Part shown: positions 1 to 64,000 of the stretch, in pieces | Position numbering within the stretch: the first letter of the stretch is position 1 | How the letters are laid out: each line of letters starts with the position of its first letter | Assembly (NCBI GenBank): GCA_036005065.1 | Contig: DASYQW010000062.1 | Coordinates: forward strand, 569-64,568 | DNA: 64,000 nucleotides | Direction: 5' to 3' | DNA from: Candidatus Methylomirabilota bacterium | Lineage (GTDB): Bacteria; Methylomirabilota; Methylomirabilia; Rokubacteriales; DASRDR01 | Translations under genes and position numbers: made by a program | Notes under the pieces: generated by a model | The model's database searches: none | What the model saw: only the letters and a program-made list of their open reading frames with translations | Told to the model about the DNA's origin: nothing

Positions 1-2
1 AC

Positions 3-740
3 GTCCGCGGGCTCGCCGCGGCGGCGATGCGGCGGGGCGCCGTGCTCTGCGACCGGTCACCCGTCGTGGCCTGGCGGCGAGAGGGCGGAGAACACGTGCT
101 GGTCACCCCCACCGGCGCCGTGCGCGCCCGCAAGGTCGTGGTGGCCACCAACGGCTACACGCCCGAAGGACTCCACCCCTTCTTCGGGGGGCGTGTCCTG
201 CCGGCCATCAGCAGCATCGTCGTCACCCGCCCGCTGGCCGAGGCCGAATGGCGCGAGGTCGGCATGCTGACGACCCAGGTCTTCTCCGACTCGCGGAAGC
301 TGCTCTTTTCCTGGCGGCGCCTCCCCGACGGGCGGCTCCTCTTCGGCGGCCGGGGCGGCATCCTCCATGCCCCGGCTGCGCTGGCCAAGCGGCGCCGGCG
401 GCTCGAGGCCGCGCTCGCCGCGAAGTGGCCGGTCCTGCGCGGGGTCGGGAGCGAGTACTTCTGGTCCGGGAACGTCTGCCTCTCGTACGACCTCATGCCG
501 CACGTGAACAGGGTCGACGGCGACCCCAGCGTGGCCTACGCCATGGCGTATCAGGGCAGCGGCGTCGCCATGGCCACCCACTGCGGCGGCCTCGCGGCCG
601 ATCTCGTCGCCGGCAAGGACGTCGCCCGCGACACGCCCCTCACGGCGGCGGGGCTGACGCGCTTCCCGCTCCCGTTCCTGCGCCGGGCGTACCTGGCCGG
701 CGCCTACGTCGTCTACAGCATCGAAGACCGCTGGCTCTAG
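3..740 (+). CDS. FAD-dependent oxidoreductase, DAO/PuuB (gamma-glutamylputrescine oxidase-like) family, 5' partial
   Basis: Frame is open from the window start. It has VVVATNGYT, GRLLFGGRG and YAMAYQGSGVAMATHCG (the C-terminal GxGxxxa motif of DAO-family enzymes). Confidence 0.8.
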   Translation, partial: VRGLAAAAMRRGAVLCDRSPVVAWRREGGEHVLVTPTGAVRARKVVVATNGYTPEGLHPFFGGRVLPAISSIVVTRPLAEAEWREVGMLTTQVFSDSRKLLFSWRRLPDGRLLFGGRGGILHAPAALAKRRRRLEAALAAKWPVLRGVGSEYFWSGNVCLSYDLMPHVNRVDGDPSVAYAMAYQGSGVAMATHCGGLAADLVAGKDVARDTPLTAAGLTRFPLPFLRRAYLAGAYVVYSIEDRWL

Positions 741-932
741 CCGGGATCATTCGCGAGGCATGGCGCCAGCCGCGGCGGATGCGCGCCACCTATCACCGGC
801 GCAAGCGCACCCCCACGCCGACTGTCCCACCATCTGGCACCGAGCATTGATCCCGAAGGCTACGCTCTCCCGGTCGCCCGGGCGCCGATTCTGGTGACCG
901 CCCGGCTGGTCCCAGAGAAGAGGCGCTCCTGG

Positions 933-2267
933 TCAGTCGACGATCGCTTGGTAAACGAGCTGCCTGAAGAGCGTGCGATGGTACAAGCGCAAGGCGCCTG
1001 CCGATTGCACCATGAAAACGGCGACCAGCTGCTCCTTCGGATCAACCCAGAAGAGGGTGCCGGCATAACCGCCCCAGTTGAAATCACCGGCTGACCCTGG
1101 AACAGGGGCGATGCCGTCCGAGGGCCGCACGGCAAAGCCGAGGCCGAAGGTATAGGTCGATGCTCGCAGCACCGACCCGCCCGGCGTCGCTGCCACGGGC
1201 AGGCCTGATCCCAGATGATCGGCGGTCATGTGCTTGATGGTGGTGCGGCTCACCACACGCTGGCCATCCAGGATGCCGCCGTTCGCCAGCATTTGCGCGA
1301 AGCGCAAGTAGTCGCCCGCGGTCGCTACGCCGCCCGCGCCGCCGGAGTCGTTTCCTGGCTGTTTCGACACGTCGATCAGCTTGATCGCCGTGCCGGCGAG
1401 GGGATCCTTCTCAAAGGGTTCGGCGACACGCCCGATCTTGGCCTCCGGCACCCAGAATCCGGTGTCGCCCATTCCGAGCGGCTTGAACACGCGCTCGCTC
1501 ATAAAATCGCCGAGGCGCTTGCCCGACGCCGCTTCCACGACGCGCCCGAGCACATCGGAGGCAAGGCTGTACTCCCAGGTCGTGCCGGGCTGATAGAGCA
1601 ATGGAATCTTGGAGAGGCGCTCGACCTGCTCCGCGCCAGTCATATCGCGTACGTCGAAATCGATCACGCCGGGCTTGAACAGACCGGCCTTGATCAAGGC
1701 GTCCTTGACGGCAGCGTTCTGCGTCAGCTCGCCGTATGGAAGGCCAGCGGTATGACGCAAGAGATCCTGCACCGTCATGGGACGCTCTGCCGCGACCTCA
1801 CCGCCGCTGGTCCAGACCTTGACATCCTTGAAGGCAGGAAGCCATTTGGCGACCGGATCCATGAGCTGCAGCGCGCCGTCCTCGACCAGAAGCATGGCGG
1901 CGACCGAGACCATGGGCTTGGTCATCGAGTAGATGCGGAAGATGGTGTCGACCCGCATGGGATCGGTGCCCTTCGGGTCACGCAGACCAACAGCGGTCGC
2001 ATAGACCAGCTTGCTCTTGCGCGCGATCATCATGACTGCGCCAGGCAGTCTCTTGTCCTCGATCTCCTTCTTGAAGATGGCTGTAAGCCGCGCGAGTCGA
2101 TCCGGCGACATGCCGACGCTTTCGGGCTGGGCGCTCGCGATGGGAAGCGTGTCGGGTCCTACTGTGCTCTGCGCCTTGGCCACGGCCGGCACGAACAGAG
2201 TGGCAATCGTGAGGGCGACGACAGGCAGCACCCTTCGTTGCGAGGGCTGTCGCGTGCTCGAAATCAT
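933..2267 (-). CDS. Serine hydrolase, beta-lactamase/class C-like family, with signal peptide
   Basis: SxxK motif (IYSMTKPM), LLRHTAG, WEYS, WGGYAGTLFWVDP. GGAGG lies 7 nt upstream of the ATG at 2267; the track ATG at 2273 is only 1 nt from the SD. Confidence 0.9.
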   Translation of the reverse strand: MISSTRQPSQRRVLPVVALTIATLFVPAVAKAQSTVGPDTLPIASAQPESVGMSPDRLARLTAIFKKEIEDKRLPGAVMMIARKSKLVYATAVGLRDPKGTDPMRVDTIFRIYSMTKPMVSVAAMLLVEDGALQLMDPVAKWLPAFKDVKVWTSGGEVAAERPMTVQDLLRHTAGLPYGELTQNAAVKDALIKAGLFKPGVIDFDVRDMTGAEQVERLSKIPLLYQPGTTWEYSLASDVLGRVVEAASGKRLGDFMSERVFKPLGMGDTGFWVPEAKIGRVAEPFEKDPLAGTAIKLIDVSKQPGNDSGGAGGVATAGDYLRFAQMLANGGILDGQRVVSRTTIKHMTADHLGSGLPVAATPGGSVLRASTYTFGLGFAVRPSDGIAPVPGSAGDFNWGGYAGTLFWVDPKEQLVAVFMVQSAGALRLYHRTLFRQLVYQAIVD

Positions 2268-2348
2268 GGGCATTCCTCCGAATAGAACGCCGCTGACATA
2301 GAGGCCAATTCTCGGACTTCCCTGCCCAATCCCCCCAAAACCGCCTGT

Positions 2349-2376
2349 ACCCTACCACACGCGGAGGGCGAGTCAA
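2349..2376 (-). promoter_or_regulatory. Putative sigma70 promoter of the serine hydrolase gene
   Basis: TTGACT-N16-TAGGGT on the minus strand, with TG extended -10. Confidence 0.45.
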
Positions 2377-2411
2377 GGGCAAGGCAGGCCGGGTGGCGTC
2401 GAGACGCGAGG

Positions 2412-3365
2412 CTACGGGCGCAGCACCCGAATCGGCTCGCCGCCCAGGTAGGCCTGGATGTCCTCGAGCGCCTGCCCGTAGAAGATCCGGTAGGTCTCCT
2501 CGGTCACGTAACCCAGGTGCGGGGTGATCACCGTGTTGGGGAGCCGGCGGAGCGGGTGGTCGAGCGGCAGCGGCTCCTCGTCGAAGACGTCGAGGCCGGC
2601 GCCGGCGATGATGCCGTCGCGGAGCGCGCGGACGAGCGCGGCCTCGTCCACGATGGGACCGCGGGACGTGTTGACGAGGTACGCGCTCGGCTTCAGGAGG
2701 GCCAGCTCGCGTGCGCCGAGGAGACCGCGGGTGCGCTCGCTGAGGACGAGGTGAATGGTGACCACGTCCGATCGCGCCAGGAGCTCGTCGCGCCCGACCA
2801 GGGTGGCGCCCACCTCGGCGGCGCGCTCGGCGGTGAGGTTCTGGCTCCAGGCCAGCACCCGCATCTCGAACGCGTGCCCGATCCGGGCCACCCGCGAGCC
2901 GAGCCCGCCAAGTCCGAGCACCCCGAGGGTCTTGCCGTTGAGCCCGAGCCCGACGCTCTCCTGCCAGCGACCCGCCCGGGTCGCCCGGTCCTCGGTGGGA
3001 ATGCGCCTGACCAGCGAGAGGATCAGCCCCCAGGCGAGCTCGGCCGTCGGATACGGCAGGCCCGCCGTGCCGCAGACGAGGACGCCGCGCGCGGCCGCCG
3101 CGGGCAGGTCGATGGCCGCGTTGCGCATCCCGGCCGTGACGAGGAGGCGGAGCCGGGGCAGGCGGGCGAGGAGCGCTCCCGGGAACGGCGTCCGCTCCCG
3201 CATGGCCACGACGATGTCGAAATCGGCCAGCCGGGCGGCGACGGCGTCGAGGTCGGCGAGGTGGTCCCGGAACGCCACCACCTCGACGTCGGCGGGAAGG
3301 CGGCGCCAGTCGGCCAGGTGGACGGCGACGCCCTGATAGTCGTCGAGGATCGCGAGGCGGGTCAC
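2412..3365 (-). CDS. D-2-hydroxyacid dehydrogenase (SerA/GhrB-like)
   Basis: GTG start overlaps the LLM stop (GTGA). Motifs AILDDYQ, GVLGLGGLG (NAD-binding), VNTSRGPIVD, GLDVF, TPHLGY. Confidence 0.9.
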   Translation of the reverse strand: MTRLAILDDYQGVAVHLADWRRLPADVEVVAFRDHLADLDAVAARLADFDIVVAMRERTPFPGALLARLPRLRLLVTAGMRNAAIDLPAAAARGVLVCGTAGLPYPTAELAWGLILSLVRRIPTEDRATRAGRWQESVGLGLNGKTLGVLGLGGLGSRVARIGHAFEMRVLAWSQNLTAERAAEVGATLVGRDELLARSDVVTIHLVLSERTRGLLGARELALLKPSAYLVNTSRGPIVDEAALVRALRDGIIAGAGLDVFDEEPLPLDHPLRRLPNTVITPHLGYVTEETYRIFYGQALEDIQAYLGGEPIRVLRP

Positions 3366-4396
3366 GATCGCTCGCCGCCGGCGGGCTCGGCCTCCGGAAA
3401 CGCGGGCATGACGCGCTCGGCGAAGAGCTCCATGTCCGCCAGGAGCTCGTCTCGGGTGCTGCCGAGGAACACGACCCCCACGTGGGCGACGCCCAGGCGC
3501 TCGAACTCCCGCAGCTGCTGGATCACGTCGTCGGGATGGCCGAATAGATTTCCGGCCCGGTACTGCGCGAGGGCCTTCTCCTCCGAGCGCTCGGGGTCCC
3601 TGGCCACCGTCCGGCGGAAGTGCTGAGATTGCCGCAGCTTCGCCTCGGCCTCCGCCCGGTCCCGGCCGAAGCTCAGCCAGATCTGGAAGTGCACCGACAA
3701 CCGCGCCGGGTCCCGGCCGGCTTGCACGGCCGCCGCCGTCATGGTCGCGCGGGCCTCGCCGATCCGATCGCGGGCGAGCCCGGCGACGATCAACCCATCC
3801 CCCAGCCGGCCGGCCCGCCGAAAGCCCGCCGCCTCGTGGGCGCTCACGTAGATCGGGAACGGCCGCTGCATCGGCTTGGGAGCCAGCTCGATCTCGGCGA
3901 AACGAATGTGCGTCCCCTGAAGGCTCGCCCGCCGCTGCGTGAACAGGAGCTGGAGCGCCCGGATGCCTTCCTCGAGGAGGGCGCCGCGGTTCGCCCCCCG
4001 GAGCTCGGGCCGGACGGCCTCGAACTCCTCGCGGTACGCCCCGATCCCGAGTCCCAGCATGACGCGCCCGCCCGTCAGCACGTCCAGCGTCGCCAGCTGC
4101 TTGGCCACCACGACGACGTCGCGGTGGGGCAGCACGAGCACGCTCAGCACCAGGCGCAACCGCCGCGTCACGTGCGTCAGCGAGGCGTAGGTGATCAGCG
4201 GCTCGTAGAAGTTGGGCGCGTCCGCCTGGGTGGCCTGGATGACGTGGGGCGTCGTCAGATGGTCGTTCGCCCACAGCGAGTAGAAGCCGAGCTCCTCGGC
4301 GCGGGCGGCCAGCGTGGCGAAATCCTGGGGCCGGACGTAAGGGACCGGATAGGCCGTGCCCTCCCGGCAGGTAGGCAAGCCGACGCCAAAGCGCAT
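3362..4396 (-). CDS. LLM-class flavin-dependent oxidoreductase
   Basis: GFYSLWANDH, LATLDVLTGGRVMLGLGIG, PKPMQRPFPIYV. Confidence 0.9.
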   Translation of the reverse strand: MRFGVGLPTCREGTAYPVPYVRPQDFATLAARAEELGFYSLWANDHLTTPHVIQATQADAPNFYEPLITYASLTHVTRRLRLVLSVLVLPHRDVVVVAKQLATLDVLTGGRVMLGLGIGAYREEFEAVRPELRGANRGALLEEGIRALQLLFTQRRASLQGTHIRFAEIELAPKPMQRPFPIYVSAHEAAGFRRAGRLGDGLIVAGLARDRIGEARATMTAAAVQAGRDPARLSVHFQIWLSFGRDRAEAEAKLRQSQHFRRTVARDPERSEEKALAQYRAGNLFGHPDDVIQQLREFERLGVAHVGVVFLGSTRDELLADMELFAERVMPAFPEAEPAGGERS

Positions 4397-4407
4397 CGTG
4401 CCCCCCC

Positions 4408-5235
4408 TCAGCGACCGACCAGGTCGCGGAGGCCATCCGACAGCACCTGAAAGGCCAGCACCACCAGGAAGATCGCCGCGCCCGAGGCGATGGAGATCCA
4501 CGGCGCCAGGACCAGGTAGGAATAGCCCTCCCGCAGCATGCGGCCCCACGACAGTGCGGGAGGGGGAACGCCGAGCCCCAGGAAGCTCAGGCTCGCCTCG
4601 GTCAGGATCGCCGTTCCGACCCCGAACGAGGCCTGGACGAGCAGGACGTCGCTCACGTTCGGCAGGAAGTGGCGCCACATCACGCGGCCGGCGCTCGCCC
4701 CCTGGGCCCACGCGGCCGCGATGAACTCCCGCTCGCGCAGCGACACGACCTCACCCCGGACCAGGAGGGCGAAGCTCGGAATGAACGTGATGGCCAGCGC
4801 CCCGATCACGTTCCAGAGGCTCACCCCGAGGAAGGCGGTGATGGCGAGAGCCAGCACGAGCGAGGGGAAGACGAGAAACGCGTCCATCACCCGCATGAGC
4901 AGGTCGGGCCCGGCGCCGCGGAAGGTGCCCGCCACCAGCCCGAGCGCCGTGCCCGCCGCCATCCCGGCCACCACCGACAGTATCCCCACCACCATCGAGA
5001 TCCGGGCGCCGACGATGATCTGGCTGAAGACGTCGCGCCCCAGCGGGTCGGTCCCGAGCACGTGAGTCGCGCTGGGCGGCCGGAGGGTCTCGCGCGGACT
5101 GTAGCGCGACGCGTCGTACGGGGCCATCCGGGCGCCGAGCGCCGCGCAGAGGAACGCCGCCGCGACGATGCCGGCCCCCAGCGCGACCTCGGCGCCCGCC
5201 TTACTGGAGGCGAACCCGGGGATCCACGATCCCAT
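4408..5235 (-). CDS. Dpp/Opp-type ABC transporter permease (DppC-like)
   Basis: HVLGTDPLGRD, EAA-like loop REFIAAAWAQGAS, EASLSFLGLG. Confidence 0.9.
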   Translation of the reverse strand: MGSWIPGFASSKAGAEVALGAGIVAAAFLCAALGARMAPYDASRYSPRETLRPPSATHVLGTDPLGRDVFSQIIVGARISMVVGILSVVAGMAAGTALGLVAGTFRGAGPDLLMRVMDAFLVFPSLVLALAITAFLGVSLWNVIGALAITFIPSFALLVRGEVVSLREREFIAAAWAQGASAGRVMWRHFLPNVSDVLLVQASFGVGTAILTEASLSFLGLGVPPPALSWGRMLREGYSYLVLAPWISIASGAAIFLVVLAFQVLSDGLRDLVGR

Positions 5236-6145
5236 AGGCCAGCTCGACGAGGAAGTTCGTCACGAACACCCCGACGGTCACCACGATGATGACGCCCTGC
5301 ACGACCGGAAAGTCGCGCCCGAGGATCGAGTCGACCAGCAGGATCCCGATCCCCGGCAGCGCGAAGACCGTCTCGGTGACGACCGCCCCCCCGAAGAGCC
5401 GGGAAATGCTGATCCCCAGCACGCTCAGCACCGGAAGCAGCGAGTTGCGCAGGGCGTGCACCCAGAGCACGCGCGTCTCCGAGATGCCCTTGGCGCGGGC
5501 CGTCCGCACGTAATCGCTCTCCAGCGCTTCCAGCATCTTGGTCCGCGTCAGCCGGGCCAGGTTCGAGAAGTAGGCGGCGCTCAGGGTGACCGCCGGCAGA
5601 GCCATGCGCGTGAGGTTGCCCACCGGGTCTTCCGTGAAGGGCACCGTGCCCGACGACGGCAGCAGCCGAAGCTGAAGCGAGAACAGGAAGATCAAGAGGA
5701 TGGCGATCCAGAAATTGGGCATGGCGATCCCCAGGCCGGTCAGGAGCGCGATCCCCAGGTCGACCTTCGTGTGCGAGCGGACCGCCGCCAGGATCCCCAG
5801 GGCGAGCGCCAGCCCCACCGCCAGCAGGAGCGACAGCGCCGTCAGCTCGAGCGTGACGGGGAGGCGGGCCAGGATGGCCCGAAACACCGGCTCCGAGGTG
5901 CGAAAGGACCGCCCCCAGTCGCCGCCGAGGAGCCGGCCGAGCCAGTCGAGGTACTGGACGTACGGCGGGCGATCGAAGCCGAGATCCTGCCGCAGCCGGG
6001 CGATCGTGTCGGGGTCGGCGTCGCGGCCCAGCATCAGCACGACGGGATCGCCCAGGACCGCCCGCATGAGCAGGAAGATGAGGGCGGTCAGGAACACGAT
6101 CGCAAACAGCATCGCCAGAGTGCGGCGCGCCACGAACGTCCACAC
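5201..6145 (-). CDS. Dpp/Opp-type ABC transporter permease (DppB-like)
   Basis: DYVRTARAKG, ETVFALPGIG, YGIVDPRVR. Confidence 0.92.
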   Translation of the reverse strand: MWTFVARRTLAMLFAIVFLTALIFLLMRAVLGDPVVLMLGRDADPDTIARLRQDLGFDRPPYVQYLDWLGRLLGGDWGRSFRTSEPVFRAILARLPVTLELTALSLLLAVGLALALGILAAVRSHTKVDLGIALLTGLGIAMPNFWIAILLIFLFSLQLRLLPSSGTVPFTEDPVGNLTRMALPAVTLSAAYFSNLARLTRTKMLEALESDYVRTARAKGISETRVLWVHALRNSLLPVLSVLGISISRLFGGAVVTETVFALPGIGILLVDSILGRDFPVVQGVIIVVTVGVFVTNFLVELAYGIVDPRVRLQ

Positions 6146-6167
6146 TGCGGCGCCTGTCGAGCCTTCG

Positions 6168-7721
6168 CTACTTCTCCAGCCAGAGCTCCCGGAAGCGCGG
6201 CACCAGATCGGGGACCCACTTCCAGTTCTGCACCCGGCGGCTCATCACCGCGAACTCGGCGGTGTAGTTCAGGAAGACATACGGCGCGTCGTCCACGATG
6301 ATCCGCTCGGCCTCGTGATAGAGCGGCTTGCGCTTCTCGGCCTCGAAGATCGCGGCGGCGCGGTCGAGCAGCTCGTCCACCCGGGGGTTGTTGTACCCGG
6401 TCGTGTTGGCGAAGCCCTTCGAGTGGAACAGGATGCGCAACAGGCCGTCGGGGTCGGCGCGCTGGGTCCAGTTGGTGTGCGTCCAGTTCGTCTTCTTCTG
6501 GACCACCAGAGCGTAGGAGTCCGCCGGGTTCACCGGCTCGAACTCCAGTGTCACGTTGATCTTCTTGAGCTGCTCCTGGAGCAACTCGCCCTGCCGGATC
6601 CACTGGGGCGTGTTCGTGACCGTGAACTTGTGCCGGAAGCCGTTGGGATACCCCGCTTCGGCCAGCTTGCGTTTGGCCTGCTCGAGGTCATAGCCGTATC
6701 CCTTGAAGTTCGGGTCGAACCACCATACCCCGGGCACCACCGGTCCGCGGGCCGGCTCGCCGAACCCCAGCAGGAAGACGTCGCGAAGCTCGCTCCGATC
6801 GATGGCCAGCGCGATCGCCTGCCGCAGCGCCTTGTTGTTGAAGGGCGGCTTGTCCACCCACCACTGCAACGCGTTCCACCGGGCCGGTGGCTTGAGCTCG
6901 CTCACCTTGATGGCGCTCTCGCGCGAGAGCGTCGGCACGTCCTTGGCATCCACGTCGGTCGCGATGTCGACCTCCCCGGTGCGCACCATGGTGATCCGCA
7001 CGGTCGGGTCCGGCACCACCCGGTACACGATCCGATCGAGGTACGGCTTCCCCGGGTCCCAGTAGCCGGCGAACCGCTCCAGGGTGAGATGGGAATCGGT
7101 GACCCACTCGACGAATCGGAAGGGGCCCGTGCCCACGGGATTGCGGCCGAAGTCCTCACCGTACTTCTGCACGGCGGCCGGCGAGACGATGAACCCGGGG
7201 CGCTCGGCCAGCGCGGCCAGGAGGGGGGCGAACGGTCGCTTCAGCTCGAAGACCACGGTCTGGGGATCGATCACCCCTACCCGCTCGATCGTCGGCTCGA
7301 GCTGGCTCCGCTGGGGCGATTTCGTCTTGGGGTCGAGGATCCGCTCGATGTTCCACTTCACCGCCTCGGCGGTGAAGTCCGTCCCATCGTGGAACTTGAC
7401 CCCGCGCTGCAACTGAAAGGTGATCTTGCGGCCGTCGGGGGAGAACTGCCACGAGCGGGCCAGCTCGGGAACGATGTTGAAGGTGCTGTCCACGCCCACC
7501 AGGGTGTTGAAGATCGCGTACAGGACGAACCGCTCGGGCCACTGGACGGAGAGCTGGGGATCGAAGGTCCGGGTCTGCGGAATCCAGCCCACCCGGAGGG
7601 TCCCGCCGCGTACCGGTTCGGCGGCGCCGGCGAGGAGCGGCGCGGCCGTCGCCAGCAGCAGGGCGACCACCACCAGGGCCGGGGTCAGGTGTCGAGCGGA
7701 GTGCTTGCTGGATCGCCGCAT
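6168..7721 (-). CDS. Dpp/Opp-type ABC substrate-binding protein (family 5)
   Basis: Signal peptide, LRQGVKFHDG-like (LQRGVKFHDGTDFTAEAV), PVGTGPF. Confidence 0.92.
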   Translation of the reverse strand: MRRSSKHSARHLTPALVVVALLLATAAPLLAGAAEPVRGGTLRVGWIPQTRTFDPQLSVQWPERFVLYAIFNTLVGVDSTFNIVPELARSWQFSPDGRKITFQLQRGVKFHDGTDFTAEAVKWNIERILDPKTKSPQRSQLEPTIERVGVIDPQTVVFELKRPFAPLLAALAERPGFIVSPAAVQKYGEDFGRNPVGTGPFRFVEWVTDSHLTLERFAGYWDPGKPYLDRIVYRVVPDPTVRITMVRTGEVDIATDVDAKDVPTLSRESAIKVSELKPPARWNALQWWVDKPPFNNKALRQAIALAIDRSELRDVFLLGFGEPARGPVVPGVWWFDPNFKGYGYDLEQAKRKLAEAGYPNGFRHKFTVTNTPQWIRQGELLQEQLKKINVTLEFEPVNPADSYALVVQKKTNWTHTNWTQRADPDGLLRILFHSKGFANTTGYNNPRVDELLDRAAAIFEAEKRKPLYHEAERIIVDDAPYVFLNYTAEFAVMSRRVQNWKWVPDLVPRFRELWLEK

Positions 7722-7815
7722 CGCTAGCCTCCTGTTCCGATCGCCGGGTCCACGGTCCTCAGGCGTACCCTCGCGTGAACCGCATCCGGTGCGCGTCGGA
7801 CATCCCGGTGTCCGG

Positions 7816-8235
7816 TCACCCCGCCCGTCGGATGCGCACGGTCTTGGGGCCTTCGAAGATGATGCGCTCGCAGCTCTTCGCGAAGGGTTCCACGTTTTCG
7901 ATGATCCGGCCGATGTGCGCGACGGGCAGGTCCCCCTTGAAGTCGCGCCAGGCCGCCTGCCCGTAGGCGATGCCGATCTTGTAGAGCTGGTAGCGAGGAT
8001 CGTCGTAGTAGATGATGTCGCCGGCCTGGAGCACGGTGACCGGGTTCTCGACCTCTCCCAGGTTCAACGGGTAGTTCTTCTCGGTGCGCCACGCCGCGCC
8101 GGACCATCGGACCTGGATCGTCCGGTCCTCGATCGGCAGGAGCGACCAGACCTTCTCACACGTCCGCGGGGCCTTCTCGGGGAAAAGTACGGCCCTGGCC
8201 ACGATTCCATCCAGCTCGATCGCGATGTTGGGCAC
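7816..8235 (-). CDS. DUF3830-like (cyclophilin-fold) protein
   Basis: PEKAPRTCEKVWSLLP, RWSG, ENPVTVLQAGDIIYY and IAYG resemble DUF3830 family patterns; recognised from memory only. Confidence 0.65.
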   Translation of the reverse strand: MPNIAIELDGIVARAVLFPEKAPRTCEKVWSLLPIEDRTIQVRWSGAAWRTEKNYPLNLGEVENPVTVLQAGDIIYYDDPRYQLYKIGIAYGQAAWRDFKGDLPVAHIGRIIENVEPFAKSCERIIFEGPKTVRIRRAG

Positions 8236-8271
8236 CGCCTCTGCTCCTTTCGACGTACCCGGCTCGGGACG

Positions 8272-8931
8272 TCACCCGTCCGCCCCCCGAGCCATCTGCG
8301 CGGTGATCCAATCCTCCACCTCGCGGGACGGCACCACGTGGGCATACTTCATCGCCATGTCGAAGAGGTTGACCCGATGTGGCGTCTCCGCCCGATCGAA
8401 GACCGCCTCGATGGGCACGACCGTCTTGAACCGATACGAATAGCTGTCGAGCACCGTGGCCCGGACACACCCGCTGGTGGTGCAGCCGGTGACGATCACG
8501 GTGTCGATGCGCCGCTCGATGAGGTAGCTCGCCAGGTGCGTCCCGAAAAACGCGCTGGGGACGTCCTTGGCGATGACGACTTCACCAGGCGCCGGCTTCA
8601 CCTCGTCCACGATGGCCGTCCCGCGGTCGGCCTCGCCCGCCCGGCCCCCCTTGGGCACGCCGTGGGTGAAGAAGACCGGGAGCCTGGCCTCGCGCGACAG
8701 GTCGAGAAGCCGGCGGATGAATGGGAGCGCGGTCCAGGCGTAGACGCCGCAGCTGTCCTTGAACTTTTCGATCGCCTGCCAGACGGGCTCGGGCTGTTCC
8801 CCCGTGAAATTGTACTCCATGTCCACCACGAGGAGGGCGCCGCGCGTGCCGAAGCCCCGGAGCCGGCCGTACCCGGCCCGATGGTAGACCTCCTGCTCCG
8901 CATCGGGGATCAGTCCGTCCCAGAGCGCCAT
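8272..8931 (-). CDS. Isochorismatase-family cysteine hydrolase (maleamate/N-carbamoylsarcosine amidase-like)
   Basis: ALLVVDM, K..PSAFFGT, VTGCTTSGCVRATVLD. Confidence 0.9.
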   Translation of the reverse strand: MALWDGLIPDAEQEVYHRAGYGRLRGFGTRGALLVVDMEYNFTGEQPEPVWQAIEKFKDSCGVYAWTALPFIRRLLDLSREARLPVFFTHGVPKGGRAGEADRGTAIVDEVKPAPGEVVIAKDVPSAFFGTHLASYLIERRIDTVIVTGCTTSGCVRATVLDSYSYRFKTVVPIEAVFDRAETPHRVNLFDMAMKYAHVVPSREVEDWITAQMARGADG

Positions 8932-11213
8932 GGAGGGGTTCCTCGGGAGGCCCGGCAGATCGCCTCCGCCGTGATCGGCAGCTCGGTGAAGCGCGTCCCC
9001 GTCGCGTCTGCGATCGCGTTGGCGATGGCCGCCGGGGCCGCGATGACCGGCGGCTCTCCGACTCCCTTGGCCCCGAACGGGCCGTGGTCGGACGGGACCT
9101 CGACGATCACCGTGTCGATCGACGGAACCTGGTCGCTCTGCGGGAGCGCGTAGTCCATCAGCGTGCCCGCCAGCATCTGGCCCTGGGCGTCGTAGGGCAT
9201 CCGCTCGAAGAGCGCCCATCCGATGCCCTGGGCGACGCCGCCGTGAAGCTGGCCTTCGACCGCGGCCGGATTGATGGCCCGCCCCACGTCCTGGACGACG
9301 AGGTGGCCGAGGACCTCGACGCGGCCCGTCTCGGAATCCACCGCCACCTCCGACAGGTGGGCCGCGAAGGCCGGCGACCGCGCGAGCGTGGCGCTGGCGC
9401 CCCGGCCGAAGACGGGCTCGTACTTGGCCCCGAACTGCATGCTGGCCTTGGCGACGTCGCCCAGGGTCACGAAGCGGCCGGGGACGCCCCGCACCCGGAC
9501 GGCTCCGTCGACGATCTCGAGGTCGTCCATCGCCGCCTCCAGCTTGTCCGCCGCGATGGCGAGGATCTGGCGCTGCGCGTCCCGGGCCGCGCGCTCCACG
9601 GCGAGCCCCGCGGTGTAGGTGATCTTGCTGCCCCCGCTGGCGCCCCCGTAGGGCGCGGTCTCCGTGTCGCCGTTGATCACGCGGACGGCCTCGACGGGGA
9701 GCCCGACGCTCTCGGCCGCGATCTGGGCGAAAGCCGTGTTGGTGCCACTCATGTCGACCGTGCCCACCACGATGCTGATCGTGCCGTCCCGATCCATCCG
9801 GCACACGGCACTGGCGGGCTCGATGCCGCCCAGCCAGCCCCCCACGGCGACGCCCACGCCGCGGCGGAGGCGTCCGTTCCCCGAGTCGGCGGGAGACAGC
9901 GCGCGACGATCGCGCTCCGCCCGCAGGCGCTCCAGGCACTCGCGCAGGCCCATCTTGGGCCACGGCTGCCCCGAGATCATGGGATCGCCCGGCCGGGAGG
10001 CGTTCTTCAGCCGGAGCTCCAGCGGGTCCATCCCGATGCCCCGGCCCAGCTCGTCCATGTGCGACTCGAGGGCGAACGTCGCCTGCACGGCGCCCGGCGC
10101 GCGGTAGGCGCCGTTGCCGGTCTTGTGGGTGAGCACCTCGTAGCCGCGGAGATCCACGTGGGGGATCTGGTAGTAGCTCCCCATCAGCATGAGCGCGATT
10201 CCCACCGGAGCACCCGCGAAGGCGCCGGCGTCGAACACGACCCGGCCCTGGAGGGCCACCAGCATCCCGTCGCGCTTCACGCCCATCTTCAGCTCGAACA
10301 CCGCCGCCGGCGCCGGCGTGGTGGCAAGGAACTCCTCGGTGCGGGTCAGCACGACGGACACCGGCCGCCGGAGTCGCAAGGCCAGCGCGCCCGCCAGCGG
10401 CTCCAGCAGGACGAATTTTCCGCCAAAGGCGCCGCCCAGCGGGGTGGCGATGATCTTGACCCGGTGCTCGGGCAACCCGAGCACCTCGCAGACTTCCGAC
10501 CGGGTGAAGAACAGCGCCTGAGTGCTGGTCCAGATCGTCAGGGCCCCCAGCGGATCCGCCGCGGCCAGCGCGGCTTGAGGCTCCAGATAGGCCTGGTGCA
10601 CCGTCGACGTCGTGTACCGGCGCTCGACGACGACATCGGCCTCGGCGAAGCCTCGCGCCACGTCACCCCGGCTGAAGCGCTGCGTGTTCACCACGTTGGG
10701 TCCCACGTCTTCCTGGAGTCGCTGGCCTCCCGCCGCGGCGCCGTGCATGGCCAGCTCTTCCTCGCCGCTGGCGCCCCCCTTCCCGCGCACGCGCGGGGCA
10801 TCCTTGCGCATGGCCTCGGCGACGTCGACCGCCGGCGGGAGCACCTCGTACTCGACCTCGACCAAGCCCGCGGCGTCTTCGGCCACGGCCGCCGTCTCGG
10901 CCACCACCGCCGCCACGGGATGTCCGGCGAAGAGCACGCGGTCGACCGCCAGCGGGCACTTGGCGCGCGCATTCTCATCGACCTTGGCGAGACGGAGATC
11001 CCCGGCCTGAAAGACGCCCAGGACCCCGGGCACGGCGGCCGCGGCCGCGGTGTCGAGTCGCGCGATGCGCGCGTGGGCATGGGGGCTCAGGACCAGGCGG
11101 GCGTGAACCATGCCGGGCAGCTGCAGATCGGCGGCGTAGCGTGTGAGGCCGACCACCTTTTCCCCGCCGTCCACGCGGCGGATGGAGCGTCCGATCAGCG
11201 ACGGCTGCGACAT
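8910..11213 (-). CDS. Xanthine dehydrogenase-family molybdopterin-binding (large) subunit
   Basis: HQAYLEPQ, GGAFGGK, AYRAPG, GQLHGGVAQGIG, GAKGVGEPP (catalytic Glu). Confidence 0.93.
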   Translation of the reverse strand: MSQPSLIGRSIRRVDGGEKVVGLTRYAADLQLPGMVHARLVLSPHAHARIARLDTAAAAAVPGVLGVFQAGDLRLAKVDENARAKCPLAVDRVLFAGHPVAAVVAETAAVAEDAAGLVEVEYEVLPPAVDVAEAMRKDAPRVRGKGGASGEEELAMHGAAAGGQRLQEDVGPNVVNTQRFSRGDVARGFAEADVVVERRYTTSTVHQAYLEPQAALAAADPLGALTIWTSTQALFFTRSEVCEVLGLPEHRVKIIATPLGGAFGGKFVLLEPLAGALALRLRRPVSVVLTRTEEFLATTPAPAAVFELKMGVKRDGMLVALQGRVVFDAGAFAGAPVGIALMLMGSYYQIPHVDLRGYEVLTHKTGNGAYRAPGAVQATFALESHMDELGRGIGMDPLELRLKNASRPGDPMISGQPWPKMGLRECLERLRAERDRRALSPADSGNGRLRRGVGVAVGGWLGGIEPASAVCRMDRDGTISIVVGTVDMSGTNTAFAQIAAESVGLPVEAVRVINGDTETAPYGGASGGSKITYTAGLAVERAARDAQRQILAIAADKLEAAMDDLEIVDGAVRVRGVPGRFVTLGDVAKASMQFGAKYEPVFGRGASATLARSPAFAAHLSEVAVDSETGRVEVLGHLVVQDVGRAINPAAVEGQLHGGVAQGIGWALFERMPYDAQGQMLAGTLMDYALPQSDQVPSIDTVIVEVPSDHGPFGAKGVGEPPVIAAPAAIANAIADATGTRFTELPITAEAICRASRGTPPWRSGTD

Positions 11214-11301
11214 TCAGGCGCCTCCCGAAACCAGGAGTGACGGATCGACCGGGCGACCTCGCGCCCGCGCTCCCCCTCGGGGCGCGGACACCCGAAGCCT
11301 A

Positions 11302-11697
11302 TCACCTCTTGGTCAAGTACGCTCGCCACGGCTTCCAGTAGTACTTCTTCCACCCCGCGGTGACCCCCCGGACGTCCCGGTCCGCCACGTTGGCGTGGAC
11401 GAGGCGGATGCGCCCGGACTTGCCGCGAGGCCAGAACGTGAGGATCAGGATCGAGTCGAGATCCTTGGAGCCGAAGTTCGTCGATCGCCAGGTCTGGACG
11501 ATCATGCGCCCGGGTCGGGTGCCCAGCATCTTTCCCGAGAGGGCTCCGTTGAATGCGCGGAAGGCGGAGCCCGGCTTCGCGCTGATCTTGACCGGGCCTC
11601 CGGTGATCGCCGCGTGACTCCTGGGATTCAGATACATGCGGTACAGTGCGGCGGCCGTGGCGGGCAACGTCACGCTCTGCTGGATCGTCTTCGGCAT
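11302..11697 (-). CDS. SRPBCC/AHSA1-like START-domain protein
   Basis: IVQTWR, RLVHANV, GWKKYYWKPW. GGAGG lies 8 nt upstream of the ATG at 11697. Confidence 0.8.
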   Translation of the reverse strand: MPKTIQQSVTLPATAAALYRMYLNPRSHAAITGGPVKISAKPGSAFRAFNGALSGKMLGTRPGRMIVQTWRSTNFGSKDLDSILILTFWPRGKSGRIRLVHANVADRDVRGVTAGWKKYYWKPWRAYLTKR

Positions 11698-11766
11698 GAT
11701 CGAACCCTCCGCTGCCAAGGCCAGAGCGGGATCCGCGTCGCTTCCCGGTCTCGACGCGTAATCGCC

Positions 11767-12234
11767 TCAGCCCTGGCGGCTCTTCCCCATTACGGCCCGG
11801 ACGTGAGCGATGTACTTCTCGTCAATCGCAGAAGCGGGGATGTAGATGCTGATGTTGCTGAGGCTCAGGATCGCCCAGACGCCGCCGAATCGCGCGACGC
11901 GATCAACCTTCTCGAGCGGTAGCCAGTGCCACGCTTGGCCGACCCTTTGGCCGATGCGGTCTTCTTCGACGACGACGTCCACGTGCATCGGACCAAAGAG
12001 CAAGGGGCGCACGAACCCGGCGACGCACAGGACAACATTGTTCCACGCCGGGAAGAGGACGACCAACGACAACAGGAACCAGGGAGACGCCCACCAGGCC
12101 ATGGCGAAGACGAATGCCGTGATGGCCACCATCACCAGCACACCCGGCCAGTAGCCCATCCAGGTGGCGACGTGGCCGGCCAGAAGCTGCCGGCGACTCA
12201 GCTCACACGAGATGTGAAGTCGGTCAAGAGACAT
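11767..12234 (-). CDS. Membrane protein, YcxB-like (two TM helices plus a C-terminal PH-like beta domain)
   Basis: Two hydrophobic segments followed by WLPLEKVDRV...IYIPASAI, which resembles the YcxB C-terminal pattern. Confidence 0.5.
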   Translation of the reverse strand: MSLDRLHISCELSRRQLLAGHVATWMGYWPGVLVMVAITAFVFAMAWWASPWFLLSLVVLFPAWNNVVLCVAGFVRPLLFGPMHVDVVVEEDRIGQRVGQAWHWLPLEKVDRVARFGGVWAILSLSNISIYIPASAIDEKYIAHVRAVMGKSRQG

Positions 12235-12239
12235 GGCCC

Positions 12240-13094
12240 TTACCTGACCGCCCCGGCGACCAGGCCGGTCGCCAGCCGGCGCTGCAAGACGAGAGAGACC
12301 AGCACCGAGGGGAGCGTGAACACGACGGCGCCGGCCATCATGATCTCGATCGGCGTCTCCAGGTACCCGATCCACGAGGCCAGCCCCACCGACGTGACCC
12401 ACAGGGACTGGTCGCTGACGAAGGTCACGGCGAACACGAACTCGTTCCACGCCTCGAAGAACCCGATCGCGAAGGCCGTGACCAGCGCCGGGGTCGACAG
12501 GGGTATCGTGATGCGACGGAGGACGCCCACGCGGGAGCAGCCGTCCACCAGGGCGGCCTCCTCGATCTCGACCGGGATCGCGTCGAAGAAGGCCTTGAGG
12601 ATCCAGACCGTGATGGGGGCGGTGATCGCCGCGTTCGCCAGGATCAGCCCCAGGCGGCTGTCGAGCAGGCCGACCCGATTGAACAGCACGAACAGCGGGA
12701 CGATGAGCACCGCGGTGGGCAGCATCTGTGTCAGAAGCAGGAGGAACCCCACGGTGCCCCGCCCGCGGTAGCGGAAGCGCGACAGGCTGTAGGCGCCGAA
12801 CACCGACGCCGTGACCGCCAGCACCGCGGCGCCGGTCCCCACCACGAAGCTGTTGGCCAGCCAGCGCCCGATCGGCTGAGTCGCGAAGAGCCGGCCGAAC
12901 ACGGCGATCTCGGCGAAGTTGGGGGCCACCCGCGGCGGCCACCCGTACAGGTCCGCCGTCCGTTGAATCGCCGTCACCAGCATCCAGTAGACGGGCAACA
13001 GCGAGAACCTCAAGGCGAGCGCGACGAGCCCGTATCGGCCTCCCCGCCGTATCGTCCGGCGAACGCTCCACGCCGACGCCGGCCCGCTCGACAT
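12240..13094 (-). CDS. Carbohydrate ABC transporter permease (MalG-like)
   Basis: FFDAIPVEIEEAALVDG, WNEFVFA. Confidence 0.9.
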   Translation of the reverse strand: MSSGPASAWSVRRTIRRGGRYGLVALALRFSLLPVYWMLVTAIQRTADLYGWPPRVAPNFAEIAVFGRLFATQPIGRWLANSFVVGTGAAVLAVTASVFGAYSLSRFRYRGRGTVGFLLLLTQMLPTAVLIVPLFVLFNRVGLLDSRLGLILANAAITAPITVWILKAFFDAIPVEIEEAALVDGCSRVGVLRRITIPLSTPALVTAFAIGFFEAWNEFVFAVTFVSDQSLWVTSVGLASWIGYLETPIEIMMAGAVVFTLPSVLVSLVLQRRLATGLVAGAVR

Positions 13095-13157
13095 CTCAGG
13101 AGGCTCTCCGAGCAACCGCGCGCCGCCTGAGGCCCGGCCACACGGGTCTGGTTGTCC

Positions 13158-13233
13158 GCTCCGAGCGCCGGCTTCGCCGGCGCAACCCATTCCTGGGGGA
13201 GGTCTCGGAGGGGGCCGCCGAGGCCCCCTCCGA
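13158..13233 (-). repeat. Composite hairpin repeat, copy 1 (GAA-loop hairpin plus 12-bp GC hairpin)
   Basis: 13158-13183 is the reverse complement of GCGCCGGCGAAGCCGGCGCTCGGAGC. 13205-13233 is TCGGAGGGGGCC-GCCGA-GGCCCCCTCCGA, a perfect 12-bp stem. It lies between two cotranscribed permease genes. Confidence 0.85.
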
Positions 13234-13237
13234 TGAA

Positions 13238-14176
13238 CTAGACCGCGGCCGCTCCACCGCGTCGCTCGAGGACCTGGTAGACGACGGCGATGATCGCCGA
13301 GATGCCGATGCCGACCATGGCCAGCGCCGAGGCCGTCCCCATCCGAAAATTCCGAAAGGCTTCCCGGTAGATCTCGACCGCGAGAACGTCCGTGGCGCCG
13401 GCCGGGCCGCCCTGGGTGAGGATCCAGACGGTGGCGAAGCGCTTCAGCGCCCAGATCGTGAACAGCAGCGTCAGCACGCCGAAGGTCGGCCGGATGCTCG
13501 GCAGGGTGACGTGCCGGAAGGTCGCGGCGCCGCCGGCGCCGTCGATCCGCGCCGCCTCGTAGAGGGAGCGGTCCACGGCCGTCAGGGCCGACAGCAGCAC
13601 GACCGCCCCCAGCGGGAACAATCGCCACACGTCCACCAGGATGACGGCGGGAAGGGCCCAGCTCGGCGACACCAGCCAGCCGACACTCGCCCGGATGATC
13701 CCGAGGCGCCCCAGGATGAAGTTCACGAGGCCGTACTGGGCGTCGTACATCCAGTACCAGATGAGCGCGCTGGCCACCAGGGGAGTGCCCCAGGGGACCG
13801 TCAACGCCGCCCGCGCCAGTCCTCGGCCCTTGAACTCGTCGCAGAGCAACAGCGCGCACGCCATGCTGATCACCAGGGTCAGTCCCACGATCCCCGTCGT
13901 GTACATCACGGTGATCCACACGCTGTTCGCGACCTCGGCCGAGCGCGCCAGGTCCCGGTAGTTCGCGATGCCCACGAAGTCCGCCGCCCGCGGAAGGAGG
14001 TCGCGGCCTCCATAGAGGCTGCGGAGCAAGCCACGACCCATCGGGTAGAGCACCAGCGCGCCCATCAGCAGGGTGACGGGCGCGATCAGCAGATACGGGA
14101 GGGCGGCCTCCCGCCAGACGGCGGAGGGAGGGCGCGGCGCTGCTGCGAGTCGGCCGCCGGACGTGCCCAACACCAC
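13238..14176 (-). CDS. Carbohydrate ABC transporter permease (MalF-like)
   Basis: LYEAARIDGAG, ILTQGGPAGATD. Confidence 0.9.
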   Translation of the reverse strand: MVLGTSGGRLAAAPRPPSAVWREAALPYLLIAPVTLLMGALVLYPMGRGLLRSLYGGRDLLPRAADFVGIANYRDLARSAEVANSVWITVMYTTGIVGLTLVISMACALLLCDEFKGRGLARAALTVPWGTPLVASALIWYWMYDAQYGLVNFILGRLGIIRASVGWLVSPSWALPAVILVDVWRLFPLGAVVLLSALTAVDRSLYEAARIDGAGGAATFRHVTLPSIRPTFGVLTLLFTIWALKRFATVWILTQGGPAGATDVLAVEIYREAFRNFRMGTASALAMVGIGISAIIAVVYQVLERRGGAAAV

Positions 14177-14189
14177 CGCTCGGGCGTCG

Positions 14190-15446
14190 CTACGGCTTCT
14201 TCACGACCTTCTCCTCCAGCTCGGCCTGGGCCGCGTCCATCTCCGCCTTGGGATCGAGGTTGCGCACGAGCACGTTGCTCACGTGCTTCAGCACGATGTT
14301 CCGGAACTCGGGCAGCCGGGTCTCGAATCCCGCGGGCAGGATGGCATCCGGAACCACCGGCAGCTCGACGAACGTCCGCAGGTGCGGCGCCTCCTTGAAG
14401 ATCGCCTCGTTCGCGGACTTCGAGTTCACGATGTTCCGGGCGGCCAGGCCATAGTCCTTCAGGTGTCGCTGGAAGAACTCCAGGAAGGCCGCGGCCTCCT
14501 TCGGATGGCGGGCGGCTTTGGGAATCGTCAGGAAGACCGACTCCACATGAGTGACCGGCTGCTTGAACGGCGGGGGTACCGCCTCCACCTCGATGGCGGG
14601 ATTCTGTGTCCGGGAGATCACGATGTGGTTCTGGTTGTCGGTCAGCATCGCGACCTTCTCGTGATAGAACATGCGCCGATAGGTGGCCGAGTCGACGCCC
14701 TTCGGGAAGATTCCCGCATCGTACATCTCTTTCAGGAACCGGACCGCCGCCACCACGGGCGCAGAGTTCACGGCCGGCTTCCCATCCACGGCCCACCGGC
14801 CGCCGAACCCGATGACCCAGAAGGACGCTTCGTACCACCAACCCGCCTCCTGATCCATCGTATGACGGACGCCGTAGCCGAACTGGTCCGGGGCCCGGGT
14901 CAGCCTCTTGGCCACCGAAAGGAACTCCTCGGGGGTGCGCGGCGGCTGAGCGATGCCCGCCTCGCGGAACAGGCGCTTGTTGATCAGCAGCGCGTAGGAG
15001 ACATAGTCGACCAGGACGCCATACGTCCGCCCACTCACCTCACCGATCCGCTGAGCCGGCAGGAACTCGTTCTTCAACCTGGCCAGGTTGACCATCGTGT
15101 CGAGCGGGGCCAGATGCTCGCGCGTCATGAAAGAGAAGAACATGGTGTCCGACGCCGTCACGACGTCCGGCGCATTGCCGGCCGCCAGCCGTACCATCAG
15201 CGTTTCCTCGAACCGCGGGTACGGAATGCTGAATTCCTTGATCTTCACCTGCGGGTACTCGACACTGAAGGCCGCGGTGATCTTCCGCAGCGCGTCGCCC
15301 CGCGTCGGCACCGCCCACCACCAGGTGGCGAGCTCGAGCTCCACCGGGGTCTGTCCGTGAGCCAGCCGCAGCGTCCCCAGCAGGCCGGTGGTCACGAAGG
15401 CGAGGAGCGTGGCGATCCCGCACGCGAGCAACGAGCGACGCATCAT
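14190..15446 (-). CDS. Carbohydrate ABC substrate-binding protein (family 1)
   Basis: Signal peptide after a GGGAGG SD, AAGNAPDVV, INKRLFREAG..PPRTPEEF. Confidence 0.88.
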   Translation of the reverse strand: MMRRSLLACGIATLLAFVTTGLLGTLRLAHGQTPVELELATWWWAVPTRGDALRKITAAFSVEYPQVKIKEFSIPYPRFEETLMVRLAAGNAPDVVTASDTMFFSFMTREHLAPLDTMVNLARLKNEFLPAQRIGEVSGRTYGVLVDYVSYALLINKRLFREAGIAQPPRTPEEFLSVAKRLTRAPDQFGYGVRHTMDQEAGWWYEASFWVIGFGGRWAVDGKPAVNSAPVVAAVRFLKEMYDAGIFPKGVDSATYRRMFYHEKVAMLTDNQNHIVISRTQNPAIEVEAVPPPFKQPVTHVESVFLTIPKAARHPKEAAAFLEFFQRHLKDYGLAARNIVNSKSANEAIFKEAPHLRTFVELPVVPDAILPAGFETRLPEFRNIVLKHVSNVLVRNLDPKAEMDAAQAELEEKVVKKP

Positions 15447-15489
15447 GGTCGGATCCTCCCGATCTTGACCGGGTGGGGGCGCCCCGGGC

Positions 15490-16644
15490 TCACCGGGTCT
15501 CGCCCCGGGGGTCACCGTGACTCGTGTAGGAGCCGGCCTCGAGGTACCGCCGGTGGGCTTCGGCCAACCGCTCGGGATCCAGGGTCACCCCGAGGCCGGG
15601 CGCCATCGGCACCGGCAGCGTCCCGTCGGTGAACACGTGCTCCGGCCGGACGATGTCGTGGACCAGGAGCGAGAGATGGGTCTGGCTCGCCAGCCCCACC
15701 GCGTTCGGGCACGTGCTGACGACCTGCAGGGCAGCCGCCGTCGCGATCCCGAGGTCACCCGGGCTCTGCTTGGCGACCGGAATGTTGGCGACCTCGCACA
15801 GACCGCACACCTTCTTGAACGCCAGGAGACCCCCGACGCGGTGGGGCCCGGTCAGGATGACGTCCGCCGCCCGCCGGCGCACGACCTCCAGCACATCGGA
15901 CTCGAGCCAGGCGCCCTGATCGGCCGCAATCGGCACGTCGACGGCATCGCGCACCCGCTCCATCGCATCCAGATCCAGCATGGAGACCGGCTGCTCGACG
16001 AACTCGAGGTCGAACGGCTCGATCCTCTTGATCACCCTGATGGCCTCGCCGGCCGTCCACGCCTCGTTGGCATCGACCCGGAGCTTGGCCCGCGTGCCGA
16101 GCGCTTGGCGGACCGTCGCGACCGTCTCCACGTCGGCCTCCTCGTCGAGCCCGATCTTCAGGTACACGGTCCGCATGCCGCGCTCGACCGCCGCCCCCGC
16201 CTCCTCGGCCATCGTGGCCAGGGGCTTTCGCGCGATGGGATAGTAGAAGGGCACTCGGTCCACGACGGGGCCGCCGAGGAGATGGGCCACCGGTTGGCCG
16301 GCCGCCTGACCGATGAGGTCCCAGAACGCCATCTCGACCGCGGCGATCGCGTAGTTCCCGAGGCGGCGGAAGTAGTGCCAGCCGCCCCGCCCGTACAGCA
16401 TGCGGGTGCACTGCTCGACACGGTAGGGATCGTGGCCCTCGATCAGGCCCGCGAGGTGTCTCAGCGCCTCGAGCATGATCGGCGTGGACGGCGCGCCCAC
16501 GGCTTCTCCGAGCCCGACCAGCCCGTCGTCGGTGTGGACCTGCACGATGACGCGCGAAATCCCGCGTCGCTCGCCCCACGCCCAGGTCTCCGGCTCGCGG
16601 AACGGCACCGAGACGGGCGTGATCTCGACCCGCGTCACTTTCAT
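15490..16644 (-). CDS. Mandelate racemase/muconate lactonizing enzyme (enolase superfamily)
   Basis: TDDGLVGLGE, YLKIG (KxK variant), RVDANEAW, FVEQP, AADQ. Confidence 0.88.
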   Translation of the reverse strand: MKVTRVEITPVSVPFREPETWAWGERRGISRVIVQVHTDDGLVGLGEAVGAPSTPIMLEALRHLAGLIEGHDPYRVEQCTRMLYGRGGWHYFRRLGNYAIAAVEMAFWDLIGQAAGQPVAHLLGGPVVDRVPFYYPIARKPLATMAEEAGAAVERGMRTVYLKIGLDEEADVETVATVRQALGTRAKLRVDANEAWTAGEAIRVIKRIEPFDLEFVEQPVSMLDLDAMERVRDAVDVPIAADQGAWLESDVLEVVRRRAADVILTGPHRVGGLLAFKKVCGLCEVANIPVAKQSPGDLGIATAAALQVVSTCPNAVGLASQTHLSLLVHDIVRPEHVFTDGTLPVPMAPGLGVTLDPERLAEAHRRYLEAGSYTSHGDPRGETR

Positions 16645-16813
16645 GTCGAGGCTCGTAGGTCCTGTCGGGACCGCGAAGCCACCGAGGGCCGCGCGGTCCT
16701 GGGCGGGAACGATAGCACCGAGGCCCCGGCCTGGCAAGCGAGCCGCGGTGTCGTCGCCCCGCCGGATTGCCGACGGCATCGGTCAGCCCTGATCGGCAAG
16801 AAATGGGTGGGCC

Positions 16814-17110
16814 ATGAGCCCCTCCTACCCTTGCAGCCTTTCTCGTGGTCGCCGTCGTCGTCATCGTGACGCCGGGGCCGGACACGGCCCTGACCATTCG
16901 CAACACGCTGCTGGGCGGGCGCCGGGGCGGTGTCTTCACGGCGATGGGTGTCGCGGCCGGACAGGCTACCTGGGCCCTGGCGACGAGTGTGGGCGTCACG
17001 ACGCTGCTCGCCGCGTCCGAGCCGGTCTTCGTCGCGGTTCAAGCTCGGCGGCGCGGCCTACTTCCTCGGGATTCAGGCGCTGCGCGGCGCCTGGCGGCCC
17101 TCGGGCCAGG
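16814..17110 (+). pseudogene. LysE/RhtB translocator, frameshifted and 3'-truncated
   Basis: The canonical N-terminus LAAFLVVAVVVIVTPGPDTAL is out of frame with the ATG at 16814. It shifts frame again at about 17037 into FKLGGAAYFLGIQALR. There is no C-terminal half before the convergent gene at 17145. Confidence 0.8.
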
Positions 17111-17144
17111 GCCCGACCACCCCGACGGGGGGCCGTCCCCCGTC

Positions 17145-18413
17145 TCACAGGGGGACGACGGCCCCCAGCATCGTCAGGTTGGGTGGAATCCGCGGCACGT
17201 CAGTCGTCCCGGGGCGGTCGTAGGTCGCCGGCCAGCGGAGGCCGGCCCCGGTGCCGAGGACGACCGCCGTCTCGGCCGGCCGAAGGACCCCCTCCTTGCC
17301 CAGGGCGCGCAGGCCGGCCAGGGCGGTGGCGGAGGAGGGTTCGAGGGCGAGGCCATGCTGGCCCAGCTCTCGGCCGGCGTCCCGGATCGCCTCGTCCGTC
17401 ACCGCGACCGCCGAGCCGCCGGACTCGCGGACGGCGCGTAGGGCGTGGTCGCCGCTGAGACGGTCGACGAGCGACAACGCGATGGTCGGCCGAGGCCTGA
17501 CCGGCCTCACGTCCGGCCATCCGGCGCGCCACGCGGCGACCACCGAGTCGCCCGCCTCCGGCTGGCAGGCGACCATGCGAGGTCCGGTCGGCGCGAGCCC
17601 GAGCTCGACGAGCTCGCGGAATCCTCGCCACACCCCGGCGATGCCGTCGCCGCCCCCGACCGGCACACAGCACCAGGCAGGCACGCGGCGGCCGAGCTGC
17701 TGCCAGATCTCGTAGGCGATGGTCTTGTAGCCCTCGAGCCCGAACGGGTTCCCGACGCGCCGGCCCTCGACGAGCGGGGCGTTCCGGTTCGAGACGAACC
17801 AGCCGTGGTCTTGGTGGAGCGCCTCCAGGAGCGTCAGGGGCGAGCCCGGGCCACGATCCGGCTCTACGATCACCGCCTCCCCTCCGTAGTGACGCACCTC
17901 GGCGACGACCGAGGGAGGCGCGTCCGGCGGGAACAGCACCAGGCTCCGGAGGCCGGCTGCCGACGCATACGCGGCCATCGAGACCCCGTGGTTCCCCGAT
18001 GAGGTGCAACAGATCCGGTCGTAGCCGAGCTCGCGGGCGATGGCCACCGCCACCGCGTTCGTTCGATCCTTGTACGACAGGGTCGGGTTGGCCCCTTCCA
18101 GCTTGACCGCCGCCTCAGCGAGCCCGAGCTCCCGCGCGACCCACTCCATCGCGACCAGCGGCGTCTGTCCCTCCCCGAGGGTGACCGTCGCCTCCTGGCG
18201 AGTCACCGGGAGGAACCGGTGAAAGCTCCAGAAGTGCGTCCCGCCGGTGAGGCGGCCGGCATCCGCCGGCTCGAACGCATACGTGACCGCCAGCGCGCCC
18301 GCCCGGCCGGCCGCCCGGCAGCTCTGGCAGCCCGAGAGCTGCGGCCCCCACGGGTGAGCGGCACCGCACTGCGTGCAGGCGAGCCCGGTCGCGGCCGAAT
18401 AGGCGGCGCTCAT
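17145..18413 (-). CDS. PLP-dependent threonine synthase-like protein
   Basis: N-terminal CxxC...CxxC, TLGEGQTPL, EGANPTLSYKDR (PLP lysine), SSGNHG, EPSSAT. Confidence 0.85.
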   Translation of the reverse strand: MSAAYSAATGLACTQCGAAHPWGPQLSGCQSCRAAGRAGALAVTYAFEPADAGRLTGGTHFWSFHRFLPVTRQEATVTLGEGQTPLVAMEWVARELGLAEAAVKLEGANPTLSYKDRTNAVAVAIARELGYDRICCTSSGNHGVSMAAYASAAGLRSLVLFPPDAPPSVVAEVRHYGGEAVIVEPDRGPGSPLTLLEALHQDHGWFVSNRNAPLVEGRRVGNPFGLEGYKTIAYEIWQQLGRRVPAWCCVPVGGGDGIAGVWRGFRELVELGLAPTGPRMVACQPEAGDSVVAAWRAGWPDVRPVRPRPTIALSLVDRLSGDHALRAVRESGGSAVAVTDEAIRDAGRELGQHGLALEPSSATALAGLRALGKEGVLRPAETAVVLGTGAGLRWPATYDRPGTTDVPRIPPNLTMLGAVVPL

Positions 18414-19594
18414 GGGCCGACCGAGGCGAGGCCGCGATCCGCCGCCGTGAGGATCCGGCATCCGTCCTCGGTCACCAGGACCGTGTCCTCGATCTGGAAT
18501 CCGCCGTAGCCCGACTCGTAGTACGGCACCTCGACGTTCAGCACCATCCCCGCCTCGAGCCGCTCGTCCGAGCCCTCGACGATGAGCGGCGCCTCGTACA
18601 TCTCGAGCCCGATGCCGTGACCCACGTGGTGGCGGCGGAAGTGGGGGATGCCGGCCTGCCGAATCGTGTCGACGGCGAGGGCGAAGAGGTCACCGACCCG
18701 GGTGCCCGGCCGCACCGCGGCCACCGCCGCGTCCTGCCCGGCCCGGATGGCCGCGTAGGTCCGGAGGTGATCGGCTGACGCCCGGCCGAGGACTCGGGTC
18801 CGCCCGATGTCGGACCAGTAGCCACGATAGCGCAGGCTGGAGTCGGACCGGATCAGATCGCCCGGCGCGCCGACGTACGACGCGGCGTGAAACGACCCGC
18901 TGCTTCGAGGCCCGAGCGTCGTCTCCCAGTGGCCTGGATCGGCGCCCGCCGCCGCCGCTTCAGCTCGAAACGCCGCCTCCATCTCGGATTCGGGCCGCCC
19001 CTCGGCTGCCACGGCGAAGGCCCGGGCGGCCGACCGCTCGTTGATCGCGATGGCCTGGCGCAAGAGGTCGAGCTCGTCCGCCGTCTTGATCCGCCGGATC
19101 TCGGCGAGGATGCTTCGGGCCTCGACGAGGGCGCCGGCGGGAAGCCGTGCCGCCAGCACCCGCCAGAGTGCCGGGCTCAGGCCGCCCTCGTCGACGCCCA
19201 CCGCGCCGGCCCCACCGTCCTCGGCGAGGATCGCCAGCAGCGCCTCTTCGGCCGTCGCATGGTGCGGGCAGCTCTGGCGGAGGTCCTGGACGACCGCCTC
19301 CGCCGGCGAGAGAGTCGCGCCGGCCCGCCGCTCCACGTGGTAGGTCCCGGTGGTCCGAATGGCCTTGGTGGCCACCGGCCGCTCGACGGTGTACTCGAGG
19401 CCTGACATGCCGACGATCAGGACTGGCTCGCGCCCCGGGAGCGCGACCGCGTAGGCGCCGGGATAGCGGTAGATGTACAGCGCCGGAGAGTCGTAGCCGG
19501 TCAGGTACCGGACATTCTCGGCCGAGCTGGCGACCAGGGCGCGGAGTCCGTGGGCGGCCAGGGCGGCCTGGATCCGTCGATCGTGTCGAAGCAT
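18410..19594 (-). CDS. M24 family Xaa-Pro peptidase/creatinase-like
   Basis: GYWSDIGRT, HHVGHGIGLE, NVEVP, QIEDTVLV. ATGA overlap with the next gene. Confidence 0.88.
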   Translation of the reverse strand: MLRHDRRIQAALAAHGLRALVASSAENVRYLTGYDSPALYIYRYPGAYAVALPGREPVLIVGMSGLEYTVERPVATKAIRTTGTYHVERRAGATLSPAEAVVQDLRQSCPHHATAEEALLAILAEDGGAGAVGVDEGGLSPALWRVLAARLPAGALVEARSILAEIRRIKTADELDLLRQAIAINERSAARAFAVAAEGRPESEMEAAFRAEAAAAGADPGHWETTLGPRSSGSFHAASYVGAPGDLIRSDSSLRYRGYWSDIGRTRVLGRASADHLRTYAAIRAGQDAAVAAVRPGTRVGDLFALAVDTIRQAGIPHFRRHHVGHGIGLEMYEAPLIVEGSDERLEAGMVLNVEVPYYESGYGGFQIEDTVLVTEDGCRILTAADRGLASVGP

Positions 19595-19599
19595 CGTGA

Positions 19600-21186
19600 T
19601 CAGCCCGCCCGGCGGAGGAGTCGGCCCGCCCGGGCGCTGGTGTGCTCTCCGTCCCGCACGGTCAGCACGCCGTTGACGAAGACGTACCGGATGCCCGCCG
19701 GAAAGGCGATCGGGTGCTCGAAGCTGGCGCGGTCGACGACCGTCGCCGGATCGAAGACCACCAGGTCAGCTTTCTGGCCCGGTCCCAGCGTGCCGCGATC
19801 AGTCAGTCCCATCCGCCGAGCGGGGCCCTCGGTCAGCTTGTGGACCGCGCCCTCCAGGGTCAGCACCCCGCGCTCGCGAACGTAGCGGCGCAGCAGATGG
19901 CTCGCCCAGCCGTAGGAGTAGATGTGCCGCACGTCCCGGCAGGGGCCGTAGGGCGCCACCGTCGAGCCGTCGGAGATGACGACGCAGTCCGGGTCGCGAA
20001 AGGTCGCGTCCACGTCTTCCTGCCGATGGAGGGGAGCCGACCAGAAGAGGCTGCTCGGGTTGTCCCCCTCGTCGGCGAGCAGGTCGAAGACGACGTCCCA
20101 GGGGTCGCATCGCCGGGCGGCCGCCAGCTCCTGGATCGTCTGACCGTGGAGATCGCGGTTGGCCGGCGCGTCGTAGACCGACAGCAGGTCCCAGCGACCC
20201 TGGTGGACGTGCTTCCACTGCGGGTTCTCGTTGGCGCGCATCCGGGCCCGCTCCCGCGGATCGCGCAGCCGCTCCCGGAGCCGCCGCACGCCGCCCTCGA
20301 AGGCCCACGGGGGGAGCGCCGCCATCACGAGCCCCCGACCCAGCAAGTAGGGATGGTTGTCGAAGGCGACGTCGAGGCCGGCCGCCCGCGCGTGGCGGAT
20401 CGCCCCCATCGCCGCCTCGGCCCCGCCCTCCCGCACGCCCCACCGGGGGGAGACGTGGGAGATCTGAAGCCGCACGCGGGCCGCGCGGGCCGTGTCGAGT
20501 GCTTCGTCGATCGCCGTCTCGTAGGAGTAGTCCCGGTTGCGGATGTGAGTGGCGTAGAGGCCCCCGCGCCGCCCCACCGCGGTCGCGAGGGCGACCAGCT
20601 CCTCGGAGGTGGCCGTCTTTCCCACCGGGTACTCGAGGCCCGACGACAGCCCGAAGGCCCCCGCCTCCAGCGACTCCTCGAGGAGCCCGACCATCCGGCC
20701 CACTTCGGCCGGGGTGGCCGGCCGGGGCTCGGGCCCCATGGCCGCCAGCCGCAGGGCTCCGTGCCCGACGAGCCCGCCCACGTTGATCGACACGCCGTCC
20801 CGGCCGAGCGCCTCCAGCCACTCGGCGAACCGGCGCCAGCCGATGTCGACCCCGGGCAGGTAGTCGATGATCGCGAGCGGCAGGTGAACCGGATCGGCGA
20901 GCGGCGCGCAGGACATGCCGCAGTTCCCCACCAGCTCGGTGGTGACGCCCTGGCGGACGGCGCTCTCGGCGTTCCGGTTGAGGAGCAGCGTGTAGTCCGA
21001 GTGGGTGTGGATGTCGACGAACCCCGGCGCCACCACCTGCCCGCGCGCGTCCATCTCCACGGAGGCCGCCGGCAGACCGGGTCCGATCGCGACGATCGTG
21101 TCGCCGGCCAGGCCGACGTCCGCGTCGTAGGCGGGGCGCCCGGTGCCGTCCACCACCCGGCCGCCGCGAAGGACGAGACTCAGCAC
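19600..21186 (-). CDS. N-acyl-D-amino-acid deacylase (D-aminoacylase) family amidohydrolase
   Basis: PGFVDIHTHSD, GNCG, ATHIRN, ISHV, KADLVVFDP. Confidence 0.9.
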   Translation of the reverse strand: MLSLVLRGGRVVDGTGRPAYDADVGLAGDTIVAIGPGLPAASVEMDARGQVVAPGFVDIHTHSDYTLLLNRNAESAVRQGVTTELVGNCGMSCAPLADPVHLPLAIIDYLPGVDIGWRRFAEWLEALGRDGVSINVGGLVGHGALRLAAMGPEPRPATPAEVGRMVGLLEESLEAGAFGLSSGLEYPVGKTATSEELVALATAVGRRGGLYATHIRNRDYSYETAIDEALDTARAARVRLQISHVSPRWGVREGGAEAAMGAIRHARAAGLDVAFDNHPYLLGRGLVMAALPPWAFEGGVRRLRERLRDPRERARMRANENPQWKHVHQGRWDLLSVYDAPANRDLHGQTIQELAAARRCDPWDVVFDLLADEGDNPSSLFWSAPLHRQEDVDATFRDPDCVVISDGSTVAPYGPCRDVRHIYSYGWASHLLRRYVRERGVLTLEGAVHKLTEGPARRMGLTDRGTLGPGQKADLVVFDPATVVDRASFEHPIAFPAGIRYVFVNGVLTVRDGEHTSARAGRLLRRAG

Positions 21187-21496
21187 GCGCCGTCTCCGCG
21201 CGACAGGCGGCCGGCACGGACGTGGCGCCGCATGGACAGGCCCTCGGGCCGCGCGATCCTCACCGGTTTGCCCTGACAGTCCTCCGAAATCGGGACGACC
21301 GTACGCCAGGCCTGGACGGGCGTCAAGGGCTGCCCGTCGGCGCGGACGCGCGTCATGCGCGGCGCGCGCGCCCCCGACCCGACGCGCAGTTGACGGCTCT
21401 GGTCTCCGGGTGCTACTGATCGCCCCGATGGGACGAGCGCCGGCGGGTCGCCACGCTCCCAGCCGGCCAGGGGGCTCTCAGAAAAGGGGGAACGTG

Positions 21497-22423
21497 ATGG
21501 CTGAACGACTCGGGTTGGGCGTCATTCCGGGAGTGGGCTGGAAGGCCCGTGAGATTCAGGCGATCGCGCGCGAAGCGGAGGAGGCAGGCTTCGACGCGAT
21601 CTTCGCCGCCGAGGTGAACAACGACGTCCTGGCCACGGCCCAGCTCATGGGCGCGGCCACCAAGCGAATCCAGATCGGCACGTGGATCGCCAACATCTAC
21701 CTGCGACATTCCTACGTCTGTGCCCAGGGCGCGGCCCTCGTCGCCGATGCCACCGGCGGGCGCTTCATCCTCGGGCTCGGGGTCAGCCACCCGCCGGTGA
21801 ACCGGGCGCTGGGGATCGACATGCAGGATCCGCCCCGGGCTCTCAGGTCTTACGTGACGGCGGTCCGCGGCTGGTTGAAGGGTGAGGGCCCGGCGACGCA
21901 TCTGCCCCAGCGGCCGGCCCCGCAGCCGGTGCCGCTCTACGTGGCCGCGGTGACCTCCAAGACCGTCGAGCTCGCCAGCGAGCTCGCGGATGGGATCATG
22001 CCGTTTCTGTGGTCGGCGGCGCGCGTCACCAAGAGCAAGGCGTGGACCGCCCGCGGCCGGGCCAGGGCCTCGGGGCTCGGCAAGCTCGACGTCACCCTCG
22101 GGCTGCCGACCTTCATCGGCGACGACCTCGAGGCCTTGCGCGACGCAGCCCGCCAGAACCTCGCCCTCTATACCACCTTTCCCTTCTTCCAGCGACTGTT
22201 CAGGGCCAGCGGCTTCGCGGCCGAGGCGGCCGAGATGGAACAGGGGGGCGGGGGCGCCTCGCTGACCGACCGCCTCCTCGATGCGGTCTGTCTCCTCGGT
22301 CCCCTCGCCCGTTGCCGGGAGCAGCTCGCCGCGTTCCGCGCCGCCGGCGTCGATCTCCCCATCCTGGTTCCTCCCATCGGCGTCGACGGAGCCCGTGCGG
22401 TGATCAACGCCTTCAAGCGATAG
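21497..22423 (+). CDS. LLM-class flavin-dependent oxidoreductase
   Basis: EEAGFDAIFAAE, IGTWIANIYLR, GGRFILGLGVSH. Confidence 0.88.
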   Translation: MAERLGLGVIPGVGWKAREIQAIAREAEEAGFDAIFAAEVNNDVLATAQLMGAATKRIQIGTWIANIYLRHSYVCAQGAALVADATGGRFILGLGVSHPPVNRALGIDMQDPPRALRSYVTAVRGWLKGEGPATHLPQRPAPQPVPLYVAAVTSKTVELASELADGIMPFLWSAARVTKSKAWTARGRARASGLGKLDVTLGLPTFIGDDLEALRDAARQNLALYTTFPFFQRLFRASGFAAEAAEMEQGGGGASLTDRLLDAVCLLGPLARCREQLAAFRAAGVDLPILVPPIGVDGARAVINAFKR

Positions 22424-22429
22424 GCGAGC

Positions 22430-22455
22430 CGGAGGGGGCGTGGCGGTCCCTTCCG
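22430..22455. repeat. Degenerate solo copy of the GC hairpin repeat
   Basis: CGGAGGGGGC-GTGGCG-GTCCCTTCCG forms a 10-bp stem with two G-T pairs, 6 nt after the LLM stop codon. The left arm matches the arm at 13206. Confidence 0.55.
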
Positions 22456-22577
22456 AGAGCTCTGCCCGGCACCGATCGCCCGGCATTGACTCGTGGCTCC
22501 GTCTGCCGCAGGATCGGCCCTCGGGAGCGGGACCGGGCATCCGCCGTGTCGCCGGGATCGAGTCCGGGGGGAGGACG

Positions 22578-23759
22578 ATGTCGTCAGCGGGGCCTTTCGG
22601 CAGGACGAGACCCGTGACACTGGGTGCGCGGCTCGTGATCCTCGCGGGGCTCGTGCTGGCCGCCGCGCCGGGCCGCGCCCAGGCGCCCGTGGCGACCGAG
22701 AGCGGGCGCCTCTCCGTGAGCGGCGAGTACCTCCTGTGGTGGACGAAGGACAGTCCGGCTCCTACACCGCTCGTGAGCACGGGCCCCCTCGGCGATCCCC
22801 GGTCGCGCGTGCTGCTCGGGGGCCAGGACATCGACACCGGCGAGCACCACGGCGCCCGCGTGACCATCGGCTACCGGCTGACCGACGACCGCCGGTGGGG
22901 CATCGAGGGCAGTCATCTCTTCCTGCCGCGCACCTCCACGCGCCGGAGCGTGAGCGCGCCCGGCACGGTCGGCTCCCAGGAGCTCTCCATCCCCTTCTTC
23001 GACGTCACGCGTCCCGGCGAGAGCACGACCGGGCTGGCGGTGCCCGGGCGGTTCGCCGGGACCGCGACCGAGAGGCTGACGAGCCGGCTCGGCGGCGAGG
23101 AAGTGAACGGGATCCTGACCCTGACCGCGACCGAGCGGTGGGGACTCGACCTCCTGGCCGGCGTGCGCCACCTCGGCCTCAGCGAGAGATACCACTTCGA
23201 CACCAACACGCCGGGGGTGCCGCCCCAACCCGTCGACGTCTTCGAGACCCGCGATGCGTTCGACGCCGACAACCGCTTCTACGGCGGGCAGGTCGGCCTG
23301 CGCGGGCGCTATGCCCTGGGACGCTGGCGGGTGAGTGGCGGCGCCAAGGTGGCTCTGGGGGCGATGCGCGAGAAGGTCGAGATCGACGGCGTCCTCGTCA
23401 CCAACGACTTCAACGGATTCGGGACCCCCCAGGCCTTCCCCGGCGGCTACTTCGCCCAGCCGACCAACATGGGCACCCACCGGCGGGACGTCTTCGCCGT
23501 CGTGCCCGAGGCGACCATCAGCGTCGGCTACCAGGTGACGTCCTGGGCGCTGGTCTTCGTCGGCTACACCATCCTCTACGCGAGCGACGTGGTGCGGCCG
23601 GGCGACCACGTGGACCGGGGGATCAACCCGAGCCAGAGCGCGTCCTTCACCGGGACCCAGCCGAGTCCTCTGGTGGGGCCGGCTCGGCCGGCCTTCCGGT
23701 TCTCGGGCTCGGACTTCTGGGCCCAGGGTCTCAGCGTCGGCCTCGCCGTCCGCTTCTGA
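22578..23759 (+). CDS. BBP7-like (DUF1551) outer-membrane beta-barrel protein
   Basis: Signal peptide, GEYLLWW, DNRFYGGQVG, FAVVPE, VGYTILYASDVVRPGDHVD, and a C-terminal DFWAQGLSVGLAVRF ending in Phe. Confidence 0.75.
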   Translation: MSSAGPFGRTRPVTLGARLVILAGLVLAAAPGRAQAPVATESGRLSVSGEYLLWWTKDSPAPTPLVSTGPLGDPRSRVLLGGQDIDTGEHHGARVTIGYRLTDDRRWGIEGSHLFLPRTSTRRSVSAPGTVGSQELSIPFFDVTRPGESTTGLAVPGRFAGTATERLTSRLGGEEVNGILTLTATERWGLDLLAGVRHLGLSERYHFDTNTPGVPPQPVDVFETRDAFDADNRFYGGQVGLRGRYALGRWRVSGGAKVALGAMREKVEIDGVLVTNDFNGFGTPQAFPGGYFAQPTNMGTHRRDVFAVVPEATISVGYQVTSWALVFVGYTILYASDVVRPGDHVDRGINPSQSASFTGTQPSPLVGPARPAFRFSGSDFWAQGLSVGLAVRF

Positions 23760-23772
23760 GCGGCGCCGGGCC

Positions 23773-24207
23773 TCAGAGGCTCGGGCGCTGGAGGAGCACG
23801 ATCCCGACCGCGATCAGCAGGACGGCCAGCACCTTCGTCCAGCTGAACGCCTCCCGGAGGACCAGGAAGCCGACCAGCAGGATGAGGCTGGTGTGCACGC
23901 CCCCGACGATGAACGACGCCGTCACCTCGAGGCCGTGGGAGAAGGCGAGGAGGCCGAAGAGATCGACGCCGGCCGCCGCCAGCCCGGCGATCAGGAGCCA
24001 GGCCACGCTCTCGCCGCTCACGACGACCTCGGCTCCGCGCGCCCGCATGACGAGCAGCACCGCCAGGTTCACGACAAAGGCGCCCGCCGTCACGATCATC
24101 GCCCCCAGGGCGGGGTTGATCCGCGCCGAGGCGAGCTTCACGCCGATGGTGTACGTCGCGGCCGAGGCGCCCATGAGCACCGCGAAGAGGAATGCCGTCC
24201 GGTTCAT
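23773..24207 (-). CDS. EamA/DMT-family small membrane transporter
   Basis: About five TM segments; C-terminal GFLVLREAFSWTKVLAVLLIAVGIVLL. Confidence 0.8.
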   Translation of the reverse strand: MNRTAFLFAVLMGASAATYTIGVKLASARINPALGAMIVTAGAFVVNLAVLLVMRARGAEVVVSGESVAWLLIAGLAAAGVDLFGLLAFSHGLEVTASFIVGGVHTSLILLVGFLVLREAFSWTKVLAVLLIAVGIVLLQRPSL

Positions 24208-24228
24208 CGCCGCCCCGGTCCCGTCGCG

Positions 24229-24969
24229 CTAGAGCCGATACGAGGCGTCCTCGGCGTCGAGGCGCCGGACGAGCGCGTCCCAGTCGAGCTGCCCGAAGGG
24301 CTCGCCCTTGTACCAGGTCCAGTAGCGCCGGGACGCGTCCTCGCACACATCGGGGGGTGGAAGCCGGATGGGACGCCCGGTGGCCAGCGCCTGAACCTGG
24401 ATCTCGCACGCCCGCTCCAGATAGTGCATGAGCACGAAGGCCTCGGAGACCGCCCGCCCGATGGTGAGGAGGCCATGGTTGCGCATGACCAGCGCGCACT
24501 TGTCCCCGAGATCCGCGACCATCTGCGCGCATTCGTCGATCGCCTCGACGTAGACGTAGTCCGTGTAGGCGACCCGGTCGTAGAAGATCAGGTTGATCTG
24601 GTTCAGGGGCAAGAGCTCGCCCTCGAGGGCCCCTAGCGTGGTGCCGGCCCGGGTGTGGGTGTGGACGATGCAGAACGCGTCCGGCCGGGCGCGGTGGATC
24701 GCGCCGTGGATCGCGAAGCCGGCGGGGTTCAGCCCGTACGCCGTGTCGTCGAGGATCTTGCCGTCGAGGTCACACTTGACCAGGCTGGAGGCCGTGACCT
24801 CCTCGAAGAGGAGGCCGAACGGGTTCAGCAGGAACTGGCCCTCGGTGCCGGGGACCACCGCCGACACGTGCGTCGAGGTGAGGTCGGTCATCCGGAACTT
24901 GGCCAGCAGCCGGTAACAGGCGGCCAGCTGCACGCGCGTCTCCCATTCGGCCCCGGTCATCGCCACCAT
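24229..24969 (-). CDS. Class II aldolase/adducin family protein
   Basis: FLLNPFGLLFEEVTASSLVK, IHGAIH, VHTH, MRNHG. Confidence 0.92.
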   Translation of the reverse strand: MVAMTGAEWETRVQLAACYRLLAKFRMTDLTSTHVSAVVPGTEGQFLLNPFGLLFEEVTASSLVKCDLDGKILDDTAYGLNPAGFAIHGAIHRARPDAFCIVHTHTRAGTTLGALEGELLPLNQINLIFYDRVAYTDYVYVEAIDECAQMVADLGDKCALVMRNHGLLTIGRAVSEAFVLMHYLERACEIQVQALATGRPIRLPPPDVCEDASRRYWTWYKGEPFGQLDWDALVRRLDAEDASYRL

Positions 24970-25023
24970 GTCATCCTCCTCGCCCTGCCTCGGGAACGTC
25001 AGGGCGTCACCCGGCCCCTTCCC

Positions 25024-25713
25024 CTACCGCGCCGGCTGCAGGGAGGCCTGCCGGGCGGTTTCCATGAGCCGGCCCCCCCGCTTCTGTAGGGTCAGCGTGC
25101 CGGACTCGGTGACGGTGGCTGGCCGGCGGGTGACCCGATCGACGACGGTCGTCTCCACCGCGTAGGTCACCTCGGCGGTGTCCCCGTGGATGGAGACCGC
25201 CTCCACCGTGGTCCGGATCGTGATCTGCGCGTCGTCGCGATATCCCGCCCAGGCCCACCGCTTGTACTCCGCCCCGGAGAGCGTGATCTGCCGACCGCCG
25301 GACGTGATGGTCATCCGGGCGGTATCCGCGACCTTGTCGAGGAGGCGCGTCCGCCGCTTCCACTCGCCGATGGACGCCGCGCCGTCCTCCTCGGTCATGA
25401 ACACGCGTACCTCCGGCTCGGTGATGCTCGCGGTGCTGCCGATCGGCACCGGCCCGCCGGAAGGCGGCGCACCCATCCCCCCGGGCGCGCCGGGCGTGCG
25501 CGGGTCCCGCTCGATGCGCTCGATGTCCTCCCGGGGGATGCGGACCACGCCGCCGAATCGCTCGAACTCGACGGCATCGCCGGCGTCCCGCCAGGCGCGG
25601 ACTTCGATCCGGCCCCCGTTGCGGAGGTGCAGCACGTCGGCGCCGGCCGGGGCGGAGCCGACGAGCGCGACCACCAGGGCGAGCGTGAGGAGCCGGATCG
25701 TATGGTGTCGCAT
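25024..25713 (-). CDS. Exported hypothetical protein (small N-terminal beta domain, Pro/Gly linker, NTF2/SnoaL-like C-terminus)
   Basis: Signal peptide, DVLHLRNGGRIEV motif, low-complexity linker. The fold assignment is inference. Confidence 0.6.
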   Translation of the reverse strand: MRHHTIRLLTLALVVALVGSAPAGADVLHLRNGGRIEVRAWRDAGDAVEFERFGGVVRIPREDIERIERDPRTPGAPGGMGAPPSGGPVPIGSTASITEPEVRVFMTEEDGAASIGEWKRRTRLLDKVADTARMTITSGGRQITLSGAEYKRWAWAGYRDDAQITIRTTVEAVSIHGDTAEVTYAVETTVVDRVTRRPATVTESGTLTLQKRGGRLMETARQASLQPAR

Positions 25714-25852
25714 CGGCCCCATTCAACGCCGACCGCCGGCGGCCGTCAAGTCTTTGGGGGAGCGCTGGCCCGGGCCAACGGTCACCACGGCACCGCGAGA
25801 TGCGATGCCGCTGGTCAGACGGGGCCGAATGGCCTATCGTGGCGTGGTGGCC

Positions 25853-27175
25853 ATGACCTCGCGACACGCTCGGGTGGCCCGGCTCGACCGCTACGTGCGC
25901 ATCCCCACCGTGAGCCGGCGCGTGACGCCGGAGATGGTCGAGCACGTGCGCGCCTTCTGGCAGGAGCAGGGTCTCGCCCTGGAGCCGCTCTCCCCGCCCG
26001 GAGATCAGGGCACGCCGGCCCTCTGGGGGGAGATTCCCGGCCCGGCCGGCGCCCCCACCGTGCTCCTCTACGGCCACTACGACGTCCAGCCCACGGGCGA
26101 CCTCGCCCGGTGGGTCTGGGACGGGGTGCCGTGCGAGCCCTTCGCGCCGACGTACTTCCACGACGGCCGGCGGGTCGACCCGGCGACCGTGGACGACGCG
26201 GCGCTCGACGCGGTCACGATGGTGGCGCGGGGTGGGGCCGACAACAAGGGTCAGCACCTCGCCAACGTCCTCGGCGCCCTCGACGCCGCCCGCGCCGGGA
26301 CGCTCCGCTGGCGCGTGCGGATCATCCTCGACGGCGAGGAGGAGCACGGGAGCCCCCACCTCGGAGAGATCGCCCGCGCCCACCGCGCGCGGCTGGCCGC
26401 CGACGTCGTCATCTGCTCCGACGGCCCCAAGCAGAAGAACCGCCCGACCCTCGTGATGGGCGTGCGGGGCATGCTCGAGGTGCACCTCACGGTCGAAAAT
26501 GGCCAGCGGACGGCCGTCCACTCGGGGAACTACGGAAACATCGTGGCCAACCCGGTGCTGCCGCTGGCCCGGCTCATCGAGGACCTCCAGGGGCGCGTGC
26601 GCGAGTTCGCCCAGGACAACGGCGCCTTCCGGCAGGCGGCCGAGGCGGCCTTCGCCCGGTGGGAGCGCGAGGCCGTGTGGAAGCCGTTCCTGTGGCCCTA
26701 CGTCAACGCCAACCACCTCGCGACCGAGGGGACCTCGCTCGAGCAGCGCCGCACGGTGATCCCGCGGGCCGCCCACGCGCGGGTCGACATCCGCCTCACG
26801 CCCGACGCCTCGCCCGAGGCCATGTCGGCGCTCGTCTACCGGGCCGTCGCCGACCATCAGAAATCCGCCGAGGGCGTCACCTTCCAGGTGCGGACCACCG
26901 GCCAGCCGGCCAGCTACACCTCGCCGGACCGCCCCGAGTTCGCCTGGCTCCTCCGCCTGCTGGGCGAGCAGGGCGACGGCCCGCCGGTGGCGCTGCCGAC
27001 CCTCGGCGGCACGCTCCCGACCTGGGTCTTCACCCAGCTCCTCGGGATCCCGACCTTCGTGATCCCGTCGGCCAACAGCGACAACCAGCAGCACGACGTC
27101 AACGAGCACTACGTGCTCCGCCACTTCTTCGCGCAGATCGCGCTCTACGACCGGATCGTCTCTTCGCGGCCGTAG
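25853..27175 (+). CDS. M20/M25/M40 family metallo-hydrolase (dipeptidase-like)
   Basis: LLYGHYDVQP, ARGGADNKG, DGEEEHGS, SDG, HDVNE. Start position uncertain (25829 or 25853). Confidence 0.88.
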   Translation: MTSRHARVARLDRYVRIPTVSRRVTPEMVEHVRAFWQEQGLALEPLSPPGDQGTPALWGEIPGPAGAPTVLLYGHYDVQPTGDLARWVWDGVPCEPFAPTYFHDGRRVDPATVDDAALDAVTMVARGGADNKGQHLANVLGALDAARAGTLRWRVRIILDGEEEHGSPHLGEIARAHRARLAADVVICSDGPKQKNRPTLVMGVRGMLEVHLTVENGQRTAVHSGNYGNIVANPVLPLARLIEDLQGRVREFAQDNGAFRQAAEAAFARWEREAVWKPFLWPYVNANHLATEGTSLEQRRTVIPRAAHARVDIRLTPDASPEAMSALVYRAVADHQKSAEGVTFQVRTTGQPASYTSPDRPEFAWLLRLLGEQGDGPPVALPTLGGTLPTWVFTQLLGIPTFVIPSANSDNQQHDVNEHYVLRHFFAQIALYDRIVSSRP

Positions 27176-27239
27176 GCGACGGCGAGTCAGCCCGAAGCCG
27201 AGATCCGGTGCTATAGTGGCGGGCCAAAGGGAGGCAACC

Positions 27240-28442
27240 GTGGGGACGAACAAGAAATCCGCGGGCTATCGGTCCTACCAGTACCTCGAGGAGAACGTCG
27301 ACTATCGCGGCTTCCACCTGGCCAGGGAGCTGGGCCGCGTGCCCTCTCGGCGAGTCGAGGTCTCGCCGGACGAGGAGGCGCGGGTCCAGCGCCTGCTCGC
27401 CGACCACGTCGTCGTCTCCATGCACGACCACCCGGTCGTGTCCCCGGAGGACATCACCCAGATCTTCGAGCAGAAGCGGCGCGGCCGCGACTTCACGGGT
27501 TTTCAGGGTCTGGCCGCCTCCGGCCTCGACTGCGTCTTCGACAACCTGATGGACGGGATCTGCACCATCACCTCCCCGGCCGGCTGGAAGTGGACCGACG
27601 TCCTCCACGACCTCGGCATGCGGCTCTGCGACCTGGCCCACCAGGACTTCGTGATCGTGGCCGACGGGATGCGGGACATCCTGAAGGCCCACGCGGAGGG
27701 GCGGGTCGCCCTCGTGCCCACCTTCGAGGCCGCGACGCCGATCGAGAACGAGGTAGACCGCGTGGACATCCTCTACGGCTTCGGCGTCCGCAGCATGGGC
27801 CTCGTCTACAGCGAGGCGAACGCCCTCGGCAGCGGGCTCCGGGAGCCGCAGGACGGGGGGCTCACCGACCTCGGCCGAGCCGTCGTGCGGCGCATGAACA
27901 AGCTCGGCATGCAGATCGACGCCGCCCACTGCGGTGATCGCACGACCCTCGACATCATCGAGGCGAGCGAGCATCCCATCGTCATCTCGCACGCCGGCTG
28001 CCGCGCCCTCTGGAACACGCGGCGCATGAAGCCGAACGAGGTGCTGGAGGCGATGGCCAGGAAGGGCGGCGTGCTGGGGATCGAGGCGGCCCCGCACACG
28101 ACCCTCACCGACCGCCATCCCCTCCACAGCATCGAGTCCTACATGGAGCACTTCGAGTACGCCGTGAAGCTGCTCGGGATCGATCACGTCGGCTTCGGCC
28201 CCGACACGCTCTTCGGCGATCACGTGGGACTCCACCACGCCTACGCGGCGCACCTCTCGATCGGCAAGGCGCACGCGGGGAAGAAGTTCCAGGAGGTGCC
28301 GTATGTCGACGGGCTCGAGAACCCCGCCGACTATCCCAACATCGTGCGGTGGCTGGTCAAGCACGACTACAAGGACGAGGACATCGTCAAGGCGGTCGGC
28401 GGGAACGCCCTCCGAGTCCTGAAGCAGGTCTGGATCCGCTAG
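27240..28442 (+). CDS. Membrane (renal, M19) dipeptidase family protein
   Basis: MHDH, TFEAA, IDAAHC, VISHAG, DHVGFGPD. GTG start after a GGGAGG SD. Confidence 0.9.
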   Translation: MGTNKKSAGYRSYQYLEENVDYRGFHLARELGRVPSRRVEVSPDEEARVQRLLADHVVVSMHDHPVVSPEDITQIFEQKRRGRDFTGFQGLAASGLDCVFDNLMDGICTITSPAGWKWTDVLHDLGMRLCDLAHQDFVIVADGMRDILKAHAEGRVALVPTFEAATPIENEVDRVDILYGFGVRSMGLVYSEANALGSGLREPQDGGLTDLGRAVVRRMNKLGMQIDAAHCGDRTTLDIIEASEHPIVISHAGCRALWNTRRMKPNEVLEAMARKGGVLGIEAAPHTTLTDRHPLHSIESYMEHFEYAVKLLGIDHVGFGPDTLFGDHVGLHHAYAAHLSIGKAHAGKKFQEVPYVDGLENPADYPNIVRWLVKHDYKDEDIVKAVGGNALRVLKQVWIR

Positions 28443-28450
28443 ATCATTAC

Positions 28451-28614
28451 TCGGGGGGGTCTCGGAAGATCCCCCCGATGCCCCCCTCGTGGCGGCGGCG
28501 AAGCCGCCGCTCGGAGCACTCCTCGATGCACCGCGGGCTCGGTGGTCGGCGCCGGGTCGGGTTACTCCGACAGGCTCCTGGATCCTGGGAGGGGGCCTCG
28601 ACGGCTCCCTCCGA
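28451..28614. repeat. Composite hairpin repeat, copy 2
   Basis: 28451-28478 is TCGGGGGGGTCT-CGGA-AGATCCCCCCGA. 28492-28517 is GCGGCGGCGAAGCCGCCGCTCGGAGC. 28588-28614 is an inverted, slightly mismatched copy of the 13205 hairpin. Confidence 0.85.
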
Positions 28615-28641
28615 CACCTCTCGCGAAGCGTCCTCACCGGC

Positions 28642-28670
28642 TTGACTAAGTCTATGCCTTAGTCTACCGT
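28642..28670 (+). promoter_or_regulatory. vapBC promoter with overlapping operator
   Basis: TTGACT-N17-TACCGT, overlapped by the inverted repeat GACTAAG-N7-CTTAGTC (28644-28664). The ATG is 7 nt after the -10 and has no SD. Confidence 0.75.
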
Positions 28671-28677
28671 TGCCATC

Positions 28678-28911
28678 ATGAAGACAGTGAACGTTCACGA
28701 GGCAAAGACGCACCTCTCGCGCCTACTTGCGCGCGTCGCGCATGGCGAGGAGATCGTCATCGCCAAGGCGGGAAAGCCCATTGCCCGGCTGGTGCCGGTG
28801 GGCCCCGCCGCCGGTCAACGGGTCCTCGGCCTGGACCGGGGACGGGCGGTCATCGGTGACGATTTCGACGCCCCCCTTCCGGAAGACACGCTGGCGGCCT
28901 TCGAGACGTGA
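28678..28911 (+). CDS. Phd/YefM-family antitoxin
   Basis: MKTVNVHEAKTHLSRLLARVAHGEEIVIAKAGKPIARLVP. GTGA overlap with the toxin gene. Confidence 0.95.
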   Translation: MKTVNVHEAKTHLSRLLARVAHGEEIVIAKAGKPIARLVPVGPAAGQRVLGLDRGRAVIGDDFDAPLPEDTLAAFET

Positions 28912-29297
28912 GGATCCTGCTCGACACGCAGTGCTGGCTCTGGATGCTCATCGCGCCGGAACGCTTCTCTTCCGAGGGGCGGGCTCACCTCACGGCGCCC
29001 GAGAACGAGCTGCTTCTGTCCGCGGGCAGTGCCTGGGAGATCGCGATCAAGCATGCCCTCGGGCGGTTACGTCTGCCCATGGAGCCGGCCGAGTATGTGC
29101 CGAGCCGGCTCGCGGCGACAGGAACCTTGCCGCTCGCGATCGATCATCGCCATGCGCTCCGCGTGGGGCAGCTCCCGCCGCACCATCGGGATCCCTTCGA
29201 TCGCATCCTCATCGCGCAGGCGCAAGTCGAGGCGATCCCCATCCTGACCTCGGACCCGCACTTCGCGCGATATGAAGTCGACCTGCTTCCCGCCTGA
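28908..29297 (+). CDS. vapC: VapC/PIN-domain toxin
   Basis: ILLDT, SAWEIAIK, HRDPFDRILIAQA, ILTSD. Confidence 0.93.
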   Translation: MRILLDTQCWLWMLIAPERFSSEGRAHLTAPENELLLSAGSAWEIAIKHALGRLRLPMEPAEYVPSRLAATGTLPLAIDHRHALRVGQLPPHHRDPFDRILIAQAQVEAIPILTSDPHFARYEVDLLPA

Positions 29298-29440
29298 GCG
29301 AGCCGCCTCGCGGGAGGCCTCATGAACGTCGGTACCTCCGACCCCTGGGCGGAAGGACAGGCCTGGCGTATGATGCCGGAGCAATGGCGGTGACCAGCCT
29401 CGAGGTCCAGACGCGCGAGACCGTGCTGGACGGCCGGCCA

Positions 29441-29468
29441 TCGGGGGGGTCTTCCGAGACCCTCCCGA
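29441..29468 (-). repeat. Inverted copy of the CGGA-loop hairpin
   Basis: The reverse complement, TCGGGAGGGTCT-CGGA-AGACCCCCCCGA, differs at 2 positions from 28451-28478. Confidence 0.85.
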
Positions 29469-29525
29469 AGAACTAGCCGCCCCGCCGGCGCGACACCAAC
29501 GAATCGGCGAGCGGAGGTCGACACG

Positions 29526-31088
29526 ATGCGCACCGCCCTGGTCGCCGGGCTGGTCCTGCTGGCTCTTCTGGCCTCGGCGTGGCCGGCGTCGGCGCAGGGC
29601 GCGACCTTCTCGCTCCCGCTCATCGACAACGCCCGGATGTGGCCGCTAGTGGGGGGGCTCCCCAACATCCTGGTCAACAAGGTCGTCTACAGCACGCTGG
29701 TCAAGTACGATCCCAAGGACTGGACGCCGGTCGGCGACTTGGCCGAGCGCTGGACGGTGAGCGAGGACCGGCTCACCTGGACCTTCCATCTCCGCCGGGC
29801 CGTCACCTGGCACGATGGCAAGCCCCTCACCGCCCGCGACGTGAAGTTCACGATCGAGCGGCTCTGGCTCAATCCCCAGGTGCCGTTCTTCCAGCGGGCC
29901 AACGTCCAGGACATCAGCCGCGTCGACGTCGTCGACGACCACACCGTCCGCATCGCGACCAAGGTGCCCTTCGCCACGCTGCCCGTCATGCTGGGGTACC
30001 TGGCCAACATCCTCCCCGAGCACGTCCTGGGGAGCTACACCCCCGACCAGCTCCGCAACCCGGTCGACTTCCTGCGGAGCCCGATCGGCACCGGCCCCTT
30101 CCGCTTCGGCGAATCCGTGCTCGGCTCCCACATCCGGCTGGTCGCCTACGACCGCTACTTCCTGGGCCGCCCCCGGCTCGACGCCATCGTCTTCCGTGTC
30201 GTGGCCGACGTCGAGCAGCAGCTCGCCCAGCTCCAGACCGGCCAGCTGGACCTCATGATCATCGAGCCGCACCAGGTCCCGACCGTCCAGCGCATGCCGA
30301 ACGTCCAGATCGTGGACGCCCCCCAGGTCAACTACGCGTTCGTCGGCCTGAACCACAAGGCGGAGCCCTTCGGCGACCGAAAGGTGCGCCAGGCACTCGC
30401 CCTCGCCGTCGACCGCAAGGCGATCCTCGACAGGATCTACCTGGGCAAGGGGCGCCTCGCCACCGGACCCATCAACCCGCTCGTCGGGTGGGCCTACACC
30501 GACGCGGTGGACCAGTATCCCTACGACCCGGCGCGTGCCCAGCGGCTCCTCGACGAGGCGGGCTGGACCAGGGGCTCCGACGGAATCCGCCGGAAGGGCG
30601 GGCAGCCCCTTCGCTTCACGCTCGACTTCGACCGCGGCAACCCGGTCCGCGAGCAGACCGCGGTCGTGGTCCGCCAATACTGGCGAGACATCGGCGTCGA
30701 CGTCGAGCTGCGCGTCAGCGAGTTCAACGCCTTCCTGTCGCGCATCCGCACCCGGCCGAACCCGCTCCAGGCCTGGGTGCTGTGGTACATCACGCCGCCC
30801 GAGGCCGACCTCCTCGGCTACTACCACAGCCAGGGCACGCTCAACGAGTTCGGCTACGCGAACCCCGAGGTCGATCAGCTCCTCGAGAAGGGGCGCGCGA
30901 CCTTCGACCAGAAGGAGCGGGCCCGGATCTACCAGCAGGCGCAGAAGCTCATCGCCGCCGACGCGCCCGTCCTCTACCTGGTCTACCCGGCCGAGATCCA
31001 GGCGCTCGCCCGGCGCATCCAGGGCTGGGTCCCGATGGGCTACCGCGACGCGCTGACGCACATGGTCGGCGTCTCGGCCGCCCGCTGA
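29526..31088 (+). CDS. Dpp/Opp-type ABC substrate-binding protein
   Basis: Signal peptide, TWHDGKPLTARDVKFT, PIGTGPF. Confidence 0.92.
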   Translation: MRTALVAGLVLLALLASAWPASAQGATFSLPLIDNARMWPLVGGLPNILVNKVVYSTLVKYDPKDWTPVGDLAERWTVSEDRLTWTFHLRRAVTWHDGKPLTARDVKFTIERLWLNPQVPFFQRANVQDISRVDVVDDHTVRIATKVPFATLPVMLGYLANILPEHVLGSYTPDQLRNPVDFLRSPIGTGPFRFGESVLGSHIRLVAYDRYFLGRPRLDAIVFRVVADVEQQLAQLQTGQLDLMIIEPHQVPTVQRMPNVQIVDAPQVNYAFVGLNHKAEPFGDRKVRQALALAVDRKAILDRIYLGKGRLATGPINPLVGWAYTDAVDQYPYDPARAQRLLDEAGWTRGSDGIRRKGGQPLRFTLDFDRGNPVREQTAVVVRQYWRDIGVDVELRVSEFNAFLSRIRTRPNPLQAWVLWYITPPEADLLGYYHSQGTLNEFGYANPEVDQLLEKGRATFDQKERARIYQQAQKLIAADAPVLYLVYPAEIQALARRIQGWVPMGYRDALTHMVGVSAAR

Positions 31089-31140
31089 CGCCACCTCGTC
31101 CCTGCCCTGCCTCACCGTCTCTGCCGAGGCGCGACCGAAC

Positions 31141-32088
31141 GTGACACGCTATCTGATCCGCCGGGTCGGGCAGACGGTGGTCCTGCTCCTGGTGGTGAGC
31201 CTCGTCGTCTTCGCTCTCGTCACCCGGGCGCCCGGCGGTCCCGGGATCCTCCTCGACCGCAACATGGGGCCGAGCGAGATCGCCCAGATGCGTGCCCTCC
31301 TCGGCCTCGACCAGCCGCTCCACGTCCAGTACGTCCGCTGGCTCGGCCAGGTCCTCCGCGGCAACCTCGGCGTCTCCTACCAGGCCGGCATACCGGTCCT
31401 CGAGATCATCGGCCAGATGCTCCCCAACACCCTCGTGCTGTCGGCCGCCGCGCTGATCCTGTCGCTCGCGGTCGCGATCCCCGCCGGGGTGATCTCGGCG
31501 GCGCGGCCCTATTCGGCGACCGACCACGCCGTCACGCTCCTGGCCCTGTTCGGGATCTCGATACCGACCTTCTGGCTCGGGCTCATGCTCATCGTCCTCT
31601 TCTCCATCGTCCTCGGCTGGCTCCCGCCTGGCGGCATGCAGACCATCGGCGCCCCGTCGTCGGTCCTCGACCTCGTCCGGCACCTCGTCTTGCCGGCCGT
31701 CGTGCTGGGGACCGCCAACATGGCGCTCTTCGCCCGCTACACGCGCTCCTCCACGCTGGCGGTCCTCCGCCAGGACTATGTCCGCACCGCCCGCGCCAAG
31801 GGGCTGACCGAGGGCGCCGTCCTCTACCGCCACGCCCTCCGGAACGCGCTCCTCACCATCGTCACCGTGGTCGGCCTCCAGCTCCCCCGGCTGGTGGCCG
31901 GCGCCGCCATCACCGAGACCGTCTTCGCCTGGCCGGGGATGGGGAGCCTGGCCGTGCGCGCGGCTTTCGAGCGCGACTATCCGATGATCATGGGGATCAC
32001 CCTGGTCATCTCGGCCGTCGTGGCGGCCTCGAGCCTCCTGGTCGATCTCCTCTATGGCTACGTCGATCCGCGCATCCGCTACGATTGA
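31141..32088 (+). CDS. Dpp/Opp-type ABC permease (DppB-like)
   Basis: DYVRTARAKG, ETVFAWPGMG, YGYVDPRIR. Confidence 0.92.
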   Translation: MTRYLIRRVGQTVVLLLVVSLVVFALVTRAPGGPGILLDRNMGPSEIAQMRALLGLDQPLHVQYVRWLGQVLRGNLGVSYQAGIPVLEIIGQMLPNTLVLSAAALILSLAVAIPAGVISAARPYSATDHAVTLLALFGISIPTFWLGLMLIVLFSIVLGWLPPGGMQTIGAPSSVLDLVRHLVLPAVVLGTANMALFARYTRSSTLAVLRQDYVRTARAKGLTEGAVLYRHALRNALLTIVTVVGLQLPRLVAGAAITETVFAWPGMGSLAVRAAFERDYPMIMGITLVISAVVAASSLLVDLLYGYVDPRIRYD

Positions 32089-32953
32089 CCTCCCGGTCGC
32101 GCTCCCCGTCAGGGCCCCGGCCAGCCGGACGCTCGCCCGCTTCGGGCGCCACCGGCTGGCGGTAGCCGCCCTCGGCGTGCTGATTCTCGTGCATGCGCTC
32201 GTGCTGCTGGCGCCCTGGCTCGCGCCCTACAGCCCCGAGACCGTGTCCCTTCTGGAGCGGCTCCAGCCCCCGACCCGGGCGCACTGGCTCGGCACCGACG
32301 AGTACGGCCGGGACGTCCTGACCCGACTCCTCTATGGCGGGCGGGTGTCGCTGGCCGTCGCGCTCGCCTCGATGGCGGCGTCGCTCGTCCTCGGGGTGGC
32401 GGTGGGGGCGATCGGAGGGTACGCCGGCGGGCCGACCGACGCGGTTCTGATGCGGATCACGGACGCCATGCTGGCGATTCCCCTCTTCTTCATCGCGTTG
32501 ATGGCGCTCGCGATGCTGGGCGCCACGCTCGTGAACCTGGTGCTCGTGATCGCGCTGTCGTCGTGGATGACGGTGGCGCGGGCGGTGCGGGCCGAGGTGC
32601 TGCGGACGCGCGAGCTGGAGTTCACGCTGGCGGCCCGGGCGATCGGATGTAGCCGCCTGCGGGTCCTCGCGCGGCACGTGGTGCCGCAGTCGATCCCGAC
32701 CGTCACGGTCGCGGCGACGCTCGGCGTCGCGTTCGTGGTCCTGCTGGAGTCGTCGCTCTCGTTCCTGGGCCTCGGGGTCCAGCCGCCGGCGGCGTCGTGG
32801 GGCAACATGCTGAGCGGCGCCCGCGGGTACCTCCGCACGGTGCCGGGCCTCGCGGTGATGCCGGGCGTCCTGATCTTCGTCACGGTGCTCTGCTACAACT
32901 GGTTCGGCGACGGGCTGCGGGACGCGATCGACCCGACGCTGGCCCAACGCTGA
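32054..32953 (+). CDS. Dpp/Opp-type ABC permease (DppC-like)
   Basis: HWLGTDEYGRD, ESSLSFLGLG, GDGLRDAIDP. Confidence 0.92.
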   Translation: MATSIRASATIDLPVALPVRAPASRTLARFGRHRLAVAALGVLILVHALVLLAPWLAPYSPETVSLLERLQPPTRAHWLGTDEYGRDVLTRLLYGGRVSLAVALASMAASLVLGVAVGAIGGYAGGPTDAVLMRITDAMLAIPLFFIALMALAMLGATLVNLVLVIALSSWMTVARAVRAEVLRTRELEFTLAARAIGCSRLRVLARHVVPQSIPTVTVAATLGVAFVVLLESSLSFLGLGVQPPAASWGNMLSGARGYLRTVPGLAVMPGVLIFVTVLCYNWFGDGLRDAIDPTLAQR

Positions 32954-32971
32954 CCAAAAGGAGGCTGGGCA

Positions 32972-33859
32972 ATGCGCTACGCGTGGCCGAAGGGCAAGCG
33001 GTCGGCCGTCGTGCTCTCGTTCGACTTCGACGCCGAATCGGGGTTTCTCTTCCGTCAGCCGGAGAAGGCGCGACGGAGCCTGGCGGACCTCGAGGAGCGC
33101 CGGTTCGGGCCCCGGGTCGGGGTTGACCGGATCCTGAGGCTGCTCGATCGGGTGAAGCTCCGCGCGAGCTTCTTCATCCCCGGCTGGACCGTCGAGAATC
33201 ACCTGGCCGAGTCGAAGCGCATCCGCGACGCCGGCCACGAGATCGGCGCCCACGGGAACGTCCACGAGGCCGTCGACGGGATGGAGCGCGAGCCGGAGGA
33301 GGCCATCATGCGGGCCCAGCTGGCGATCCTCAAGGACCACCTCGGCGTCCGCCCGGCCGGCTACCGCTCCCCGTCGTGGGACGTCAACGTGTGGACCCCG
33401 GACATCTTGAAGGCCCACGGGTTCCTCTACGACACGTCCCTCATGGGCAACGACGTGCCCTACGAGATCGACACCGCTCACGGGCCGCTCGTCGAGGTGC
33501 CGGTCCAGTGGCTGCTCGACGATGCCCCGCTCTTCCGCCACGTCTACGGGGCCACCAACGCGATCGCCGACCCGGCTCGCGTCTTCACGCTCTGGAGCCG
33601 CGAGTTCGCCGGGATGCACGCCGAGAGCGGCTGCTTCGTGTTGACGTGCCACCCGTTCATCATCGGCCGCGCCTCCCGCATCGCCATGCTCGAAGAGCTC
33701 GTCCGCTACATGCGCCGATCCTCGGGCGTGTGGTTCACCACCTGCGAGGAGGTGGCCCGCTGGCACTCCGCGCAGCCGGCGACCCTGCCCCGGGCGCCGG
33801 CTCCGGGCCGAACGCCGCGCCCGCGGGCGTCGGCCGGCCGCGCGCGCCCGGCACGATAG
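32972..33859 (+). CDS. Polysaccharide deacetylase (CE4, PgdA/PuuE-like)
   Basis: SFDFD, HEIGAHGNVHE, GYRSP, FLYDTSLM, LTCHP. Confidence 0.9.
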   Translation: MRYAWPKGKRSAVVLSFDFDAESGFLFRQPEKARRSLADLEERRFGPRVGVDRILRLLDRVKLRASFFIPGWTVENHLAESKRIRDAGHEIGAHGNVHEAVDGMEREPEEAIMRAQLAILKDHLGVRPAGYRSPSWDVNVWTPDILKAHGFLYDTSLMGNDVPYEIDTAHGPLVEVPVQWLLDDAPLFRHVYGATNAIADPARVFTLWSREFAGMHAESGCFVLTCHPFIIGRASRIAMLEELVRYMRRSSGVWFTTCEEVARWHSAQPATLPRAPAPGRTPRPRASAGRARPAR

Positions 33860-33954
33860 CGGCGCGCGCGTCCCGGGCGCCCTCGGCGTGCGTCCAGCCG
33901 AGATCGCGGGCGCCGCCGAGCCGGCCCCTTCAGCCGCACCTTCAGCCGACCGCC

Positions 33955-33983
33955 TTGCCAAGGCTGCGAACAACCGCTATTCT
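33955..33983 (+). promoter_or_regulatory. Putative sigma70 promoter of the MT-like/rpsU/RRM unit
   Basis: TTGCCA-N17-TATTCT. Confidence 0.65.
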
Positions 33984-33988
33984 GTGGA

Positions 33989-34261
33989 GTGTCGCCAGGC
34001 ATTCCAGCGGAGCTGGTGGCAGGGGGGTTCTCCCGCGTGAGTCACCAGGCACCGCGTCCGTTCCATCGCCTCTCGAGCCCGGGACCCGCTTCCGCCTATC
34101 GCGAGGCGCCCTGTCGGCATCCCGCCTGCCGCTGCTCTGCCCGTCCGGAACGGCGGTACTGTAGCGACTCCTGCGCCGCCGTCGGCGCCGGGCGCGGATC
34201 GATCGGTGCCCCGTGCCAATGCGAACACGATCTCTGTACGGAAACCCGGCGTGAAGCGTAG
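33989..34261 (+). CDS. Small Cys/His-rich metallothionein-like protein
   Basis: C-terminal CRHPACRC-x6-RYCSDSC-x13-CQCEHDLC has 8 Cys and 2 His, including the YCSxxC core of SmtA-type bacterial metallothioneins. The start is either GTG 33989 (leaderless) or GTG 34037 (after AGGGGGG). Confidence 0.7.
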   Translation: MSPGIPAELVAGGFSRVSHQAPRPFHRLSSPGPASAYREAPCRHPACRCSARPERRYCSDSCAAVGAGRGSIGAPCQCEHDLCTETRREA

Positions 34262-34318
34262 CGCGCCGGAGAAGCCCTCGGTGGCCGCCCGAGCGCCCCG
34301 GGGCGGGGGGAGGCCTCG

Positions 34319-34513
34319 ATGAAGATCGAGGTATTCGACAACCAGATCGAGCCCGCGCTCAAGGCGCTCAAGAAAGAGATGGCCACCGGAGGCCTGTTCA
34401 AGGAGATGAAGCGACGGGCCTACTATGAGAAGCCTTCAGTGAGGCGGAAGCGCAAGCAAGCCGAGGCCCGGAAGCGGCGGCGACGGGCGGCCCGGCGCTC
34501 GCATGGCGACTAG
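34319..34513 (+). CDS. rpsU: 30S ribosomal protein bS21
   Basis: IEPALKALKK...FKEMKRRAYYEKPSVRRKRKQAEARKR. Strong SD GGGGAGG. Confidence 0.95.
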   Translation: MKIEVFDNQIEPALKALKKEMATGGLFKEMKRRAYYEKPSVRRKRKQAEARKRRRRAARRSHGD

Positions 34514-34600
34514 TGGATTGTCGGCCATGACCACGCGCCGCGTGAGGCCCGGTCACAGCGGACCTGATCGGTCCGCCACAACACGAGAGAGGAGGCGGCC

Positions 34601-34996
34601 ATTCCACCAAGGATCTTCGTAGGCAACCTGAGCTTCCAGACGACCGCGCAGCAGCTCACGCAGTTCCTGTCGGCGGCAGGCAACGTCGTAGGGGTCCACC
34701 TTCCCAGCGATCGCGAGACGGGCCAGCCTCGTGGTTTCGCGTTCGTGGAGTTTTCGAGCGAGGCCGAGGCGGCCGACGCCATCCGGCTCTTCAACGATCG
34801 GGACCTCGATGGCCGGAAGCTGCGGGTCAACATGGCCGACGATCGGCCGCCGCGGGCCGGCGGCTTTCGCACCGATCGGCCCTCCGGCTCCTTCGGCGCG
34901 GGCTCCCGCGGCGACGGTGCCCCGCCGCCCTCGAAGAGGCCGTTCAGGAGCAAGGGGAGCCGCCGCGGCATCCGGGCGCGCAAGCGGAGCCTCTGA
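34601..34996 (+). CDS. RRM (RNP-1) RNA-binding protein with a probable ATT start codon
   Basis: RNP2 IFVGNLSF and RNP1 RGFAFVEF are in one frame. There is an in-frame TGA at 34565 and no ATG/GTG/TTG before RNP2. GGAGG at 34591-34595 is 5 nt before the ATT at 34601. Confidence 0.85.
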   Translation: MPPRIFVGNLSFQTTAQQLTQFLSAAGNVVGVHLPSDRETGQPRGFAFVEFSSEAEAADAIRLFNDRDLDGRKLRVNMADDRPPRAGGFRTDRPSGSFGAGSRGDGAPPPSKRPFRSKGSRRGIRARKRSL

Positions 34997-35240
34997 CCGT
35001 CCGTTACCCTGGCATCCGGCTTCGTTTCGGGTGACACGGCGCGTTCCTCGGTCCCCCGGAGGGCGCGCACACCTCGCGCGTCGCCAGCACTCGCCCGCCT
35101 CACGCTCGCGCCGTCTCGGGTCCGCCACCGCGTTCGGGGCCGAAGGTCCTTCGGGCCGGCATCCCGAAGCGGCGTCGCGCGTCCGCGTCGACGGAGACCC
35201 CACCACGACGATCCAGCCGCGGTAGCCCGGAGATTCGAGC

Positions 35241-37295
35241 CTATTCCGCGGATCCGTCGGCCGGCGCCGGGCGGAGTAGCCGGACCTCGACGGCGGCGCC
35301 GTCGGGGACGCCGAGGATCGCCAGCGCGTCGGTCGGCAGCTCGCCGTGGTCGCGGTCGTCGCCCGGCGCGACGTCGACCCACGCCCGGAGGGGAGCGCCG
35401 CGCGGGTTGACCAGCTCGACCACGGCGCCGCCGGTGACGCCGAGGCGGGCGGCGGCAGCGCCGCCGAGGCGGATCACGAGGTGGCTGACGGCGTCCGGGG
35501 TGTGGCCGGGCGGCCGCACCCGCACCACGAGCCAGGGGCGGGCGCGGGCCAGGCGCGCCCGACGATCGCGCGTCGCATCCGCGTCGATGGCGCCGCCTCG
35601 AAGCACCAGCCCGTAGGCCGCGTCGGCCCGCTCGAGGCTCACGAGCCCCTCGGCGACGTCGCGCGCCGCCACCCCGAGATCGCGCTCCAGCGGATCGCCA
35701 TAGCCGCCACCCCCTGAGCTCTCCATCACCACGACGTCGCCCGCCTGCAAGGGGAAGCCGCTGACCTTGCCCGGCAGCGGGGAGGGCTCGATCGCCGCTC
35801 CGTCGCGGAGGACGTAGAACCGGTTCGGGGCGCCCGGCCGGCCGCCGCAGACGCCGTAGGGCGGGAGCAGGTTCCGTTCCGAGAGGACCGAGAGCTGCGC
35901 GCCCGGCGCGAGCACGCGGATCTCGCGGCGCAGGCCGAGGCCACCTCGCCACCGCCCGTCGCCGCCCGAGTCGACACGCAGCGCCGTCCGCTCCACGCGG
36001 AGCGGATACTTCTGCTCGACCGCCTCGACGGGCTGGATCGTCGTCATGTCGCTCTCGGTGAACGCGCGCACGGCGTTGTTCCCGTCGCCGCCTTCGAACG
36101 CGCCGGTCCCACCGGCCGGGTACTCGTAGAAGATGAACGTCGCCCCCGCGCGCGGGTCGACGCCGCCCACGTAGCAGTGGTTCCCGCCCCCTTTGAGGTC
36201 GCCCGTCACCTTCCCCGCGATGGCCTGGGCGAGCGCCCCCATCACCGCCGACTCCACCGCGTACTTGATCTCCACCATCCCGCCGCACGGCGCCGGCAGC
36301 CGCGCGTTGACGACCGTGCCCTCGGGGGCGAGGACGGTGATGGGCCGCAGCGCGCCCGAGTTGATCTCGCCGCCGGGATCGAGGAACGCCTTGAGGATCG
36401 TGAACGCGCCGGTGGGCGCCATGGCGGGACCCACGTTGGTCGGCCCGGCCGTCTGGGGCGCGGAGCCGGACAGGTCGACGGTCACCGCGTCGCCGGCGAC
36501 GACCAGGCGCGCACGGATCCGGATGGGCTCGAGCCGCTGGCGGCCGCCTTCGAGGTAGGCCTCGTAACGGTACTCGCCGTCCGGCAGCTCCCGGATCTTC
36601 CGGCGCATCCGCCGCTCGGCGCGGTCGAGCAGCTCGACCACGCACGCCCGTAGTGGCGCAATCCCGTACCGCGCGATGAGCGCCTCGACCCGCTCGGCCG
36701 CCTTGCGGCAGGTCCCGAGCATGGCCCGGAAGTCCCCTTCCCGGTCCCGCGAGACCCGCATGTTCGCAAACAGCAGATCGAGCGCTGCCTGGTCGGGGCG
36801 CCCCCGCTGAACGATCTTGATCGGCGGGATGCGGATCCCCTCCTGGTAGATCTCCGTCACGGCGCCGGAGAGGCTCCCGGCGGTCATCCCGCCCACGTCG
36901 CCCCAGTGGGCCCGGACGACGGGGCAGAGGAAGAGGCGGCCCTCGGCGAACAAGGGATAGATCATGGCGACGTCGTTCAGATGCGTCCCGCCCGTGTAGG
37001 GATCGTTGTGGAGGAAGATGTCGCCCGGGTGGATGTCCTCGCCGAACTTCTCGCGCACGGCCCGCATCGACCAGGCGATGGGCACGATGTGGAGCGGGTG
37101 GTCCTGTCCGCGGGACATCGCGACGATCTCGGCGTCCTCACTCATCAGCACGCAGGAGAAGTCCTCGCCCTCGTAGATGATGGAGGAGTAGGCGGTCCGT
37201 ACGAGGGTCACGCGCATCTCGCGCACGATCGAGGACAGGGCCTCGCGGACGACCTCGAGCGTGATGGGATCGATCACCGCGCCCTCCAGGCTCAC
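35241..37295 (-). CDS. Hydantoinase B/oxoprolinase family protein with a C-terminal extra domain
   Basis: PGDIFLHNDPYTGGTHLND, HWGDVGG, EIYQEG, GGGGYGDP. GTGA overlap with hydantoinase A. Confidence 0.92.
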   Translation of the reverse strand: MSLEGAVIDPITLEVVREALSSIVREMRVTLVRTAYSSIIYEGEDFSCVLMSEDAEIVAMSRGQDHPLHIVPIAWSMRAVREKFGEDIHPGDIFLHNDPYTGGTHLNDVAMIYPLFAEGRLFLCPVVRAHWGDVGGMTAGSLSGAVTEIYQEGIRIPPIKIVQRGRPDQAALDLLFANMRVSRDREGDFRAMLGTCRKAAERVEALIARYGIAPLRACVVELLDRAERRMRRKIRELPDGEYRYEAYLEGGRQRLEPIRIRARLVVAGDAVTVDLSGSAPQTAGPTNVGPAMAPTGAFTILKAFLDPGGEINSGALRPITVLAPEGTVVNARLPAPCGGMVEIKYAVESAVMGALAQAIAGKVTGDLKGGGNHCYVGGVDPRAGATFIFYEYPAGGTGAFEGGDGNNAVRAFTESDMTTIQPVEAVEQKYPLRVERTALRVDSGGDGRWRGGLGLRREIRVLAPGAQLSVLSERNLLPPYGVCGGRPGAPNRFYVLRDGAAIEPSPLPGKVSGFPLQAGDVVVMESSGGGGYGDPLERDLGVAARDVAEGLVSLERADAAYGLVLRGGAIDADATRDRRARLARARPWLVVRVRPPGHTPDAVSHLVIRLGGAAAARLGVTGGAVVELVNPRGAPLRAWVDVAPGDDRDHGELPTDALAILGVPDGAAVEVRLLRPAPADGSAE

Positions 37296-39325
37296 GGCGA
37301 CCGCTCGAGCAGCAGGTTGGCGACGGGATCGACCGTCGCGTGCCAGTGGGGGAACAGTACCGTCGTGGCGCCGAACTCCTCGACGATCGCCGGCCCGGCC
37401 AGCCGGACCCCCGGCCCGAGGCGCTCCCGTTGATAGACCGGGCAGGCGACGAGCTCGCCCTCGAAGTGGACCGGACGGACCTCGATCCGGGCTTCCTCCG
37501 GGCCGCCGGCTCTCGCGCCGTACGGCAGCAGGTCGGGCTTCGCCACCACGCCGTAGGCGACGAGCCGGAGGTTCACGATCTCCACGGCGCCCGCCGCGTC
37601 GGCGTGGCCGTACATCGCGAGGTGGCGGGCGTGGAAATCCGCGGCCGCGCCGGTCACGGTCAGCGATGGCGGATCGACCGGTACCGTGAGCTCGAAGGCC
37701 TGGCCGACGTAGCGGAGGTCGAGCGCCGTCTCGAAGCCCATGGCCTCGAGGCCAAAGCCCTCGGCGGCGAGGCGCGCCGCCGCGTCGGCCCGCATCGCGG
37801 CGAAGGCCGCCCCGAGCGCGGGAAGCTCGGCCTCGGCGAGCCGGGTGATCCGGGTTCGCACGGCGTCGAGCTTGATGTCGGAGGCGAGGAGCCCGAGCGC
37901 CGAGAAGTTGCCGGGATAGGCGGGGACGAGGATCCGCGTCATCCCGAGCTCTTCGGCGACCGGACCGGCGTGCATCGGGCCGGCGCCGCCGAAGGCCACC
38001 AGCGTGAAGTCGCGCGGGTCATGGCCACGCTGGAGCGTGATCTCGCGGATCGAGGCGGTCATCCGCGCCACGGCGATGCGGATCACGCCCTCCGCCAGCC
38101 GGGGGGGGTCGAGCCCCGGCACCCGGACGGCCAGGCGCTCGAAGGCCCGGCGGGACAGTCCGGGATCGAGCCGGATCGCGCCGCCGAGCGGCCGGGCGGT
38201 GCCGATGCGGCCGAGGAGGATGTCGGCATCGGTCACCGTGGCCTCGAGGCCCCCCAGCCCATAGCACGCCGGCCCCGGGTCGGCCCCCGCCGACCGGGGG
38301 CCGACCTGGAGCGCGCCGTCCACGTCCACCCAGGCCAGGCTCCCGCCCCCGGCCCCGACGCTCTTGATGTCCACCTGCGGGATCTTCACGGGAAAGGCGG
38401 CGATCAGGGTGTCGGTCGTCACGAGCGGCGCCAGATCCTGAACCAGGCAGACGTCGGTGCTGGTCCCGCCCATGTCGTAGGTGACCAGGTCCCGGATCCC
38501 CGCCCGCCGCCCCACGGCCACCGCCCGGCTCACCCCGGCCGCGGGGCCCGAGGCGACGGTCTTGATCGGCAGCCGCCGCGCCATGGCGAGGGTCAGGGCG
38601 CCGCCGTTCGAGCCGACGGTCAGGACGCCCGTGCGGGAGCCGGCGGCGATCAGCTCGCGCTCGAGCGCGTCGAGGTAGCGGTCCATGAGCGGCTGGACGT
38701 AGGCGTTCAGGACCGTCGTCGAGAAGCGCTCGAACTCCCGGTACTCCGGGACGACCTCCGAGGAGAGCGAGACCGGCCGCCCGGGGAACGCCTGGCGGAG
38801 CGCCTCGCCCACCGCCTGCTCGTGGGCCGGGTTGGCGTAAGCGTGGAGACCGCACACGGCGAACGCCTCGGGCTCGAGCGGCGCCAGGCGGGCCACCACG
38901 CTCTCGAGCTCGGCCCGGCCCAGCGGTCGCGCGACGCTCCCGTCGTGGAGGATCCGCTCGTCGACCTCGAAGCGGAGCGGCCGGGGCACCAGGGGCTTGG
39001 GGCGGACGAAGGTGGGGTCGAAAAGGGCCGGGATGTTGCGCTTGGTCCGGCCGATCTCGATGAGGTCGCGGAAGCCCGCGGTCGTGACCAGCGCCACCCG
39101 CGCGCCGCGGCGCTCGAGGATGGCATTGGTGCCGACGGTGGTGCCGTGCACGATCCGACGCACGGCGGGGAGCGCGATGGCGAGCTCCGCGAGCCCCTTC
39201 AGCACCGGGCGGGCCTCGTCCCGGGGAGCGGAGGGGATCTTCGTCAGGCGGACCGCTCCCGTCGCGTCGTCGACCGCGGTCACGTCGGTGAACGTGCCGC
39301 CGACGTCGATCCCCACGACCATCAT
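37292..39325 (-). CDS. Hydantoinase A/oxoprolinase family protein
   Basis: GIDVGGTFTD, HGTTVGTNA, DMGGTSTD, GAGGGS, SAGADPGPACY, FGGAGPMHA. Confidence 0.93.
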   Translation of the reverse strand: MMVVGIDVGGTFTDVTAVDDATGAVRLTKIPSAPRDEARPVLKGLAELAIALPAVRRIVHGTTVGTNAILERRGARVALVTTAGFRDLIEIGRTKRNIPALFDPTFVRPKPLVPRPLRFEVDERILHDGSVARPLGRAELESVVARLAPLEPEAFAVCGLHAYANPAHEQAVGEALRQAFPGRPVSLSSEVVPEYREFERFSTTVLNAYVQPLMDRYLDALERELIAAGSRTGVLTVGSNGGALTLAMARRLPIKTVASGPAAGVSRAVAVGRRAGIRDLVTYDMGGTSTDVCLVQDLAPLVTTDTLIAAFPVKIPQVDIKSVGAGGGSLAWVDVDGALQVGPRSAGADPGPACYGLGGLEATVTDADILLGRIGTARPLGGAIRLDPGLSRRAFERLAVRVPGLDPPRLAEGVIRIAVARMTASIREITLQRGHDPRDFTLVAFGGAGPMHAGPVAEELGMTRILVPAYPGNFSALGLLASDIKLDAVRTRITRLAEAELPALGAAFAAMRADAAARLAAEGFGLEAMGFETALDLRYVGQAFELTVPVDPPSLTVTGAAADFHARHLAMYGHADAAGAVEIVNLRLVAYGVVAKPDLLPYGARAGGPEEARIEVRPVHFEGELVACPVYQRERLGPGVRLAGPAIVEEFGATTVLFPHWHATVDPVANLLLERSP

Positions 39326-39401
39326 CCGCCACTCCTCGCCGGCGACGAAGCTGCGGCGCCCCACCGGCCCCGGGCCACGCCCTGGATGATAGCGTGAAGG
39401 G

Positions 39402-40595
39402 CTAACGCATGTTGCCGGTATGGCCGAGCGAGTAGCGGCCGGGCTGGGGCCATACCGTGAGACCGTGCGGCTCCTTGCCCACCGGGATACTCGTGACCTC
39501 ACCCGACTCGGTATCGATCGCGTAGACGACGTCGTCGTACCGGCCCGAGAGCCACAGGGTCTTGCCGTCCGCGCTGACGTTCCCCATGTCCGGGCTGCCG
39601 CCTCCCGGGATGGGCCACGTGGCCACGAGGGCGCGGGTGGCGAAATCGAGCACGGAGACGGTGCCCGGGCCGCGCCGGGGCCCGTGCACGTGCGTCGAGC
39701 CGCGGTTGGTGACGTAGAGCTTGGTCCCGTCCCGGCTCGGGTAGAGGCCGTGCGTGCCGACCCCGGTCTTGATGAAGCCGAGCTCGGTGAAGGCCTGGCC
39801 GCCGACGAGGAACACTCCGCCGGCCCGCATGTCGGCGACGAAGAAGGTCCGGCCGTCGGGTGAGATCCGGATGTCCTGGGGCATGCCGCCTTTCGAGAGC
39901 TTCAGATAGCCGACGACCGCGCGGTTCACGAGGTCGACCTTCGCCAGGCTGCCCTGGAACTCGCAGGTGAAGATCGCGAAGCGTCCGTCGATCGAGAAGT
40001 CCGCGTGGTTGATGCCCCCGCACTGCGGCACCGCTAGTGACGCCTGGAGCGCCATCGTCTGCGGGTCGCGGAAGTCGAGGCGCTTGAGTGCCTCGGCGAC
40101 CACGATCGCCGACCGGCCATCCGGCGTGAAGTACATGTTGTACGGGTCGTCGACCGGGATGGCCTTGCCCGGCCGGCCGGTCGTCGGGTCGACCGGCGTG
40201 AGGCTCCCGTCGGTCCGCCCCTCCGCGTTGTTGGTGACCCAGAGGGTCTTGAGATCGTACGAGGGCACGACGTGCTGCGGGTTCACGCCCACCCGGAACC
40301 GATCGACCACCCGGCGGATCGCCGGATCGATCACGTACACTTCATTCGACTGCAGGTTGGGCACGTAGACGCGCGCGAGGGCGGTCACGACCGCCGGGCT
40401 CAGCTTCCCGGCCCGCGTCTCGCTGTAGAGGTTAGCCGGGTCGGGCACCGGGGGCATCCCGGGCACCACCGCGACGGGAGCGGCGGGCTGCGGGACCGCC
40501 CGGGACGCGGCCACCAGGATGATGGCAAGCCCGAGCGCGACCGCGACCCCGGCGACCTCGAGCACGCGACTGCGAGCCGGATTCGTTCTCTGCAT
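39402..40595 (-). CDS. YncE/YVTN-family beta-propeller protein, exported
   Basis: N-terminal TM/signal segment, then repeats of the type GVNPQHVVPSYD, DDPYNMYFTPDG, GVGTHGLYPSRDG, VGKEPHGL. Confidence 0.85.
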   Translation of the reverse strand: MQRTNPARSRVLEVAGVAVALGLAIILVAASRAVPQPAAPVAVVPGMPPVPDPANLYSETRAGKLSPAVVTALARVYVPNLQSNEVYVIDPAIRRVVDRFRVGVNPQHVVPSYDLKTLWVTNNAEGRTDGSLTPVDPTTGRPGKAIPVDDPYNMYFTPDGRSAIVVAEALKRLDFRDPQTMALQASLAVPQCGGINHADFSIDGRFAIFTCEFQGSLAKVDLVNRAVVGYLKLSKGGMPQDIRISPDGRTFFVADMRAGGVFLVGGQAFTELGFIKTGVGTHGLYPSRDGTKLYVTNRGSTHVHGPRRGPGTVSVLDFATRALVATWPIPGGGSPDMGNVSADGKTLWLSGRYDDVVYAIDTESGEVTSIPVGKEPHGLTVWPQPGRYSLGHTGNMR

Positions 40596-40624
40596 TGCTC
40601 CCTCACACGATGGCGTCACTGAAA

Positions 40625-41533
40625 TCATCGGTGCGCGATCGACTGCCGGATCGCGTCGAGCGTGCGGGTCACGATCAGCTCGATTGCGGGCTGGCCGAGC
40701 TCGGCGCTCGCCCGGCTCGGATCGCCGTCGACCCCATCCACGTCGGGCCGGCCGGCTCCACCCGGCCACCGGCCCATCCGCACCAGGCGAGGGTCGACGG
40801 CCAGCATCAACGCCGTATCCGCGAGCCCGGCATGGCGGCCGAGTTCCTCGTCCCGGTGCCCGCGGGCCTTGAGCAGCGCATGAACTCCGGCCGTCGACGC
40901 CCGATAGTATTCCTCGACGGCGTGCACCCGAACCGGCGTCCCCGCCCACTCACGGTTCAGCCGCGTCGCCACCGCCCGCTGGCCGGCCTGGGTGGACCCG
41001 TGATCGCCGAGGAGTACCACCTCTCGAAAGCCATGGAGCCGCAGGCTTCGCACCGCCGACTCGAGCACACGCCGGAACACGTCGTCGGGCACGCTGATCG
41101 TCCCCGGAAAGCGCATGTGGCCGCTGGGCGGATCGAGGGCCCCTTCCGGCACGTACGCCATCACCGGGCCGACCAGCGCGGTGCCGAGCCGTTGCGCGAT
41201 CCGCCCCGCCAGCGCCTTGACCCGCACGTTGTGTTTCCCCAGCGCCACGTGCGGTCCGCTCTGTTCGGTGCCCCCGATCGGCAGGATGATGGTCGTCTTG
41301 CCGGTCCGCACGAGGTCCCGAAGCTCCGTCCACGTCAACTCCTCGAGGAAGACCGTCTCGGGCGGCTGGGTGAAGCCGGGCCGCGCCAAGGCGGCGAGCA
41401 GGCACGTGGCCACGATCAGGGCTGTACGGAGAATACGCGGGCGGGCCCGGGACGGCGGTTCGGTGGCGACCATTCGGCCCGCGACTCCGTCTGCGACCCG
41501 AGTCGTGACGATCACTGCGTCGTGAGAGGTCAT
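40625..41533 (-). CDS. Creatininase-family amidohydrolase with an N-terminal signal-like segment
   Basis: LEELTW, PIGGTEQSGPH, FPGTIS, GDHG, HAG. Start uncertain (41533 or 41474). Confidence 0.85.
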   Translation of the reverse strand: MTSHDAVIVTTRVADGVAGRMVATEPPSRARPRILRTALIVATCLLAALARPGFTQPPETVFLEELTWTELRDLVRTGKTTIILPIGGTEQSGPHVALGKHNVRVKALAGRIAQRLGTALVGPVMAYVPEGALDPPSGHMRFPGTISVPDDVFRRVLESAVRSLRLHGFREVVLLGDHGSTQAGQRAVATRLNREWAGTPVRVHAVEEYYRASTAGVHALLKARGHRDEELGRHAGLADTALMLAVDPRLVRMGRWPGGAGRPDVDGVDGDPSRASAELGQPAIELIVTRTLDAIRQSIAHR

Positions 41534-41791
41534 GGCCACCCCCACCTCATTGTCGCGCGTCCGTGAGCTGCAGCGGCGACCTTTCGGTGCCAGGATTCCG
41601 GCCATCGGGAAGGCGGGTGTGACCTGATCCGGGTGGCGATGTAGCCGGTCCATGGCCTCGGCATCTCCCTTCCCATAGGCCCGCAGCCACATTGCCGCGC
41701 TCTGCCCGCCCGGCTGTGTCTTGACGCGCTTTCGAAATGATGCTTTATTCCGACTACGCGCCTGACCCTGTGGTGTTCAGCCCCGAAGGTC

Positions 41792-43480
41792 GTGCCACTG
41801 GCCGCCCGACGTGCTCCGCCGCCATCGCGAGTGGATGGTGAGCGCGGCGGCGCTCGCCGTCCTGGCGTGCCGGCGCGCGCGGGTCACCCTCGGGTTCGTG
41901 GAGAGCGACGGCTGCCCGCGCGTGATCCGGGCCCGGGTGAGGGCCGGCCGACGCCGGCCGGGGACACGACGCTGAAACCGCACCGCTCCGCTCTGCTGAC
42001 GGTCGTCTACCCGATCACCGATGTCCGGGGGCGCGCCGCGGATCGGGTGCGGACGTGGACAGAAGGACAGACGCTGGCACGCAGGCGCTATCGCGTCGTG
42101 GTCGCCTCCGAGGGCGCCGATCCCTCGCAGGAACGCGAGGTCGAGGCGCTGCTCGGCCCTCAGGACGCGCTGATGCGTGTGCCGGGCGCGTGCGACGCGG
42201 CACTCTGGAATGCCGGCGCGGCCCGGGCCGGCACGCCCTGGCTCGTCTTCACCGAAGGGCACTGCCGGGCTGACCCCGGCTGTCTCGAGGCGGTCGCCCG
42301 GTGGGTCACCACCGGCCCCGTCGAAGGAGCCGCGAACTTCGTGGTGCGGCACGATGGCGACTCCCTGCTCTCCCGCCTCAGCGAACGTTGGTTCGGCGAA
42401 ATCGACGCTCAATGGCGGGCGCCGGGCGCCTGGCGCCGCGTGCACCGCGCCGGGTTCGCGATCCGCGCTGAGGTATTCGAGGCGGTTGGTGGCTTCGAGC
42501 CCCGGTACGGACAGTTCGCTCCTCCCTTCCTGTCCGCCCGGCTCCACGCGCGGGGGGTCGCCATCGGAGACATCCTGGACGCCGCGATCGTGCACGAAGA
42601 CAGCGAGCGGATGCGAAGCCACCACGCCGACTCCGCCAATCACGCCCGCGGTGAGTTCGAAGCCCGCTCGCGCACGGACCCGGTGTTCTTCGAGCGGTAC
42701 TTCGGCCACGCGCCGCTCTGGGCCAACCAGCTCCGCTGCCGGCCCGCGTCCGCGCGAGTCATGGTCCGGGCCGTCGTGGCGGCGGCCGTCGCGTCGCCTG
42801 GCCGGCTCGGGACGCTGGCCGCCCGCCTACGATCGCTGGCGAGCCCGGCCGTCGTGGGCGTGACCCCGCAGATGATGCTGCACCGCCTCGCCGTCGCCTT
42901 CGACGAGCTCGCGGTCGGGCGACTCCCGCTGCCCGCGGCGTGGCGGTGGTCACGCTTCCTCCGCGCGCACGCCCGGGTTGTCCGGCTCGCGCAGCTGGAC
43001 TGGGTCCGCCGCCAGGACGGGTCCCCTCCGGTCCGCCGTGCCGTCGGCCGATGGCCGGTCGAGTCCCTCGGTCCGGAGACGATCGTGGGTGTGCACGGGC
43101 TCGAGCAACTGGGGGACCGGCCGTTCCGCTGGACGGAGCCGGTCGTGCTGCTGCGGCTGGCCCCGCCCGAGGGCGAGCACGAGCTGCACATCGAGACGGG
43201 TCGATTGCGCGGCTGCCCGCTGGACGCCGTGGTCGCGGTGGTCGTCGGCGGCCGCGTGCTCCCGCGCGCACTGCTGGACGCCGACGAGCACGGCAGGCTC
43301 GTCATACGGCTCCCGTCGGGCTGGTCGGCGGCGGCGCGCGACGGGACGGTCCTCGTCTGTTCTCCGCTGGACGCCGCGCAGGGGCGGCCCCCGGACCCGC
43401 GGCCCCTGGGCCTTCCGGTCCTGTCGATCGCCGTGACGCCGCGGCACGCCGGGCCCCGGGGCGCGCCGGCGCCGGCGTGA
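41792..43480 (+). CDS. GT2-like glycosyltransferase (GT-A fold) with a C-terminal beta-sandwich domain
   Basis: LTVVYP...VVVAS...WNAGAARAGTPWLVFTEGHC follows the GT-A N-terminal pattern. The C-terminus has FRWT and DPRPLG motifs. The true start is probably nearer 41972. Confidence 0.6.
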   Translation: MPLAARRAPPPSRVDGERGGARRPGVPARAGHPRVRGERRLPARDPGPGEGRPTPAGDTTLKPHRSALLTVVYPITDVRGRAADRVRTWTEGQTLARRRYRVVVASEGADPSQEREVEALLGPQDALMRVPGACDAALWNAGAARAGTPWLVFTEGHCRADPGCLEAVARWVTTGPVEGAANFVVRHDGDSLLSRLSERWFGEIDAQWRAPGAWRRVHRAGFAIRAEVFEAVGGFEPRYGQFAPPFLSARLHARGVAIGDILDAAIVHEDSERMRSHHADSANHARGEFEARSRTDPVFFERYFGHAPLWANQLRCRPASARVMVRAVVAAAVASPGRLGTLAARLRSLASPAVVGVTPQMMLHRLAVAFDELAVGRLPLPAAWRWSRFLRAHARVVRLAQLDWVRRQDGSPPVRRAVGRWPVESLGPETIVGVHGLEQLGDRPFRWTEPVVLLRLAPPEGEHELHIETGRLRGCPLDAVVAVVVGGRVLPRALLDADEHGRLVIRLPSGWSAAARDGTVLVCSPLDAAQGRPPDPRPLGLPVLSIAVTPRHAGPRGAPAPA

Positions 43481-43507
43481 GCCGCGTCGGCGCCGGCGAC
43501 GTGGGGC

Positions 43508-43557
43508 GAGACGAAGGGCCTCCCCTTTCGTCTTGAACCGGGGTATTTTCCGTCTGG
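43508..43557 (+). promoter_or_regulatory. Upstream element of livK, duplicated at 49446-49497
   Basis: GAGACGAAGGGCCTCCCCTTTCGTCTTGAACCGGGGTATTTTCCGTCTGG aligns with the element upstream of livH. Confidence 0.6.
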
Positions 43558-43614
43558 GCTTACCCGGGACGACCGAGGTGGGAGGGGGCCTTGCGGGCCC
43601 CGAGGAGGAACGCC

Positions 43615-44784
43615 ATGCGATGGCAACGGATGCTGGGAGCGCTCGGACTGACCCTGATCCTCGTGGCCCTGATGCCGCCGGCGTCGGCCCAGGACGTGGT
43701 GAAGCTCGCCATCGTGGCCGAGATCACGGGCGGCGGGGCGCCCTCGGGAACCATGTGGCGCGACGGGGTCATCCTGGCGGTGGAGGACATCAACAAGAAG
43801 GGGGGCATCCTGGGGCGACGCCTGGAGAGCCTCGTCATGGATACCCAGTCGGATCCCCCCACCTCGGTGGCGGTGATGCGCCGCGCCATCAACGAGCACC
43901 CCCTCGCCGTCATGGGCACGGTGTACAGCTCCAGCACCGTGGCCAACATGGAGATCGCCCGCCAGGCCGGCATCCCGCAGATCAGCGGGTCGGAGTCGGT
44001 GCTCGTCGTGCAGAAGGGGAATCCGAACATCTTCCTGACGTCCTTCAGCCAGCAGGTCGGGTTCGCCAAGCTGGTTCGCTGGCTGGTGGAGGATCTCAAG
44101 GCGGACAAGATCGCGCTGATCTACGTGAACAACGCCTTCGGCCGGGGCGGCCGGGAGATGCTCCTGAAGTTCCTCAAGGACCGCGGCAAGTCGGTGCTGG
44201 CCGACATCTCCACCGAGGTGCAGCAGGCGGACTTCACCCCGGAGCTGACGCGGGTGCGGGCCTCGGGGGCCACGCACCTCATGGTCTACAACCACGAGGA
44301 GGAGAACGCGCGGATCATGATCCAGCTCCGCAAGCTGGCCCTCAACGTCGAGGCGGTCGGTGACAACCTCTGCGCCCAGACCACCGTGGACGCGGGCGGC
44401 GAGGCGATGAACGGCGCCAAGTGCCACGTCCCGATGACGGCGCTCTCCCCGGTCCCGAGCATGGTGGAGGTGGGCCGGCGGCTCCAGGAGAAGTACGGAC
44501 GGGTCCCCGATCACAACGCATTCAAGGCCTACATCGGTACCCACATGCTCAAAGCGGCGATCGAGCGGGTGGGCGCATTCGATCAGGCCAAGGTCCGGGA
44601 TTGCCTTCACAACAACCTGTTCACGGCGGCCGAGGAGCCCGGGCTGCTCATGGACGTGTACGTGGACGAGAAGGGAGACGCCGACCGGGCCAGCTTCATC
44701 GTCGAGGTGCAGAACCGGCAGTCGAAGGTCATCAAGGTCGTGCCCATGCTGGGCGGGCCCTACACCAAGCGGCCCTGCCGCTAG
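43615..44784 (+). CDS. Branched-chain amino acid-type ABC substrate-binding protein (LivK-like)
   Basis: Signal peptide after GAGGAGG, AVEDINKKGGILGR, DFTPELTRV. Confidence 0.9.
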   Translation: MRWQRMLGALGLTLILVALMPPASAQDVVKLAIVAEITGGGAPSGTMWRDGVILAVEDINKKGGILGRRLESLVMDTQSDPPTSVAVMRRAINEHPLAVMGTVYSSSTVANMEIARQAGIPQISGSESVLVVQKGNPNIFLTSFSQQVGFAKLVRWLVEDLKADKIALIYVNNAFGRGGREMLLKFLKDRGKSVLADISTEVQQADFTPELTRVRASGATHLMVYNHEEENARIMIQLRKLALNVEAVGDNLCAQTTVDAGGEAMNGAKCHVPMTALSPVPSMVEVGRRLQEKYGRVPDHNAFKAYIGTHMLKAAIERVGAFDQAKVRDCLHNNLFTAAEEPGLLMDVYVDEKGDADRASFIVEVQNRQSKVIKVVPMLGGPYTKRPCR

Positions 44785-44806
44785 GGCCGCCGGCCTGCGC
44801 ATTCGG

Positions 44807-46090
44807 TCAGTTGAAGAGGCGCGGGAGGAACGTGACGAGCGTGGGCACGTAGGTGATCAGCAGAAGCACGACGATCATGATCAACAACTGTGGCGCCAAG
44901 GGACGAAGCACCGTCGTGACCGACCGGCCCGACAGCCCGCACGCCACGAACAGGGTCACCGCGACGGGCGGCGTGACCATGCCGATGCAGAGTCCCACGA
45001 CGAGCACAACCCCGAAGTGGACGGGATCCAGTCCCAGGTCCTGCACGACGGGCATCAGGATCGGCGTGATGATCAGCAGGGTCGCGGTGCTCTCGAGCGA
45101 GGTGCCGGCGATCAACACCAGGACATTGATCAGTAGCAGAGTGACCGCCGTACTGGAGGAGATGGACAGGAGCATCCGGGTGAAGGCCTGGGGGATCTCC
45201 TCACTCGTCATGACCCAGCCGAACAACCCCGAGATCGCCACGATGAACATCACCATGGCGGCGACGGTGGCCGCTCGGCGCAGGATCGCGGGCAGGTCGC
45301 GAACTCTGAGCTCACGGTAAAGGACCAACTCGACGAAGAGCCCATAGAACACGGCGACCGCGGCGGCCTCGGTCGGCGTGAACACGCCGCCGAGGATCCC
45401 GGCCATGATGATCAGCACCAGCCCCAGCGCGGGGAGCGCCCGGATCCCGGTCCGGACCACATGGCGGAGGCTTGCGGCTTGGTCACCCCGATAGGCCGCG
45501 CCCCCGGTCCGCGCGTACAGGTACGTCACGAGCATGAGCGACAACCCGATCAGGATTCCGGGGATCACGCCGCCCAGGAACAGCGCCCCCACGGACACGC
45601 CGCTCAGATAGCCGAAGATCACCATCAGGACGCTCGGGGGAATGATGGGCCCCATCGTGCCGGCCGACGCCTGGATCGCGGTGGCGAAATCCGGGTCGTA
45701 CCCCTTCCGGATCATGGCCGGGATCATGAGCGAGCCGACGGCCGCCGTGTCCGCGGTGGCCGAGCCCGAGATGCCGGAGAATAGCATGGACGACAAGACC
45801 GTGACGTGGGCCAGGCTGCCCCGGATGTGGCCTACGAGTGCCGACGAGAACTCGACGATCCGCCGGGCGGATCCTCCGACGGTCATCAGCTCACCCGTGA
45901 GCATGAACAATGGCGCCGCGAGCAGCGGGAAGCTGTCGAGCGCCACGACCATCCGCTGGGCAGCCAGGGTCATCGGCAGGTCGCCGATGTAGAGCATCCC
46001 GGCGACGGACGCCACCCCGAGGGCAAAGCCGATCGGCATGTTGAGCACGACGAGGGTGAACATCCCACCAAAGAGAATCAGCCCGATCAT
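44807..46090 (-). CDS. TRAP transporter large permease (DctM)
   Basis: LLAAPLFMLTG, GISGSATAD, IIPPS, GVFTPTEAA, TPPV. Confidence 0.93.
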   Translation of the reverse strand: MIGLILFGGMFTLVVLNMPIGFALGVASVAGMLYIGDLPMTLAAQRMVVALDSFPLLAAPLFMLTGELMTVGGSARRIVEFSSALVGHIRGSLAHVTVLSSMLFSGISGSATADTAAVGSLMIPAMIRKGYDPDFATAIQASAGTMGPIIPPSVLMVIFGYLSGVSVGALFLGGVIPGILIGLSLMLVTYLYARTGGAAYRGDQAASLRHVVRTGIRALPALGLVLIIMAGILGGVFTPTEAAAVAVFYGLFVELVLYRELRVRDLPAILRRAATVAAMVMFIVAISGLFGWVMTSEEIPQAFTRMLLSISSSTAVTLLLINVLVLIAGTSLESTATLLIITPILMPVVQDLGLDPVHFGVVLVVGLCIGMVTPPVAVTLFVACGLSGRSVTTVLRPLAPQLLIMIVVLLLITYVPTLVTFLPRLFN

Positions 46091-46117
46091 CGCGCCTGTC
46101 TCGGGTGTGACGCGGGC

Positions 46118-46633
46118 CTAGGCGTGTGGAGCCCGGCGCTCACCGGGACCCGTCGGTTCCCCGGCAAGGCTCTGGCCGCCCAGGGCCTGAATGCCGATCT
46201 CCAGGAGCATCAGCCCCGCACCGAGGGGCACCGCGGCGTAGACGTAGCTCATGGGCATGCCGAGGGCCGGCGATGCCTGCGCGTGGGTCACTCGGGTGAG
46301 CTCGATCCCGCCGATGAACAGCACGCCGAGGAGCACGCCCATCGCGACCAGGACGCCGACTCCAACCGCCCGGCCGAGGGACGCCGGCACATACTGCATG
46401 AAGAGGTCCACCCCGAGATGGCCGCGCTCCCTCAGACACGTTTCCGCCCCCAGCAGCGACAGCCAGACGAAGCTGAAGCGAGACACCTCCTCGGACCAGG
46501 CGAGCGGGAGGTTGAAGAAGTACCGCGTGATGACGCCGACGAAGATCACCGAGGCAAACAACGCCAGCAGAAGCCGCACGAGTCCGTCCACGGCCACGTC
46601 CACCCGGCGCTTGACGCGAAGCAGGGCCTCCAC
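46118..46633 (-). CDS. TRAP transporter small permease (DctQ)
   Basis: RYFFNLPLAWSEEVSRF, HLGVD, four TM segments. Confidence 0.9.
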   Translation of the reverse strand: MEALLRVKRRVDVAVDGLVRLLLALFASVIFVGVITRYFFNLPLAWSEEVSRFSFVWLSLLGAETCLRERGHLGVDLFMQYVPASLGRAVGVGVLVAMGVLLGVLFIGGIELTRVTHAQASPALGMPMSYVYAAVPLGAGLMLLEIGIQALGGQSLAGEPTGPGERRAPHA

Positions 46634-46690
46634 AATCCTCCCTCCACCGGACGCCCGCGTCGCGTGGCGCGCGGCGCGGAATGGCGATCC

Positions 46691-47707
46691 TTACTTCGTC
46701 TCGAGCACCGCCTGGATCTTGTCCTTTCCGACCTTGTCCTCGTATTCCTTCCAGACCGCCGCCATGGCGCGCGTGAACTTCTCTCGCTCGGCCGCGCTCA
46801 CCGTATAGACCTGGACGCCTTCCTTCTTCAGGTCGTCGATGATCCGCTGATCGAGCTCGCGCTGAGCCCGCCGCTGAGACGGGGTGGCCTCATCGGCCGC
46901 TTCCTGGAGCGCCCGCTGCAGGTCAGGGCTGAGCGCGCTGTAGAACTTCTCGCTCACCAGGAGCTCCACCGTCAGCTTGAAGAGCGGGAGCAGCGTCAGG
47001 TGCTTCGCGACCTCGTAGTGCTTCAACTGCTTGTAGAAGACGGGCGGGCTGTCACCCCCGTCCACGACGCCCTGCTGGAGCGCGGAGTACTGCTCGGCCG
47101 AGCTCATCGGCACGCCCCGGGCGCCGAGCGCCGTGTAGATCGAGATGTGCATGGGACTTTCCATCGTCCGGAACTTCATCCCCTTGATGTCGTCCAGGCT
47201 CTTGATCGGCCGCCGGGCGTAGGGGCCGCGCCATCCCCCGTCCCAGTACGCCAACGGCCGCAGGCCCTTGCCGGTCAGCTCGTCACGGAGCCCCTTGCCG
47301 AGCGGCCCCCCGACGACTTTGTCCCAGTGGTCGTCGTCGCGGAAGATGAACGGCAGGTCGAAGAGCAACACGCGAGGCGCGTACCGGCTGAGCGGCGCAT
47401 TGGCCGTCACCGCCATCTGCAGGGTGCCGAGCTGCAGGCCTTCGGCGAGGTCGCGCTCGTTTCCGAGCTGACTGTTGGGGAAGATCTTGACCTCGATGCG
47501 TCCCTTGCTCTTCTCGGCCACCTTCTGGGCAAACTCCGCGGCGCCGAGGTGATACGGGTTTTCGACCGGCACGACGTGCCCCAGCTTGATCACGATCTTC
47601 TCCGCGGCTGAGCTCACGCCGGGAGGCGACACTGCCCAGAAGACCAGGATGCTGAGGCCAAGGAGTCCCGCTGGCCACTTTTTCGGTCGATGCCGCACGT
47701 TCCCCAT
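46691..47707 (-). CDS. TRAP transporter substrate-binding protein (DctP)
   Basis: IFPNSQLGNERD, DIKGMKFR, LQQGVVDG. GGAGGG SD. Confidence 0.92.
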   Translation of the reverse strand: MGNVRHRPKKWPAGLLGLSILVFWAVSPPGVSSAAEKIVIKLGHVVPVENPYHLGAAEFAQKVAEKSKGRIEVKIFPNSQLGNERDLAEGLQLGTLQMAVTANAPLSRYAPRVLLFDLPFIFRDDDHWDKVVGGPLGKGLRDELTGKGLRPLAYWDGGWRGPYARRPIKSLDDIKGMKFRTMESPMHISIYTALGARGVPMSSAEQYSALQQGVVDGGDSPPVFYKQLKHYEVAKHLTLLPLFKLTVELLVSEKFYSALSPDLQRALQEAADEATPSQRRAQRELDQRIIDDLKKEGVQVYTVSAAEREKFTRAMAAVWKEYEDKVGKDKIQAVLETK

Positions 47708-47784
47708 GCCACCCTCCACGTCAGAGATGCTGGTTGAGACTGCTACTCGGGCGCTACACGGTCGATCGCCAAGTCCCGGACCTT

Positions 47785-48645
47785 TCAGGTCTTCAGGCCG
47801 AGCCGCCGGGCGAGGTTGCCGCCGAGGACGAGGGCTCGTTCGTCGGGGTCGGCAAAGATGCTCTCCACGATCGCGTGCTTCACCGCCGGTGACGCGAACG
47901 GGCAATCGCTCCCGGCGACGAACCGGGCTGCCCCGTAACACTCGTGGGCTTCCTTGACGGTCGCCCACTCAGGACACGCCGTAAGGTCCAGTAACACGTT
48001 CGGGTACGGCCCCACCACGTGGGCGACGGTCTTCCCTCCCCAGATATACCCGGCGTGCGCCATCAGGAAGAGCAGCTCCGGAAAGTCCTTCGCCAAGTCA
48101 GCGATCGCCTCCGGCGTGTTGTACGTCGAATCCGCCGCGCCATGGACGACGATCGCCAGCGGCGTTCCCGTCTGGCTTTGGAGGCTCGTGAGCTTCTCCA
48201 TGATCTGCCGCACGGTCCAGTGGTTGACGGGGTATCCGTGCTCGCGCGGATGCATCTTGATGCCCCGCAGGCCGAGGGTCTGGATGATCCGTTCGCACTC
48301 CTCGAGGGCGATGTTGCGCGTGACCCGATCGAACGCCTGGCCCCGTCGATCCCAGGGATAGCTGTAGGCCCGCGGCGGCTGGAGCCACGGGTTGATGGTT
48401 CCGAGACCGACCACACGACCGGGGAACATCCGCTGGATCCTGGCGACGTAATCATTCCCGATGTAGGGGTTCCAGTCCGGCGAGCGGTGGCAGGCACCCT
48501 GGTTCACCTGAAAGACGAACTGGATGTCGATGCCGCCTCGATCCATCCAGGGGATGAGCTCCTCCTCGGCGATGAACGTGCACGTGGAGCTCACGCCGAT
48601 GTGGCCGTGGCTGTCGATCACCGGCCAACCGCTTGCGGAGGGCAT
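47785..48645 (-). CDS. Amidohydrolase_2 family protein
   Basis: IDSHGH, GIKMHP, VVHG, AHAG, GSDCPF. Confidence 0.85.
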   Translation of the reverse strand: MPSASGWPVIDSHGHIGVSSTCTFIAEEELIPWMDRGGIDIQFVFQVNQGACHRSPDWNPYIGNDYVARIQRMFPGRVVGLGTINPWLQPPRAYSYPWDRRGQAFDRVTRNIALEECERIIQTLGLRGIKMHPREHGYPVNHWTVRQIMEKLTSLQSQTGTPLAIVVHGAADSTYNTPEAIADLAKDFPELLFLMAHAGYIWGGKTVAHVVGPYPNVLLDLTACPEWATVKEAHECYGAARFVAGSDCPFASPAVKHAIVESIFADPDERALVLGGNLARRLGLKT

Positions 48646-49338
48646 TCAGGCTTGCTCCCGCGGCCGCCCGCCGCCCGGGCGCGTGAGGAACGCCAGGATG
48701 TACCCTTTCGACGTGGCCAGATGAGCGCGGAGCAGCCGGGTCGTCTTCTCGGGATCCCGCCTCGTCACCGCCGCCAGGATCGCCTGGTGTTCCTTGTGGG
48801 CGGCGGGACCCCGTTCCCGCGGCAGCTCACTGATGCGGAGCTTCATGATGATCCGGTCGAAGATCTGCTCGAGCATGCGGAGGAGCAATTGGTTGCCGGC
48901 CAGAGCCACGAGACTGAGATGGAGCCTCTTGTCTTCCAGGAACCGATCCCGCTCGGGCTTGTCGACCGCACGGCCGTAGTTTTCGGTCGCCTGGCTCAGC
49001 GCCCTGAGGTCTGCCTCGCTCGCGCGCGGGATCCCGACGGTCACGGCGTAGGTTTCGATCGCCTCGCGCGCCTCGAAGAGCTCTCGGGCTTCGTCGGCCG
49101 TGATCTCGGCCACGAAATAACCCCGATTGGGCTGATGCACGACGAAACCTTCCCGCTCGAGCTTGAACAGGGCCTCGCGAAGGGGGGTCAGGCTCACTTC
49201 GAGCTTCTCGGCCACCTCGACCAAACCCAGCTTCTGGCCCGGCTCCAGCTCATGGTGGGTGATGAGCCGCCTCAGCCGGCCGTACACCTGGCCGGCCAGG
49301 CTCAATCGCTTGACCCGAGGGATTTGGAGGGCGATCAC
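48646..49338 (-). CDS. GntR family (FCD-type) transcriptional regulator
   Basis: LEVSLTPLREALFKLEREG HTH, followed by an FCD domain with conserved His residues. Confidence 0.92.
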   Translation of the reverse strand: MIALQIPRVKRLSLAGQVYGRLRRLITHHELEPGQKLGLVEVAEKLEVSLTPLREALFKLEREGFVVHQPNRGYFVAEITADEARELFEAREAIETYAVTVGIPRASEADLRALSQATENYGRAVDKPERDRFLEDKRLHLSLVALAGNQLLLRMLEQIFDRIIMKLRISELPRERGPAAHKEHQAILAAVTRRDPEKTTRLLRAHLATSKGYILAFLTRPGGGRPREQA

Positions 49339-49344
49339 GGCGGC

Positions 49345-49373
49345 ACTTTATCTTTTATCAAATCTTGGGTCAA
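49345..49373 (-). promoter_or_regulatory. Leaderless-type sigma70 promoter of gntR
   Basis: TTGACC-N17-TAAAGT, then 6 nt to the GTG at 49338 with no SD. The spacer carries two GATAA repeats. Confidence 0.7.
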
Positions 49374-49445
49374 GGGCCCCTGCCGGCCGGGCGCCCACCG
49401 GCTCGAGGTCCGCCGGCGAGGGTGGTCACTCGCGCATCGCGCCTC

Positions 49446-49497
49446 GAGCCACGAAAGGGCTCCTCTTTCCTCCTGAAGTGCGTTATTTTCCTCTGGG
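49446..49497 (+). promoter_or_regulatory. Upstream element of livH, second copy of the 43508 element
   Basis: GAGCCACGAAAGGGCTCCTCTTTCCTCCTGAAGTGCGTTATTTTCCTCTGGG. Confidence 0.6.
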
Positions 49498-49557
49498 ACC
49501 GGTCGCCGCGCCAGGCCCGGTTCGTCCGCGGCGCCCGGTGACAGGGAGCGTTTCAGC

Positions 49558-50433
49558 ATGACGGACGTCCTCCAGCTCTTCGTGGCCGGTGTCTCCATCG
49601 GCGCCATTTATGCCCTGGCGGCGATCGGCTTCGTGCTCCTGTGGCAGACCTCCAACACCATCAACTTCGCCCAGGGCGAGTTCGTCGTGCTCCCGGCATT
49701 CGTGATGGTCCTGTTCCTGACCGTGTTCCGCCTGCCCTTCGCCGCCGCGTTCGTGGCCACGCTGCTCGTGTCGACCCTGCTTCTCGGCCTGCTGGTCAAG
49801 AAGGTGCTGGTGGACCGGCTGCTCCGGGCCGGGGTCTTGCCTCTGGTGATCGCCACCATCGGCCTGAGCATGCTGATCCGCTACTCGCTCCAGCAGTTCT
49901 GGACCCCGCTGGCCTTGCCGTTCCCGGCGATCTTCTCCCGGGTGCCGATCCGCCTGGGCGGCGTGATCGTCTCCCCCGAGGAGCTGATGAACGTCCTCAC
50001 CGCCGCCCTCGTCATCGGGGCCCTGCAGCTCTTCATCCGGCGGACGAAGCTGGGGTGGGCCATGCAGGCCGTGGCCCAGAACCGGGGCCTCGCGTCGGTG
50101 CTGGGGATCAATGTCTCCCGGCTGGTGGCCTTGACCTTCATGCTGAACGCGGCGCTGACCGCGGTGGCGGCGATCCTGATCGCCCCCGTCTATCTCGTGA
50201 AGTACGACCTCGGCATCGGGCTCGGCCTGAAGGCGTTCTACGCGGCGATCATCGGCGGCTTCAACCAGATCCGGGGCGCGCTGCTGGGCGGGCTGCTGGT
50301 GGGGCTGGTCGAGACCTATTCGGCGGCCTACATCTCGAACCAGTTCCGCGACGCCTTCGCCCTCGTCATCCTGATCGGCGTCCTCCTGTTCAAGCCCGAG
50401 GGGCTCTGGGGCGTCCGGGAAGAGTGGGCGTAG
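49558..50433 (+). CDS. Branched-chain amino acid ABC permease (LivH-like)
   Basis: INFAQGE, TKLGWAMQAVAQN, AAIIGG. Confidence 0.92.
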   Translation: MTDVLQLFVAGVSIGAIYALAAIGFVLLWQTSNTINFAQGEFVVLPAFVMVLFLTVFRLPFAAAFVATLLVSTLLLGLLVKKVLVDRLLRAGVLPLVIATIGLSMLIRYSLQQFWTPLALPFPAIFSRVPIRLGGVIVSPEELMNVLTAALVIGALQLFIRRTKLGWAMQAVAQNRGLASVLGINVSRLVALTFMLNAALTAVAAILIAPVYLVKYDLGIGLGLKAFYAAIIGGFNQIRGALLGGLLVGLVETYSAAYISNQFRDAFALVILIGVLLFKPEGLWGVREEWA

Positions 50434-50446
50434 GCCGGCATCGCGC

Positions 50447-51442
50447 ATGCGGGCCTGGCGGACGCTGGGGGTCCTGGCGGGAGCGGCGGTCCTCCTGCTG
50501 GTCCCGCTGGCGCTCGAGCAGTACAAGCTCTACCTGGCCAGCCTGACGCTGGTCTACCTGATCATGGCGATCGGCCTGAACCTGACCCTGGGCTACGCGG
50601 GACAGATCTCCCTGGCCCACGCGGCGTTCATGTCCTTCGGGGCCTACGCGGTGGCGATCCTCGGCCCCCTGGGCGTGCCGTTCGAGGCCGGCCTCCTCGC
50701 CGGCGCCCTCATCGCGTTCTTCTGGGGATGCCTGCTCGGGTTCCCGGCCCTCAAGGTCAAGCACCACTACCTGGCCATGGTGACCCTGGGCTTCAACATC
50801 ATCGTGTTCCTGGTGCTCCGGAACTGGGAGTCGCTCAGCAGCGGCTCCTTCGGGATCTCGGGAATCGCGCGACCCCGATGGGGCCCCGTCGGGTTCCAGT
50901 CGGACCGCGCGTACTACTACTACATCCTGGGCTGGACCCTGCTGGTGGTCGCCTCGGCCCACTGGATCCTTCACTCCCGGTGGGGGCGGGCCTTCCGGGC
51001 CATCCGGGAGAACGAGATGCGGGCCCAGGTGGTCGGCGTGAGTCTGCGGAACTACAAGGTCATGGCCTTCGCCATCGGCTCGGCCTACGCCGGGGTCGGC
51101 GGTGCGTTGTTCGCCCCGTTGCTCGGCTACATCGACCCCGGAGCCTTTAGCCTGGACCGGTCCATCCAGTTCCTGATGATGGTGGTCATGGGTGGGCTGG
51201 GGCGCTTCGAGGGGCCGTTCATCGGGGCGGCCGTGGTGACCCTCCTGCCCGAGGCGCTCCGGGCCTCCGAGGGGCTCTACCTCATCATCTTCTCGCTGTC
51301 GGTCATCCTCATGATGCTCTTCATGCCGAGAGGGCTGGTCGGCGTCTGGGACTGGCTGATCGCGAGGGTGACGCGCCGGGGGCTCGGTCCGGCCCACCCG
51401 CCGGCCCCGCCGGAGCCGGCCACGATCGTCGAGCCGAAGTAA
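50447..51442 (+). CDS. Branched-chain amino acid ABC permease (LivM-like)
   Basis: GYAGQISLAHAAF, SRWGRAFRAIRENE, MVVMGGLG. Confidence 0.92.
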   Translation: MRAWRTLGVLAGAAVLLLVPLALEQYKLYLASLTLVYLIMAIGLNLTLGYAGQISLAHAAFMSFGAYAVAILGPLGVPFEAGLLAGALIAFFWGCLLGFPALKVKHHYLAMVTLGFNIIVFLVLRNWESLSSGSFGISGIARPRWGPVGFQSDRAYYYYILGWTLLVVASAHWILHSRWGRAFRAIRENEMRAQVVGVSLRNYKVMAFAIGSAYAGVGGALFAPLLGYIDPGAFSLDRSIQFLMMVVMGGLGRFEGPFIGAAVVTLLPEALRASEGLYLIIFSLSVILMMLFMPRGLVGVWDWLIARVTRRGLGPAHPPAPPEPATIVEPK

Positions 51443-51463
51443 TCGCGGACCGGAGCCAACACG

Positions 51464-52201
51464 GTGTCGCTTCTGGAGATCGACCAGCTCAGCAAGAGCT
51501 TCTTCCATCTGTCGGCGCTCAGCCTGGTGAGCCTCAGCGTCGAGCCGGGTGATCTCCTGGGGGTGATCGGGCCGAACGGTTCCGGCAAGACCACCCTCTT
51601 CAACTGCGTGACCGGGGTCCTGCGCCCCTCGGCGGGCCAGGTGCGCTTCAAGGGCGAGGACATCACCCGGCTCAGGGCCGACGCCGTGTGCCATCGGGGG
51701 ATCTCCCGCACCTTTCAGCTCATCCAGCTCTTCCCGGAGATGACCGTGCTGGAGAATCTGCTCATGGCGGCGCAGGAACAGAAGGGGACGCTGTGGAGCC
51801 GCCTGATCAGGCGGGACGAGAGGGAGGAGCGGGACCGGGCGCTCGGCCTGGTGGACTACCTGGGGCTCTCCGGGGTCAAGGACCAGATGGCGGCGAACCT
51901 CTCCTACGGGCAGCAGAAGCTCCTGGACTTCGGGATGGCGTTGATGCCCGACCCGCCGCTGATCCTGCTCGACGAGCCCATGGCCGGGGTGAATCCTACC
52001 ATGATCCAGGCCCTGGTCAGCCACATCCGGGATCTGAACCGCCGGGGATATACCTTCGTCGTCATCGAGCACAACATGGAAGTGGTGATGGCGCTCTGCC
52101 GCCGCATCGTGGTCCTCTGCCAGGGCGAGAAGATCGCGGAGGGCACACCGGCGGAGATCCATGACAACCCGGCCGTCATGGATGCCTACTTCGGGCGCTA
52201 G
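51464..52201 (+). CDS. Branched-chain amino acid ABC ATPase (LivG-like)
   Basis: GPNGSGKT, LSYGQQK, LLDEP, IEHNM. Confidence 0.93.
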   Translation: MSLLEIDQLSKSFFHLSALSLVSLSVEPGDLLGVIGPNGSGKTTLFNCVTGVLRPSAGQVRFKGEDITRLRADAVCHRGISRTFQLIQLFPEMTVLENLLMAAQEQKGTLWSRLIRRDEREERDRALGLVDYLGLSGVKDQMAANLSYGQQKLLDFGMALMPDPPLILLDEPMAGVNPTMIQALVSHIRDLNRRGYTFVVIEHNMEVVMALCRRIVVLCQGEKIAEGTPAEIHDNPAVMDAYFGR

Positions 52202-52226
52202 GGCCGTGGCCCGACCAGGCGGCTAG

Positions 52227-52937
52227 ATGGCGCTGCTGGAGGTGCGCGACCTCCACGCCGGCTACGGCAAGATGGAGATCCTCCACGGCGTCAGTCTCGC
52301 GGTGGAGGCGGGACAGGTCGTCTCCATCATCGGGCCCAACGGGGCCGGCAAGTCCACGGTCTTCAGGACCGTCTTCGGGCTGCTGCCGGCGCGGCGGGGG
52401 CGCGTGCTGTTCGCGGGGGCCGAGGTGACGAATCGCCCCCCCGAGGCGCTCCTCCGCCAGGGGATGGCCTTCGTGCCCCAGGGACGCAACGTCTTTCCCC
52501 TGATGACGGTGGAACAGAATCTCCTCCTGGGCGCCTACATCCGCCGGCGCTCGCCCGAGCTCCTGGACGCGGTCGAGCGGGTGTACGGGACCTTCCCCGT
52601 CCTGCGCGAGAGGCGGAAGGCGCGGGCGGGAGACCTGTCCGGCGGCCAGCAGCAGATGCTGGAGATGGGCCGGGCACTCCTGCTCCAGCCCAAGCTGATC
52701 CTCCTCGACGAGCCGACCCTGGGCCTGGCGCCGCTGGTGTTCAGGGAAATCTTCCGGATCATCGAAGGCCTGCGGCGAGAGGGCCAGACCATCCTCATGG
52801 TGGAGCAGAACGCGGCCAAGGCGCTGGAGATCTCGGACTACGCCTACGTCCTGGAGCTGGGACGAAACCGCTACGAGGGGTCGGGGGAGGCCATCCGGAA
52901 CGACGAGCGGGTGAAGCGCCTCTACCTGGGGCGCTGA
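52227..52937 (+). CDS. Branched-chain amino acid ABC ATPase (LivF-like)
   Basis: GPNGAGKS, LSGGQQQM, LLDEP, VEQN. Confidence 0.93.
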   Translation: MALLEVRDLHAGYGKMEILHGVSLAVEAGQVVSIIGPNGAGKSTVFRTVFGLLPARRGRVLFAGAEVTNRPPEALLRQGMAFVPQGRNVFPLMTVEQNLLLGAYIRRRSPELLDAVERVYGTFPVLRERRKARAGDLSGGQQQMLEMGRALLLQPKLILLDEPTLGLAPLVFREIFRIIEGLRREGQTILMVEQNAAKALEISDYAYVLELGRNRYEGSGEAIRNDERVKRLYLGR

Positions 52938-52942
52938 GAAGG

Positions 52943-53014
52943 TCGGAGGGGGTGTCGGAACACTCCCTCCGGGACCCCAAGGATCGTCGCGGCGGCGAAG
53001 CCGCCGCTCGGAGC
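52943..53014 (+). repeat. Composite hairpin repeat, copy 3
   Basis: 52943-52972 is TCGGAGGGGGTGT-CGGA-ACACTCCCTCCGG. 52989-53014 is identical to 28492-28517 (26/26). Confidence 0.85.
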
Positions 53015-53099
53015 GGAAGATCCGGCGGCGGAGTGGTAAGGGTAAGCTCGAGAGCCACAACCGGCGCATTCCTTCGCAGGCGCTGAGGGGACATTCGTC

Positions 53100-54326
53100 A
53101 TGAACGCGGTCACGTCGCGGAACATCAAGTTCATCAGCCACTCGGACCAGGGCGGTCGGGGCGACGGCGTCCAGATCATGGTCCACCGCGGCTATGCCTA
53201 CATCGGCCACACGTTCAGCAACGGCATCACCGTGCTGGACGTGCGCGATCCCAGGCGCCCGAGGGCGGTCGAGTTCATCCCCTGCCCGCCGAACACCCGG
53301 GCCATTCACCTGCAGACCCACGACGACCTGCTGCTGGCCACCAACCTGCCGAGCGTGTGGACCATGCAGGTCCTGAGCGAGAAGGAGTACTTCGCCGGGT
53401 CGCCCGCCGACACGCTCCGGGAGCGGGGCGCCGACTTCACGGCCGGGCTGCGCGTGTTCGACATCTCGCGGCCCGAGAAGCCCCGCGAGATCGCCTTCAT
53501 GCCGATCGACGGGATGGGCCCGCACCGGATCTGGTGGGTCGGTGGCCGCTACGCCTACCTCTCCGCGCACTTCGCCGAGTTCACCGACCACGTCCTCGCC
53601 ATCGTCGACGTGTCGGAGCCGACCCGCCCCTCGGTCGTCGGCCGGTGGTGGCTCCCCGGCATGTGGCGGGCCGGGGGCGAGACACCGACCTGGCGCCCGG
53701 GCCGCCGGTACGCGCTTCACCACGCCCTGGTGGCCGGTCCGCTCGCCTACGGCGCCTGGCGCGACGGCGGCCTCACCGTCCTCGACGTCGGCGACCCGAC
53801 CCGGCCGACGCTCCTCGCCCACCGGAACTGGGACCCGCCCTTCGGCGGGGCGACGCATTCACCGCTGCCGCTGCCCGATCGGAACCTGCTGGTGGTCGCC
53901 GACGAGGCCAACTTCGCCGACTGCAGCCAGGGTCTGCGGTACACCTGGGTCTTCGACGTGCGGGAGCCGGGCAATCCGGTGAGCATCGCGACCTTCCCCA
54001 TGCCCTCGGAGGCCGACTACTGCGCCAAGGGAGGGAACTTCGGCCCCCACAATCTGCACGAGAATCGGCCGGGGGCGTTCCAGAGCTCCCGCTTCGTCTT
54101 CGAGACCTTCTACAACGCCGGCGTGCGGGTCTTCGACCTCGACAATCCGTTCCAGCCGCGCGAGGTGGGGTACTACGTGCCGCCCGATCCCGAGCGCATG
54201 ATGGACCCGCGCCCCAACCGGCCCCGCGTGATCCAGTCCTGCGACTGCTACGTCGACCCGAACGGCGTCATGTACCTGACCGACACCAACGCCGGCCTCC
54301 ACATCCTCCAGTTCGAGGGCCCCTGA
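53100..54326 (+). CDS. LVIVD-repeat beta-propeller protein
   Basis: Repeated ITVLDVRDP, LRVFDISRP, LAIVDVSEP, LTVLDVGDP, VFDVREP, VRVFDLDNP. Confidence 0.88.
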   Translation: MNAVTSRNIKFISHSDQGGRGDGVQIMVHRGYAYIGHTFSNGITVLDVRDPRRPRAVEFIPCPPNTRAIHLQTHDDLLLATNLPSVWTMQVLSEKEYFAGSPADTLRERGADFTAGLRVFDISRPEKPREIAFMPIDGMGPHRIWWVGGRYAYLSAHFAEFTDHVLAIVDVSEPTRPSVVGRWWLPGMWRAGGETPTWRPGRRYALHHALVAGPLAYGAWRDGGLTVLDVGDPTRPTLLAHRNWDPPFGGATHSPLPLPDRNLLVVADEANFADCSQGLRYTWVFDVREPGNPVSIATFPMPSEADYCAKGGNFGPHNLHENRPGAFQSSRFVFETFYNAGVRVFDLDNPFQPREVGYYVPPDPERMMDPRPNRPRVIQSCDCYVDPNGVMYLTDTNAGLHILQFEGP

Positions 54327-54368
54327 ACGGCGCCCGGCGCTGCTCGGGTCCGGCGCGGGAGCCGCGGC

Positions 54369-55313
54369 TCACACGCGCGCGAAGAGCTCCTCGACGGTGA
54401 GGCGTCGGCGCGTCAGGCCCTGCTCCCAGGCATAGCGCGTCAGCCGATCGAGGGAGGGCCGGCTGTCGGCGACGGTGTACGGCCAGGGATCGCGGCCGAG
54501 CACCGCCCGCTCCTCTTCTCGCTCCAGGCTGCCGAACGCCTGACCCAGCCGGGCCGGCTGGGCCGCGTACCGGAAGTACCACTGCTTGGACTCCTCGAAG
54601 AGGTCACGGACGAGGGCGGCCAGTCGCGGGAACTCTTCGAGCAGGGCGTCCCGGATGACGACGGTGTGGAGGATCGGAAAGTCTCCCGTCCGCCGGAAAT
54701 AGTCGATCGCCACGCGTTTGGGATCGGGAAAGAGCCGGCGGATGTGGGCGGCGCCCTCGAGGAACGCGTCCGGGACGATGGGAAGCGCCAGGACGTCCAC
54801 CTCCTTCTCCAGGATCAGCTGGTCGGGACCCTTGCCGGCCGGGGCCGACCGCAGCCGGACCGCGGGAGGTGGCACGAAGGGCAGGGCTTCGTCCCGCAGC
54901 CGGATCCACTCGATGGCCTCCGGTGGGAGGCTGAACTCATGTTGAAGGTACCCGCGTAACCACAGGGCCACGCTGTTCTGGTAACGACTGATCAGCACCC
55001 GCTTGCCCGACAGGTCCCGGGGCTCGGTGATACGATCATCGGTCCGGCAGAAGAGTAGCTGCTGGACGAACATCCGGCGCGGAAAGACCGGAATCGCCGT
55101 GAACCGGCAGTCCCCCGCGTCGCGGAGGCCCAGGTACTGAGAGATGGAGTATTCGGCCACGTCGAACTCGTGGCGGAGCATCCGCTCGTGGCGCTCTTCG
55201 GTCGGGACGACGACGACCCGGATCGCGCAGTCCGGCCGGGTAACGCGCCCGGAGACGAGCGCCCGGGTGAGGTCCGTCTCCTCGAGGGCGAGCGTCAGGC
55301 CACGCGCGCTCAC
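54369..55313 (-). CDS. 4,5-dihydroxyphthalate decarboxylase-like protein (periplasmic-binding-protein fold)
   Basis: EFDVAEYS, FTAIPVFPRRMF, DLSGKRV, ALWLRGYL, FPILHTVVI, PWPY. Confidence 0.8.
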   Translation of the reverse strand: MSARGLTLALEETDLTRALVSGRVTRPDCAIRVVVVPTEERHERMLRHEFDVAEYSISQYLGLRDAGDCRFTAIPVFPRRMFVQQLLFCRTDDRITEPRDLSGKRVLISRYQNSVALWLRGYLQHEFSLPPEAIEWIRLRDEALPFVPPPAVRLRSAPAGKGPDQLILEKEVDVLALPIVPDAFLEGAAHIRRLFPDPKRVAIDYFRRTGDFPILHTVVIRDALLEEFPRLAALVRDLFEESKQWYFRYAAQPARLGQAFGSLEREEERAVLGRDPWPYTVADSRPSLDRLTRYAWEQGLTRRRLTVEELFARV

Positions 55314-55326
55314 CGCGGCCCTCCGT

Positions 55327-55773
55327 CTACCTGGGGAGCGCTCCCATCTGGCGCAGCACGGTCGCCAGGTCGAAGTAGATGTACTCTCCGCGGAGTTTGT
55401 CGCCCCTGAATTCCCAGATGACGGCCGTCCGCACCCGGACCCGCTTGCCGGTCGGCTCTCTCCCCATGAAGGGGCCGAGGTGCGTGCCGGTCCACTCGTT
55501 CTCGGTCACCGCGTACTTCGGCCCCATGGCGATGATGCGCCGGATCCGGACCTTGAAATCGGGGAAGCCCGTCCACTGCTCGCGATAGCGCCGCTCCACG
55601 GCCTTGGGACCGATGTAAGGCCGGGGCGCGCACATGACGATCGTGGAGCAATCCTTGGTCATGCCGGCCAGCAGGCCATCGATGTCCTGCGTGCTCTCCT
55701 GCCGGATGTGATCGCGGATCGTCTTCAGACGATGCGCGGCCGGATTCGCGCGGGTCGCGGCGCGTCGGGCCAT
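55327..55773 (-). CDS. SnoaL-like ester cyclase (NTF2 fold)
   Basis: FPDF, WTGTHLGPFMG..PTGKRV, YFDLATVLRQMG. Confidence 0.88.
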   Translation of the reverse strand: MARRAATRANPAAHRLKTIRDHIRQESTQDIDGLLAGMTKDCSTIVMCAPRPYIGPKAVERRYREQWTGFPDFKVRIRRIIAMGPKYAVTENEWTGTHLGPFMGREPTGKRVRVRTAVIWEFRGDKLRGEYIYFDLATVLRQMGALPR

Positions 55774-55794
55774 CGCTCCTCCTTGTGCGGAGTT

Positions 55795-56814
55795 TCATTT
55801 CGGGGCTTTGCTCGTGAGCAGGTGGGTGTCGGCCATCAGACGGGCATACTCCCGGAGCTCGGGAGTCCCAACCCCGGTGGTCAGCGTCGCGGTCACCCGT
55901 TCTCGGAGCAGATAGAGGGGAATCCCCGGCAGCAGCGACTCGAGCGCCGCGGCGAGGGGCATCCAGTTCTCGTAGATCTCGTAGCCGTGCGAGTTTCCGT
56001 TGAGGACGTTCAGTCCCAGCGTTTTGGCCTTCCGGACCAGCGGGTGGTCGCGCCGGAGCCGGCCCTTGGCCGCGATCAGGGTGTCGATGTCCGGGTGGCT
56101 TCGCAGAATCTGCTCGAGGAGCGCGGGATTGAAGCCCGAGTGGGGCGCGAACTGGACCACCCGGGACACCGGCGAGTCCTTCGATCCTAAAAGGATCTCG
56201 ACCTTGGTTCTCACGAGCGTCTCTTCGAGCTGGTGGTCGTTGCGGACGCGACGCTCCGCGAGCAGCATCTCGTCCTCTTCCCGCACGTTCATCAGCCGCT
56301 CGACCCGGCCGCACATGTCGCCAAGCGTGTGGATGCCGGGCAGCACCTCCCCGACGTAGACGTTGACGCCCGGGTTGCCCAGGTAGCTGGTGTAGATCGT
56401 CTTGGCGACGAAGCCGTGGAGGTAGGACACGCCAGGGTGAGTCCCGTGGAAGGCCTCGTGGAACTCGAAGAGGGAGATGCCATAGAGATCGAGATAGTCG
56501 CGCAGGAGCACGCCGCCGGAGCTGGCCGCATCGGCGACCGGATGATGGACGATCAGGACGTCGATCTCGAGCGCGCCGGCGAGCTCGATGAAGTTCTCCG
56601 TCAGGGACATGACCAGGCCGACCTTGCCGACGGCGTCATCGAGTCGGCCCACCACCAGGCCGGGCAGCTCGGTCACCGCCTTGCCCGGGATGTGCGAGGT
56701 CTTCGTCACGACGCAGGCATTGTTGCTGAACAGGAGATCAGCGGCCTCGACGACGACCCGACCACGAGAGATCCGGTGCAGCGCGTGCAGCACGTCGCGT
56801 ACCGTGTGCGTCAT
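55795..56814 (-). CDS. NIF3/YqfO-like dinuclear metal protein, divergent
   Basis: VGKVGLVMSLTE...DVLIVHHP matches the NIF3 N-terminal pattern; further His/Glu clusters at HEAFH and NSHGYE. Confidence 0.65.
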   Translation of the reverse strand: MTHTVRDVLHALHRISRGRVVVEAADLLFSNNACVVTKTSHIPGKAVTELPGLVVGRLDDAVGKVGLVMSLTENFIELAGALEIDVLIVHHPVADAASSGGVLLRDYLDLYGISLFEFHEAFHGTHPGVSYLHGFVAKTIYTSYLGNPGVNVYVGEVLPGIHTLGDMCGRVERLMNVREEDEMLLAERRVRNDHQLEETLVRTKVEILLGSKDSPVSRVVQFAPHSGFNPALLEQILRSHPDIDTLIAAKGRLRRDHPLVRKAKTLGLNVLNGNSHGYEIYENWMPLAAALESLLPGIPLYLLRERVTATLTTGVGTPELREYARLMADTHLLTSKAPK

Positions 56815-56836
56815 CGCTTGGTTCCTTTCGGCGGAG

Positions 56837-57625
56837 TCAGGCCTGGGCATGCGCCTCCCGCTCCTCCGGCGTGTACCAGGGCAGGAACAGGCGCTCCACG
56901 AGCTCCACGCACGCGAAGAGCCCCATGCCCATGAACGCCAGGAGACCGATACACACGAAGGCCACGTCTGTCTTGAGCTGGGAGGCAGCGATGAGGATCA
57001 TGTAGCCCAGGCCCCGGTCCGCCCCCACGAACTCGCCGATCACCGCCCCGACCACCGACAGCGTGATGGACATCTTGAACGCACTGAAGGCATACGGGAT
57101 GGCATTGGGGAAGCGCACCTGCCAGACAGTCTGCCCCTTGGTGGCGCACAGTGACGCCGTGAGGTCGAGCAGGTCGGGCTCGACCTGGCGCATGCCGGTC
57201 AGCGTGTTGATGACGATCGGGAAGAAAGAGATCAGGAAGACGATGATGACCTTCGGCAACTCGCCGGCCCCGAACCAGACCAGGAGCAACGGGGCGATGG
57301 CCGAGCGGGGGACCGACTGGACCGCGGCCAGGATCGGGTACAGGGCGCTGTGCAGGATCCGCGAGTAGATCATGCCCACCGCGAGCGGGACGCCGACGGC
57401 GACCGCGAGCGCGAACCCGGCCACCGTCTCGTAGAGCGTGACGACGAAGTGCCAGCCGAGGGTCGCCTTCCAGGCCCAGAATGCCTTCAGGATGCTCACC
57501 GGCGACGGGAGCAGCCACTTCGGCACGTCGAGCGCGACGGCGATGAGCTGCCATGCCCCGAGGAGCAGCGCGACCGCGGCCGCCGGAAGCGCGACGTCCC
57601 AGACGAGGTCCCGGCTACCGCCCAC
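56837..57625 (-). CDS. NitT/TauT-family ABC permease
   Basis: VPRSAIAPLLLVWFG, IGEFVGADRGLG. Confidence 0.92.
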   Translation of the reverse strand: MGGSRDLVWDVALPAAAVALLLGAWQLIAVALDVPKWLLPSPVSILKAFWAWKATLGWHFVVTLYETVAGFALAVAVGVPLAVGMIYSRILHSALYPILAAVQSVPRSAIAPLLLVWFGAGELPKVIIVFLISFFPIVINTLTGMRQVEPDLLDLTASLCATKGQTVWQVRFPNAIPYAFSAFKMSITLSVVGAVIGEFVGADRGLGYMILIAASQLKTDVAFVCIGLLAFMGMGLFACVELVERLFLPWYTPEEREAHAQA

Positions 57626-58421
57626 GCGTGGCCACCGTCTCTGCCGTCGCCCGACCGAAGATCAACCTCCGGATGCGAGCCACGTACCCCTGGAACGCCT
57701 CGGTCTCCGTCACCGCAAGACCCCTCGGGCGAGGTAGATCGACGTCGAGGACGTCGACCACGCGTCCCGGCCGGGCCGACATCACCACCACTCGGTCGGC
57801 GAGGAGCACGGCCTCGCTGATGCTGTGGGTGACGAACAGGACGGTCTTCCGGGCACCCTGCCAGATCCGGAGCAATTCGATGCTCAGCTCCTCCCGGGTC
57901 ATGGCGTCGAGCGCTCCGAACGGCTCGTCCATCAGCAGGACCTTCGGATCGAACACCAGGGCGCGGCAGATGGCGACGCGTTGCTGCATGCCGCCCGACA
58001 GCTCCCTCGGGTACCGGTCGGCGAAGTCTGCCAGGCCGGTGATCTCGAGGAGCTCGCGGGCCCTCTGCTCGTACCGTGGCTGGTCGAGGCGCATGATCCG
58101 GAGGGGGAACATCACATTTCCCAGCACGGTCTTCCACTTCAGCAGCACGGCGCTCTGGAACACCATGCCGACCCCGCGCCGCGGTCCGGTCACGGGCTCG
58201 CCGTCCAGGCGGATCTCGCCCCGGCTCGGAAACACCAGACCCGCCACGAGCTTCAGCAGCGTCGACTTGCCGCAGCCGCTCGGTCCCACGATCGTGACGA
58301 ACTCGCCGTCCCCGACGTCGAGCGAGACCTCGTCGATCGCCAACAGCTGGGCGCCGCCTCGCAGCTTGTACGCCTTCGCCACGCGCTCCAGGGCGATCAG
58401 GGATGGCTTCGCGCCCGCCAT
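57615..58421 (-). CDS. NitT/TauT-family ABC ATPase
   Basis: GPSGCGKS, LSGGMQQR, LMDEPFGALD, VTHS. Confidence 0.93.
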   Translation of the reverse strand: MAGAKPSLIALERVAKAYKLRGGAQLLAIDEVSLDVGDGEFVTIVGPSGCGKSTLLKLVAGLVFPSRGEIRLDGEPVTGPRRGVGMVFQSAVLLKWKTVLGNVMFPLRIMRLDQPRYEQRARELLEITGLADFADRYPRELSGGMQQRVAICRALVFDPKVLLMDEPFGALDAMTREELSIELLRIWQGARKTVLFVTHSISEAVLLADRVVVMSARPGRVVDVLDVDLPRPRGLAVTETEAFQGYVARIRRLIFGRATAETVATRGR

Positions 58422-58455
58422 CGCGCTTCCCGTCGGTCCGTCGGCTCGGGTCTGC

Positions 58456-59454
58456 TTACTTGAGGAAGGCGTTCGTATACAGGTCCTCGGCCGTGATCTT
58501 CGCCTTCACCTCGTAGACGTCGACGATGACGTCACGAGTCTTCTCCACCTTGTCGGGAGCCATGAAACCTAACCCGTTCTTCCGCGCCTCGTCGGTCATG
58601 GCCAGCTTCTGGACCTCGAGTAGCTGCTGCTTGACCGATTCGACGTCGAGCTCCTTGCGGTGCTTGACCAGAATCGCGGCGCCCTCGTCGGGGTTCTTCA
58701 GCGCGGCATCCAGCCCCTTCAACGAGGCCTGGACGAAGTTGCGAACCAGCGCGGGATTGTCCCGGATCGTCTCCTCCCGCGCGAGGATCCCGTTGCTGTA
58801 CATCACGAGGCCGAAGTCGGCATATGTCAAGGACGAAACGGCGAAGCCGGCTTCGGTCGCCCGCTTTTCGATGTCCGGCTTGTTCACGATGAACGTGGCC
58901 AGGCCGTCGACGCGCTTCGCGAAGAAGAGATTCCACAGCATCGTGGAATCGCCCGTGCTCCACTTGACCTTGCTGGCGTCGACCCCGGCCAGCTTCGCGA
59001 AGGCCGGGAACACGGCGCGGGTCGCGCTGCCGGCCGGCGCGCCCAGGGTCTTCCCTTCGAGCTGGCGCGGCTCTCGGATCCCGCTGTCCTGCCGGGTGAT
59101 GACGGTGTACGGCGCCTTGCCGTAGTAGACGGCCACCATCTTCACCTTGATGCCTTCGGCGCGCGCCAGCACGAGGGCGCCCAGGTCGCCGAAGGAGAAG
59201 GTGACCGTCCCCGCCGCGACGCGCTTGACGGCGTCGGCGGCGCCGTAGCCACGCTGAATCTCGACGTCGAGACCGTGCTCTTTGTAGTACCCCTTGTCCA
59301 GCGCCACGAAGAACGGGATGTGCTGTCCGAGGATCTGCCAGTCGGCGCCGAAGATCACCCTCTCCGGGGCCTGGGCGGGACTGCTCGTCGCGCCCCCGGC
59401 CGCCAGGAGCCCGAGGAGCGCACCCACCACCAGGTACATCGCTCGTGGCTTCAT
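58456..59454 (-). CDS. NMT1/THI5-like ABC substrate-binding protein
   Basis: Signal peptide, HIPFFVALDKGYYKEHGLDV, QLEGKTLG, YSNGILA. Confidence 0.88.
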   Translation of the reverse strand: MKPRAMYLVVGALLGLLAAGGATSSPAQAPERVIFGADWQILGQHIPFFVALDKGYYKEHGLDVEIQRGYGAADAVKRVAAGTVTFSFGDLGALVLARAEGIKVKMVAVYYGKAPYTVITRQDSGIREPRQLEGKTLGAPAGSATRAVFPAFAKLAGVDASKVKWSTGDSTMLWNLFFAKRVDGLATFIVNKPDIEKRATEAGFAVSSLTYADFGLVMYSNGILAREETIRDNPALVRNFVQASLKGLDAALKNPDEGAAILVKHRKELDVESVKQQLLEVQKLAMTDEARKNGLGFMAPDKVEKTRDVIVDVYEVKAKITAEDLYTNAFLK

Positions 59455-59506
59455 CGTCCTTCTCCTCCCACCGACCGGCTCGGCGTTCGGGTGCCGAGCG
59501 CAACCA

Positions 59507-60913
59507 CTAGTACTTCGCCATCGGGATGAACTTCGCATAGCCCGGAGCGTCGTTGAGCTTCCCGTCTCGCAGCACGACCCGTCCCCGCACCATCGTGAAC
59601 GTGCACAGGCCGCGGACCCGGTGGCCATAGAACACGGACCATTCCGGGCTCCGGCTGTGATAGAAGTTCTCGTCGATCACGGCTTCCTTGTTGGGGTCGA
59701 CGATGATGACGTCGGCGTCGGACCCGGGCAGGAGGGCGCCCTTTCGCGGGTAGATCCCGAAGATGCGGGCCGAGTTCTCGGAACAGATCTTCGCGAGCTC
59801 CTCGACCGTGATGCGTCCCCGGTGGACGCCGTACGTCCACATCAGCGGGAGCAGATGCTCCATGCCGTTGTTGAAGCCCGGCATCGCGGTCCAGAGATTG
59901 TCCTTCCCCGCGCCCTGTTCCTTGCTTGCCCGGCTGTAGGGGCAATGATCCGACCCGATGTTCCGGACGATGCCCCGCCGGATGCCGGTCCAGAGGGCTT
60001 CCTGATCGGCCTGGGTGCGGAGCGGCGGGACGACCTTGCCCCACCCTTCGAGCTCCGCCATGTCCTTGTGCAGGATCAGATAGTGCGGGCAGGTCTCGGC
60101 GATGATGTTCACGCCCCGATCGAGGAACCGCTCGACCGTGTCCACTCCCCGGCCGATCGTCAGATGGGGGATGTAGAACCGGGCACCGGTCGCCTCCGCG
60201 ATCAGCGCCGCCGCCTCGATCTGCATGAGCTCCGTGAAGGCGGGGCGCGCCTCGGTCCACGCCGCCAGGTCCTTTCGCCCGGCCTTCTGCAGCCGTTCTT
60301 TGAGGACGTCGATGATGTCCATCTCCTCGGGATGGACGAGTCCGACGGCCGGAAACCCGAGGCGCGCGATGTTCTCGAAAGACTGGAAGAGAATCCCGGC
60401 GTTCACCGGCTGCAGCCCCTTCTGGATTCCCTCTTGCCCTTTGTAGGCGATGAAGAAATGCTTGAAGGCGGCCACACCCTGCTCGCAGAGCCACGCCTGC
60501 TCTTCCAGATGGACCGGGGCGAAGACGGCAGCGTTGAGGATGAAGTCGCAGAGCGCGTTCTCCTCGCCCCACTTGGCGACCCGAAAGAACAGCTCTTGGC
60601 AGCTCTGGAGCGACGCGATGCGCGTGAGGAAGCAGGTAACCCCCCCATGGACCGCGCCCCGGGTCTCAGTGTAGAAATCGGTCGCGTATCGCTCGATCGG
60701 CGTCCCGGGCTGGTCGGAGCACAGGTGCACGTGGGGGTCGATCACGCCGGGCAGGACGTAGTTCCCGCCGGCATCGTGCACCTCCCGGGCCCTGGGCAGC
60801 TCGTGGTCGGACGCCACCGCCACGATCTTCTGGCCGGTGACGGCCAGGCCACCCGTGATGGTGCCGTGTGGCGTGACGACTTTCCCGTTCTTGATGACGA
60901 AATCCGCTTCCAT
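59507..60913 (-). CDS. Cyclic amidohydrolase (dihydropyrimidinase/allantoinase/dihydroorotase family)
   Basis: PGVIDPHVH, FKHF (carbamylated Lys), VHPE, PHLT, AETCPHYL, GSDHCP. Confidence 0.9.
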   Translation of the reverse strand: MEADFVIKNGKVVTPHGTITGGLAVTGQKIVAVASDHELPRAREVHDAGGNYVLPGVIDPHVHLCSDQPGTPIERYATDFYTETRGAVHGGVTCFLTRIASLQSCQELFFRVAKWGEENALCDFILNAAVFAPVHLEEQAWLCEQGVAAFKHFFIAYKGQEGIQKGLQPVNAGILFQSFENIARLGFPAVGLVHPEEMDIIDVLKERLQKAGRKDLAAWTEARPAFTELMQIEAAALIAEATGARFYIPHLTIGRGVDTVERFLDRGVNIIAETCPHYLILHKDMAELEGWGKVVPPLRTQADQEALWTGIRRGIVRNIGSDHCPYSRASKEQGAGKDNLWTAMPGFNNGMEHLLPLMWTYGVHRGRITVEELAKICSENSARIFGIYPRKGALLPGSDADVIIVDPNKEAVIDENFYHSRSPEWSVFYGHRVRGLCTFTMVRGRVVLRDGKLNDAPGYAKFIPMAKY

Positions 60914-60927
60914 CGAGGACCTCCGTG

Positions 60928-61578
60928 TCAGAGCATCGAGCGAACGAGGTTCTCTTTCACGTCTCGGATGTGCTGTTCTACGGCTCGCCGGGCCCCGACG
61001 GGGTCGCGCCGTTCGAGCGCGCGCAGGATTCGCAGGTGATCGCGGAGAGATTGGCGAGCCTGTTCAGGCAGCCGGGAGGCAAGCCGGGAGTAGCGGGCGA
61101 TCTGGGCTCGTATCGTGTCGACGATGCTGGCCAGCCGGCGGTTGCCACACGCCTCGATCGTCAGATCGTGCAGGCGCGCGCCGAGCTCGAAGAGCCGCTC
61201 ATCGTCCTTGGCCCGGGCCGCCTGACGGAACTGCCGGCGCAGCTCGACCAGGACGTGTCGCGGAATGCAGCCGGCCGCCGTCTCGGCCGCCAGGCCCTCC
61301 AGCGCGGACCGGATCCCGAACACTTCCTTGAGGTCCTGCACGGAGACGCTCGACACGCGGATCCCGCGCCGGGGGGAGATCTCGACAAATCCTTCCTGTC
61401 CGAGGCGGATCAGGGCTTCGCGCACCGGAGTCTTGCTGACCTCGAGGCGTCGGGCCAGCTCCCGCTCGGTGAGCAAGGATCCCGAGCGGAAGTCGCTGAT
61501 GAGGATCCACTCCCGGAGTGCGCGATACACGCGATCGGTCAGCGAACCCGGTTCGGCGCGAGACGGCTGGTCGAACAT
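60928..61578 (-). CDS. GntR family (FCD-type) transcriptional regulator
   Basis: LEVSKTPVREALIRL HTH; FCD domain with LHDL, DHLRI, HIRD. Confidence 0.92.
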   Translation of the reverse strand: MFDQPSRAEPGSLTDRVYRALREWILISDFRSGSLLTERELARRLEVSKTPVREALIRLGQEGFVEISPRRGIRVSSVSVQDLKEVFGIRSALEGLAAETAAGCIPRHVLVELRRQFRQAARAKDDERLFELGARLHDLTIEACGNRRLASIVDTIRAQIARYSRLASRLPEQARQSLRDHLRILRALERRDPVGARRAVEQHIRDVKENLVRSML

Positions 61579-61588
61579 GAGTATGTCA

Positions 61589-61617
61589 CTGATATATCAG
61601 GGCTGGCCTCGCGTCAA
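61589..61617 (-). promoter_or_regulatory. Candidate GntR operator and promoter
   Basis: Perfect 12-bp palindrome CTGATATATCAG (61589-61600), 10 nt upstream of the ATG. TTGACG is at 61617-61612; the -10 is ambiguous. Confidence 0.6.
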
Positions 61618-61654
61618 GCGAGATCTTCCGGGAACCGCGGCCACGCGGCCCGGG

Positions 61655-63238
61655 CTATTCCCGACCCCGGAGGGCGCGGCCGGGGCGGGCGGGAGTGCGG
61701 CTGCCGTCGAGAAGCACGGGCTCGCCGTTGACCAGGACGTGGGTGACGCCGGCGGCCGGCTGGCGGCCGTCCTCGTAGGTGGCGCGGTCGGCGATTCGCT
61801 CGGCGTCGAAGACGACGAGGTCGGCGGCCATCCCCGGGCGAATCACCCCGCGGTCGACGAGGCCGAGGCGCCGGGCGGGCAGGCCAGCCAGGTGCTGGAC
61901 GGCCTCCTCGAGGGTCCAGGCCCGCGCCTCCCGGACGTAGTGGCCGAGATAGCGCGCGAAGCAGCCCCAGCCGCGGGGATGGGGCCGGCCGCCGGTGAAG
62001 ATGCCGTCGCTCCCGCCCGTCATCGCCGGATGGCGCATGAGCGCCCGGACGTCGGCCTCGCTCCGCTGCTGGTGAGGCACGACGCAGCCGACCGCGAGGT
62101 CCGAGGCGACGAGCACCTCGCACACGAACTCCAGCAGCCCGGCGGGATCCCGGCGACCGGTGGCCCTGTCGGCGGCCTCGGCGACCGTCAGCCCCTCGCA
62201 CCACCGGTAGGCCGGCGCCTCGACGTAGCTCAGCCGCACCTGGTCGATGGGGCCGCGCGGGCCGGCAAACCCCGGCTCGCGCAGTCGCGCGCGCACGGCC
62301 GGGTCGGCGAGGCGCGCCAGCGTCGGGTCGGGGCCGCCTTCCTGGACCCACGGCGGCAGCGCGACCATGCCGAGGATCGTCGAGCCGGCGAGGTAGCCGT
62401 AGAGGTCGAAGGTGACGTCGAGCCCCTCGGCCCGGGCGGCGTCGAGCCGCGGCAGGACGAGCTCGGCCTGGCTGTTGAAGTGGGAGACGTGGACGGCGAT
62501 GCCGGCCTCGCGTCCGATCCGGAACACCTCGTCGAGCGCGCCCGTCACCGTGTCCGGTGCGTAGCCCCGCATGTGGGTGACGTACACGCCGCCGAAGGGG
62601 GCGAGCTCGCGGCAGAGCTCGACGAGCTCCTCGGTGCTCGCATAGCGGCTCGGGATGTAGTCGAGCCCGCTGGAGACGCCGACCGCGCCGTCTTCCATCG
62701 CCTGCCGGAGGATCCCCCGCATCCTCCGGAGCTCGTCCGGCGCCGGCGGGCGCGGGTCGAGCCCGAGCACGTCCATCCGGATGTTCCCGTTCGGGGCCAG
62801 GCCCGCGACGTTGACGGCCACCCGCCGATCGAAGCACCCGAGATACTCGGCCATGGTCCCCCAGCGCTCGGCCACCTCGAACCGCCCGCTGAATCCCGCC
62901 GTGTAGCGGCGCATGTAGGCGAGCGTGGCCGGCGCGGCCGGGGCCATGGCCACCCCGTCCTGCCCCAGGAGATACGTGGTGACGCCCTGGCGGATGGCGG
63001 GCTCGTGGAGGGGATCGGCCAGCAGCGCGAGGTCCGCGTGGACGTGCATGTCCACGAAGCCGGGCGCGACGATCGACCCGGCGACGTCGAGGCGGCGGCC
63101 GGCCTCGGCCCGGCCGAGCGCGCCGACGGCCGCGATCCGGTCGCCACGGATCCCGACGTCCGCGCGGAACCACGGGGTACCGGTGCCGTCGACGACGCGG
63201 CCGCCGCTCAGGACGAGGTCGAACATGGCGACGCTCAC
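61655..63238 (-). CDS. N-acyl-D-amino-acid deacylase family amidohydrolase (second paralogue)
   Basis: PGFVDMHVHAD, VTHMRG, VSHFN, GSDG, AADLVVFD. Confidence 0.88.
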   Translation of the reverse strand: MSVAMFDLVLSGGRVVDGTGTPWFRADVGIRGDRIAAVGALGRAEAGRRLDVAGSIVAPGFVDMHVHADLALLADPLHEPAIRQGVTTYLLGQDGVAMAPAAPATLAYMRRYTAGFSGRFEVAERWGTMAEYLGCFDRRVAVNVAGLAPNGNIRMDVLGLDPRPPAPDELRRMRGILRQAMEDGAVGVSSGLDYIPSRYASTEELVELCRELAPFGGVYVTHMRGYAPDTVTGALDEVFRIGREAGIAVHVSHFNSQAELVLPRLDAARAEGLDVTFDLYGYLAGSTILGMVALPPWVQEGGPDPTLARLADPAVRARLREPGFAGPRGPIDQVRLSYVEAPAYRWCEGLTVAEAADRATGRRDPAGLLEFVCEVLVASDLAVGCVVPHQQRSEADVRALMRHPAMTGGSDGIFTGGRPHPRGWGCFARYLGHYVREARAWTLEEAVQHLAGLPARRLGLVDRGVIRPGMAADLVVFDAERIADRATYEDGRQPAAGVTHVLVNGEPVLLDGSRTPARPGRALRGRE

Positions 63239-64000
63239 CCGCTCCGCCCGGCCGGGCGGGCCCGGCCGAGGAGCTGAGCGGCCGCCAGGAGCCCGACCGA
63301 GATGACGATGAGGAGAGTCGAGATGGCGGCGATGGTGGGATCGATCTGGTCACGGAGGGCGCTGAACATCCTCCGCGTCAGGGTGGCGTTCTCGCCGCCC
63401 GAGATGAAGAGGGCGACCACGACCTCGTCGAGCGACGTGATGAACGCGAACAGGGCCGCCGAGACCAGGGAATGGCGGATCTGGGGCAGCGTGACGGTCA
63501 GGACGGCCCGGAGGCGGCTCGCCCCGAGGCTCCGGGCGACCATCTCCTGGGTCATGTCGAACGAGGCGAGCCCCGCGGTCACGGTCACCACCACGAACGG
63601 CAGGGCCAGGAGCGTGTGCGCCAGCACCAGGCCGAGGAGCGTGTTGACCAGCTCGAGCTTCGCGTAGAGGTAGAAGAGCCCGATGGCCACCAGGATGGCC
63701 GGGACCATCTGGGGCGCCAGGAGCAGCACCTGCGCCGCCCGGCTCCATCGCCACCGCGTCACCGCCAGGCCGTAAGCGGCGGCCGTCCCCAGGACGGTCG
63801 CCGCCACGGTGGTCACCAGCGCCGCCCGCACGCTCACCCAGGTGGCATCGCGCCACTCGACGGAGCCGAAGAAGGCCCGGTAGTTCCGCAAGGACCACTG
63901 GCGCGGCGGAAACTCGAGATAGACCGTGTCCGAGAACGACATGGGGATCACGACCAGCACCGGGAGCACCAGGAACAGGGCGATCAGCCCACCCAGGACG
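63235..64000 (-). CDS. PotC-like polyamine/opine ABC permease, 5' partial
   Basis: VVIPMSFS, EMVARSLGAS, FITSLDEVVVALF, DPTIAAIST. The frame runs off the window end. Confidence 0.88.
   Translation of the reverse strand, partial: VLGGLIALFLVLPVLVVIPMSFSDTVYLEFPPRQWSLRNYRAFFGSVEWRDATWVSVRAALVTTVAATVLGTAAAYGLAVTRWRWSRAAQVLLLAPQMVPAILVAIGLFYLYAKLELVNTLLGLVLAHTLLALPFVVVTVTAGLASFDMTQEMVARSLGASRLRAVLTVTLPQIRHSLVSAALFAFITSLDEVVVALFISGGENATLTRRMFSALRDQIDPTIAAISTLLIVISVGLLAAAQLLGRARPAGRSG

Follow-up and report, generated by a model that had tools for sequence, protein, structure and literature searches.

A small RRM protein gene in the window (the whole stretch of DNA analysed here, 64,000 nucleotides) is predicted to be translated from an AUU codon, and comparison with its relatives indicates that this start is genuine and is kept by selection: 65 out of 81 members of the same RRM subfamily start with AUU or AUC. 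This is the strongest and broadest result of the analysis. The gene is the last of three in a conserved unit, where it follows the gene of a Cys-rich mini-protein (ORF1) and rpsU, which encodes ribosomal protein bS21. Bacteria seldom conserve a near-cognate start codon, and in the case that is understood, infC, it carries a regulatory circuit. The interest of the locus rests mainly on the start codon of the RRM subfamily: a whole subfamily that keeps AUU or AUC in several poorly studied soil phyla provides a testable handle on initiation-level control in organisms for which genetics is lacking.

Organization of the unit

Within the unit (33955-34996) a single sigma-70-like promoter precedes three genes, all on the + strand, with gaps of 57 nt between ORF1 and rpsU and 87 nt between rpsU and the RRM gene. 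An earlier note on this DNA had described one promoter, three short co-oriented ORFs separated by these gaps, and no terminator between them. The sequence, ORF and site scans bore this out, and no terminator-like site was found in 33700-35400 or 3' of the RRM gene. The features are as follows.

33955..33983, + strand: sigma-70-like promoter (-35 TTGCCA 33955-33960, 17-nt spacer, -10 TATTCT 33978-33983)
33989..34036, + strand: 5' leader of about 48 nt, non-coding, with a hairpin and a G-rich Shine-Dalgarno sequence
34037..34261, + strand: Cys8-His mini-protein gene (ORF1), 74 aa, GTG start, assigned from homologue starts, codon pattern and PDB profile matches
34319..34513, + strand: rpsU, ribosomal protein bS21, 64 aa (Pfam S21, TIGR00030), with GGGAGG upstream
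34590..34595, + strand: RRM gene Shine-Dalgarno sequence AGGAGG, 5 nt upstream of ATT 34601
34601..34996, + strand: RRM gene (RRM_1), 131 aa, AUU start; RRM domain, Gly/Arg/Pro-rich linker and basic tail KGSRRGIRARKRSL

The promoter was the one promoter-like site found in 33700-35400, against 0.0 expected from shuffles, and its -35 hexamer is embedded in the near-palindrome CCTTGCCAAGG. In an Rfam scan of 33000-36000 the sole match was a sub-threshold CRISPR-DR29 at 35169-35204, which was taken as chance. The flanking genes are unrelated to the unit: a peptide ABC transporter and a polysaccharide deacetylase lie upstream, and hydantoinase B and A, on the opposite strand, lie downstream. The rpsU product scored 62.1 bits (E 4e-17) against Pfam S21 PF01165, which has a cut-off of 27, and 63.6 bits against the TIGR00030 equivalog model (cut-off 28.95). 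It is the single S21 copy within the 64-kb window. A related assembly (GCA_040961615.1) has two rpsU loci that are 92% alike, of which one is solitary and the other is followed by an ATT-start RRM gene.

The start codon of the RRM gene

The product of the third gene matched RRM_1 (PF00076) with 70.7 bits (cut-off 20.7), and both RNP2 (IFVGNL) and RNP1 (RGFAFVEF) are present in its translation. With NCBIfam NF058537 (Rbp_regulator) it reached 77.6 bits, below the curated cut-off of 100; it is similar to this family and not a member of it. In the RRM frame a stop codon (TGA 34565-34567) lies upstream, and no ATG, GTG or TTG occurs from there to RNP2. As judged from this frame, ATT 34601 is the only usable start of the gene. 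The AUU start had been proposed in the earlier note and it withstood the analysis, since there is no canonical in-frame start, AGGAGG is found at 5 nt and ATT is kept in relatives. An assembly error is not the source of the ATT, because 34019-34976 is matched with zero differences by contigs of four independent soil metagenomes.

Start codons were surveyed in 81 members of the RRM subfamily, in which the codon four positions before [KR][VI]FVGNL was read. The outcome was as follows.

ATT: 44 members
ATC: 21 members, in one of which it sits one codon further upstream
ATG: 13 members
TTG: 2 members
Remaining locus (L079): ATG one codon upstream

The members belong to Binatia, Acidobacteriota, NC10, Chloroflexota and others, and in nearly all of them AGGAG precedes the start by 5-8 nt. 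More than 30 have an in-frame stop upstream and zero canonical starts. In eleven Binatia-type loci CCATT is invariant and synonymous sites nearby vary. Among the module lineages, i.e. those that carry the unit described here, the RRM start is ATT in 4/4, and the internal Ile codons of the unit genes (five lineages) are ATC in 25 of 25 cases and ATT in none. Differences in the RRM gene at codon positions 1/2/3 amount to 0.15/0.11/0.35, the pattern of purifying selection. At its C-terminus the subfamily has a conserved basic tail with the motif KGSRR[GN]xRx[RK]KR[SG][LF].

The public record of the window RRM product is an 83-aa fragment (P0126), and other public records of the subfamily are truncated, extended or absent; at least one NCBI record starts the CDS at ATT. 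The AUU or AUC start explains why most metagenome annotations shorten these RRM genes or leave them out. In a literature search no published description of the AUU/AUC start of this RRM subfamily was found, and such a start in a subfamily with a conserved basic C-terminal tail appears to be new.

Conservation of the unit in other lineages

Synteny in relatives had been named by the earlier note as a test of the unit. It held: the full order was found in four lineages and a fifth has MT-S21 only, where MT denotes the metallothionein-like ORF1 gene. The arrangements found were the following.

MT-S21-RRM(ATT), full unit: window; L081/L082/L088; L089/L090; L091/L092 (identity to the window: S21 91-92%, RRM 75-82%, MT 62-72%)
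MT-S21 only: L083/L084 (no RRM gene after it)
RRM(ATG)-S21-RRM(ATT), no MT: L021
S21-RRM(ATT), no MT: L095 (S21 80% identical)
RRM(ATG)-S21: L096/L097 (cyanobacterial order)

The bS21 of the window is 89-92% identical to that of the other module lineages. The promoter position and both hexamers are kept in five lineages, with the variant TTGTCA/TATCCT in L089, and the flanks differ in every module lineage. The MT-S21 gap ranges from 67 nt to -4 nt (a 4-nt stop/start overlap), the genes overlapping in two lineages, and the S21-RRM gap is 87 nt in the window, 27-28 nt in the relatives compared together with the MT-S21 gap and 10-28 nt among relatives overall. L089 and L091 have an additional RRM gene behind the unit, which starts with ATG. 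The module lineages are probably soil-dwelling Candidatus Rokubacteria or close relatives, since an 80%-identical RRM fragment bears that name and the GC content is 70-73%.

Of the 80 loci that hold the closest genomic RRM relatives, 79 have no rpsU within 3 kb, and the two distant MT homologues are not beside rpsU. The linkage is therefore clade-specific. The module as a whole, as far as these comparisons indicate, is real and held together by selection, and is clade-specific but clearly maintained. It is unlikely that it is simply a housekeeping rpsU locus to which two passenger genes are attached, in an order kept only by recent common ancestry with no functional coupling. The module lineages are all close (S21 89-94% identical), most RRM and MT relatives sit elsewhere in the genome and the S21 scores as a normal equivalog, all of which would agree with passengers; yet gene order, promoter and leader persist despite third-position differences of 27-42% and fully rearranged flanks, the intergenic gaps shrink to overlaps, and S21 and RRM genes are also neighbours in more distant lineages and in cyanobacteria.

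The 5' leader

Directly behind the promoter lies a short leader with a potential hairpin. Its stem of 8 bp is formed by GUCGCCAG (33991-33998) and CUGGUGGC (34013-34020), two G-U pairs included, and its 14-nt loop (33999-34012) is composed of an invariant GCAUUC and a variable patch. The stem is followed by the Shine-Dalgarno sequence AGGGGGG (34021-34027); in the lineages compared a G-rich ribosome-binding site is located 7-10 nt 5' of the ORF1 start codon. The 36 nt 3' of the promoter read GTCGCCAGGCATTC-N7-GCTGGTGGCAGGGGG, and their pairwise difference is 7.8%, all of it in the 7-nt loop patch, whereas the three genes show 27-42% at their third codon positions. A covariance model of the leader matched only in the 10 MT-bearing loci, with 68-77 bits. 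One metagenome contig seems to fuse the leader straight to rpsU, the MT gene being absent.

The leader had no Rfam match. The folding energy of the hairpin was no better than that of shuffles (z -0.48) and is unremarkable for 70% GC. Covariation in the hairpin was not detected because the stem never varies. The hairpin may serve as a 5'-terminal stabiliser or as a protein-binding site. A nearly invariant leader hairpin that is confined to MT-bearing loci in the covariance search appears to be new.

Two other readings of the leader were rejected. The first takes it as an N-terminal extension of ORF1 with a start at 33989, as the earlier note had done. The homologues start at the position of 34037, two of the five lineages (L089 and L091) have the leader and ORF1 in different frames, and the leader shows no synonymous-type variation. 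In the second, the loop GCAUUCCAGCG would mimic the RRM start region CCAUUCCNGCG. This was dropped, as the shared strings of 6-9 nt were reached by 1-33% of random windows.

The Cys-rich mini-protein

The Cys8/His2 core that the earlier note had read in ORF1 was recovered, with 8 Cys and 2 His in the translation; its start had been set 48 nt too far upstream. The close homologues P0001 (69% identical) and P0002 (65%) show M-[SN]-H-Q aligned to GTG 34037. Because homologues begin at a GTG or ATG aligned to this codon, ORF1 starts at GTG 34037 and has 74 aa, and 33989-34036 is non-coding. A word-indexed protein search gave no homologues of ORF1, and four relatives came from an exhaustive HMMER search that covered 1.84 billion representatives. 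The gene was located by six-frame search in two further lineages, in which it had been missed by public gene callers, and a metagenome scan with the MT alignment yielded one additional locus only. Across five lineages the eight Cys and His64 of the protein are invariant. Codon positions 1/2/3 differ by 0.22/0.19/0.42, which implies that ORF1 is under purifying selection as a protein. Conservation at the protein level, a further test set by the earlier note, was thus observed.

Pfam, NCBIfam and single-sequence PDB searches assigned ORF1 to nothing. With the Pfam metallothionein family PF02069 the window protein scored 7.7 bits and P0003 10.3 bits, the gathering cut-off being 33, and P0001, P0002 and P0004 did not match this family. 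When the ORF1-family profile was compared with all PDB sequences, exactly three matches were found (E 0.5-5), all of them bacterial metallothioneins, namely SmtA (1jjd) and the Pseudomonas MTs 6gv7 and 6gv6. The residues C26, C31, C42 and C46 of ORF1, all four invariant, align with the four Cys of zinc-finger site A of SmtA; in the 1jjd profile alignment Y41 (Phe in P0003) and the invariant A47 align with the Tyr/Ala of SmtA. The conserved features of SmtA are its zinc-finger site A (four Cys), Tyr31 and Ala37 (Blindauer and co-workers, PMC3323870). The N-terminal 25 residues of ORF1 (MSHQxPR..GPASAY) are conserved and hold no metal ligands. The AlphaFold2 model that was made from a 5-sequence alignment had a pLDDT of 47.6, too low to be of use. 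On these alignments ORF1 is best described as a divergent BmtA/SmtA-type zinc-finger/metallothionein mini-protein with its own 25-residue N-terminus, and a metallothionein-like partner of the S21-RRM pair appears to be new.

Two functions can be considered for this protein. As a structural zinc-finger mini-protein it could work alongside bS21 and the RRM protein, with the ribosome or RNA as its target; it would then be an unrecognised ribosome-associated factor and not a metal buffer. The BmtA core has a zinc-finger fold, for the ordering of which one zinc ion is enough (PMC3323870), and in ORF1 the N-terminus is conserved although it is ligand-free; the MT gene is also strictly co-located with rpsU, at times overlapping it. 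We nevertheless judge this function unlikely, with distant homologues occurring without rpsU: two are not adjacent to it, and one of these adjoins csbD, a general-stress gene.

The other function follows the proposal of the earlier note: the Cys-rich protein would be a Zn/Cd/Cu-buffering metallothionein, and through the operon the ribosome or initiation would be remodelled in response to metal status. bS21 is not known to be a zinc protein. The BmtA zinc-finger site is kept, the C-terminus is Cys/His-rich and the MT gene is always the first cistron, tightly joined to rpsU. However, neither a metal-sensor gene (SmtB/ArsR, Zur) nor a metal transporter adjoins the unit in any module lineage, no recognisable operator was seen and the distant MT homologues are solitary or beside csbD. 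The low Pfam score and the contig that seems to join the leader to rpsU without MT point the same way. The proposal is unsupported by these data and metal coupling seems quite unlikely.

Proposed mechanism

On balance it is probable that the unit is one conserved tricistronic operon with a role in translation initiation and mRNA handling under stress, e.g. cold, and that it would work in the following manner. A single mRNA would begin some 6 nt downstream of the -10 hexamer, with the hairpin at its 5' end protecting the transcript or binding a regulator; this hairpin abuts the G-rich ribosome-binding site, from which the first cistron would be translated. The GGGAGG site upstream of rpsU would serve for the translation of that gene, with coupling as the alternative in lineages whose genes overlap. 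Synthesis of the RRM protein would begin at AUU behind a perfect AGGAGG, resulting in a low output that depends on the rejection of near-cognate starts by IF3-type discrimination, as for infC. In this way the operon would supply bS21, which is initiation-related, and an RNA-binding protein in restricted quantity. The analogy with rbpA1-rpsU and cspA-rpsU (see below) suggests, as its likeliest role, the adjustment of translation initiation and of the handling of mRNA under stress, for instance cold. The MT-like gene and the leader would be a clade-specific addition, whose tie to the other two genes is, on the evidence so far, one of co-expression only.

It is very improbable that the RRM protein is not translated from AUU, the gene being a pseudogene, having a distant upstream start or being reached by frameshift or read-through from rpsU: gene callers do yield truncated or N-terminally extended products, but the in-frame stop lies 12 codons upstream with no canonical start before RNP2, as in the more than 30 loci mentioned above, ATG or TTG occupies the exact position of the ATT in 15 homologues, the upstream in-frame peptide is not conserved, most members of the RRM family are not downstream of rpsU, and the gene is under purifying selection. 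In E. coli extracts mRNAs that start with AUU compete poorly with AUG mRNAs, above all in the cold, and ppGpp and nutrient limitation strongly impair non-AUG starts as a class (PMC5499595). Since AUU starts do worse in the cold in E. coli, a simple cold-induction model fits the RRM protein poorly; given the sensitivity of AUU and other non-AUG starts to conditions in that organism, its production may be gated by growth conditions, unlike that of a simple cold-shock protein.

A bolder reading, which we regard as unlikely, goes beyond the mechanism set out here. The RRM proteins with the KRSL tail would form the second broad family, after infC, that reads out initiation stringency via AUU/AUC, and would act on the 30S subunit with bS21. 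The zinc-finger mini-protein would be a third ribosome partner in the Rokubacteria-like clade, and the leader a feedback site for one of the three proteins.

With this operon the recurring pairing of S21 with an RNA chaperone is seen outside cyanobacteria and rhizobia as well. Added to the pair here are a zinc-finger/metallothionein-like protein, which was unexpected, and a conserved leader RNA, which is new; either can be tested cheaply in a heterologous host.

Comparison with known systems

The three-gene combination was not known from the literature to the earlier note. This appears to stand for the metallothionein-like partner, but the S21-RRM half of the module is an already known kind of pairing, found in cyanobacteria. 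A cold-regulated rbpA1-rpsU cluster was described in Anabaena variabilis M3 (Sato 1994, cited in PMC4424878), and a cspA-rpsU cold-shock operon in Sinorhizobium meliloti (O'Connell and Thomashow 2000, cited in PMC4424878). As in the window, rpsU is co-oriented with and adjoins a small RNA-binding or chaperone gene (RRM or CSD), apart from other ribosomal protein genes. Relative to rbpA1-rpsU the order in the window is reversed, rpsU preceding the rbp gene, whereas L096/L097 keep rbp-rpsU. Unlike both systems, the window has an RRM gene that starts with AUU and encodes a basic KRSL tail instead of a plain Gly-rich one, and it adds the metallothionein-like first cistron and the invariant leader hairpin.

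With BmtA/SmtA (PF02069; 1jjd, 6gv6, 6gv7) ORF1 shares the core C-x4-C-x-C ... Y-C-S-x-x-C-A, with site A and the Tyr/Ala pair, as well as a Cys/His-rich C-terminus and a small gene that is easily overlooked by gene callers. It differs in that it scores far under the Pfam cut-off, that the second ligand is His, Tyr or Asn and not Cys, and that the C-terminal pattern is CxCxHxxC and not CxHxxCxC. In addition, it has the conserved ligand-free N-terminal extension of 25 residues and is the first cistron of an rpsU operon.

The infC gene, which encodes IF3, has a conserved AUU start that serves autoregulation. It has in common with the RRM subfamily a near-cognate AUU that is kept by selection, a good ribosome-binding site and a translation-related setting. 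The product of the window gene is an RRM protein, however, and not an initiation factor, and the subfamily also uses AUC, some of its members having reverted to AUG or UUG.

The cyanobacterial proteins of the Rbp1/RbpA type and Rbp3 are similar to the window RRM protein in having a single N-terminal RRM with the same RNP2 (IFVGNL) and RNP1 (RGFAFVEF), a disordered C-terminal region and a link to the ribosome; Rbp3 co-purifies with ribosomes (PMC12232666). The window protein nevertheless belongs to a separate subfamily. Its best relatives are found in Binatia, Acidobacteriota and NC10, its tail is of the KGSRR[GN]xRx[RK]KR[SG][LF] type and not Gly-rich or PDPRWA, and its start codon is non-canonical.

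Public gene calls and a second RRM gene

In the public gene calls the AUU-start RRM gene, the last of the three genes of the unit, is either shortened (83, 77 and 103 aa) or absent. The positions compared in the window and at three loci of other lineages that have the full order of metallothionein-like gene, rpsU and AUU-start RRM gene are:

Public-call comparison of the AUU-start RRM gene
34745-34996, window
4424-4657, L081
2811-3122, L089
1311-1706, L091

The metallothionein-like gene is also uncalled at L089-L092. The AUU-start RRM family is not properly visible to Prodigal-type callers.

An ordinary RRM gene, which starts with ATG and encodes MASKLYVGGL, is a second RRM gene adjoining the unit in three lineages, one of which (L021) has rpsU and the RRM gene without the metallothionein-like gene:

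Second RRM gene, ATG start
3296-3622, L089
1774-2124, L091
581-880, L021

Thus, AUG-start and AUU-start RRM genes can lie side by side in one operon.

rpsU copies and the leader

A related MAG, assembly GCA_040961615.1, has two rpsU loci, 92% alike (L093 2501-2704 and L095 1704-1904); one is solitary, and an ATT-start RRM gene begins 10 nt after the other. Therefore, the rpsU of the module may be a paralogue in the group of this assembly, unless the bin is mixed.

A single metagenome contig of 1249 nt from soil run X1 joins the leader, up to the equivalent of window position 34028, directly to position 34308, just before rpsU. It lacks the intervening 279 nt with the metallothionein-like gene, and its upstream letters are those of the L089-type promoter. 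This contig may represent natural variation, with the leader driving rpsU in the absence of the metallothionein-like gene.

Promoter context, spacer and linker

The near-palindrome CCTTGCCAAGG at 33952-33962 of the window encloses the -35 hexamer and is kept in three lineages; it may belong to an operator or be promoter context only.

In the window, the spacer between rpsU and the AUU-start RRM gene (34514-34600) measures 87 nt, whereas it is 27-28 nt long in relatives. Two small hairpins, GUGAGGCCCGGUCAC and GGACCUGAUCGGUCC, lie in the extra spacer sequence and are specific to the lineage of the window. At 34779-34882, the length of the RRM-protein linker appears free to vary (soil runs X2 and X3). 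Beyond the unit, a sub-threshold Rfam match to CRISPR-DR29 at 35169-35204 (21.8 bits, gathering score 39, E 0.22), which no repeat array surrounds, was put down to chance.

Distant homologue of the Cys-rich protein

The gene of P0004, a distant homologue of the Cys-rich metallothionein-like protein, is situated directly 3' of two genes, the general-stress gene csbD and one for a DUF5670 protein (L086 2706-3252; L087 997-1543). The arrangement recalls the CsbD neighbour that has been described for a cyanobacterial BmtA (PMC3323870).

Follow-up and report, generated by a model that had tools for sequence, protein, structure and literature searches.

The window analyzed here, a stretch of 64,000 nucleotides from a Candidatus Methylomirabilota bacterium with a G+C content of 70%, contains a plus-strand cluster in which rpsU, encoding bS21, is followed by a gene for a single-RRM RNA-binding protein. 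Judged from its reading frame, its domain and its orthologues, translation of the RRM gene very probably begins at AUU 34601. The locus comprises the following features:

33989-34261, + strand: Cys-rich small ORF of 90 aa, probably the first gene of the cluster (ORF list, tblastn); context, outside the start-codon feature
34319-34513, + strand: rpsU, encoding bS21 of 64 aa, with an ATG start and the stop TAG at 34511-34513 (Pfam Ribosomal_S21, E = 4.1e-17)
34514-34589, + strand: intergenic leader between rpsU and the RRM gene, holding the in-frame TGA 34565-34567; neither conserved nor structured
34590-34595, + strand: Shine-Dalgarno sequence (SD) AGGAGG, 5 nt ahead of the start codon (read from the sequence)
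34598-34600, + strand: GCC, an R-Y-C context at positions -3 to -1 that abuts the start codon and is kept in ATT/ATC orthologues
34601-34603, + strand: putative ATT start codon of the RRM gene (closed frame, orthologue codons, four assemblies, NCBI records L086 and L087)
34601-34996, + strand: full gene of the RRM protein, 131 aa plus the stop TGA at 34994-34996 (translation, full-length alignment to orthologues of 119-185 aa)
34613-34825, + strand: RRM_1 domain, residues 5-75, with RNP2 IFVGNL and RNP1 RGFAFVEF (Pfam PF00076)
34745-34747, + strand: GTG, the false start chosen by gene callers, which cuts the protein to 83 aa (ORF list)
34952-34993, + strand: basic, family-specific C-terminal tail KGSRRGIRARKRSL (orthologue alignment)

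The RRM frame is closed by TGA 34565-34567, and the 11 codons that follow (TCG GTC CGC CAC AAC ACG AGA GAG GAG GCG GCC) lead directly to the ATT. The codons from 34568 to 34612 include no ATG, GTG or TTG between this TGA and the domain. Downstream of ATT 34601-34603 the frame continues CCA CCA AGG ATC TTC GTA GGC AAC CTG, giving (M)PPRIFVGNL; upstream lies GGAGG at 34591-34595 (AGGAGG from 34590), separated from the ATT by the 5-nt spacer CGGCC. The initial annotation had proposed an AUU start for the RRM gene on the strength of these elements, and its coordinates are all exact. The Pfam RRM_1 profile aligns with the protein over positions 1-70 of 70, corresponding to residues 5-75 counted from the ATT (E = 9.5e-20; 70.7 bits against a gathering cut-off of 20.7), and both RNP2 and RNP1 are present. 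Because the profile is complete from residue 5, the whole domain requires a start at or before 34613. The mechanical ORF list opens the frame at GTG 34745, yielding a product of 83 aa that lacks RNP2 and half of the RRM fold, just as had been pointed out beforehand.

By themselves, the sequence elements around the ATT are modest. GGAGG-N4-7-ATT occurs three times in the window against 4.7 expected, so that it is not rarer than chance; 15 codons lacking a canonical start are equally unremarkable. The weight of the argument therefore rests on the position of the ATT relative to the domain and on conservation across species. Canonical starts are present close to the 5' ends of the other coding ORFs of the window. 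A genome-wide habit of ATT/ATC initiation is rejected on these grounds and because paralogous RRM genes use ATG.

The base itself had been flagged for confirmation. Contigs from four soil-metagenome runs (four samples, four studies) show zero differences over 34345-34976, and no alternative letter is found at 34601-34603 across these four independent assemblies. An assembly error is thereby excluded. A look for RNA-seq runs covering this locus turned up none.

According to its sequence, the 131-aa product is a single-RRM RNA-binding protein of a distinct family. Members with ATT/ATC and members with ATG share the same architecture, namely an RRM, a low-complexity Pro/Gly/Arg linker and a tail of the form KGSRR[GN]xRxxKR[SG]L. 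The tail can also be written KGSRRGxRxRKRSL as a family-defining motif, and no Pfam or NCBIfam model covers it. The NCBIfam equivalog-domain model NF058537 (Rbp_regulator) scores 77.6 bits, below its cut-off of 100, indicating a relationship at the domain level only. Sequence matches in the PDB are generic RRMs, with 5x8p_v (3.6e-20) and 9gyt_k (1.7e-13), which represent cS22 and mS86, among the best single-domain hits.

Orthologues of the RRM gene were gathered in two independent scans, one with a single genome per species (80 loci) and one of JGI metagenome contigs (80 loci). They derive from Binatia, Acidobacteriota (Vicinamibacteria and Thermoanaerobaculia), NC10/Rokubacteria-like MAGs and Chloroflexota. 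The homologous codon is defined as the one four codons ahead of the invariant [IV]FVGNL. Among the species-representative loci it is ATT in 43, ATC in 19 (plus one shifted by one codon), ATG in 17 and TTG in one. The metagenome loci carry ATT (42), ATC (7), ATG (23), GTG (2) or TTG (1), and a few have a differently spaced ATG. Pooled and de-duplicated, the two sets yield 150 distinct initiation regions, with 84 ATT, 27 ATC, 35 ATG, two GTG and two TTG. ATT or ATC is present in 111 of these 150 orthologues (~74%; the sequences are phylogenetically non-independent), which span at least four phyla.

The closest orthologues (L081-L083, L084, L085 from a Candidatus Rokubacteria MAG, and L020) have ATT in all cases. 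These best hits make the window organism a probable Rokubacteria/Methylomirabilota relative. The initial annotation had named two contrasting outcomes, an ATT, ATC or ATA conserved among orthologues and a lone inactivating allele amid close orthologues with ATG. It is the former that is observed, with ATT in every one of the closest relatives and mostly ATT or ATC in the family. Alignment of the closest relatives shows nucleotide conservation setting in abruptly at the near-invariant block AGAGGAGGCGGCCATT; the SD, the spacer and the ATT are conserved, the sequence upstream is not. Members that use ATG place it at exactly the ATT/ATC codon and have an N-terminus of equal length (for example, M-[PSA]-x-K-V-F-V-G-N-L). 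A canonical codon between the ATT/ATC and RNP2 is absent from all 111 members. Codon choice at the site is also distinctive. At the start, ATT makes up 76% of ATT/ATC codons, whereas inside the same genes it encodes 21% of the Ile residues (Fisher p = 3e-21, on sequences that are phylogenetically non-independent); in the coding frames of the window it accounts for 34 of the 757 Ile codons (4.5%).

Parsimony on a rough neighbor-joining tree (84 distinct proteins) assigns ATT to the root and needs ~13 state changes. Switches between ATT and ATC recur, and ATG is found mainly in one Thermoanaerobaculia clade and in a few singletons. The near-cognate start is thus probably the ancestral state of the family. 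ATG lies one transversion from either ATT or ATC, and the synonymous sites of adjacent codons are saturated; retention of AUU/AUC under these circumstances implies purifying selection on the weak start. From these comparisons the AUU/AUC start looks selected, and neither a mutation nor a sequencing error. Roughly one member in four manages with ATG, GTG or TTG, which makes the near-cognate start dispensable. Tail-less paralogous RRM genes located next door begin with ATG (L081 3486-3812, L114 and L155). The near-cognate start is peculiar to the tailed RRM gene and not a property of its neighboring paralogues.

The sequence surrounding the start is constrained as well. A strong SD is almost always present in ATT/ATC members, and in 96 of the 111 the start codon lies 6-8 nt from the end of GGAG. 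The mean anti-SD duplex energy is -9.66 kcal/mol for ATT/ATC members versus -7.36 kcal/mol for those with canonical starts (Mann-Whitney p = 1e-5). Immediately ahead of the start codon, the ATT/ATC members (n = 111) have G or A at -3 in 104, C or T at -2 in 107 and C at -1 in 100. This R-Y-C pattern is not present in canonical-start members, though roughly half of the putative canonical starts in the window also have C at -1. Given the upstream stops, the bases at -3 to -1 are non-coding. By inspection, the GCC triplet shows no convincing complementarity to the loop of the initiator tRNA or to the 3' tail of 16S rRNA, and the idea of extended pairing was dropped. Structure does not appear to contribute. 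The leader in the window has a fold z-score of -0.02 relative to shuffles, and RNAalifold returns no consensus pairs for 64 sequences, with local folding slightly weaker than in shuffles; a structured leader or a thermosensor at the start is therefore rejected. An Rfam scan of the whole window gives no match.

Upstream of rpsU, a sigma-70-like promoter match is located at 33955-33983. The 90-aa Cys-rich ORF between the two has no Pfam match, and counterparts with 59-65% identity (tblastn) occupy the same place in L081, L084 and L085. In the window rpsU ends 88 nt upstream of the ATT. No terminator-like site is found between rpsU and the RRM gene, which makes co-transcription likely, and in this lineage the two genes probably share one transcript, as far as sequence can indicate. 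The rpsU copies upstream of the RRM gene in L020, L081, L084, L085 and L088/89 are 79-92% identical. Among the loci surveyed, the arrangement is seen in the window, L020, L081-85 and L088/89, yet in only one of the 80 species-representative loci. The remark in the initial annotation that the RRM gene lies directly behind bS21 thus holds for the window and its close relatives and fails as a trait of the family; linkage to bS21 is lineage-specific.

Considering all of these data, we favor with high confidence an explanation in which the gene has an AUU start, preserved as the state of the family and paired with a strong SD; sensitivity of translation to IF3 or to initiation fidelity would be its likeliest consequence. 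The AGGAGG and its 5-nt spacer, lying in an unstructured leader, would set the 30S P site on the AUU, which the initiator tRNA would read as Met with a third-position mismatch. In the rpsU lineage, the RRM gene would share a transcript with rpsU and rely on its own initiation signal. A strong SD with a weak codon would have been kept in place of the easier combination of a weak SD with AUG, and its retention suggests that the selected trait is probably codon-specific. That trait would be discrimination against AUU/AUC by IF3, together with IF1. Output of the RRM protein would then drop at a high IF3:30S ratio or high ppGpp and climb under relaxed initiation fidelity, in the manner of infC.

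Several observations on AUU-initiated messages are in keeping with such behavior. According to PMC5499595, the activity of AUU mRNAs is halved, or reduced by more than 60%, with excess IF3, and ppGpp, nutrient limitation and low temperature, like excess IF3, are described as depressing AUU mRNAs selectively. The same paper identifies the AUU/AUC of infC as the target of IF3 autoregulation. It also states that AUU mRNAs perform poorly in E. coli extracts in the cold, a behavior not easily squared with the name 'cold-inducible RNA-binding protein' given to the RRM family by some sources. That the AUU start actually confers IF3- or fidelity-dependent control is a tentative proposal, to which we assign somewhat less than even probability on the basis of our analysis. 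The IF3 model leaves the R-Y-C context unexplained. No infC gene is present within the window.

The most serious competitor holds that AUU/AUC merely keeps a protein that does harm when overproduced at a low constitutive level, with no sensing factor and no regulation by IF3. In E. coli reporters, AUU and AUC initiate at about 1-2% of the level of AUG (bioRxiv 10.1101/063800), and weakening of a start codon to set expression is documented (PMC13068326, PMC5499595). Moreover, ATG members mostly have weaker SDs, suggesting that total initiation strength is held constant. A weak SD would, however, be an easier route to low expression, and the ATT/ATC members instead keep near-perfect SDs at optimal spacing. 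The persistence of AUU/AUC across very deep divergence, with ATG one mutation away, also sits poorly with a simple dampening role. We consider this explanation a real possibility, though a doubtful one.

Alternatively, ribosomes that have translated an ORF further upstream, either rpsU or a short uORF, could initiate at the AUU by termination-reinitiation or translational coupling, and not through free binding of 30S. The proximity of rpsU and the lack of an intervening terminator would permit this. The start also falls within a 39-codon ORF in a different frame (34503-34622), and in L088/89, where the RRM gene starts with ATG, the rpsU stop is just 8 nt upstream. In some orthologues a stop codon abuts the SD. 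Nevertheless, an ORF of at least 40 codons ends within -40 to +15 in just 39 of 101 ATT/ATC loci, and high-GC DNA yields many spurious ORFs. Every member has a strong SD of its own, and rpsU is missing upstream in 79 of the 80 species representatives. With no consistent ORF end near the start, coupling is rejected as a general mechanism, and we regard it as very unlikely to account for initiation at the AUU.

Even less probable is the existence of a canonical start elsewhere, whether far upstream, at the codon that opens RNP2 or at GTG 34745, which would turn the ATT into an ordinary internal or untranslated Ile codon. Public gene calls do follow this course. Of the 120 best-matching protein clusters, 81 read through the Ile codon from an N-terminal extension, 28 are truncated (16 starting from [IV]FVGNL and 12 inside the domain) and only 10 begin at the right codon. 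The public protein P0002 is identical to the 83-aa truncated product. In NCBI record L085 the CDS begins at the ATC of IFVGNL, itself non-canonical and four codons downstream of the ATT. Records L086 and L087 are annotated from the homologous ATT, so this start is already placed correctly in some NCBI entries. The sequences themselves offer little room for the alternatives. As in the window, the frame is closed upstream, with a stop and no canonical start in between, at 36 of the 64 ATT/ATC sites of the genome-derived set, the window being one of the 64; in some the stop lies just 4-5 codons away and the SD itself fills the gap (e.g., TGA GAG GAG GTC ACC ATT). Where it is open, the 'extensions' range from 2 to 77 residues and are dissimilar in sequence. 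The first RNP2 codon is GTG in 26 of the 111 members, but it is GTC, GTT or GTA in 55, and it lies 17-20 nt from the SD; because half of the members have a codon there that could not serve as a start, initiation there is rejected, as is initiation at GTG 34745 with its loss of RNP2 and half the fold.

That the organism carries a pseudogene here, its ATT being either an isolated loss-of-function mutation or a product of misassembly, has a negligible probability: four independent assemblies agree exactly, ATT is present in the closest relatives and ATT or ATC in the bulk of the family, and the ORF is intact, with conserved domain and tail.

The AUU start that we favor belongs to a known kind of feature, the conserved near-cognate start, as found in infC and pcnB; what the RRM family adds is phylogenetic breadth and the R-Y-C context. 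Conserved non-canonical starts are very rare in bacteria, and infC is the textbook case. The likeness to infC lies in a widely conserved AUU/AUC start with a good SD, and the bS21 neighborhood ties the RRM gene to the translation apparatus. E. coli infC reads GGAGG-N8-ATT and is preceded by GGT, without an R-Y-C context. The RRM product, unlike that of infC, is not IF3, so any effect of IF3 would be one-way with no feedback loop, and about a quarter of the RRM family has reverted to canonical starts. E. coli pcnB has an annotated ATT behind GAGG in the context ACT-ATT, again with no R-Y-C. It encodes poly(A) polymerase I and so provides a parallel in which an RNA-metabolism protein is made from AUU. 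According to bioRxiv 10.1101/063800, infC and pcnB are the sole confirmed non-canonical starts in E. coli, and the pcnB start alternates among AUG, GUG and UUG in other phyla. The AUU of pcnB is thus limited to a lineage, whereas AUU/AUC is the majority state of the RRM family across several phyla. The few fixed non-canonical starts described also include those of infC and rnhC in Listeria (PMC13068326).

With regard to the protein, cyanobacterial Rbp proteins (RbpA1 and others) are similar in being small, single-RRM and encoded beside S21. To our knowledge, cyanobacterial rbp genes use AUG. In the present lineage rpsU precedes the RRM gene and the linkage is confined to close relatives, and the protein has a Pro/Gly/Arg linker and the KGSRRGIRARKRSL tail (KGSRRGxRxRKRSL type). 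The C-termini of cyanobacterial Rbp proteins, in contrast, are Gly-rich or carry a PDPRWA-type motif (PMC12232666); that article cites Sato 1994 (its ref 22) for a cold-regulated rbp-rpsU cluster. Plastid cS22 (PSRP-2) and mitoribosomal mS86 are RRM proteins that are constituents of the small subunit in bacterial-type ribosomes, and their similarity to the RRM protein is at the level of the RRM domain only. cS22 has two RRMs and is of organellar origin. The basic tail and the bS21 neighborhood of the RRM protein would fit a ribosome-associated role.

A bolder version of the IF3 model can be formulated, in which AUU/AUC, the near-perfect SD and R-Y-C together would constitute a dedicated sensor of initiation fidelity (IF3:30S ratio, ppGpp). 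This would be a second infC-like case, setting the level of a basic-tailed RRM protein that acts on or near the 30S subunit, with R-Y-C as a new determinant of near-cognate initiation. The proposed site of action would account for the linkage to bS21 in some lineages. We judge this version unlikely. A paper on assembly-defective 30S and misinitiation (PMC6868393) makes no mention of bS21. Full-text literature searches for a description of an RRM family with AUU/AUC starts found none.

Public models of the RRM family are mostly wrong, which distorts domain boundaries and affects analyses of UTRs and operons. More broadly, the family represents a second group of genes in which AUU/AUC has been retained in several phyla, together with a strong SD and an upstream context that the IF3 model leaves unaccounted for, and it offers an independent natural system in which to ask what near-cognate starts are selected for. 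The start codon provides a first regulatory handle on these bacterial RRM proteins, which are widespread yet uncharacterized and come from soil phyla that have received little study.

The bases immediately preceding the non-canonical start codon show a conserved pattern of their own. A comparison that drew on L001-L172, the loci with orthologues of the RRM family, reveals purine-pyrimidine-C, typically GCC, at the untranslated positions -3 to -1 (34598-34600 in the window) in 90-96% of the 111 distinct AUU/AUC-start members. This context is conserved neither in the ATG-start members nor in E. coli infC and pcnB. It is similar to the RCC-AUG pattern of the eukaryotic Kozak sequence, and we know of no bacterial mechanism that involves it.

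Public annotations of the RRM start vary. NCBI records are inconsistent, with two (L086 301 and L087 301) beginning the coding sequence at the ATT, which is correct by the present analysis, and one (L085 2646) beginning it at the ATC of the RNP2 motif IFVGNL. JGI, ENA and Logan gene calls either extend or truncate the RRM protein.

The family is defined at its C-terminus by the basic motif KGSRR[GN]xRxxKR[SG]L (34952-34993 in the window, and the C-termini of L001-L172), a tail covered by none of the Pfam and NCBIfam models. Some Vicinamibacteria (L044, L064, L066, L071 and L035) carry an acidic tail (…RRRRDD..DDDDADY) instead. Sequence comparison of 34601-34993 with the PDB gives best single-RRM matches that include plastid cS22 (5x8p_v, 3.6e-20) and mitoribosomal mS86 (9gyt_k, 1.7e-13), both integral components of bacterial-type ribosomes.

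The contigs of L081 (3486-3812), L114 and L155 carry a second, tail-less RRM gene (MASKLYVGGL..., MKIYVGNL...) beside the one that starts at AUU. This neighbour has a normal ATG start with a Shine-Dalgarno sequence of its own. A further relative with linked rpsU, L088/L089 (86-699), has an ATG-start RRM gene whose Shine-Dalgarno sequence includes the TAG that terminates bS21, and this stop codon is 8 nt 5' of the RRM gene, an arrangement that suggests tight translational coupling. The window, in contrast, has an 88-nt gap and an ATT start. Two further reading frames flank or overlap rpsU:

33989-34261, + strand, Cys-rich small ORF of 90 aa (CRHPACRC...YCSDSCA...PCQCEHDLC), directly 5' of rpsU
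34503-34622, + strand, 39-codon ATG ORF in a frame other than that of the RRM gene, beginning inside the end of rpsU

The 39-codon ORF runs across the initiation region of the RRM gene to end 19 nt beyond the ATT, and is not conserved as an ORF among the relatives checked. The Cys-rich ORF has 59-65% identity in three relatives (L081 2393-2614, L084 289-528 and L085 1994-2233), in each of which the region lacks a called gene; a Pfam search with its 90-aa product returned no match. It may encode an unannotated metal-binding small protein, and together with the bS21 and RRM genes it may form a three-gene cluster.
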